This document shows, in pieces, positions 1 to 64,000 of a stretch of DNA of 64,000 nt; position 1 is the first letter of the stretch; the number at the start of each line of letters is the position of its first letter. The DNA is from Saccostrea echinata (Eukaryota): the NCBI RefSeq assembly GCF_033153115.1, contig NW_026889778.1, positions 23,250,001 through 23,314,000 of the forward strand, given 5' to 3'. A program made the translations under genes and the position numbers. The notes below the pieces were generated by a model. That model was not told where the DNA came from. It did no database searches and worked only from the letters and a program-made list of their open reading frames with translations.

Positions 1-12170: not shown

Positions 12171-15100
12171 TTCACCAGAGAAAGTCAGGTGACCATTTAA
12201 TAAAATAATTAATAGAGCCAAAATCCCACTAAAACGAGAACTCATACAGCTAGCAGACAATCTCTGCTCAGTTTAGACAAGCTTCATCCCGAAGCTTGTT
12301 CTGAGTTGTGAAAAGAGAAAAGAAGATTTTTATTCAAATTCAGCCTTTTATATAATTCAGTATGTATTATACATGCATATGGATACAAGATTTGTATAAA
12401 TTGTACACAAAACACATGATAAATAAAATTTCTGAATCTTGTAGGTAAAAGCCCATTCAGAAACCAACCTTTCTTCAGACTCCTATCTAGAAATCGCACT
12501 TTAGCCATCAAATTTAAAGAATAGGATGATTTTCATATTCTGTCTAATGCATGAACATTATCCAAAAAGTTTAAAACATATTTTTTCAGCATATACAAAT
12601 ACTGCTCACTAGAAATTTTTAAAACATGATTGTAAATTTACAATATTATAAATACAAGTTTCATTAATAAATGTATGGAAAAAAATATTAACATGAATCA
12701 AGGCACTTGTAACTGCAGTGTGTTAATGACAACAAAATATACCTTAATCTTAGTTTTATCACCTACGAATATTAACCATATTACATACTAGTTAATATTC
12801 CATGCTGAAACTAATTCAAATTAAGTAAAACTCTTCATTAATTTTAAACCTAGTACAATTACATGTGTAATGGAAAGGGACGCTTAATTAACTTTAGCAT
12901 CTACATGTATAGTATACCTTATAAAGAAAAGACTTGTTTGAACTACATAGCATTTTTTCAACAAAAAAAAAAACATTTAAAATATATCATTACTGAAAAT
13001 CATATGTAGAGCCACACAGCCAGAAATCATTATGCACATTCATTTTTTGAAAATGTGTGATCTGAAATTATGTGCTCTTATTGTAGCATCTTTTATATGA
13101 AGAAGACACTGACAGAGAAATTAAAGCCTTGTGGGTATGTACTGCACTCTTTTTGAATGTATAATATCATTATGCAGATTTAAACAAGAGCGTTTAAAGA
13201 AACCCGTGTGGCCTATGTCAGCAAGCTCGGGAATTATTCAAAATTCTGATCATCAGGAAAAAAGCACAAAAAAATCCAACAAGATAACATTTAGATTATA
13301 AAAGGATCCAAGTGATCATATTTCAACCTTGTAAAAAATCCAATACTCAATAATAAGAAAAAAACACAACTTTCTTGCCATTTTACTGTCAGATAAGTTG
13401 AAATACTAAATGGGACAATAATCTTTATGATGGCATTAGTAACTGCAACTGCAAGTACATGGAATAAGACAAGGCTGTGCCTCCTATTTCTCACTTTTTT
13501 TTTCTTTAATTTTACTGTAATCATATTTTTAGTACCTAACAGCTGCCAATGTTGAAACAATAAAGAATATTCTCTTTATTCATTTGTGTGACATATCATT
13601 TCACATAGTTACTTTTTTAATGTTCAAAAAGCCTTTGAATCTCTAGGAATAACTAGCTTTTCAAAAAGGATGTAAAGTACTGAATAGATATGAAATAGCT
13701 TTCTGCTATTCATAACTTTAAAAATTATAATGTACCATGATGTACATGTACATACATGTAGTAAAAGATAGAATTCTAAGAGACAAATCATGGGAGAATA
13801 TATTAAAACCCTGCTGGAATCAAACTCCTTATCTTCTGTGTACTAAACCATTATACTTTATAGACCACTGAGCAATCTGGATGGACAGTGTACATGAGCA
13901 TGACAATAGACAAATTTCACATTTATGAAAGTTATTTCCCTTTGCGGGGTCAATCTGGGGTCAACCGGCGCAAGACAGTTTTCCCTCTATAACATTACCA
14001 ACTTTTTGGGGCAATGTCTCAAAAATTAAATCCATTTGAATATGTTCATTATGTTTTTATATGTTGCCCTATACTAAGGCAATTCAGGAATGGGTCAAAA
14101 TTGTCAGATTCTGTTTGAAGGTTTAAAATATTTACAGGTAAGTTACAAAGGACATAGTGACAAAATTGAGTGTTACGCTGACAACGGGAGATAACTCTTA
14201 AGATTGTGAAATTCGTTCATTAACAAAAAAATTGACCAACATTGGACATTGGTACCTCCAAAACTGGAGAATTATAGAATATAGGGGATGTAACTCTTTA
14301 GCTAGCAAAAGTCATGATAGAATATATTGTGACATATACATGTATTTATGTTTGAAAAAAATTGTGTTAATGTGTCATCTTTCTTTAAATGAGATTGTTG
14401 GAGACAATTTCTTTATAATCAAACTAAGTACACGTTGTGCACTGATCACTGCATCTCAAATCAGTCAAAATTAAGTTTTGTACACCTTTGATGTGACCTG
14501 TTAAATATCTAAAACAATGTTAATGCCACAATTACACACAATCATTTTTTGATAGGTGGATTTTATAAATTCCTAGATCTACATATTTAAATTTACTGAT
14601 CATTAACTTAGATGTATTGAAATGTGCACTTGAAATCTAGCAATAATTTTTCAAACAATCATACATGTGTACACTCTTAAACATGTCTGTTCAGAATGTG
14701 GAATAAACCACCAAAAATGTCATTCTGCTGTTATAGTATGAATCCTTCCACATGAAATAGAAAATTAAATGAAATACCTTTGGTTTTCATTTACACAACA
14801 TAAATATTTATTTCAGCAACATACTATGTATAACCTCAAAACTTTGAAAATCGTGCAAGACTTGCATGTTTGTAATACACATACATGTATGCAATACATG
14901 TATGTGTAAAGAAATTTTACACTAGCTTTCAAAGCAATTCATAAAGCCACAAATTGTGTACACATGGAAAACATCAAAATCAGAAATTTCTAGTGAAATA
15001 CATGTGTTACAATCATTCTCCATCTGTACACTTTTTTCTGCCACTTAACGGCTTAAGTGGAGTCTATTTTTAGCTGCCTAACCTAGTCAGTTTGGAATCT

Positions 15101-17661
15101 ATAGGAGTGGGATTATGGGAATGGATAAAAATATTGAGCATTTTCATTTCATCAATCTGAATTTCAATAAATACAATGTCATGCAAGTATTTTAATACAT
15201 ACATGCAGTTATACAAGTACTTTAATATCTGTAACATTGACATTATAATTTCTCCCATTGACACTTTATGGTGCTTCATTCCCATGTGGTGAATATCTAA
15301 CCTACAACGTATTAGACAAACCCTAGCAAGCATTTTATTGGTGATCATGATATAAGAATGGTTATATCATGTGTCACATATTATAATATGCCATCACTTT
15401 TTTTTTTCTATAAGAAAATGGGTTGAAAGAAATCTGTACAGTAAAATGCACACATTGTGTCATGTGAGAGAATGGTTCCATAGTGTGTGTTCCTTAATGA
15501 GTTATGATTTTTCCTTTATCAATAATTCTTGTTTCTGAATTTTTGAAGTATCAAAAGACATTTAGCAATTAAGCTGTGAGTCTTAAGGTTTTGAAGATAA
15601 AAAAGATAAAAGAATTCAAGTATTAATGGAGAAAAACTGCTAACTCATTCAAGTTGTGGAACTTACAAATACAACACTAACAATATTAATACATTGTACT
15701 TTGTCACATGTTACATGAAAGGTTACAAAAGAACACAGCTAGCTTCTGCTATAACTGATTAGTAAGAAAAGACACCCCCCTCCCCTTTCCACAAAAAAAA
15801 AAAATACATACCAAGAGTAATATTGTTAATAAATGATATCAACCTAGCCCAATAAAACATACAAGTACATATAAATTAATTTTCAAAAATAAAAAAAAGT
15901 TCACAGAAAATAAGTTTCAAATACACACATTTCATGGGTTGCATACCCCATTCTTGCATATACATACATATCTTACTCAAAATTCATTTCATTCTGCTAT
16001 CAAAAATTGTACTGTGCTTGACTTCCTTCAACATTTTTAATAAAATTTTAAAATTCAAAATCTGTTGTTTACATTGTAAAAAGATTTAAGACTCGTATAC
16101 ATATAGCATTTCTACCAATAACAAAACATATGCAACATACTGTTTACAGTACATACAATGCGGTAAAAGAATCACAGAAAAAAATGAGTATACAAAATGT
16201 ACATAAAATACTGTAAACCAACAATTATACACAACATTTTTAATCCACAAATCGCCAATACTGTAAACTAGTTTGCGACACATAATATTTCCAATCAATG
16301 TTTCCTGTGTCGTACATCATTAACTGTTAAACAAGATACATCCTTGGGCTGGAGATGCTCATAAATCATGCAGATTTTTTTGGCATGGATATAAAAGTTG
16401 GTTTACAAAAGTGTGTCAAGGACAAATGACCCTCTGCTAAGACAGAACCAAATATGCTAATGAATGATAAATCAATGTTTCTTTTATTACATCTTCATTA
16501 AATTCAACCCTGACTTGTCTGAAGTTTTTCGGCCACATTGTACTTTGGTTTCATTAATTTTCATAGAACACAAATTTTCGTTGTTTTTGTGGTTTAGCCA
16601 GACAATAAAAATACATGATCAACAGAAAATAAATTTCAATAATGCTAAAAATAGTGCAATGCAGCTGTCACAAATTCATATGCTGTTGATCACATCTTTA
16701 TTTTCATTGTAATTATGTATGACCATCTGCACACAAAAAAAAACTTTTTTGCCAAAACCATGAAATTTGAACCGCTTGCAAATTATTCAAACCACAAAAC
16801 TGTAGATCACTTAATTTTCACAACAGCATATTTTTGTGAGCAAGTATTTTCACAAAGTTTTGTAAATATTGTTTCATATAATCTTTAATAATCATATAAA
16901 TTACGTGAGAATGAAATTTTTGCAATTAGACGGTCTTGCATAATTATGCGAAAAAAAAGTCTTGCTAATAAAAAGTGATTTACAGAATACAAAATCTGCT
17001 TGACTTTTGTTTTTAGTCCTTCTTTCTGATAAAAAATGTCAAAATTCAGTCAAGTTACATTAATTTCAATAAGCAGAGGGGCATTCCCCCTTGCCATTTC
17101 TTTTCCAGACATTCTTCAATCTACCTGAGAAAATGAGTTTGGATCACTAACCTACTTGAAAGTCAATCACTAATACATGTATCTAGGCCTACAGTATATA
17201 TTACTGGTACAAGTTTACTTTTATGAATCTGCCATTTTTAATTTTTAACAATGCACACAAGTACATGTACTACCAATTTATTATATGTGGTTTAATATGT
17301 TGTGATGGTAAATTCACTGTGTATTTTCTTATCAATGAAAATTTTCAAAGCGAGAAAGTTAAAAGAGAATTGAAATATCTATTCCCTTACAGCTTTTCAG
17401 CATGGCAGAATGTCATTTTCTAAGAAAACAACTCATTGACTGAAAACTACGAACATTTCCTCATTGATTACAGAGCAACATACTATAAACACTTTAAATT
17501 TTTTTCTGTCTATTAATCCTAGCATTAGGTAAATTAAAGTTTTAGATATTTAAACAAAACATACAAAAATAACAATTTTTTGACCAGATGGAAATTAAAT
17601 GCCTCAGTTTAAACAATGCATTTCAATTGTTACATTCATTATATTTAACCCTACTTCATAT

Positions 17662-20600
17662 TCAGCTCCCTGAATACTCCTTGGCCGTTTGATAAATCAG
17701 GTCTTTAATCTTTCGCCGGGTCTCTGTGACTGTTTTTGGGGTGACTATGTCATTCAATGGTATACTATATCCCTCACAAAGCTCTTTACACAAATGTTCA
17801 GCTGTAGCTATGACAAACACTCCACAGTCGTATGCTGAATAGATGCAAGAAATACCATTTTTTATTCATTGTCAACATAGATACTGTAAAACGAAATGTA
17901 CTTTTTTTATGCCGGGTCATAATTCCATGGAATAATAATTTCTGTTCAATCTGTGGTTAAAAAATTACACTGATTTCTTATCACTACTATATGTCTTATA
18001 TAATTATATGCATACATGTAACTAAGCTGTGACAAATTTCTGCTGGAAATTTGTGACTGGGTACATAGCGTATATTAATCCCACACTGAAAAAATGAAAG
18101 TTCGTCTACAGTATTTAAAATAAATAATAAAAATAATTTAAAAAGCTAGTAAATAAATAAATAAAAATCTGAAAATCCTTCAAAAATCCTGCATTTTCAA
18201 ATTTTTACATAAAAAAAGTCAAAACCAATCTGAGGAACAGGAATTGACTCTTCTTTAAAATACAAGGTTATGGTAGAAATGTCACTGTGTGGAGAGTTAA
18301 TAAAATACTTCCTTTATCATGTTTATCTTGAAAAACTTGATTTCTCCGATAAAACTAAACATGTATTGAATTAACGTATATACGGGTATCTTCAGCAGGT
18401 TTCATGTACATGTGAATCACTTAAAATAAATACTGTATACTCAGTTACTTGTTTTCTATCTTTGAAATTGATCTACTTCTGCATTGATGGATTCATGAAA
18501 TACGTATTTGTGATCTTGGTAATGCTAAATATACTTTGTACACTCACAGTTATTTTGCTGGGGTCCATCCATTTCCAGGAATTTCATGCGACCCATGGGA
18601 GCTAAGAAAGGGGAAAAAAGTTTCATTATAATTGTATTTATCAAATGCTCTTTGTGTGAATTACTTGTATAATAATTATTTTAAAAATATAAGTATCTGA
18701 AAATTAGCTCTATAACATGTTTTCCTCTATACAAGAGATTTAGAATCTTTATAAATTAATCAGCATACCCTCTAATTATTGAAATAAAAGCTGCCATCTT
18801 TAATTTCATTGGATTCTATATACATACATTGTATTTGCTTTTCTTCTTTTTTATTTTCCCTTTATCAAGCTAGGCATATTTTGAGCTTTGTAAGTCAATG
18901 AAGAAATAGAGCATACCTAGGACATATGGTTGTAGTTTATAAGCCAATCTCTTGGCTTCCTCTTGGTTTGTGTGTTTACTGGAATCATAATGTCTGAACT
19001 CCTGTCGACTTCTTATGTACACCAGTAGACTCCTGAAAAGGATATCACTGATAACAGGCACATATAGATCGAGCTGCCAACATCTTAAATTGAAAAATAA
19101 GAAGGAGATGGGCAGGGGCTGCCTAGACCCCTGGCCACTAGAGATTTTTTTCCACTTTGTTTAGATTGATTAAAACATGAAAATGATTAAGATTGCAAAT
19201 CTGCATGCCTACTATAAACAGACATTATAGTCGAGCAAGTGCTGTAAGGACTTTGACTTTTTCTTATTATATAATAAAAGCTGAAGACAAATAGGTATAA
19301 AAATTCTGGTATTTCAAACTTCTGACTGAGAAAAACAGAAATCTGATGAATAAATAGAGAAATCGTATAGTGTATTTTAGACACTCAAATCACAGGCCAA
19401 ATTATCAATTTTGGCTGCTCTGCATGTAGATCTAGACAATATATTATTTTAAGTTTAACATATAAATTGAGGAATCTGATTGCCAAACTTTTCACTCATG
19501 TGGGAGTTGTTTTGTGATAATGAAAAAAATGAAATTTAGTATATTACTTATTATGTTACTTATGCATTATTGTGTGAAAAGTTTAAAAGGATAAGTGATT
19601 CACACACCAGTGAGATCCACCAGTCTGTTCACACTGTGAATTGTCATTGACTGGAAGGAAGACATACTGCTTTGAGGGGAGATTCAAAGGCTCCAGGAAC
19701 TCTCCTAACTGGTCACCTTAAAGTAAAACTCACAGTAAAAGCACAAATTTAAGGTACAGGTACAAATTATCTTGATAGCTCTTTATCATATGCTTATAAA
19801 ATGTTCAATTGATAAAAAAAACATTTTTAAAATTACAGAAAATTATTATTTAGATTTTAATTTTTTTTTTTTTTTTTTTTTTTTTGCCTTTTTACTGCCA
19901 CCCATTACAAAATGTAAAAACCTTTGTCACACCTGTCTGAGGTAAAGTTAAAACACCCATTTTATATATTTTTTTTCTTTATGGCCGAGAAGCATTCAAT
20001 GCATGTTTTAAATCAATCCTGATAAGACTTGATTTATAATACATGTACAACATAGCTTTCATCTAGCTTAGCAGCAAATTCTGCACTAGTTGACCCCTTC
20101 CCACTTGTCACAAATGAAGGACAAAGTTTCCAGAGCAATTATCTGATGTAGACAAACTGCAGCACAGTGATACCATGTTATTTGTAGGCCACTGTATTTA
20201 GATATACATTTTGTATCTTTGTATATCTCACAATATAAAGGAAGAGGCTGTAATCCCCCCCCCCCCCCCTCCTCCTCCCCCCAATAAAAAGTAAAATTAA
20301 AAAAAATTAATTTATATGATTGCATGTTTATATACCCATGCTAATTGGTATCAAAATTATGTGCACAAGCTACTACAAGATACCCCAAATTTGCAAAATT
20401 AAGCCAAATAAGCCCCCCCCCCCCCCACCTCACCACGTAAAATATAAAAAGAAAAGAAAAACGTAGAAAAAATTAACTTCACAGTTTACATCATCTACAT
20501 AATGCTTAAGCTTCTTGACAATATCTAAATTTATCAAAATGAACCTATGTTCATGATGTTAATTAATACAATGTTTATACATTATATTTGTAATAACTTT

Positions 20601-22439
20601 AAAGGTTACCAGACAAACCCAGAAGAAAATTATACTTACTAGGAAGAAGCTTGATACACTGTGCAACATCAGGATTTATTAAGCTAAGTTTGTCAGCAGA
20701 ATGGTTAAACTTCTCTCTTTCAAAATACCTAGAAATGAGAGAAAACAAAGCATACTGCATGTACCTGTTATGCATACATGTAATCATTGTAATTAACATA
20801 CCTTTTCATTTGCTATGTCTAAGGATGCTATGGTCTAATAAAGATTCTATGAAATAAAATGGGAAGAAAGATTAAAAAAAACACTGGGAAATTAAGTGGG
20901 TTGGTCATGACCTGAATTTGAATCCAAAAAAGGGGGTGGGGGACACAGGCACTTGTTTCGTTTACGAGGCACCCCTTCTAATAAGTAGGGGTGCCCCATA
21001 TATGAAACAAGTGCCTGTGGTGGGGGAGGGGGATGTTATGAATAGTCTTATTTCATAAATAAATAACATTTTTGAAAACTTCACTTGGAAATGAAGTGGG
21101 TTAATCATGTGATCAAATCCTGTGCAGCCAGCCCAAAGGGCCTCTCATCAGATTTAATTACTTACCAACACACTTTATTTCCCAGTGAAGTTTTTAATCT
21201 TATTTATTTCTTATATATACATTTGAGATGGACAGTTATATAAAAATAGTGCACTAACAGATGACAAAATGGCATAAGGTGTAATTTATTTGCTTGGAAA
21301 GCTGTTGTGAACACTATTAAATTAATTCAGATGCTAAAGGATTCTGTTGAAGCAAGTATTTTGTGGAAGCTAGGCTATTTGTGATCAATTATGGTGAGAG
21401 GATTGCTTTCCTGATTTTATTTTTTCCCATGATTCCAGTACGTGATGGATGAAAAGGCATTAGAAACACAGTGCATGATTAATTGTAGAAAGTGGGTAAG
21501 ACATAGACTATTCCCAGCCACTTCTCTAGAGAGAGGAGAATAGGCATGCAATTAAAGGGTCTGGTGTACCCATGGGTGGTGCTACTATCATTCAGTGTAA
21601 TACCCTGCTTTCAGTATTTACACAGATATGTGATATTGTTTGTGGTGAGAATATTTAATGGTGAGAAAATTTAATGAAGTCACTGTCCTCAAGAAAATTG
21701 AGACAAAAAATAAAAATGTGCTGACAACATGGACAAAAGGTCCATTGAAGTACTTAAAACTATTCCAAACACATGGTGGTACTTGAAGCTCCCTTATTTG
21801 TCCAAATGAAATAGATCTACATTATATAGACAGTGAAGAAGGTTAATTGTGTAATAACCTGCATGCAACAAGAAATTAAATCGTGAACATGATGAAAGAT
21901 GATGCAATAGATTTTAAGAAGTCTTCATTTGATTGTTCTCAAAAAAGAATAAGTACCGGTAAAAGAGCAGTAATGTGCCTTAAAAAAACACATGTAAAAT
22001 GACAAGAAACATGTAGCTGTCAAATGATGAGGAATTTAAAATTCACTGTCCATATCACAGCAGCTGTTTAAGTTAACCCACCCAAATTAAAGGTGTTTAC
22101 TCTCAAAAACGTTTGCCCTCTCTTAATGAACAGAGTCACAGGTACAATGTATATGAATTGTCGTAAAATAAGCCAAGATATCAAGTGTAAATAAGGTAAC
22201 GTTACCCGTCATTCATAAATCTCGTCATGCATGAGTGCTCAGTCAACACAGAGCCCAAATGATCTGTAAGGTCACTCGAAAAGTTTCCAAGAGACAAACG
22301 GCGTAGATTATACTTACTCGAAGCAAAATCCCAAAAGTTTGTCATTCAACCATTTTTGGTCGTCTAGTAAGCTGACATCAGCTTTATACAGCAGACTATC
22401 GTGAAAATTCAACACAACATCGTTTGACTCGTTTTCCAT
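17662..22439 (-). CDS. SENP8: Sentrin-specific protease 8 (NEDP1/DEN1 deneddylase), 6 exons, 220 aa
   Basis: Exons 22439-22318, 20728-20640, 19716-19608, 19032-18917, 18601-18548, 17834-17662; all GT-AG and phase-compatible (663 nt). N-terminus VVLNFHDSLLYKADVSLLDDQKWLND; catalytic motifs GGSHWSLL, HYDS and PQQNNSYDCGVFV of the C48 protease family. Confidence 0.96.
17882..18113. mobile_element. TA-flanked MITE in the last SENP8 intron
   Basis: TACTGTAAAACGAA ... TTCGTCTACAGTA imperfect inverted termini. Confidence 0.5.
20851..21210. mobile_element. Foldback MITE with a nested 76-bp hairpin, in SENP8 intron 1
   Basis: Outer arms GATTAAAAA..CACTGGGAAATTAAGTGGGTTGGT / ACCAACACACTTTATTTCCCAGTG..TTTTTAATC; inner palindrome CACAGGCACTTGTTTC...GAAACAAGTGCCTGTG at 20944-21019. 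Confidence 0.65.
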
Positions 22440-22477
22440 GATCAACTAGCAGTACTCCATGTTCTGATTATGGTGCA

Positions 22478-22540
22478 TCACTTCCGGGTCAAGGGAAAAA
22501 ATTGGAGGGGTTCCGAAATGCGACAATTGGCGGGAAGTTA
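22478..22540 (-). promoter_or_regulatory. Candidate SENP8 TATA-less core promoter
   Basis: 40-100 bp upstream of the ATG: ETS site ACTTCCGG (22480-22487), two CCAAT boxes on the - strand (ATTGG at 22501 and 22526), E2F-like TTGGCGGGAA (22527-22536). Motif inference only. Confidence 0.55.
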
Positions 22541-22591
22541 TGAAAAATTAAAGGCGAAAAAAGGAGGGATTTTTGATGATATTATATTTCC

Positions 22592-22830
22592 CAGGGCTGT
22601 CGAACGCGGAAGGAAGGGGGGGGGGCAGGGGGCGACCCCCGCTTTTTTCTGAGTATATTATTTTGCTATAGTAAATTTTCCTTTGGATGCCCCCCTAACT
22701 TTTTGTCGCTGCAAGGTAGAGCACTGGCAAATGGCAAATTTCAGAATTTGGACAGTTAATTAGTTTTTTTTCTTGTTAGATTTTTTGGAAATTTGGCCCC
22801 CACTTTTGAAACCGTTGCTACGGGGCTCTG
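22592..22830. mobile_element. MITE with GC-rich termini upstream of SENP8
   Basis: CAGGGCTGTCG ... GCTACGGGGCTCTG degenerate inverted ends with G/C runs. Confidence 0.45.
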
Positions 22831-23539
22831 TGTTCCCAGTCACTTAATTAGTATCGATTTGGAAAGGGGATAGTGGGGCAGAAAAATAATTAACAACTTG
22901 CACGAAAAATCTTTGACAAGGAAAAAAAAGGAAAATTCTCCAATTTCCAGATATTGGGGGTGGGGGTCCAACTTTTTTGACTGGGAAAAATTCTTCATAC
23001 AATACCTTAAGTAGGGAATTTTGGGGGAATTTTACCATGCTGTATTAAAAAGAAAAGGGCAACTGGCCTTTCAATGAATATTTTCATACTAAGCACATGG
23101 ACATGCAGTAAAATAATATTATGTGCGGGAAAAGAGGTGCTCAACCCTCTATCCCTATCCCCCCTACCCCCCCCCCCCCAAACCTACTTCATGCCTGCTT
23201 TCAAATAGTTTTTGAACAGAGATAGAACAGCATGTCCCCTCCCAATAATTTTGCCGATATAAAGTATACTATAGAAAGCAGAGCTTTATGGACGTCGTGC
23301 GGTGACCCTCAATGAATACGTCTGGTGATGTTTGGCCGGTTGTGCCCCCCCCCCCAACTGAAATTGCTTCCTACGTATACGGGACTGAGAACGTATGCTT
23401 TAATTGGACATTTATGGAAATTAAGGAATATGCAAATATGATTCCTAATTGGCTTAAAAATCTTATTCACTTCAAGACGTACATGTAACATACAAAAAAA
23501 TTAAGATGTACTCTACTATAGAGTGTTCATGGAACTTGG

Positions 23540-24115
23540 AGAAAACGAATAGTAATCAAGCTCAAAAGTCTATTGAAACAATACAATTTGGGAGCAGAGA
23601 AAACACGAACCTCTAAAAACACCAGAGATGCATGGGATTAGATGCCATGGAGGAGTAAGCATCTCCTGTCGACAGGTAATACCGCTGTATGCTCCTCGAC
23701 GTCGTGATCGGGATTTCAAGTGGAAAAATCCGTAGACAATTCAGTGTGTAAAAAATGGGCTAACAATGGCATTAGTATGAAAAAGCTCAGTCAGCGTTCG
23801 ACTTCATGGTAGAATGTATTTGCTGACAACGTCATTGTATCGACAGAACTTGCGAAATGATGACTTAATTTAAACGAGACTGTTGATATTCTTGTTTCAT
23901 CATCTTGCTTGTCAATAGCTTGCTTCGTTTTAGAAACTGTTCGCTATTGCGTATCGAATCAAATGGGAGACATAAACCCCACATGCAGGTGATAAGGTTA
24001 TATTGCAACATAAGTAAGGGAAGTTGACGAAAGAAAAGTTGAAGTCATCACGTTTATCATAAAGTTTTGTTGTAAGGTTGCCATTAACGTCTTTTTCTAT
24101 AGTAAAATATATCTT
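23540..24115 (-). mobile_element. Penelope-like retroelement, 5'-truncated fragment
   Basis: RT C-terminal peptide LTTKLYDKRDDFNFSFVNFPYL...YVSHLIRYA plus the 3' module GGAGGAGTAAGCATC shared with four other copies. Confidence 0.85.
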
Positions 24116-24680
24116 AGGAAGTAATTTCAGTCGGAGGGTGCCCAACTAAACCTGAAAAAAAAAGATTTGAGGGGATATACAACCCAGAATTAGCTGTTAC
24201 TGGTTTTTCTAGCGTAATGTATTGTCTGTGTAACTGAATATATAATGAATGGCAAAAATGATAGGGATACGGCCATCAATGACCCACCCATGTAGCTATG
24301 CGCCTGTATCTGAAGCAATTTTTTAAAAAAAGAAAATTTTAGACTTATAATAGCTTATATATAGTTGTCATATGTACATCGATGATCTTTAAATTGTAAT
24401 GACACCACAGAAAGTAATATTTCTTGTTTTATTTTAGTTATAATCGTTGCTCAGTTTTCTTATAATACATTATTATATGTATTTTTTTTAATTATCATTA
24501 TTTTATGAGAGAAAAAAGAAAGAAAGACATTTTTTTCATCTTTTTTTATTTATATCATTTTTAACCACAGACTTATATACAAACATTGAAAGTATACGTG
24601 TCATATGATATAGATTAAATTATTATTGTTTGTACGTCTGGGGAATATCTGATATACAATAAATACATGTATCTGCATCT

Positions 24681-25579
24681 TTACATTTTTAACGTTTCTA
24701 TCCCCACTTGGATCCTGGAAAGAACCAGACCGACTGCGTCAAAAATCGGGGCACACAGACACATGGTAGAAGTCCCCACGAACATCTGACAGCACCCCAT
24801 CACAATACTACACCCGCGAAACATTGGAGTGGCGATCCATATCATAAAGAAGGTGAGGACGGCGAACGCCCAGCCAAAGAAGGGGGCGATCAGGCAGGAC
24901 AGCAGAGTGGTAAGGAGTTTGTACATACAGCTCTTACTGCAGTTAAAACAGGTGTAGGTGCAGTTTTCCCAGCAACAGTCATAGCTGTGTGCACCACTGG
25001 GTTCTGCTATCACTTCATCAAATTCTACCTGAAATGCAACAAATGTGAAACATTGTTTATGTCATTATTATGGACATACGGCGAAAATGAACCAAATATT
25101 AAAATAAAAAAAATCAAATTCTACCTGAAATACAACAAATGTGGAAATTTGTATATGTCATTATTATGAAAACATGGAGAAAAATAACCAAATATTAACA
25201 ATGATTAAAATAATAAAAAAAAATCTATATAGATTTTTTTTGCATAGGCGGATCCCGAGGGAGGGGGTCCTCCTAATTTTAGTTGTCTTGAGTTTATGTA
25301 GTAACCTGATAATCTCTCTATCTCTCTCTTTCTCTCTCTCTGAATCACAGACCTATAGATATATATCATTAGATGCGGGGAAGAGTAATGTAACGTTATT
25401 TTTATTCAAATACTGTACTTCCTTAGCTGGTGTTCCTTTAATTGAAAAAAGTAGAATTATTGTGTAAATCTAATTTACGTGTATGTATGTTATAGATTGA
25501 TAAAATCAAGACAATTCAGATCAATCAATACCTTCACATGTGAATTTAATTCATTTGGATCCCTGTCAGCTAAATCCAT
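24681..25579 (-). CDS. Caveolin-family protein, short and Cys-rich, 2 coding exons, 131 aa
   Basis: Exon 25579-25532 (MDLADRDPNELNSHVK) spliced to 25028-24681 (VEFDEVIAEPSGAHSYD...). Matches the caveolin RDP and FEDVIAEP signatures, the intramembrane segment and the IWxxxP motif. Confidence 0.93.
25017..25200. repeat. 96-bp tandem duplication spanning the caveolin 3' splice site
   Basis: ATCAAATTCTACCTGAAAT.CAACAAATGTG...TATGTCATTATTATG...AACCAAATATTAA at 25017 and 25113. Confidence 0.9.
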
Positions 25580-25893
25580 GAACAATTCTGCTTTTCACCT
25601 GTTCACTGAGAAAAAAAAATTCAAACATACACTAAGTCCTGTGTTTTCTTTTTGACAATATCTCTTTTGTTTTTTTTAGAATGTGCATGATTGACAACGT
25701 GTATTATTTCACAAAAGAAATCAACTGGAGCAAAACTTTAAAAATCGATAAAACCCAAAACAGGATTATAAGTCGGGATCGACATTCCAGTTTTCTCTGG
25801 GGGTGACCACAAATTACGAAACATTTTAAAGGATTTATTTTGTGCCGTTATCTTTTAAATTCTATCATTTAAGTCAAAACAGAGAGTGGAATT

Positions 25894-28800
25894 ATGTCAA
25901 AGATATATCTGAAAGTTCCACAGATTTCAAAATCTTTGCTGACAAGGACTTTTAAACAGTGTTTGAGGAAGAGATTCCAAGCATGTTGCAGTACCTCTCC
26001 AACGAACGAAACCCCCGAAAATACTCAAAGTTTCACAATATCAAACGCCAATCCAGGATTTTTAGAAGGGAAATTCATGGCTACTGACAAGTTTGGCAAA
26101 CTCTATATTGATGTACCGTTTGACATTCACATTGAGTCACTGAATCCAGACAAGTATCCAGAAATGAACAAAATGTTTGTAAAATTATTTTATGATCTAC
26201 AACCTGATGAAAAGGTGGATTCTTCTGTATTAGTGGCTCTGAGGCAGTGCTATACATTTAATGTGAACTTTAAAGATAAGAAAGAATTTACGGCAAAAGG
26301 GCACTTTAATTCTAAGGTGGAATACCCTGTCAAATGTGTTGTTCAATTACCCATGAAATTTGGTTGGTAGTTACTAGTCGTCTATATTTTACATATTAAT
26401 TGTGAATTTTACACAGACTTGTAAAGCCATTTTTTTGACTTTTTAAGTTTAAAACATCAAACAAAGTCAATTTTGAAATTATTAAATTTGAAATAAATTA
26501 GGAAATTAACCAATATTACAAGCATGTATACATGTGTATGTTTCTTAGGCATGAAAAAAGATGTCAGTATTTTTCTTTTTCATCATTTAGCACTGAACAG
26601 CACAGTTTTATATTTAAATTATATTGACATAGATCTTGATGTAACAGCTAGAGGATGTAGAACTCATATTGAAAAGATGGAGAGTGAGAAGATCACAGTC
26701 AAATCAAAGTCCGAGAGAGCAGCATCAACACAGTCAATCTGTACTCTAAAGAATATTAAGGTACCGTATATACTCGCCTATAAGACAGATTTTGGGGAGT
26801 AAGATTTTGGCCCCAAACACTATGTCCGACTTATAGGCGAGTCCTAGAAACATATTTTTTTTTCTCCACAGCAAATGGTACATGTAGTGTTTTTCTAAGA
26901 ACTCTGATGATTATCGTATGAAATTGATATGTAGAGAATGAAAGATTAAATATCAGTCTAATTTCCCAAAATATTTGTTGAATACATTTAAGTATTGATA
27001 TGAAACTGATTTGTTGAGAATAATAAAGAAAAAAATATTGGTGTCATTTCCCAACATATTATTTGAAACACAGGTAAAAAACATAAGATTATTGATCTGA
27101 AATTGTCAACTGATTCTATCAAAAGTTGTAGCAACTTATAAGAGGGTCAATGGCAAATCCCTCAAAAATGACCTAAAAATGTGCACAATCACTGACAATA
27201 TAAAATTTAAAACTAAACGCCAGTAAATGGAATGAAAGCATACTCCTGTAACTGTTTTTTTTTTATATAGCTACCTATATTTTCGAACTAAAATTAGTCA
27301 TTGTTAAAATGATCAGAAAAAACCCCAAACATGACCTTTTGCCACAGAATCATGATTTGTGGTACATATCTATGAACTATAAATTAATTTAAATTATATG
27401 ATGTATATACATGTAAGATCATAAAGATGAACATTTAATGTTTTAGTGTGGTACTGTGGAGGTGGAGGGGACAGATTGTGATGTCACAAGTGAGAAACTT
27501 CTACAGGGGAATTCCAAGATCACCATTAAAGGACAAGGGGTAGGTCAACAAACAAACAGCACAGCACTTTGTATAACATCCCTTTCAGGTTATTTATTGA
27601 TAATGATTACACAGTAACCATGGTAACTGAACACAACAGGGTGATCTTATGTATATTTCTAATGACATACTTTTGAAGCATTTTTTTCAGTTAAATGTTT
27701 CAAATGTTTAAATCGGTGTAAAATTTGAAGTTCATGGGAGCCATTTTTGTGGCAATTGGTACATGTGATAGAACTTTAATATACAGTGAAACTTGTTTAA
27801 TCTGGGTGTTGTGTATTCCAAAATCTTGCCTAATACGACGTCAGCTTCAAGTCCCTTCTAGTTAATTCAGTTGATTGAAATGTTGTCTAATCCGGCATGT
27901 TGTCTAAACTGGCCAATTTCTTTAGAACCAGTGGTGTCCAGATTAGACAAGTTTTACTGTATTACTCAAAAACTGAATACCATTTGAATTTTTTACTGCA
28001 GAACATTTCTGCAGAGAGACTACAGGGATTGACTATTCAGTGTCAAACAGACAATGGAAGCATTTCTGCAACCTCGGTGTATGGGGAGAACAATAGTTTC
28101 CATAGCAACACTGGAAATATCAGCCTTAATAACTGCCATGGTAAAACTGAGGTCAAGGTTAATTCTGGGGATCTCAAAATTGGTAAATGTTTAAATTTAG
28201 TCATTTTGATACCTTTGATTTTAGTTAATTCATACTAGTATATATACAGCAGGGATCTACATTAACTTTTTTTCCTACTTGTCCATTCGGACAAGTGACC
28301 AAGACATTTACTTGTCCGAACTTCAACTTCACTTGTCTGAAAATTTTTCAATAAAGATCTAATATTGTCAACTTAAAATAAAGTCCATTATATAGGTGCT
28401 TGATTGATTTGTGATCTTATTGATAAATAAAACAAACACATAATTAAAACAAAATTTTATCTAGACTTTCTGTCCTGACAACAACATAAATGTTCAAAGG
28501 CGAAACCGCTCAATTTGGAGAATCCAAACTTCATAAGATCCATGCCTTTTGCAATTTAAAATTGAAAGTAGTATGCAATAAATGAATTTTTCACTGGTAC
28601 CAGACAAGCAGACAAGCATTTATGTTGAGCCCTCTACAGTACATAATGTTAAAAGCTATATCTTTATTTAAATCAACTGAGTCAAAGGCTAAAGTGAGCT
28701 TTTCTGTTTGAAGTTTGTCTGTCGTCCATCTGTCATTTCACTTTTTAAACTTCTTTGCAAGAACCACTGGACTAATTTCAACTAAACTCAGCACAAAGCA

Positions 28801-31800
28801 TCTTTGGGTAAAAGGGATTCAGGGATATTCAAATGAAGGACCACATATTGAAAAGGGAGATAATCAAGAAAATGCAAAATAGAGGGTAGATGTCTTTCAA
28901 ATTCTTCTCAAGAACCACTGGACCAAAAAATATGAAATGCAAGTGAAAGCTTCCTGACATATAGTGTATATTCGATTTTGTTTAAATCATGGCCTCTGGG
29001 TGTTGAGTTGGGCCACATTTTTACATAGAAATATATAGGGAAAAATATAAAAGTCTTCAAGCACAGAAAGCCATGATTTAGTGATATTACTATGCAAGCA
29101 TTCTGAGATAATGTGGATACAAGTTTGTCCAAATGATGGCCCCAGTGGGTTGGATGGGGCCACAATAAAGGATCAAAGTTTTACATGGAACTGTGTAGAA
29201 AAAATCTTTAAATATCTTCTTTTCAAGAACATGGACATGATTAATGATGATAACATGTAAGCATCTTCAGAAAGTGTAGATTCAAGTTTGTTAAAATCAT
29301 GGTCTCAGGGGGTGTGGTAGAGCCACAATAAAGAATCAGAGTTTTAAATAGGAGGAATAGAAAATAATCTTTAAAAATCTTCTCAATAACAACAAGGCCA
29401 TGTTAAAACACCTAGTTTGGCATTTTTTGGAAGTTTTCAAGGAATACGTAGAGTTTATAGAGGATTGTAACATGATCTGTACATAATTAATTTTATTAAA
29501 TAAATAGACTTTCAAAAACCAGGGCTAAAAATCTTACTTATAATAAGATTTTTTTTTATAGATGGATTAGAGGGGGACTTTAATGGAGCTGTCAATGAAG
29601 GAAACACAGATCTGTACATAACAAAGCCAGAAAACATAGCCATTACAACAAATACAGGTTTGTCTGAACTGAAGGTCATTTCTTTGGTAAATGTTGAACA
29701 CCATCTCTTATCCTTGTATGAGAAATATCTGCAAGTTTGGAACCTTCTTTTACTCATGAATATTTATCTCCACAAATCATATATACAATTGTTTGTTTAT
29801 GTAGAATGTTTTCTCAGTCTAAAAAATTAATAGTAACTGTTGCAGATTGAAAAAAAAAAGTTGTCATTATTTTACCCTAGCTCTTTCATTGAGAAATGGA
29901 ATTGTCTGAAAAAAGCATGATTGTTACTATCCACTGGCAGGGAGCATTGATAGATACATGATTCGAATAGGTGATTTATCACTGATTATTCAATTATTTA
30001 AATGTATCTGTATCTTTTGTTGCAAATTTTATGAATATGTTATATCACCTAATCAAAGAAGTGACAGCAACAGTTCATATATTAGATGATATCTAATTAT
30101 TCAAATAGATGATACATGTATCACTTATTTGAATTCTTGATATCAACTCATTTTAGCAGTAGGACCTTCTTTTTTTTTAAACAAAAATCAATTTAAAGTG
30201 TGATGTTCTGTAGTTGAATAAGTATTGATACCTTTAATACAGATAAATTATACAACTTACTGAAATATTGCAGTTGGTGATATCAGCTATTCAATTAAGA
30301 AAAATGAATTGCTCAAATTTGAAGAGTTCAATTGTTATGTATTGCAAATGTCCCAGGGATCATAATTTGAATAAGAGCATATAGCACATCAAGAGAATGC
30401 TTATAACTGAGTTTAACATTCTGCAGCCCCAAAGTTCTTGATATGAGGAGATTTTGAAATTTACATTTCTTTGTAAAGCTTTGGATCCCTTTGTTACTTT
30501 TTTAATTAAAAAATCTTATCCTTTTCTAGTCGTAAAAGACTATAAAATTTTATTTGTACTACACATTGTATGTATCTAAGAATTCTTTGATTTTTATTTG
30601 GCTTTCAATTCTGATGGAAATAAGATCATTTTATATGGATCTATAAACTAACAGAATCGTTAGTGAAAAAAGCAAACAAACAATATCCTCGGATGATCAG
30701 AAGTAGAATAATTTTTATTTCCCTATTTTGCAATAAAAATTACCTATTATTTTTCAATTATATTAACATAATTCTAAAGGTAGATAACCCCTCCATCTTT
30801 ATTGACCTGTTAGTAATATCATTAGCTATGCAAGTCATTAACCTCAAATTTTGTTTACTACTTTAAAAAATGCAATATGTAAAATTGTCCAGACTTATAC
30901 TTACGTAAGTGTGAGTAATAGAGTAAGTTTCTAAATCTGTATTAAAGTGTGGGAACCGTTTGCGTAATTTTACCTAGAAATATTAGAGAGAAGGATATAT
31001 CTTAATACAGAAAATCCATCATCCATAGTGATAGGTAACATGTTCAGGATTAACTTTGTCATGTGTTTTGTCAGCAGTTTTTGTTGATGGTGACTGATGG
31101 GGGTCCAGATCTGTGCAAGGGAGGACCAACACCTTTACTATAATTTGTCTTGTCTCCATCATTATGTGATCTAGTATTGAATATTTTTGTCCTTTACTCA
31201 CAGTTTAAAAATGTGGGTCAGCTCAAAGAATGACATTTCATTCTGCAATGGAGTACATGTACATGGTCAGATGTTTATGTTTTTCTTCAAAGTTATCTTT
31301 AAGAGCTAAGAGCACTAGAAAATTTCTGGGACCATGCAAAATGCAGCAAACAGATCTCAGCTAAAATAAATTGTCAGTTGAGCTATTTGGGTATTTAAAT
31401 GTCAGTTTGTTGAAGAAATTATGGAACTTAGATAGGAATTGGATCTTATGCTGCACAGGTCATGTTTGTAGATCACAAAAAAAAAAAAAAAAAAAAAAAA
31501 AATGTGGTCAATATAGAAAAATGTTAATGTTTCTTTAGTGTTATATTTTGAATTAGGAAAAATGAAATACAAGTCAAAATCAAATCTGAAAATATTTTTA
31601 TAATTTTTTTTATTTATAATTTCGCTTATTCTTCTTTCCATGCCTAACAGTGACTTTTTGAATTCACCGACCCGCAAACATAGATTGCCTTCAACACAGA
31701 AGAGATTCTTTTCAAAATCGTACATGTATACCTGTTATTTTTTCACTGCTTTTTTGAATTTGTGATTTTATCAAGAGCACAATCATAGCAAACATTTACT

Positions 31801-34039
31801 CCACGTTAGTCATTTCCCCATATATAAACCGTCACGGTAGCTCAGTCGGTAGAGCGCTCGCTCCGTGATCGGATGGTCGTGTGTTCGAATCACGGCTGCG
31901 ACTGACCTAAGTCAATAAAAAGTAGGTAGCAACTGTTCCTTCGCCAAGCGCTCTCGGCACTTTGAAGTGAAAGTTGCGGGTCCTTCGGATGAGACCTTAA
32001 AAACAGAGGCCCCGTGTCACGGTAGGCGTTGGCACGATAAAGAACCGTCACTGCTCAATGGCCCTGGGTGCCGAGTAAAGGTCTAAATTTCAAGCCTTTC
32101 ACCAGTATATGGTGAAGTCTTTATATGAGTGAAAAATTCTCGAACGGGACGTAAAACAACATACAATCAATCAATCAATCCCTATATACAGTAATAAACG
32201 CTTTAGATGACACGAAGATGGATACTTGCTTTGTCTACATTAAAACGGACACCCTTTCCAAATTAAATTTAAAACAGCTGAAATGGGTTTAACCTTTCCC
32301 ATCTCAAAATCTTCTTTTCTTATTATTATAATGATATAATGAAACATGTAAAAGTGAACAGAATTTAATAAGGAAAAAAGCACAATTTAACATATAAGCC
32401 TATACAAAAGTTTTCACCTGTTTCTTAAATTCAATTCTCTGGTTCATCAACTTATTTGCAATCATAATCATTCTCCATCAATAATGAAAAAGGTGAAGAA
32501 AACGAACAGTGAGCGATCTCATAAACCTTGTAAACAATGCAAATCTATAAACAAGGCATAAACACGGACTCTCTAGAAACACCAGAGGTGGGATCAGGTG
32601 CCGAGGAGGAGTAAGCATCCCCTGTCTACAGGCCACACCCGCTGTGAGACTCCTGTATTGATCAGGTAAACGGAGTAATTCATAGTCAAAACCAGTGTAA
32701 AAACAATTGCCCAACAAATAGTTGAAACATGTCAGTAAAACTATTACCCAGTGATAGGTTGTATTTGCAAAACAACGTCATTATATCGACCATAATTTGC
32801 AAAATGCTTATTTAAACACGATCGTTGAAACCCATGTAAGGCCATCTTATTAGCATTTGTCAGTAGCCTGCCTCCGTTTAAAATTTGATCGTACTCGGAA
32901 CATGCTCTTGCATACCGAATAGATTGGGAGACATAAACACCACGTGCAGTTGGTTTTGGAATATTACCGTAGGGGAAGCTGATGATGAAAAAAGCTGAAG
33001 TCATCACGATTGATATGTATTTTAATTGTTAGTTGGCCATTAACTTCTATAGTCAGTAAAACTTCCAAATATGAAACAGATCAGGCATAATTTGTGGTTT
33101 CTTTTAATTTTTGTTCTGTGGAATATATCGAGTTGACATTTGAATGAAAAACGTCGTCTATATATCTAAATGTCCAATTGAAGGCCACAGCGAAAATTTT
33201 GGGAAAAAAGTTTTACATATGAAAATTACGTTAAATTCCCAAAGGATTATTTATTATCTTTTGATAGTAGTATTTTAAATTTTAGTGATATTACTCGTAA
33301 AATTTTTTAGACCTAGAGCATTCAGTTCACTCTTTTATGTACAATTTTAACAAAGAAACATGTTTTGGAGAATCTTTAATCAGCATATCATCTCATTTTT
33401 CGACCATTGAAAATCAAGATGATATCAAATTTCTTATAATAAACAATAAACATCACTCTATAAAATTCACCCCCACACAATAACTACCAATTTTGATACG
33501 CAGGTCATGTAAATAGACAAAGGGCATATAGAAAAAGGGGAACAAGAGAAGGCAGTTTATGACATCGTTGAATCTATTTTATTGCAGGAAACATAACACT
33601 GAAAGTTCAAGGAGAGGTCAATGCTTCTTTTGACCTCAGTGGATCAAAGGTCACTTACGACAGTTCTCTCTTATTTAATGACGTGAAATTTTCCGAAGAT
33701 GACCCCAGATCATTTAAAGGTAGGTTTAGACCTTTTTTAATTCTAGCCTAGTAGAATGATTTGAATTTGCAACCATTAGTTTTATTCGCAGTAAAATCGA
33801 AAGGAAAAAAGCCCAAAGTGTACAATATATGTACTTTTTTCTCGCACATTTGAAGTACATTAACAAACAATGGTATTGTACAACATTTTGTTTTAAATGA
33901 ATTTTAAAATTATTTTTTTTTTTTTGCAGGTAATCTTGGTGAAGGGGGAGGTAATATCTCTGCTACTTCCTCATCTGGAAGCATTGATGTGGAGGCATTT
34001 GATTGGTTAAAATCACTTAACCTGAAAAGAGGAGAATAA
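25894..34039 (+). CDS. FAM185A: Protein FAM185A-like (DUF4097/adhesin-like beta-strand repeats), 7 exons, 402 aa
   Basis: Exons 25894-26362, 26633-26760, 27447-27539, 28002-28182, 29562-29657, 33588-33719, 33930-34039; GT-AG and phase-compatible (1209 nt). Motifs PMKFDLDV, ERLQGLTIQCQTDNG, repeated G-[SND]-I strands and C-terminal DWLKSLNL match FAM185A as I recall it. AATAAA at 34087. Confidence 0.88.
26762..27185 (+). mobile_element. One-ended Tc1/mariner (pogo-like) MITE starting inside the FAM185A exon 2 donor
   Basis: TA-CCGTATATACTCGCCTATAAG terminus with internal inverted copy CTTATAGGCGAGT; right terminus not found. Confidence 0.6.
27782..27961. mobile_element. TA-flanked Tc1/mariner (Tigger-like) MITE
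   Basis: TA-CAGTGAAACTTGTTTAATCTGG ... CCAGATTAGACAAGTTTTACTG-TA. Confidence 0.8.
28250..28633. mobile_element. Degenerate hAT-like MITE
   Basis: CAGGGATCTACATTAAC ... TTTATGTTGAGCCCT ends with CTTGTC/GACAAG subterminal repeats; target duplication unclear. Confidence 0.5.
28667..29400 (+). mobile_element. Helentron-type element, same family as 1835-2723, 3'-truncated
   Basis: CTGAGTCAAAGGCTAAAGTGAGCTTTTCT head, AGAACCACTGG motifs and tandem core repeats. Confidence 0.75.
31829..32180 (+). mobile_element. tRNA-derived SINE (Deu/Nin-domain-like centre), copy 1
   Basis: A box GGTAGCTCAGTCGGTAGAGC, B box GTTCGAATC, central CTTCGGATGAGACC..AAAC.GAGGCCCC, (AATC)n tail. Confidence 0.9.
32485..33195 (-). 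mobile_element. Penelope-like retroelement fragment
   Basis: FRYIDD (near 33153-33170), GVYVSQSIRYARACS, frameshifts, and the shared 3' module. Confidence 0.85.
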
Positions 34040-34439
34040 AATATAAACAAAATATAATTTGTCAGGCTATTATGCGTAATGCATGAAATAAAAGACTATT
34101 TCAAAAACAAAGTCTGCGTTTCTCTTGTATAAAAGCTCTACATCTAACTCCTTGACAAAAGAACTGAATTTTTCTTGATATAAGTCACATAATTAGATGT
34201 TTTGCCGTCAATGTGATGCAATGCGTGTCGTTCATCATTTACAAATTTTGAATGAATTAGTTTAATTTATATGTACAGTAAGGTTTGCTTTAAACATTTG
34301 AAAACTTCCTGAACCGTTGATAGAGTAGACGGATAGAGAGAGCAAAGAAACAATACCATTTTGTTATACATGTACCTGTAAAAATTGTTTCCTATATAAA
34401 TCTATACTAAAACAAGTCTAACATTTCCAGTATTTTAAT

Positions 34440-34780
34440 GAGCGGTTATTAAAAAAATCGATGTTTGACCGCAGAATGAGATATTTGACCTGTCGATGAG
34501 ATATTGGACCGCTTAGGTTACACTGTGCACGGAATCTGCTAAATCTTATCTGAATTCGTTGGTGATCGACAGTGACAGAATTGACCGAGTTTTAGTGCAG
34601 GTAACGGAAATTTACATAATTGAAGCCACAAGATACATGTATTTCAAAAAAGGTATAACAAAAAATTTATTAACTGCATGTGTTCTCTGGCAACATGCGT
34701 TTTGTCGACACCTCGAACCAAACAGTTTGGTTCTTGGGTCCGACAAAACACATGTTGCCCTCGAACCCAGTCAATAAATA
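34440..34780. repeat. Small non-autonomous element ending in a 71-bp hairpin
   Basis: GGCAACATGCGTTTTGTCG...GAACCAAAC-A-GTTTGGTTC...CGACAAAACACATGTTGCC at 34689-34759; left boundary approximate. Confidence 0.55.
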
Positions 34781-35067
34781 TATGATGTCATTGTTTTTGA
34801 ATTTGATGTTTGATTTTCATTAGCATCATTTATGGTCCCAATTACAAGGTAAAGATCCCAAGAGAAAAAATTTCTTTTTCCTTCTTCCAAAGTTCAATAT
34901 TAATAAATATGAAGAACCATTAATATTACATGCAACAAGGACAGTTGATAATTTTAGGATGTTTGAATCTAATATTGTGTTTGATCAAGGTTATAAGCAG
35001 GAAAAACGAAATTCTTGTTAGATATTGCACGTGTAAACCTGAGTGTAAACCACGGACCTCTTGTTAA

Positions 35068-35818
35068 AGTAGATGGGCGAACAAGGCGAGCGAAATGCCT
35101 ATAGTGCAACACATATAAAGGTGTAAAATTAAATCTCAATTATAACAAAATTTTCTTTGATATTTCATCTAAAATTAAAGTATACCTTATGTAAAATCTC
35201 CTCAATTTGCAAAAATCTCACACAGATTGAAATTACTTGCCTATGAAATCGCATAACACACTAAAGAGGGGAAAAAGGATTTATTTCTCATACGGTTACA
35301 CGATTTTTCGATATGAGTGGGTCTTTGCTCCATTTTTTGGAAGTTTATCCTCAAAGTTTGCGTAAAAAAGATACATTTTTTGATTAACAAAAACATGGAG
35401 CAAAGACCCACTATACTTTAAAAATACACTTTATGACACAACATTCGCATTTTTCCGAGAAAAACTAGAAGCCCATTTAGTCATGGGTCATATCACAAAC
35501 ATGATTTAAATGCCACCCTTCATCAGGACTTGTGTAGTGGTTAGCGTGCTTGTCTCGAAAGAAAATGATACTCAGGATTTTTATTGCTAAGAGTTTGAAC
35601 CCCACGAACACCATGTTACTATAGTATTTTTTTTAAATAACAGAATAATTTTTGCCCAGAAAACTTTCCTCAGAAAAGTTATGTTTATCATAAGTTCATA
35701 AATTTCAATAATGAAACTTTTACTCTAATATTGATAAATACTGAATTCACAAATTGAATATGATTTTTATATATCTGAAGCTATAGGCATTCTGCACGCC
35801 TTGTTCACCCAATCTCCT
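35068..35818. mobile_element. Foldback DNA element with about 50-bp terminal inverted repeats
   Basis: AGATGGGCGAACAAGGCGAGCGAAATGCCTATAG / CTATAGGCATTCTGCACGCCTTGTTCACCCAATCT; TTAA on the left; inner inverted pair AGTGGGTCTTTGCTCCAT / ATGGAGCAAAGACCCACT. Confidence 0.7.
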
Positions 35819-38154
35819 TATTATTTAATAAAATTACAATGAAAATGATTTATTGGAAAGGAATAAAAAAAACATGTAGGGATCTTTTGCATACGACTCA
35901 ACAATTAAAACACATTCTATAGCATATTCTAATATTGACAGCTGTGTGTGTGTGGCATTGAAATCTCAGAAGTACGTTGAAATTTTATTGGCCATGCTAC
36001 CGATTTCATCACAGATTCATGTCCAAAAATATAAATGCAGAAATTATATCTATTAATCAGCCAGTTAAAGTCATAACATCCAATATGAGGTTTCCCCATA
36101 TCTTTTGATCAAAGACATGTTGCATCCAATAGCGGCACACAATATGTATACTGAAAAGCAAATGAAAATAATTTTAATCTGGTATGCAAATGATTTGTAA
36201 ATCAGATTGGACTTTAAATATTTCATATAACAAATTTACACATTTTAGAGCATCAAGGCTAACATATGAAGCCTATGTTTCATATGTTTGATATGAAACA
36301 TATTAAAAGTTGAGAAAATGCTAAGTATAATTAAGATTTTAAACAATGAAGTTTTTTAATTCTAACAAGAGGACAGCAGCGCTACCATATGGTACTAAAA
36401 CCAATGGAAACTCTGCTAACGAATTAATATTCATCATGGCATTAGTGATCTATAAATCACTGTAACATTAACAATTTGACATTTCCAAATATCACTAAAT
36501 AAAATGCACACTGCTGTTTGATTATAGGGAGGACACTTATTGAACAATAAGTCTAACAATCAGACGGGGAAGAAAGAAAAAATCCAACAAGGAAGCCGAA
36601 ATATCTAAATATTTCATTAATTTATAACCACTATAGGTAAATCCTGTTTTTAAACACAAATCTTCGTCAGGGAAAAATTAATAAAAAAAAATGCTTGAAT
36701 TTTTTTATTACTATTATTAGTAATGATAAATATATAACTTGTGAAATATGACAATTTTTTTAATTTCATAAGAACATCTTTACTTTTTGTTTTGACATTC
36801 ATTCTGAACGCTAAATCACCATGGACTTCTTTTTGGAAAACAAGGAATTTATTTTGCAATCAAGATATCGCCGATTGGAGCAAAGTCATGCTTAATATGT
36901 TATATTAATTGTTTTGGCAGAAAGCTCCACAATTTTTAAGTTCGCAATTTTTTCTAAGAAATTTCTTTTTCCCTCATCATTTTTCAATAATGATGAAGTG
37001 TCATCTTTTATCGTTTATGACTCTGAGTTGTGGAAAATTTTGCAAATCGATAATTATTTTCTTAAATATTCCAGTCACATATACAACTGCATATAGGCAA
37101 GGAAGTCTAATACAGACAGTCATGATAATTCACTCTTCATTGAAGTTTTAAATTTTAATTAATGCAATTCTATGCATATATGAGAAGGTTTATCGAAGTA
37201 TCGATTTTAAGTAAGCAGGAAGATTTGAAATGCATTGCTTCTATCCTGAAGTAATTTCATGAATATAAGTCGATTGCGGATTTACAATTATCATAAAACA
37301 AAGAAAGAAATTTCTTTAAGGTTCCAATCATGAGACATTGAACAATAGTGTTTCAGAGGAAATGCTGATGTGCTTCTTTAAATGATAAAATTCAAGAGCT
37401 ATTACTGAGAACGTAAACTTGCTTACTAAATATGATAAGAATGATTTATGATAATTCATAAATATATCAATGAATCATAAATCAGCTATTGAAGGAAACT
37501 GACATTTTGGGGGCGAGATGTATGAATATTTTAAACGTGGACCAATGATGAATTGCTAATAAGAACGATTTAGAAATACTTGTTCTCAAATAGGGAAGTT
37601 TAATAAAGAATACGAAAACATTTAGTTTTTTTAATTCAGCAATCATTTTTAATCATATGCTTATCCAAAAATTATATAAAAAAATTGGATCGGAATTGCA
37701 TAACAATAGAGAGTTTACTTGAATGCATCCTAGGGAAGTTTAATTGGGAAATGATAAATAAGGCAGCTTAACGCTGTTTTTGTTTGCAATTCATTATTGA
37801 AAATATTGATTGTATACCTTCTCTTCATTGAATATGATAAACTGAGTGTATCTGATATTCAATGAAGGATTAAGTAATCTTCATGTACACTGTACTTGTA
37901 CATACATGTATACCCATTCTTCATTTTGAAAACCATTTTGAAGTAAAAGTATTAAAATTTCAGAAACTTTACATTAAATGTTATCAATGTTTCCTTATTT
38001 CATCTGATTATTGATAGTGAATTTCCACATTTTGCATTGCTGGTAACTTTCATGATTATAAAAGTAATTGAAAACCATTGATTTTCTCCTAAATTATGCT
38101 ACAAGTATTTTTTCTGTGTTTATAGCATTTATTACCAGAACTCCCATTAAATTC

Positions 38155-38471
38155 TGACCGTCACGGTAGCTTCGTCGGTAGAGCGCTCCCTCCGTGATCG
38201 GAAGGCCGTGTGTTCAAATAACTGTCGTGACTGACCTAAGTCGATAAAAAAAAAAATAAGTAGCAACTGTTCCTTCACCAAGCGCTCGGCACTTTGAAGT
38301 GAAATTTGCGGGTCCTTCGGATGAGACTTAAAAACCGTGTCACAGTAGGCGTTGGCACGATAAAGATTCCTCACTACTCCATGGCCCTGAGTGCCGAGTT
38401 AAAGTATAAATTTGAAGCCCTACATGAGTGAAAAATTCTCGAATGGAACGTAAAACAACATACAATCAATC
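38155..38471 (+). mobile_element. tRNA-derived SINE, copy 2
   Basis: Same family as 31829; perfect 15-bp target duplication ACTCCCATTAAATTC (38140-38154 and 38472-38486). Confidence 0.92.
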
Positions 38472-39454
38472 ACTCCCATTAAATTCACTCTTATCTCTTC
38501 AACATTCAACATGTTATTGCAGTAGAAAATTCTTGTTTTAATGTTAATAGTGCATAAATATATGTTTAAGTACTTGTATAATTTCGAAGAAAAAATAATA
38601 CTGTCTGTAGATAAGCTAATGAGATACCATTACGACACACTTCCATGTCAGTGGTATTTGTAATTTACCAATTACACGAAGCTATGACAATTAGGAGGTT
38701 CTTATCAAATGACTTTTTGATTTATATTCATTAACCACAAAATGAAAACGATTTCATTTTTTATGTGGCATCGTGCAAATGAGAAAATTGAAAATGATTT
38801 CTATCGAATTATTAGTCATATGGTGATGAGAACACCTGTTTAAATTTATAGAAATTGATCATAGGTGGGACATAGGTGGAGTAAATTTATTTTAGTTTGG
38901 TGTGACGTAGGAAATTCTTCATATTGTGTCTAAAGAGCTGTTGTAATTTTTTAAATGAACTTTTATGCTATTTTTTTTTTTCAAAATATTTTAATTACAG
39001 TTACCAAAATTTTGTTGGATTATATCCAAAATCAAATGTAATCAAAATCAAATCAACTTGACATACTTTTTTAACACATTATAAAAATAAAGTAGAACAA
39101 AAAGTACAGTTCAGATCCTTCATAATTTCTTATGGTAAACTCATATGTACCAGTCAGTGTTAGAAAATATAATGTTTCTAATAAAAAGGTAAATTATCTA
39201 AATTTAAATTTGTTTTTGAAATGTATATGACTCACTAGAATTCTAAGGCCTGTAATCTAAATATGTTCCTTTTCTGCGTGGGAAAATCTGTCAAATCCGC
39301 TATTTTTTCAACGTTTATTAATGCACGCAGCACATATTTTAATAATGAACATATTAATGTTCAACTCTAAATATTTTTAGCCTTACCTCTAACAATGAGC
39401 CAAAAGTGATGCAAATACTTTTTTAACAGAAAGTCGATGTATGATTGAAGTTTC

Positions 39455-39479
39455 AGAGAGAGAGAGAGAGAGAGAGAGA
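39455..39479. repeat. (AG)n microsatellite
   Basis: About 12 AG units. Confidence 0.9.
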
Positions 39480-52193: not shown

Positions 52194-53645
52194 TACTAAT
52201 GGAAAGATAGTGTCTCTTTATGATAAATATTACATTTGTATATCAAACTTATTGGTTTATATCATTGTCTTAATTTCTCTTAATATATCTATCAAAGTAT
52301 TGCATTAAATGTCGTCATTCATAAAAAAATTCTTAAGTTGAAGAAAAGAAATTCTTTAACTGTTTTTTTTATTATGTTGTAATAGATAATGTGATAAAAA
52401 TAGCTTTATTAGAAATCATGCACAATTTTTTTTCTGTTACTATCTTTACCTTTAAATGTTGTTTTAAGACAGAGAAAACACTACAGTGTCCAAGTACCAC
52501 AAATAATTGTATTTGTCTTTTAAAAATTAAGATCATTTCTCCATTGAGGCAATTGAAGCATGTTCGTTTAGGCTTGTGTCTTTGTGGTTGATTAGCCAAG
52601 AACTGTCTCTACGCCTAGAATCAATTTCAGAACACCCCAAAAAGGTCGTTATTTCATTTGCTTTCCTGACAACAAACGAATTATACTAGACATTTTGAAT
52701 ATTCAAAACCAACCTATTGTTAATGGTTTGTTTTTATCATAAGTCAAATGTTTAATTATAACTGTAATGAATTCAAACATGGCTAACACTATCTCTACTG
52801 AACAATATAAAGAAGAAAAAATATCATAACATGTGGAGTAGGATGCATTAATCTGATATTTTCTACACCAGTGAATTAATTTTTTGAAATTTGTATTTGA
52901 AAATAAAAATTATTTTACATTAAGCATTAAATTCCATCTTTATTGAGGATTTGTTCCCAAGAAATTCGTAAAAATAAGATCTCAAGCTTCCATAGCCTAC
53001 TTTTTCTGATTCGAAATTTTTGCACCAGCATATAGACCAATACAGATGCCTTACTATACAAAATCAAAATTAAAATGTTTATTCATGTATCATGATACGT
53101 TAAAGATTGGCTTAACACCCATTTAATTAAGCAATTCTGCTTCAATTTCAAATCAAGCCTATTGCTAAGGTCAACTAGATTTAGTACTTATGTAATGTTA
53201 CTTTACTGTTTCCAAAGACTTGGACATGGAACATATGGACTAAAATACCAGGTTGTATCTCTAGAGTAGATTGGTTATTCTTAACATACTTAATCCTTAA
53301 CACTTTTTGCAGCTAATGAATTCATTGAATAATCGATCATTTACCCAATATATTCTTTATCACATTTTACAAAACCTGATCTGCTGTTGATCAATTTCTT
53401 TGATGGTCTAGTTTTTAAAAATAATATTGATGTACTTTATTGTAAACATTGGCTTTTTAAAGAAACACAGGTTTATTAGATTATCTACAGAGACATTTTT
53501 GTTCTGAATTCAGTTAAGAAAAAATCAGTTTTGTCCGAATGAGTATGAACATATTTCATTTTCTCTACACAAATTGAATTCTTACTTCAGAAAAGATAAT
53601 TTTCTGTCAATCAAATATGAATTGTGCACTTTCCAAAATATTTTG

Positions 53646-53860
53646 AATGAAATATGGAGATAACGAACAATATTCAAACTCAAAAGTCTATTCAAACAAT
53701 ACAAATCATGAGCAGAGCAAACACGGATCTCCAAAACATCAGAGGTGGGATCAGGTGTCATGGTGGAGTGAGCATCCCCTGCCGACCGGTCACACCCGCC
53801 GTGTGCTCCTTGTCATGATCGGGAAAAAACGGAAAAATCCGTAGACAATTCAATGTGTAC
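53646..53860 (-). mobile_element. Penelope-like 3' module only
   Basis: Close match to 46515-46690. Confidence 0.8.
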
Positions 53861-55644
53861 ATTTAAGAAATAATGGGTTACAAAAACATAAAGGAAGGCA
53901 AGCAATTCGAGCATTTTGAAATATAAGTAAATAGAATTTTTATAAGCAATTGCGTTATCTAATCATAGTTAAAAACAAAACTAGGTAACCTGGAAGAAAA
54001 TTACGATCATTGATGCTTATTATTTACAAAAGTGAAGTTTTCCGAGACAGCTCTAAACATATCAATGAGATTATTCTCCAGACATCTGAAGATGGATGAT
54101 ATAAAAATTACTGTGTACGGTGAAATAACACTTGTCATACATTGTAGATGATTCATATCTTGTTCTAAAGTAATATAAAATGTTTTATCCTACTTTTTCA
54201 ATAAAGTTTTAAACTTAGTGCTCTCTTGACTGAACAAAATACCTATTGTTTCCGCAAAAACATTCATCACCAATCAATCTTATATGAGAAATATTGAATG
54301 TAAAGTGTTTGTGTATTTTCATTTTAGGTTATCGAACAAATTATATACAGAATATGGTCACATAATTGTACATAATTATTAATTTTTCACCAAATTTTGA
54401 ATACAATAATTTACACCACACGTTCATTTTGATAACAAGAACTTTTCCACCAACATTTTAATATCAAAGTAGTTTCCTTGACAATGCCCGTTATGACATT
54501 GCTGAGGAATTCCATTACATTTAAAAGAAAACCAAAAGGTGCACAATAAAAGAATAGTAGGGCCTCTTACTAGTATTGCTATCGTTTGAGGTTTCTTCGT
54601 TCAAGTTTCGCCTTTTTTACATTTCATTTTTATTAGGAAATAACCGCGTGCAACATTTGATTACGTGCTTTGACGACTTCACAAATATAAATTACATCTA
54701 ATATATATTGTTTTCATATAAAATACGTGGAAATCATCTACAGAATTTTCCTTTTCTGCTAATTTTGTACTTATTTTATAATTATGAATACTTCTCTATC
54801 TTTTTAAAATCTGATTTACACAATTTTAGTATTTAAACTTCAGTATTTTGAGAGTGCATCTATTTCACTGGATATGCCGGAGACATATATATCAGACTGC
54901 TATGTTTCTTCATCAGACTGATTTAACTTCTGACATAAAACATATATGGCTACCTATTCTCAAATAACCGAAGATTTTGAATGAAAATTTTAAGACTACG
55001 CATTAATTGAAATTGGGAGTCTTTTTTATTAAGTACAAATATAGACTTAATTATAAATTAAAGTATTAATAATATTTATCAACAAGCTTTAAAAATTCAA
55101 TCGTCTTTGCAAGATTTTATATTAATTTTATTACCACTCTTATTTATAGACTTTCTCTTTTTGGAAACACATTCGTTGTTTTTATATTTTATTAAAATAT
55201 AATTATTTTCATTATGCTATGCAACTAGTGACGAATTCATCTTAAAATTAATTTCATTTCTTTAAATTCATTTTTAAGTTTTTACATTAAGATTTGTAGA
55301 TGTGCACTGAATATATGAAAAAAAAATCATCAACTTGTTTTCTTTATAGATCATTTCCGTATGCATTTACAAATAACAATGACATTAAAATTTTCTTCTA
55401 AAGAAATATAAAAAAAGATAGTTAAATGCAATTATGGTTTGAAAAAACTGCAACTAACAATTAATTATTAATTAGATTTTAATATTAAATTATCTATGTG
55501 GACGACCTTTCCAAAATGAAAACCTTTTCCAATATCAGGATAATTAGTTCCTTTTATTACGTTTAAAATTGTTTTAATTAACTTGCATTGCAATATACAC
55601 GGTGCTCGGAAAAAGTTGGTGATGTTTAGTCTAAAGCTATTTTT

Positions 55645-55790
55645 GAACGGAAGCATGTCTATCATTGGTTAAATGTAGGCTTATCTCCGCCCTCTGTGAG
55701 AGTTTATGATTTGATGACATTACGGAAGTCAACTTTGAATTCAAACGCTAGCGGTATAAATAATGCAGTTATGAATTTTGAATCAGTATT
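55645..55790 (+). promoter_or_regulatory. Candidate promoter upstream of CLCA
   Basis: CGGAAG (55648), ATTGG (55664), CCGCCC (55687), CGGAAGT (55723), TATAAA (55755) and Inr-like TCAGT (55783) about 30 bp after the TATA. Motif inference only. Confidence 0.4.
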
Positions 55791-56250
55791 TAATGTTCTT
55801 TCATTTCACGCATTATCTATCAAACTCCTTTTAGTGTTGACAACTTGCAAATGAATGAAATTTAGGTCAAAAAAAATTAGCAGGTGTGTTTTGTGTTTTA
55901 ATTTTACAGAAAGATGTGTTGTGCATGGTATTAGGACTTCATGCTGAATTATTTCTTAAGTTTGTCAACGTTTCACAAAAAATTTTAAATATTTGGATTT
56001 GAAAACAAAGACGATTTAAAGGCCAGTGCTCCGAACACTTTTACTGAGAAACCTTTCTCACGATTATCAGCGTCCAGATCTGTTATCAAACCACATTTAT
56101 TCGGTGCTTTCTTTCATCATTCCGTGCCAATGGTCACGAAAATTGCATTCACGAATCTCTTCATTAAACGGATGGAGAATTAAAATATAATCTGTCTAAG
56201 CAAAAGGACGATACACCTAAATCAAAACACCCTGTATTCTGCCATTAAAA

Positions 56251-59200
56251 ATGGAATTCTTTCCATCAATTCTGCTTTTGAATGTGCTTGGATATATGTC
56301 TTGTTTTCTCCAATCAAAGAGGATCCAACTAGATGGAAATGGTTACACTGGTGTGACTGTAGCAATATCTAGTAAACTGGACCCTACTGAAATTCATATA
56401 CAGAGACTAAAGGTGAGCTAAAAAAATCTTTTGATGCAAAGGCTATTGCATGTATTTCGTGCTCATTTCTGCATTTTCTATGTAGAGATAAAAAATGATA
56501 TTTGTACGGTTTGCATTGTATTAATACACCAATATCAATTGCGTATTATATGCATTTAGAAACTTTTACTTAAAAAATCGCCTCCTCGTGGAATTATTAT
56601 TTTTCATAATCACAACCTTGCTGATTGCATAAAGAGAGTACATATGAATTTCGTAAGATTAATTTTCTTCGTTAAAATCGAAATATTTCTTTGGACGACT
56701 TACAATGGGAAAGGACGTCTCGATGTCTTTATTGTTAAAGACCAAAGTTAAATAGACTTTATAGTTCAATTAAATAATTTGTTTTCAGAATTGAAGTTTA
56801 TTGTCCATTTTAATCCTTTCCTCTAAATAATCCTCTGTGTAAAATATTTTGTAAGGAAATATAATGGTAGAATGTCAAAAATATTATGATTATTTTGATT
56901 TCATCTGTGAGACTTAAGCAAATAAAAGAAAATGTCTAAACAACTATTTTGAACAAATATCTCAAAGTCAAATAAAAGAGATTTGCATAATATAGCCTGA
57001 AAAAATTGCGCAATAAATCAAAATTTGAAAGAAGATAAAGTGATTGATTTATCACTTCAAGAATGAATTATTTCAAACGACAAAATGACAATTGCAAATT
57101 CCCATCTGTTAAAGAGAAATGGCTTTAGCAAAGTGCATCGCGTTGTTATACATACTTTTATCATTCATTACTTTTAAAGTTTCAAAGATACTACAAATTA
57201 GTTTTATAGCAAAAAATTAGGAATAAAATGTTTTTCTAACAATATTTTAGCTGTAAAAATTAGGATTCATTTTTAAAAGGTTCCTAAATGTGGAATTAAT
57301 CTGCCCAATTTGTTGAAAGTAACATCATGCATGCATCATTAATAATAGCGTTGAGATTAAATAACATCTACATGTATTATATTAACAATCATGGCTTGGC
57401 CATGAAAATTAATGAATTTACATTTGTTTCAAAGAATTCTAAAGGAAATTACAGTGACACATTTTCAGAAATACAATTTATACATTGTAACAACTACATG
57501 TAAATGCCGACTTCATGTTGATTTTAAAAATTAATTTACTCCGTCTTGTCCTCGTTACTAGTAAATGCATTGTTTGTTTCCATTTTGTAGAATAAGAAAT
57601 TCTCACCTGTGCTTGTTTATACCTTTGACAAATGATTTCACACTTCACCTGTTCATGTCATACAATTTTATAGATCTAATCTCTTAAGCCTATCATATCA
57701 CAGTTGTATCTGTCGGAAAATAAGAGTGTCATACTTAATCATTTCCTCGGGCAAAGTGCAAAATTAACATTCTAAACCTAATTGCACTAATTTGTTCCTG
57801 AGAGTACAATATACATCAGATGTAATTGTCAAACATCGTGCTACTGCTCTTTCGGTGTAGAGAGTGTCTTATGTTCGAGTAGATTGACGTTTAATATGGT
57901 GCTTAATTTTGCACAAGTGAACCTTATTCTACTCATGATAACTTTGCTAATGTATATAAGAACTGAGTTACATGTACATGTAAGTGAAAATTACATACTG
58001 GTTATCAGCGTAAGTGTTTAATCTAAAAAGAAATCTAGGACCATCATTTAGCAAATGACTGTAAAATCTGCAGTAAATAGAATAAGATAATAAATGTCTG
58101 TCGAGTATAGTATATATTTGTTCTTGTGCGTGTCTCTTTGACATTTCTTCTCCATTCAAAGAAATAAATTAAGTTATTTAGATAATCTGTACATTTTCAT
58201 AATATCATTTTGCAGAACTTACTCACGGCTGCCTCTGCCCAGTTGTACAAGACAACAAAATACCACCTATATTTTAAAGATGTCACCATAGTTATACCGA
58301 AGTCATGGCCGAATAATTTCAGCAAAGAATTTGTAAGTGGACCACAACTTGATACGGCCCACATTATTGTGGACAAACCCAATCCACTGGTGGACAACAA
58401 GCCATACGTTTCTGGAATGACCGGGTGTGGGCATCCTGGAAAATACATATATTTAGAACCTATCACAGTACAAGTTCATCCGGCAGAGGGACTTGCAGGT
58501 GCATGATATATCTTTTTTATTAAGGAAAGCAATAAAAATAAATGTTGATGAACATGTTCTGTAACGGTTTTACTATGCACTTGTGCTATGATAAAATTCA
58601 TACGGTTGTAAATATGAAACACCTATTACTGTCACGGACTGAGAAATGCCACATACAAATCATACGCTTAAAAATCTTAAATACATTTTCAGTGTGCTGA
58701 TTTTCTCCTTTTTTTTTCATAGATAAGATACTGGTTCATCACTGGGGCCATTTCAGGTGGGGGTTATTTGACGAACATGGCGATAAGGAAGCACCCATCA
58801 TGGGAACAAATACAAACCCTTGGTTTTACTCTACTGAGGGGACATTCAAACCCAATATGTAAGTTTAAATTTTACTACAATAAAAAATCTTTAACAGCAA
58901 AGCCTTATATGTTTGACATGTTTGTTTCTTTTTAAACAGGCAGAATACTCACCTTACATCATGCTTTTTATGAGCTTTTTGTTCCGTGATTTTAAAGATA
59001 TAATTATTATTTTTTAATTAAACTACGACAAAAAAGATTTACACTACAAATATGGAAGCAGGCCATGACCTTATTTTTTCTGTATGTTGTATGAATAATG
59101 TCGAAATAAAATTAATGATCTGTAATATCTTACATCAGAATCGGTGTAATTCTTCAGATGTGCTAAAAATATCAAGGGTCAAAACCACCTAAAATACTGC

Positions 59201-62200
59201 CAGAGCTTCAGACAGTGTCTTCTGGACGATAATGGTTTGCCAGAAAAGGATTGTAAATTCTGTGTCGACGAACGGGATAATACTGCAAAAGGCTCTATCA
59301 TGGGGAAACCGGAGATATCTAGTGTTGGTATATATAAGAAATCTTTGTTTAATGATAGAAATATTCAATCAAACTTGACAATGTAAGAGCATCTTATTAT
59401 AACGCTCCTGTGATGAGTACTAAATAGTCGTTCATTGGTGATTTACTTAAAATATAAAAATTAAAACTGGATAAATTCATCCAATATCTTATAAACATGA
59501 TCATATATGAACCCTATATCACTATTTCTAAGCATAGTATCTAAACATGCATAATTAACACTCTAAGTGTATATATATATCTTTTTTTTTATTTAAAGCA
59601 TTAAGCATTTGTTGTATTTTATTGTAACATATCAAATGGTGTACCTTTTTCATTTGTATTCAAGGTGGTTGAATTTTGTGACGATGAAAATAGTGATGTT
59701 CCACACAACAGAGAGGCGGACACTCCTCATAACAGATTCTGTCAAGGAAGAAGTGCCTGGGAAATAATGAGACTTCATTCTGACTTCAAAGGTCAGTTTA
59801 TTTATTGATTTAACATTACATATATTTTTAGGGAAATCCAGACCCAAAAATTTTTAACTATGCAAGCATTTTCATCAACATATGTTTTGCATATTAGCCT
59901 TAATTTTTCTTTAGCAATTTTGTTTGTATGTAGATACAAAACCAGGGCCTCCATCACAGAACACAGTGCCAACATTCAGAGTTGTTCAACAGCGGACGGG
60001 TCAGAAAGTTGTTTTAGTATTGGACAAGTCCGGAAGTATGAACAGTTACGATGTAAGTTCCGGAACCAATTTGTTCAATACCAATAACGGTCTACATCTA
60101 TAAGACAATAAATGATAGAACAAGTGTTTTATTTTTATTAAAGTTTTTTGCATAATTGTAAAAAGTTGACTGGCTTTATGCTTCATGATATTCATACTTC
60201 CTCTAGGACAGTAAAACAACAAACCCTTTGCGAAAGGTATTACAATACCTATGAATATTACTTCCTCTCTGTCTCTATTCCAATATCTCAGTTATATTCC
60301 ATAATAAAACTCACAAATCTCAATTTCTGTCTTCACTTTTAATATTTGATCAAGCATCATTGTACTACTATTCCTAACTCTTTTAAATCATTCTTACCAA
60401 TAATTGCAGTGTATAATTAGAAGTAATGTTGAATGTTTGAAACGCTTAATTAGTATATTAACCACGATTTTTGCATATCGAAGGAATTTAAAATACTTTA
60501 CAAATACTTGTCTACTTACATATATTTAAGCTTAGAAGATATATGTTTACTAGACTAACTTTCCCTTGTTAACAAAATCGCATGCATAGCACTTATCTGT
60601 ATTATATATCAATAATCGCTCAGTCTTACTTTACCGGTACCGTTTTTAATTTTACATTTTTTTCTGCAAAAGAAAATTGTAGTGAGATAATGAGAGCTCC
60701 TAATAAATCATTTAAAAATTATGATTGAAAACAATATCAAGTTTCATCAAAATATTTTTTATCTTTTTAAAGCAGAGAATAAACAAATTGAAGGATATAT
60801 CATCCAATTATATCAGAAACTGGTCACCAAATGCTACATCCATTGCCGTGGTAACATTTAACGAAACTGCCAGTGTGGTGGCTCCATTAACTACTGTGAC
60901 GTCAGAACAAGAGAGACAAAGCTTAGTGACGTTGGTGAAGAACATCAAAGCTCTTGGTGCAACTTCTATTGGAGCTGGTCTACAAAAAGCATTAAAGGTA
61001 TATTGAGTAGATTTAGTATCAATTCGAGGCTAGGGAAATGACTATAAATTATTTCTATGAAGAACAAAGTGTAACAAGATTGGAAGAATTGATTTAAGTA
61101 ATAACAAGATGAAGATGAAAAATCATGACATTGTTTATTGTTTTGCAGTTATTAAAAGAAGATAGTGACAACATTACGGGAAGCGAAATAATTTTGGTAT
61201 CTGATGGCGCCAATACAGTTCTTCCTGGACCGGATGAAGTTAGAGGGGAAATTCTAGTCGAAGGTGTAATCATCAGATCTGTGGCTATTGGGAGGGAGGC
61301 GGATGCAAAAATTGATAAACTAGCAAAGGACAGTGGCGGATTTAGCTTCTTTTACTCCGGAAATGAGCGGTCTACAGCTCTTGCAGATATTTTTCTTGGC
61401 ATCGCTGCTTCTTCTTCTGATGAAGAAGGGAAGATGTATCAAGTAAGTGGGCCGTAATAATAATGCATAAGCAAAGTATGACAGGTGAAAATTGGAAAGT
61501 AATTGGCATTAAAACATATTGGCTAGAAGTCTGAGGATTTTTAATAAGTTTCTCTGCTTGAAGAATTCTTTTGCCCATCAGATCTGTTCAAATAAAGAGC
61601 CATTCTTCCTTTCATAGGATATAAAGTAGGAAAAGTTTAAATTTAATAATAAATACACGGAAGACTTATTCAAAATTATTTTCTAAAGAATCACTTGGCA
61701 AAAAGAGTCAAAACTTTATTATATTAAGGTTTCTTCATAGATTGTAAGTTCAAGTTTGTTAAAATCTGGAGCTTTGACGGGGTCACCATAGGTGTCACCC
61801 CTTGGCATAAAAATATCAGAGGAAAAATCTCTCACATGCCAGTAAGTGGAAATGACAAGAATATCATCCCAATATAGTGGTGTTTTTCAAATTTGTTCAA
61901 ATCACTGCATTATCATAAACGGAAAAATATCTTTATTTTTTTTCCAAAAAGTTCTTCTAAAGACTAACTGGACTACAATAAGTCAAATGCAAGCATCCCC
62001 TCATAGTGTGGATTCAAGTTCGTTCAAATCATAGCCGCTTAGAATAGGATGCTGCCTCAAATGGGGGTCAACGTTTTATATAGGAATGTATATGAGGATG
62101 ATCTTTTTTTCTTTTGTACATGGTCCAACAATGACCATGCATATTATGATGTAAACATCTCCAGGTAGTAAAGATTCAATTTTAAACAGATCTAGGATCC

Positions 62201-64000
62201 CATGACTTGAATTGGGGAACAATAAGACATCATATATCACATAGTATATATTTGAAGAAAAAGTTGAAAATGTCTCCTTAAAACATTGTCACAATTTGTC
62301 ATACAATAATATGAAAGTATTCCAGTATAGTGCAGATTCCTGTTTGTTCAAATCATGATCCCTGGATCCAGTGCTTTTCATATTTTCTTAGTCTTCTGCA
62401 GTGATCAATAAAGTTTTCTTGAATCAAATGGTTTTCCTTAAATATTTTTTTTTCATGCAACAATAATTTGATATTTTGCCATTTATTCACCATTTAGCTA
62501 GAGAGCAAATCAGTGAATGTGACCAAAGAGCAGAATTTCACCACATCGATAACAATTGACTCTACCATTGGACGGGACACCACTATCCTGCTAATGGGGC
62601 CAGGGATTGATTTCACTGTTGCAACATTATCAGGTCCTGGGAATAGTTTCCTTACTTCTGGTGCCTGTACAGATTCGTGTAGCTTAAAGATTGAAGGAAT
62701 AGCAGAGGTAACCTATAACAAAATATTTTGTCTGTTATATAGTACACTGCTACAAACAGCTTGATAATTCTAATATAAATCATATGTTTTTATTTGTTTT
62801 AGATAGGTGATTACGTAATTGAAATTTCGTCATCATTTGACGTCATTCTGACACTGACGGCACATTCCTATCCTAGGAATCCTTCTGAAGATGTTTTCAC
62901 TGCCACTGCTTGGACATCGACAGACTCATTCGACTTTTCACCATCTTCCCCGATTGTACTTTATGCTTTAGTTCAGAAAGGAACATACCCTGTCTTCGAT
63001 GCTGATGTCAAAATATTTGCAGAGGATGAAAATGGTCACGTGATCAATGTAGACCTAGCTGATGATGGTCTAGGTGAGAGAAGACATCTTGTCGTCATTA
63101 CTTTGTTCTACAGAACTTATATTTATAGGGCTTTCTTATCGGTTTCGCGACGGAAGTCCTGAAAATAATGTCTGTGTTTATTTTGTAGGTATGGATTTAA
63201 TTAAGGGGGATGGTCAATATACAGGATTGATATTGCCTTCTCGAATCAAATCGAGTGGACGACACAGTCTCAAACTTGTAGTGACTGGCAAAGATGGTGA
63301 AACAAAAATTCTGCTACCTGAACTGAAAAGGCGAAAAAGGCAAATACAGGATGAAATTGGTATATAAACCATTCTATGGAATTTTATTGAACGTATCTTT
63401 ATAATTTTAGCCTATTACAAATGTTTATCATGCACTTATAAAATATTCAGACATAATATATTTCTACTCAATACAGATGTGTCCTTCCGCGACGCGACAT
63501 ATAACCCTTCAATTGAAAAAAAAAATACCAACTTGTCCTTCTTTATTAAATTACAGATTGGTTCCTCTTGGGAAATTAGAGCAGGTTTAAAACTTTAATG
63601 ATTTTTCTCCCTTTTTCAGCAACCTCTAATCTCAAAACAGAGAACGTGGGTGGATTTAAGAGGGTTGCAGCTGGAGGGACATTTACTGTTCAGAATTACA
63701 AACCTGTAACAGAGGATAGGATGCCACCAGCCAGGATTACGACCCTCAGACTTATAAGCGCCGAGAGTAATTCTTTCAATGTAAGCTGGAATGCCGTGGG
63801 TGATGATTTCACCATTGGAAATGGTAAGAAATATTTATTTTAGGTAAAAAATGTTAATAATTAGCGATAAGTTACATACTTCTCAATTATTTAACATACG
63901 GATGGGTTTTATCATTGTACAGTAATTCTTAAAGAATAATTATGATTATTGTGTTTGAACGTGTTTTTATTTCTTTTCCAGCATCATCCTACAAGATTTT
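56251..64000 (+). CDS. CLCA: Calcium-activated chloride channel regulator (CLCA family), 3'-incomplete
   Basis: Exons 56251-56412, 58216-58498, 58723-58858, 59158-59323, 59665-59791, 59934-60052, 60776(or 60773)-60997, 61149-61442, 62498-62707, 62803-63073, 63189-63359, 63620-63823, 63982-end; all GT-AG and phase-compatible. Signal peptide, GNGYTGVTVAI, GCGHPGKYIYL, HHWGHFRWGLFDE, VVEFC..HN..C.GRSAW, VWA with DKSGS, DDGLGMD..GDGQY, FnIII-like SWNAVGDD. Confidence 0.95.
61545..62370 (+). mobile_element. Decayed Helentron-type core repeats in CLCA intron 8
   Basis: Repeated GATTCAAGTT.GTTCAAATCA and GCAAGCATCC motifs as in 1835-2723. Confidence 0.6.

Follow-up and report, generated by a model that had tools for sequence, protein, structure and literature searches.

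An oyster CLCA with a substituted protease motif carries a furin-type site in its self-cleavage loop

In a 64,000-nucleotide stretch of Saccostrea echinata DNA (the window) we characterized a gene of the CLCA family in which the catalytic Glu of the HExxH motif is replaced, and which encodes the tetrapeptide RRKR in the loop where active CLCAs cleave themselves. The best explanation, to which we assign a probability of roughly 0.65, is that this full-length Glu-less protein is a dead metalloprotease that is cut by a furin-type convertase. The substituted motif was the subject of the original prediction. The presence of RRKR at the self-cleavage position is a new point, as the furin-type site in exon 11 had been missed.

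Gene model and domain structure

The first 13 exons of the gene, on the forward strand, occupy 56251..64000 and hold 795 of its 982 codons, with the rest located past the window end. The features are as follows.

56251..56412 (+), exon 1, coding part: signal-peptide-like N-terminus (by eye) and start of CLCA_N; joined to exon 2 in runs X1, X2 and X3
58216..58498 (+), exon 2, CLCA_N: Pfam CLCA E 8e-17; joined to exon 3 in X1 and X4
58723..58858 (+), exon 3, substituted active-site motif: Pfam CLCA E 4e-6; contig of run X4
58737..58778 (+), motif H154-H155-W-G-H158...G162-x-x-D165-E166-H167: predicted helix 148-161, pLDDT ~96 in the ortholog P0001
59158..59323 (+), exon 4, Cys-rich part of CLCA_N: gene model, Pfam, contigs
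59665..59791 (+), exon 5, end of CLCA_N: gene model, Pfam
59934..60052 (+), exon 6, start of vWA with MIDAS at 60023-60037: gene model
60773..61442 (+), exons 7 (60773-60997) and 8 (61149-61442), vWA: Pfam VWA, P0001 model
62498..63073 (+), exons 9 (62498-62707) and 10 (62803-63073), beta-sheet-rich: gene model, contigs, P0001 model
63189..63359 (+), exon 11, cleavage linker: gene model, contigs
63329..63340 (+), R712-R-K-R715, furin/proprotein-convertase consensus R-X-K/R-R: at the CLCA self-cleavage position
63620..64000 (+), exon 12 (63620-63823) and start of exon 13 (63982-): FN3-like C-terminal subunit

The reading frame had been described as intact over 13 exons, and this was upheld: GT-AG borders were found at 12/12 introns and the 795 codons were free of stops up to the window end. 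The complete S. echinata RefSeq model XP_061187627.1 (P0208, 982 aa) is identical to the in-window protein at 795/795 residues and the gene is thus not broken downstream, which contradicts the downstream pseudogene that had been considered at the outset. Contigs from four public runs showed 10 of the 12 intron joins as modelled; whether each run is RNA or DNA is a guess, and joints were also seen in two runs marked 'DNA?'. A direct join across intron 4 or intron 5 was present in no contig among the matches listed. In a contig of run X2, exon 3 is followed by exon 5 with 204 letters between them, which equals the model prediction (6+166+32). One contig of run X4, with a depth of 2.7, joins exons 2, 3 and 4 and has no other letters in exon 3. 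A selection check, also proposed in the original prediction, was done with a related contig of run X1, which gave a pN/pS of ~0.14 over exons 7-12 (based on 38 of the 53 differences, 26 synonymous and 12 non-synonymous).

Pfam CLCA_N (PF08434) matched residues 25-295 of P0208 with an E-value of 4e-58 (197 bits against a cut-off of 25.6), and exons 2, 3 and 5 each scored above the CLCA cut-off alone. By Pfam, exons 2-5 belong to CLCA_N and exons 7-8 to vWA, the VWA match covering residues 317-478. The MIDAS is intact (DKSGS at 322-326, D-x-S-x-S). In the AlphaFold model of the ortholog P0001 the vWA domain superimposed on that of human CLCA1 (6pyo) with a Z-score of 25.8 and an rmsd of 1.5 over 159 residues; residues 503-863 are predicted to be all-beta, and a helix is predicted at 887-915. 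The predicted transmembrane helix of the window protein lies beyond the window end. Pfam FN3 gave no match on P0208. The alignment to other CLCAs holds over the full length, and by its domains (CLCA_N, vWA with MIDAS, beta-rich region, FN3-like region and predicted transmembrane helix) the gene is a member of the CLCA family.

Intron 8 contains a high-copy repeat at 62327-62366, with a summed contig depth of 1800-7900 in all four runs and many loose ends. Elsewhere in the window a caveolin-family exon was found at 24684-25028 (-) (Pfam PF01146, E 6e-27), with a short duplicated stretch beside its end (25021-25160). A multi-exon gene at 25894-29827 (+), which we take to be FAM185A-like, has a DUF4097 match (E 2e-6) in the exon at 27891-28235. 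A weak Peptidase_C48 match at 17665-17865 (-), below the cut-off (E 0.03), presumably marks a SENP8-like C-terminal exon. Three ORF fragments at 46763-47146 (-), 23933-24145 (-) and 32747-33028 (-) are alike and by eye resemble decayed pieces of retroelement reverse transcriptase.

The active-site motif

Nucleotides 58737-58778 (+), CAT CAC TGG GGC CAT TTC AGG TGG GGG TTA TTT GAC GAA CAT, are translated as HHWGHFRWGLFDEH. The family consensus is given as HExxHxxxGxxDEY (PMC3650047). In the window protein the catalytic Glu is replaced by His155 (codon CAC, 58740-58742), and the HExxH of active proteases reads HHWGH. The putative zinc ligands H154, H158, D165 and E166 are present at the sequence level, as had been claimed.

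The CLCA_N domain modelled alone reached a pLDDT of 91. Its best fold match was ADAM17 (Z 9.3, rmsd 4.3, 158 aligned residues), which is metzincin-like, and the 33 top rows of a wide fold search were metallopeptidases or their relatives by title; the best Foldseek match had an E-value of 3e-3. A solved CLCA_N structure was found neither by sequence (5 matches, all to vWA) nor by fold. The predicted fold is that of a zincin (metzincin-like), with the prediction driven by the family alignment.

The letters of the window, the RefSeq model and most of the oyster relatives agree on HHWGH, and the contig of run X4, though of low depth, goes in the direction of the check with reads that had been advised. 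HHWGH is neither a chance finding nor a sequencing error. The original prediction had taken the two base changes between Glu and His as an argument against an error; the exclusion of an error stood, and the two changes need not have come together, as His is reachable stepwise via Gln, which is seen in Pinctada. Glu to Gln to His is a path of single-base steps.

Loss of the glutamate in oysters and their relatives

A survey of mollusc CLCA paralogues for HHxxH had also been recommended. A protein search with exon 3 found 8 proteins, 7 with HHWGH and 1 with HLWGH. The carriers by name are S. echinata (3 paralogs), S. cucullata (3), Ostrea edulis, Magallana gigas and M. angulata, and HHWGH was thus found in five oyster species of three genera. 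Among the named matches of an incomplete search, which make up the smaller part of the representatives, no oyster CLCA with HExxH was detected. A further protein search gave 9 proteins and no new bivalve.

A maximum-likelihood tree was built from 29 mollusc and related rows, with the motif and linker columns removed. The oyster clade (9 rows, 8 distinct) had a support of 100/100, and Glu was absent from all 8 distinct oyster proteins. H154, H158, D165 and E166 are kept in all 8 oyster rows compared at these positions. Its sister group consists of three Pinctada proteins (98/95 together) with HQWGR, HQWGH and an intact HEWAH, and the 12 oyster and Pinctada rows had a joint support of 100/99. 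Six scallop and mussel sequences outside this clade have kept HExxH. Where the window protein has His155, the oyster paralog P0006 has Leu and the Pinctada proteins P0034 and P0039 have Gln; in P0034 the second His and the Asp are missing as well. Two losses of Glu are favoured by the tree (98/95), and a single loss was not rejected in the AU test (p 0.243). From these sequences every oyster CLCA paralog found and named here is probably non-catalytic, despite its annotation. In Magallana, the HHWGH ortholog was also found joined, after the CLCA end, to a Notch-like EGF-repeat protein (P0178, 2344 aa; P0179, 2356 aa); these two are probably gene-prediction chimeras.

For a family-wide view 176 proteins were fetched and taken together with the window protein. 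A length filter of 450-1800 aa was passed by 164, and a further 18 were set aside because the motif was absent or the linker was odd or had no clear bounds, which left 146 CLCAs for scoring. The position of the HExxH Glu is occupied by E in 124 of them, H in 9, Q in 4, L in 3, N in 3, and I, A and Y in 1 each. HHxxH is found on three separate branches of the tree: oysters, Lingula and Branchiostoma. The Lingula protein P0092 (HHWGH) and the Branchiostoma proteins P0082/P0191 (HHWAH) represent separate Glu-to-His changes with no furin-type site, and are natural contrasts to the oysters.

It had been suggested that the extra His may be a fourth metal ligand, which would make the site a structural, non-catalytic metal centre. 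The recurrence of HHxxH on three branches is in line with this, as are the ligands kept in all oyster rows and the 90% identity of the motif region within the oyster clade, against 62-73% elsewhere. However, the idea is weak: close relatives have Leu or Gln instead of this His, one of them lacks the second His and the Asp, and Gln, Asn and Leu recur at this position across CLCAs. The motif region is also 98% conserved in an intact gastropod clade, so its conservation in oysters may be related to the fold. The fourth-ligand role is compatible with a dead, convertase-cut protein and is possible, though not needed; we consider it unlikely, and as the reason for the change it found no support.

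A furin-type site in the cleavage loop

R-X-K/R-R is the furin consensus (bioRxiv 10.1101/2023.03.12.532270). RRKR in exon 11, 4.6 kb downstream of HHWGH, is its only occurrence in the 795 in-window residues. In the P0001 model the predicted loop 709-725 around it forms a block with a pLDDT of 53, and no other part from residue 21 to residue 870 is modelled with less confidence, as would be expected of an exposed flexible linker. RRKR (712-715) is thereby placed in a predicted accessible loop of a protein predicted to enter the secretory pathway.

Published self-cleavage sites are GALY at 694-697 (PMC6085540) and QNR/ALY (PMC9007345), and they are located in the loop that follows the final strand of the beta-rich part. 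The window loop reads RRKR/QI and has neither the small-residue/Ala pattern nor the canonical self-cleavage site (G or R/A-L-type, near residue 700). Counted from the anchor strand, the last Arg of the R-X-K/R-R site is at +21 residues in 8/8 oyster rows, and that of the basic site is at +20 in both Glu-less Pinctada proteins. A small-residue/Ala site resembling the self-cleavage site was found in 65/114 HExxH proteins, at a median of +19 (10-90%: 17-21). R-X-K/R-R is carried by all 8 distinct oyster proteins and by both Glu-less Pinctada proteins, and the scallop, mussel and gastropod relatives with HExxH have no such site in the loop. The third Pinctada protein, P0044, combines the intact HEWAH with RTRR in the loop; its gene model is damaged (short vWA, unrelated C-terminus) and the site is at +24, which makes the homology of this site unsure.

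Alternatively, the pseudo-protease may stay uncut, or an active CLCA paralog may cut it in trans, RRKR being incidental. CLCA2 E165Q is cut in trans by the wild type at 1.5-6% (PMC10669480), uncleaved CLCA1 is still secreted (PMC6851300), and Arg is frequent at P1 of vertebrate sites, as in QNR/ALY (PMC9007345); 3/8 oyster rows have R/AA at the cleavage position. Yet the basic site is present throughout the oyster rows and both Glu-less Pinctada proteins, in a linker with a mean identity of only 62% among seven oyster sequences, and elsewhere in the ectodomain R-X-K/R-R occurs at a background of ~0.01 site per 40 residues. No paralog with HExxH turned up among the named oyster matches of the incomplete search. 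We regard this alternative as rather improbable.

Furin-type sites and broken motifs across the family

The preferred reading, a convertase cut in a dead protease, was followed up in the 146 scored CLCAs. A furin-type site was present in the loop of 18/32 proteins with a broken HExxH and of 5/114 with an intact one. After collapsing at 50% identity the counts were 8/20 and 5/92 (Fisher p 2e-4), and below 40% identity 6/16 and 3/59 (p 0.002). On a FastTree tree, the LR of a Pagel-type test was 13.8 (chi-square p 0.008), a value reached by 0/143 simulations under independence. The independent-pairs test was not significant (~2 pairs the same way, 0.1 opposite and 10 tied; median p 0.5). The signal came mostly from the oyster and shrimp clades, in which the idea had been formed: the Pagel test gave p 0.028 with the bivalves dropped, p 0.068 with the decapods dropped and p 0.30 with both dropped, and the Fisher test without the oyster and shrimp clades 3/15 against 4/113 (p 0.035). 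Looser motifs gave a weaker signal in the Pagel test (RxxR p 0.049; [KR]x[KR]R p 0.022).

Outside the bivalves, broken motifs together with furin-type sites were found in shrimps and a crab (MEWAR, YEWAK, LEWAK), the urchin Lytechinus (RNWGY), the bryozoan Watersipora (KEFAK) and the bowfin Amia (RLWAT). No furin-type site was found in 14 of the 32 broken CLCAs, among them the Lingula and Branchiostoma proteins. The vertebrate case, P0080 of Amia ocellicauda, has RVRR in the cleavage loop, and a second copy, P0194, shares both features. Judged from sequences, the link between furin-type site and broken motif appears strong within oysters and moderate across animals.

Discussion

The window CLCA lacks the catalytic Glu and the canonical self-cleavage site of an active protease and is, by inference, a real and conserved pseudo-protease, as the original prediction had proposed; no member of the oyster clade has the Glu, and the gene has stayed conserved. 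The Glu had been cited as needed for self-cleavage of human CLCA1, and this was confirmed, as E157Q blocks cleavage there (PMC6085540). The Glu is likewise required for cleavage in CLCA2 (E165Q, PMC10669480) and in chicken CLCA1 (PMC9007345). Mouse CLCA4a still undergoes partial cleavage when its Glu is changed to Gln (PMC9007345), so that loss of Glu need not abolish cleavage.

In the proposed mechanism, catalysis would have been lost with the change of Glu to His155, and a furin-type convertase would cut after Arg715, at the loop where active CLCAs self-cleave. This cut would free the ectodomain, predicted to consist of CLCA_N and vWA, from a stub that is predicted to be anchored in the membrane. 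The mature protein would probably be a non-catalytic adhesive or channel-regulating ectodomain in mucosal epithelium, e.g. of the gill, and may still bind zinc. One CLCA has been reported to mark a gill cell type in the Pacific oyster (bioRxiv 10.64898/2026.05.15.723513). The furin site may have come first, in the ancestor of oysters and pearl oysters, after which self-cleavage would have been redundant and Glu freed. The intact HEWAH and RTRR of P0044, inside the well-supported oyster and Pinctada clade, imply an ancestor with both Glu and basic site if the P0044 site is homologous, and the order of furin site first would fit whether Glu was lost once or twice.

More broadly, CLCAs may have repeatedly swapped self-cleavage for furin in one and the same loop, in oysters and pearl oysters, in decapods, in a sea urchin, in a bryozoan and in bowfin, with the furin site of oysters coming first and releasing Glu. 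Selection would then keep the cut near residue ~700 and not the protease activity, and the CLCAs of oysters would serve as natural controls that are 'cleaved but dead'. We put this forward tentatively, as somewhat less probable than its opposite.

Less plausible than any of the readings above is that the protein is still an active metallo-hydrolase with His155 as the general base, perhaps for another substrate such as mucin. His serves as base in some other metallopeptidase families, and here the metal ligands are kept and a metzincin-like fold is predicted. CLCA1 also cuts MUC2 (PMC6851300), and its mucus activity is independent of self-cleavage (PMC6085540). However, even the conservative E-to-Q change blocks cleavage nearly or fully in human CLCA1, CLCA2 and chicken CLCA1, in the reports cited above. 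His is also exchangeable for Leu within the oyster clade. The fold is no proof of activity, as ADAM22 scores Z 8.3 in the same list and is catalytically inactive. A sequencing error or decaying pseudogene, for which it could be said that a single low-depth contig from a run of guessed label covers the codon directly, is refuted by the conservation of HHWGH across species, the complete RefSeq model and the low pN/pS.

A broken HExxH in CLCA is already known, and what is new here is the matched furin site as a proposed mechanism. Lenart et al. 2013 describe about five independent, lineage-specific losses of the CLCA active site, and in their Fig. S3 Branchiostoma and Ixodes are shown with HHxxH (PMC3650047); an HHxxH CLCA is therefore not new in kind. 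The MExxR, YExxK, LExxK and RNxxY forms occur both in that figure and in our survey. The main text of that paper mentions neither furin, convertase or cleavage site nor mollusc or oyster, and its supplements contain no HHWGH and no Crassostrea. The paper covers the N-terminal domain only, which places the link to the cleavage loop outside it. Furin replacing CLCA self-cleavage was not found in titles and abstract starts among the matches listed, a coverage mostly outside subscription journals; in the available text of the top match for CLCA and furin, the furin passages concern VWF.

The purpose of CLCA self-cleavage has been stated as unknown (PMC6851300). In the E-to-Q mutant that is commonly used, catalysis and cleavage are lost at once, whereas a natural CLCA without catalysis but with a convertase site at that bond would allow the two to be told apart. 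This suggests a design for human CLCA1 or CLCA2, in which a furin site is placed in the E-to-Q mutant and channel or calcium-entry regulation is then followed. The oyster CLCA further offers a testable example of how a gain that is redundant may permit the loss of an enzyme activity.

BAI2/ADGRB2, which is autoproteolysis-resistant and furin-cleaved, was considered as a precedent and rejected because its furin site is far from its GPS. Non-catalytic ADAMs of the LQxxL and HQxxH types resemble the oyster CLCA in having a metzincin-like fold, a broken HExxH and a membrane-anchored multidomain structure, and they have been proposed to be decoys or accessory proteins (PMC3650047). The oyster CLCA differs from them in family and domain set, and in that the activity lost would be self-cleavage, with a substitute site at the same bond position.

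The closest known systems are the membrane-anchored vertebrate CLCAs (human CLCA2 and CLCA4, chicken CLCA1), the secreted CLCA1 and the Pfam family PF08434. The oyster protein shares with vertebrate CLCAs the order of CLCA_N, vWA with MIDAS, beta-rich region, FN3-like region and predicted transmembrane helix, as well as a processing site near residue 700 (PMC10669480, PMC9007345), which is a predicted one in the oyster. Unlike them, it has HHxxH for HExxH and RRKR/QI for GALY or QNR/ALY, and its cut would be made by a convertase and not by the protein itself.

Follow-up and report, generated by a model that had tools for sequence, protein, structure and literature searches.

A candidate furin-type cleavage site in the self-cleavage loop of an oyster CLCA protein with a substituted zinc motif

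Introduction

The closest described relative of the protein studied here is human CLCA1, one of the 'CLCAsin' metzincins (PF08434; bioRxiv 10.1101/2025.10.18.683246). According to the available text of that preprint, its metallohydrolase domain is followed by VWA, beta-rich, inhibitory and FnIII-like domains, zinc is held by two His and one Asp in the presence of a Met-turn, and the Glu of HEXXH (Glu157) acts as general base. The self-cleavage point of CLCA1, Gly694|Ala695, belongs to the beta6-beta7 extension of its inhibitory domain, and the neo-N-terminus plugs the active site after the cut. In the accessible parts of two further papers, exchange of this Glu for Gln is reported to abolish self-cleavage of chicken CLCA1 (PMC9007345) and human CLCA2 (PMC10669480), and to impair that of mouse CLCA4 while a partial cut remains (PMC9007345). 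CLCA2 and CLCA4 are type I proteins with a C-terminal transmembrane helix, processed into a large N-terminal and a small anchored part; their cleavage depends on HEXXH wholly (CLCA2) or partly (CLCA4), and the text available for them describes no role for furin.

Loss of the zinc motif is a recurrent event in this family. In the accessible text of Lenart et al. 2013 (PMC3650047), HEXXH is lost repeatedly and independently, five times in the CLCA tree; motif loss is not tied there to the cleavage loop, and the words 'furin', 'mollus' and 'oyster' are absent from the main text. A precedent for exchanging one kind of cleavage for another is offered by SEA domains, in which autoproteolysis (Mucin-1) and furin cleavage (Notch-2, GPR126) are interchangeable in one homologous loop and the fragments stay associated, as described in the available text of PMC6954182; autoproteolysis in SEA domains needs no separate protease domain. 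The broken motifs of CLCAs and the SEA precedent are thus already published, whereas a pairing of broken motifs with furin sites in CLCAs was not met in our literature search. The same search, mostly outside subscription journals, found nothing on convertase processing of a CLCA: 'furin' is absent from the available text of PMC9007345, PMC10669480 and bioRxiv 10.1101/2025.10.18.683246, and PMC6851300 has it three times, in the available text with reference to VWF and MUC2.

The oyster protein described here shares with CLCA1 the order of domains, the His, His and Asp zinc ligands, the Met-turn and, by prediction, the location of the cleavage site in the beta6-beta7 extension; with CLCA2 and CLCA4 it shares a predicted type I topology and a predicted division into a large N-terminal and a small anchored part. 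Unlike CLCA1, it has His in place of the catalytic Glu and in place of the Tyr of the family motif DEY, carries R-x-K-R at the site and does not conserve the Ala-hydrophobic plug. Unlike the SEA case, the change accompanies the decay of a zinc protease within the same chain, apparently several times within one family.

Results and Discussion

Gene structure and general features of the locus

The window, that is the whole stretch of 64,000 nucleotides of Saccostrea echinata that was analysed, contains on its plus strand most of a CLCA gene (L005; Table 1). Eleven exons with AG/GT ends, from 58216 to 63823, join into a model of 734 codons without stops, which matches residues 55-788 of the NCBI CLCA1-like protein of this species (P0159) at 100%. 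Splicing around the site was followed in contigs from three public sequencing runs of two studies (X1, X2 and X3), presumably of RNA. Contigs of X1 and X2 bridge the joints 63073/63189 and 63359/63620 at GT..AG; those of X3 agree at the first joint and have two letters between at the second. All differences counted in exon 63189-63359 are accounted for, and none falls inside KRRKR in X1, X2 or X3. The open frame, the spliced contigs and the identity with P0159 together rule out an intronic or out-of-frame artefact as the source of the motif, and the elements on which the original prediction was built (KRRKR followed by QIQDEI, the strand GRHSLKLVV, the segment FKRVAAGGTF and the altered zinc motif HHWGH) were all found as it had given them.

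Table 1. Coordinates of the CLCA gene features in the window
Feature	Position	Strand	Basis
First coding exon, with start codon and an N-terminus that is hydrophobic and resembles a signal peptide	56251..56412	+	ATG at 56251; residues 1-54 of P0159; joint to 58216 bridged by one contig
CLCA metallohydrolase domain, four exons (58216-58498, 58723-58858, 59158-59323, 59665-59791)	58216..59791	+	Pfam PF08434 on each; open frame
Glu135, oyster-specific, replacing a conserved Thr	58456..58458	+	E in 6/6 oyster rows and 0/117 intact rows; T in 100/117 intact rows
HHWGH: catalytic Glu of HEXXH replaced by His (CAC), both zinc His retained	58737..58751	+	Sequence; general-base role of Glu from available text of bioRxiv 10.1101/2025.10.18.683246
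DEH: third zinc ligand Asp165 retained, Tyr of family DEY replaced by His167	58770..58778	+	Alignment
VWA-domain exons (59934-60052, 60776-60997, 61149-61442) with D-x-S-x-S motif	59934..61442	+	Pfam VWA; DKSGS; 6PYO match
Beta-sheet-rich domain and first part of inhibitory domain, exons 62498-62707 and 62803-63073	62498..63073	+	All-beta in predicted model; names by analogy with CLCA1 preprint
Exon with strand GRHSLKLVV (63257-63283) and start of cleavage loop	63189..63359	+	Sequence; contig joints
KRRKR, R-X-K-R convertase consensus (P5-P1); predicted cut 63340/63341 giving QIQDEI N-terminus	63326..63340	+	Sequence; consensus from available text of PMC3083689
Exon with end of loop, FKRVAAGGTF (63655-63684) and start of FnIII-like domain	63620..63823	+	Sequence; contig joints
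Start of last exon; 562 more bases past the window; encodes transmembrane helix and cytoplasmic tail	63982..64000	+	Comparison with P0159

Membership of the CLCA family is clear from a PF08434 score of 197.4 bits (cut-off 25.6). The VWA domain scores 63.6 bits in Pfam and has the MIDAS motif DKSGS; in the predicted model of the orthologue P0001 it resembles the CLCA1 VWA structure 6PYO (rmsd 1.5) and is followed by beta-sandwich domains. Sequence search and the fold matches listed yielded no full-length CLCA structure, only the VWA domain. A hydropathy peak at residues 888-911, which coincides with a helix at 887-915 in the predicted model, marks a single C-terminal transmembrane helix; together with the hydrophobic N-terminus, it predicts a secretory-pathway protein in which the site is lumenal.

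Several additional features were observed in and around the gene. A NAGNAG tandem acceptor at window positions 60773 / 60776 accounts for a difference of one Gln between the annotated isoforms P0158 and P0159. A short intronic repeat at 62327-62365 attracts many contigs and reaches very high depth. The cytoplasmic tail of about 65 residues encoded by the last exon, past the window, is rich in Tyr and is absent from the 923-residue paralogues P0002 and P0003. On the minus strand, a reading frame at 46760-47146 contains a YIDD motif and may be a fragment of a retrotransposon reverse transcriptase.

A substituted active site

In place of the HEXXH of active CLCAs, with its general-base Glu, the oyster protein has HHWGH. 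The zinc ligands His154, His158 and Asp165 and the Met-turn (SIMG) are present, and DEY has become DEH. Among 54 positions that are at least 75% conserved in 117 rows with an intact motif, six are changed in 6/6 oyster rows. The Glu is absent from all four paralogues on this contig, one of which has Leu there.

Position of the basic motif in the self-cleavage loop

Residues of the loop were indexed from the Gly that opens the GR-x-S strand. On this scale P1' of RRKR has index 28. The Ala of an Ala-hydrophobic motif that resembles the vertebrate self-cleavage site, a pattern of our own defined after viewing the alignments, is found in 65/117 intact rows and lies at index 24-28 in 56 of these 65. 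The predicted cut RRKR|QI would therefore fall 0-4 residues from the self-cleavage point of intact CLCAs, and the alignment by which the original prediction had placed the site near the usual self-cleavage position proves right. Among broken rows, P1' of the strict furin site lies at index 26-31 in 17/22. Predicted models agree on the location: the strands that precede Q716 of P0001 and A717 of an intact protein from a scallop are equivalent, which puts the basic site and the scallop GSG|AA motif after the same strand. The loop has low confidence in both models, which are thus silent on its docking in the active site and do not discriminate between readings.

RRKR conforms to R-X-[K/R]-R, the canonical furin consensus in the available text of PMC3083689, as the original prediction had stated for R-X-K-R. 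It is the only such motif in P0001, and its occurrence in the loop exceeds chance, because the background elsewhere in the ectodomains is 0.005-0.009 per 40 residues. A self-cleavage site, taken as small P2/P1 or basic P1 followed by Ala and a hydrophobic residue, is not seen; the oyster protein reads KR|QI. Among representatives drawn from the best 150 of 2,794 homologues, the self-cleavage-like pattern is found in 52/97 intact and 4/18 broken proteins. A basic P1 is common at the self-cleavage sites of vertebrates, as in QNR/ALY and RSR/ALY in the accessible text of PMC9007345, so a basic residue at this place is not new in itself; the full R-x-K-R is.

Conservation among oysters and paralogues

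Three paralogues lie 345-420 kb downstream on the same contig (C29), and all four genes combine HHWGH or HLWGH with RRKR. Nine oyster proteins of four species all have Arg at P4, Lys at P2 and Arg at P1 but vary at P3, P5-P7 and P1'-P2'. The Arg codons at P4 and P1 alternate between AGG, AGA and CGA among the four paralogues, and we read this constancy of residues over changing codons as a sign of selection. On the tree, the sister protein comes from the pearl oyster Pinctada and combines HQWGR with RRKR; the pairing is therefore older than the oysters.

A PF08434 search of the genome gave at least 17 matches, which fall in the C29 cluster and in a second locus on C25. The latter has HEFAT and HEFAK and lacks R-X-[K/R]-R in the loop, so motif loss without gain of a site occurs within the same animal. 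This divergent locus (G000:C25:21233400-21242500; L040, L041) has its first metallohydrolase exons in two tandem copies, has lost the second zinc His, and carries RRRRR just ahead of the VWA domain and RRLRSRR within it.

Some irregularities of annotation and decay were noted as well. Between two paralogues lies a decayed fragment of a CLCA exon, disrupted by stops and by a frameshift (G000:C29:23716904-23717184). P0006 has HHWGH where L019, the genomic paralogue matching its C-terminal half, has HLWGH, and the model of P0006 may combine exons from adjacent paralogues. In Magallana/Crassostrea, P0142 and P0143 consist of a CLCA fused after the membrane anchor to a long EGF-repeat protein, which is probably an annotation read-through, since P0141 is a stand-alone form of 999 residues.

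Distribution of the site in animal CLCAs

In the surveys, a motif was counted as broken on any change at H, E or H of HEXXH, and inactivity was assumed from it. The first set, redundant and rich in shrimp sequences, comprised 140 proteins, 24 of which were dropped (region missing or mis-modelled); the strict loop site was found in 32/64 broken and 2/52 intact proteins. The second consisted of representatives at 50% identity, the best 150 of 2,794 at E up to 1e-30, less 21 longer than 1,800 residues and 14 with the loop or motif missing, truncated or out of range. Here R-X-[K/R]-R occurs in the loop of 8/18 broken and 4/97 intact proteins (Fisher p 2.6e-5, kinship ignored). Two of the dropped rows oppose the reading, the broken, site-less P0283 and P0302, which is intact and has RVRR. 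A compositional effect, by which loops of broken rows would simply be more basic, was ruled out: outside the site, K+R makes up 6.5% of broken and 9.2% of intact loops.

An obligatory link can be dismissed too. Among the rows of the tree described below, the strict site is missing in 22/44 broken proteins, with the C25 locus among the site-less cases, and is present in 6/117 intact ones. Looser motifs discriminate less (R-X-X-R in 27/44 broken and 18/117 intact rows; dibasic in 28/44 and 29/117). Broken rows without the strict site come from copepod-like proteins, one Daphnia clade, a spider, a hagfish, Lingula (which also has HHWGH), a starfish and a freshwater mussel, the last two having the near-sites RRQAR and ARRR. 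The site is found not only where the Glu is lost but also where a zinc-binding His is. In the bowfin proteins P0249 and P0329 the zinc motif has decayed to RLWAT, and the loop carries RVRR, displaced downstream by about 11-15 residues relative to the usual place.

Phylogeny and order of events

The tree comprised 161 rows, namely the 115 representatives of the second set and 46 earlier proteins hand-picked with their states already seen; motif and loop columns were excluded, and all tests were run on this one FastTree tree. Rows that are broken and carry the site occur at four places: oysters with Pinctada, sea urchins (Lytechinus, Diadema), bowfin, and decapods/krill. A single origin was rejected when 11 such rows, one with only R-X-X-R, were constrained to one clade in a 30-row subset (AU p 3.6e-47). 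The pairing is therefore wider than one lineage. The original prediction had proposed a swap from self-cleavage to convertase processing in this lineage, following loss of the catalytic Glu. This is supported in part: the pairing behind it recurs in at least four separate lineages, but it is neither one-to-one nor tied to Glu loss alone.

A four-state likelihood model, in which regain of HEXXH was disallowed, favours dependence of site gain on the state of the motif (gain rate 1.07 vs 0.09, p 0.00028), and none of 99 simulations under independence was as extreme. Support from such models can be inflated if a trait has arisen only a few times. Independent pairs on the tree gave a non-significant result (11 pairs, of which 3.1 point the same way, 1.0 point the opposite way and 6.9 show no difference; median p 0.625), as did those in the first set (3 pairs, p 1). 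In the counts of the second set the site is far rarer in HEXXH-intact homologues, so that the original prediction passes its check there, but the association is not one-to-one and is not significant in the pairs test. In the best model by AIC the gain rates are similar and it is loss of the site that is fast in intact proteins (12.6 vs 0.16). A site-first model fits about equally well (AIC 203.3 vs 202.6), and the models thus do not fix the order of events.

Proposed processing of the oyster protein and alternative explanations

The sequence and its splicing are established, as are the place of the site in the loop, the constancy of the motif in oysters and the repeated coupling of site and broken zinc motif. 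From these features we propose, with a probability of roughly 0.6, that the oyster CLCA is a likely pseudoprotease, split by a furin-like proprotein convertase after RRKR in the usual self-cleavage loop; the genome has nine matches to the convertase P-domain. The protein would enter the secretory pathway, where self-cleavage in the ER would be impossible for it, and would be cut after RRKR either in the late Golgi or once it is at the surface. The predicted products are an N-terminal part of about 714 residues including the signal peptide (dead metallohydrolase, VWA and beta domains) and an anchored part of 267 residues, which would probably remain together until the former is set free by a ligand or by force; once freed, it may act through binding by its VWA domain and not through proteolysis. 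As to how such a state might arise, basic motifs probably appear and vanish in the exposed loop and would be retained once self-cleavage is gone.

Alternatively, the basic motif may be kept for another use, such as glycan or mucin binding or cutting by extracellular trypsin-like enzymes, while the protein exits the secretory pathway uncut. Uncleaved CLCA1 can indeed be secreted, according to the accessible text of PMC6851300, and many dead CLCAs do without the site. The predicted model suggests a flexible loop as well: residues 709-725 have no secondary structure, with pLDDT <50 at 715-718 and 720-722. Of the flanks P14-P7 and P3'-P6', which should be open to solvent in a convertase substrate, P7-P11 overlap a predicted strand at 704-708. 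Against another use stands the pattern of constraint, since P1 and P4 are Arg and never Lys in 9/9 oyster proteins and in the pearl oyster, with P3 and P5 free to vary, as is typical of a convertase site and not of a charge patch. Control motifs ending in Lys show no significant association with broken motifs either (p 0.085 and 0.2). On balance we consider such a use unlikely.

It is decidedly unlikely that the oyster active site has instead been rebuilt, with His155 or Glu135 as base, and still cleaves its own chain at the basic P1 or hydrolyses something else, although the retained ligands and Met-turn, together with Glu135, keep this a live rival. Glu135 is among the six positions changed in all oyster rows, His167 is likewise fixed in 6/6, and Glu135, His155 and His167 could form a rebuilt metal site. 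A basic P1 is, moreover, found in most vertebrate CLCAs, and P1' is Ala in three oyster rows. Position 155 is, however, Leu in one paralogue; P1' in oysters is Q, E or A as opposed to mostly Ala-hydrophobic in intact CLCAs; and the site persists in pearl oyster, urchin, bowfin and decapod proteins that lack zinc His ligands.

The oyster site could also be real and its cross-animal pairing coincidental, the product of a handful of clades in which basic motifs drifted into the loop of a dead enzyme under relaxed selection. Only about four origins exist and the pairs test is non-significant; without oysters, Pinctada and Malacostraca together the dependence is lost (3/19 broken vs 6/117 intact, p 0.13). 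Yet it survives removal of the discovery clade, oysters with Pinctada (p 0.0024), or of Malacostraca (p 0.028), the acidic control motif shows nothing (p 0.68), and sites in dead clades persist across deep splits whereas the six intact rows with a site are each a single tip. Coincidence therefore seems very improbable to us. That another metalloprotease, or a CLCA paralogue with an intact motif, cuts the loop in trans is scarcely to be expected: wild-type human CLCA2 cleaves the E165Q mutant in trans at 1.5-6% in the available text of PMC10669480, but no intact paralogue was found among the C29 and C25 matches of the genome search (at least 17), where the six motifs read are all broken (HHWGH x3, HLWGH, HEFAT, HEFAK).

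Conclusions

Cleavage of the oyster CLCA by a furin-like convertase remains our preferred reading. At the scale of the family we propose tentatively, at somewhat less than even odds, that animal CLCAs have repeatedly passed self-cleavage to host convertases as their own protease died (in oysters/pearl oysters, sea urchins, decapods/krill and bowfin, and more loosely in a starfish and a freshwater mussel). What CLCA function conserves at its core would in that case be the two-chain state and not the proteolysis of other proteins. The accessible text of PMC6851300 describes the purpose of CLCA self-cleavage as unknown, and the usual mammalian E-to-Q mutant removes self-cleavage and protease activity together, so that the two are inseparable by that means. 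Natural CLCAs that are cut and yet protease-less would, if the proposal is true, separate cleavage from proteolysis, and would provide a replicated example of a passage from autoprocessing to processing in trans during pseudoenzyme evolution.
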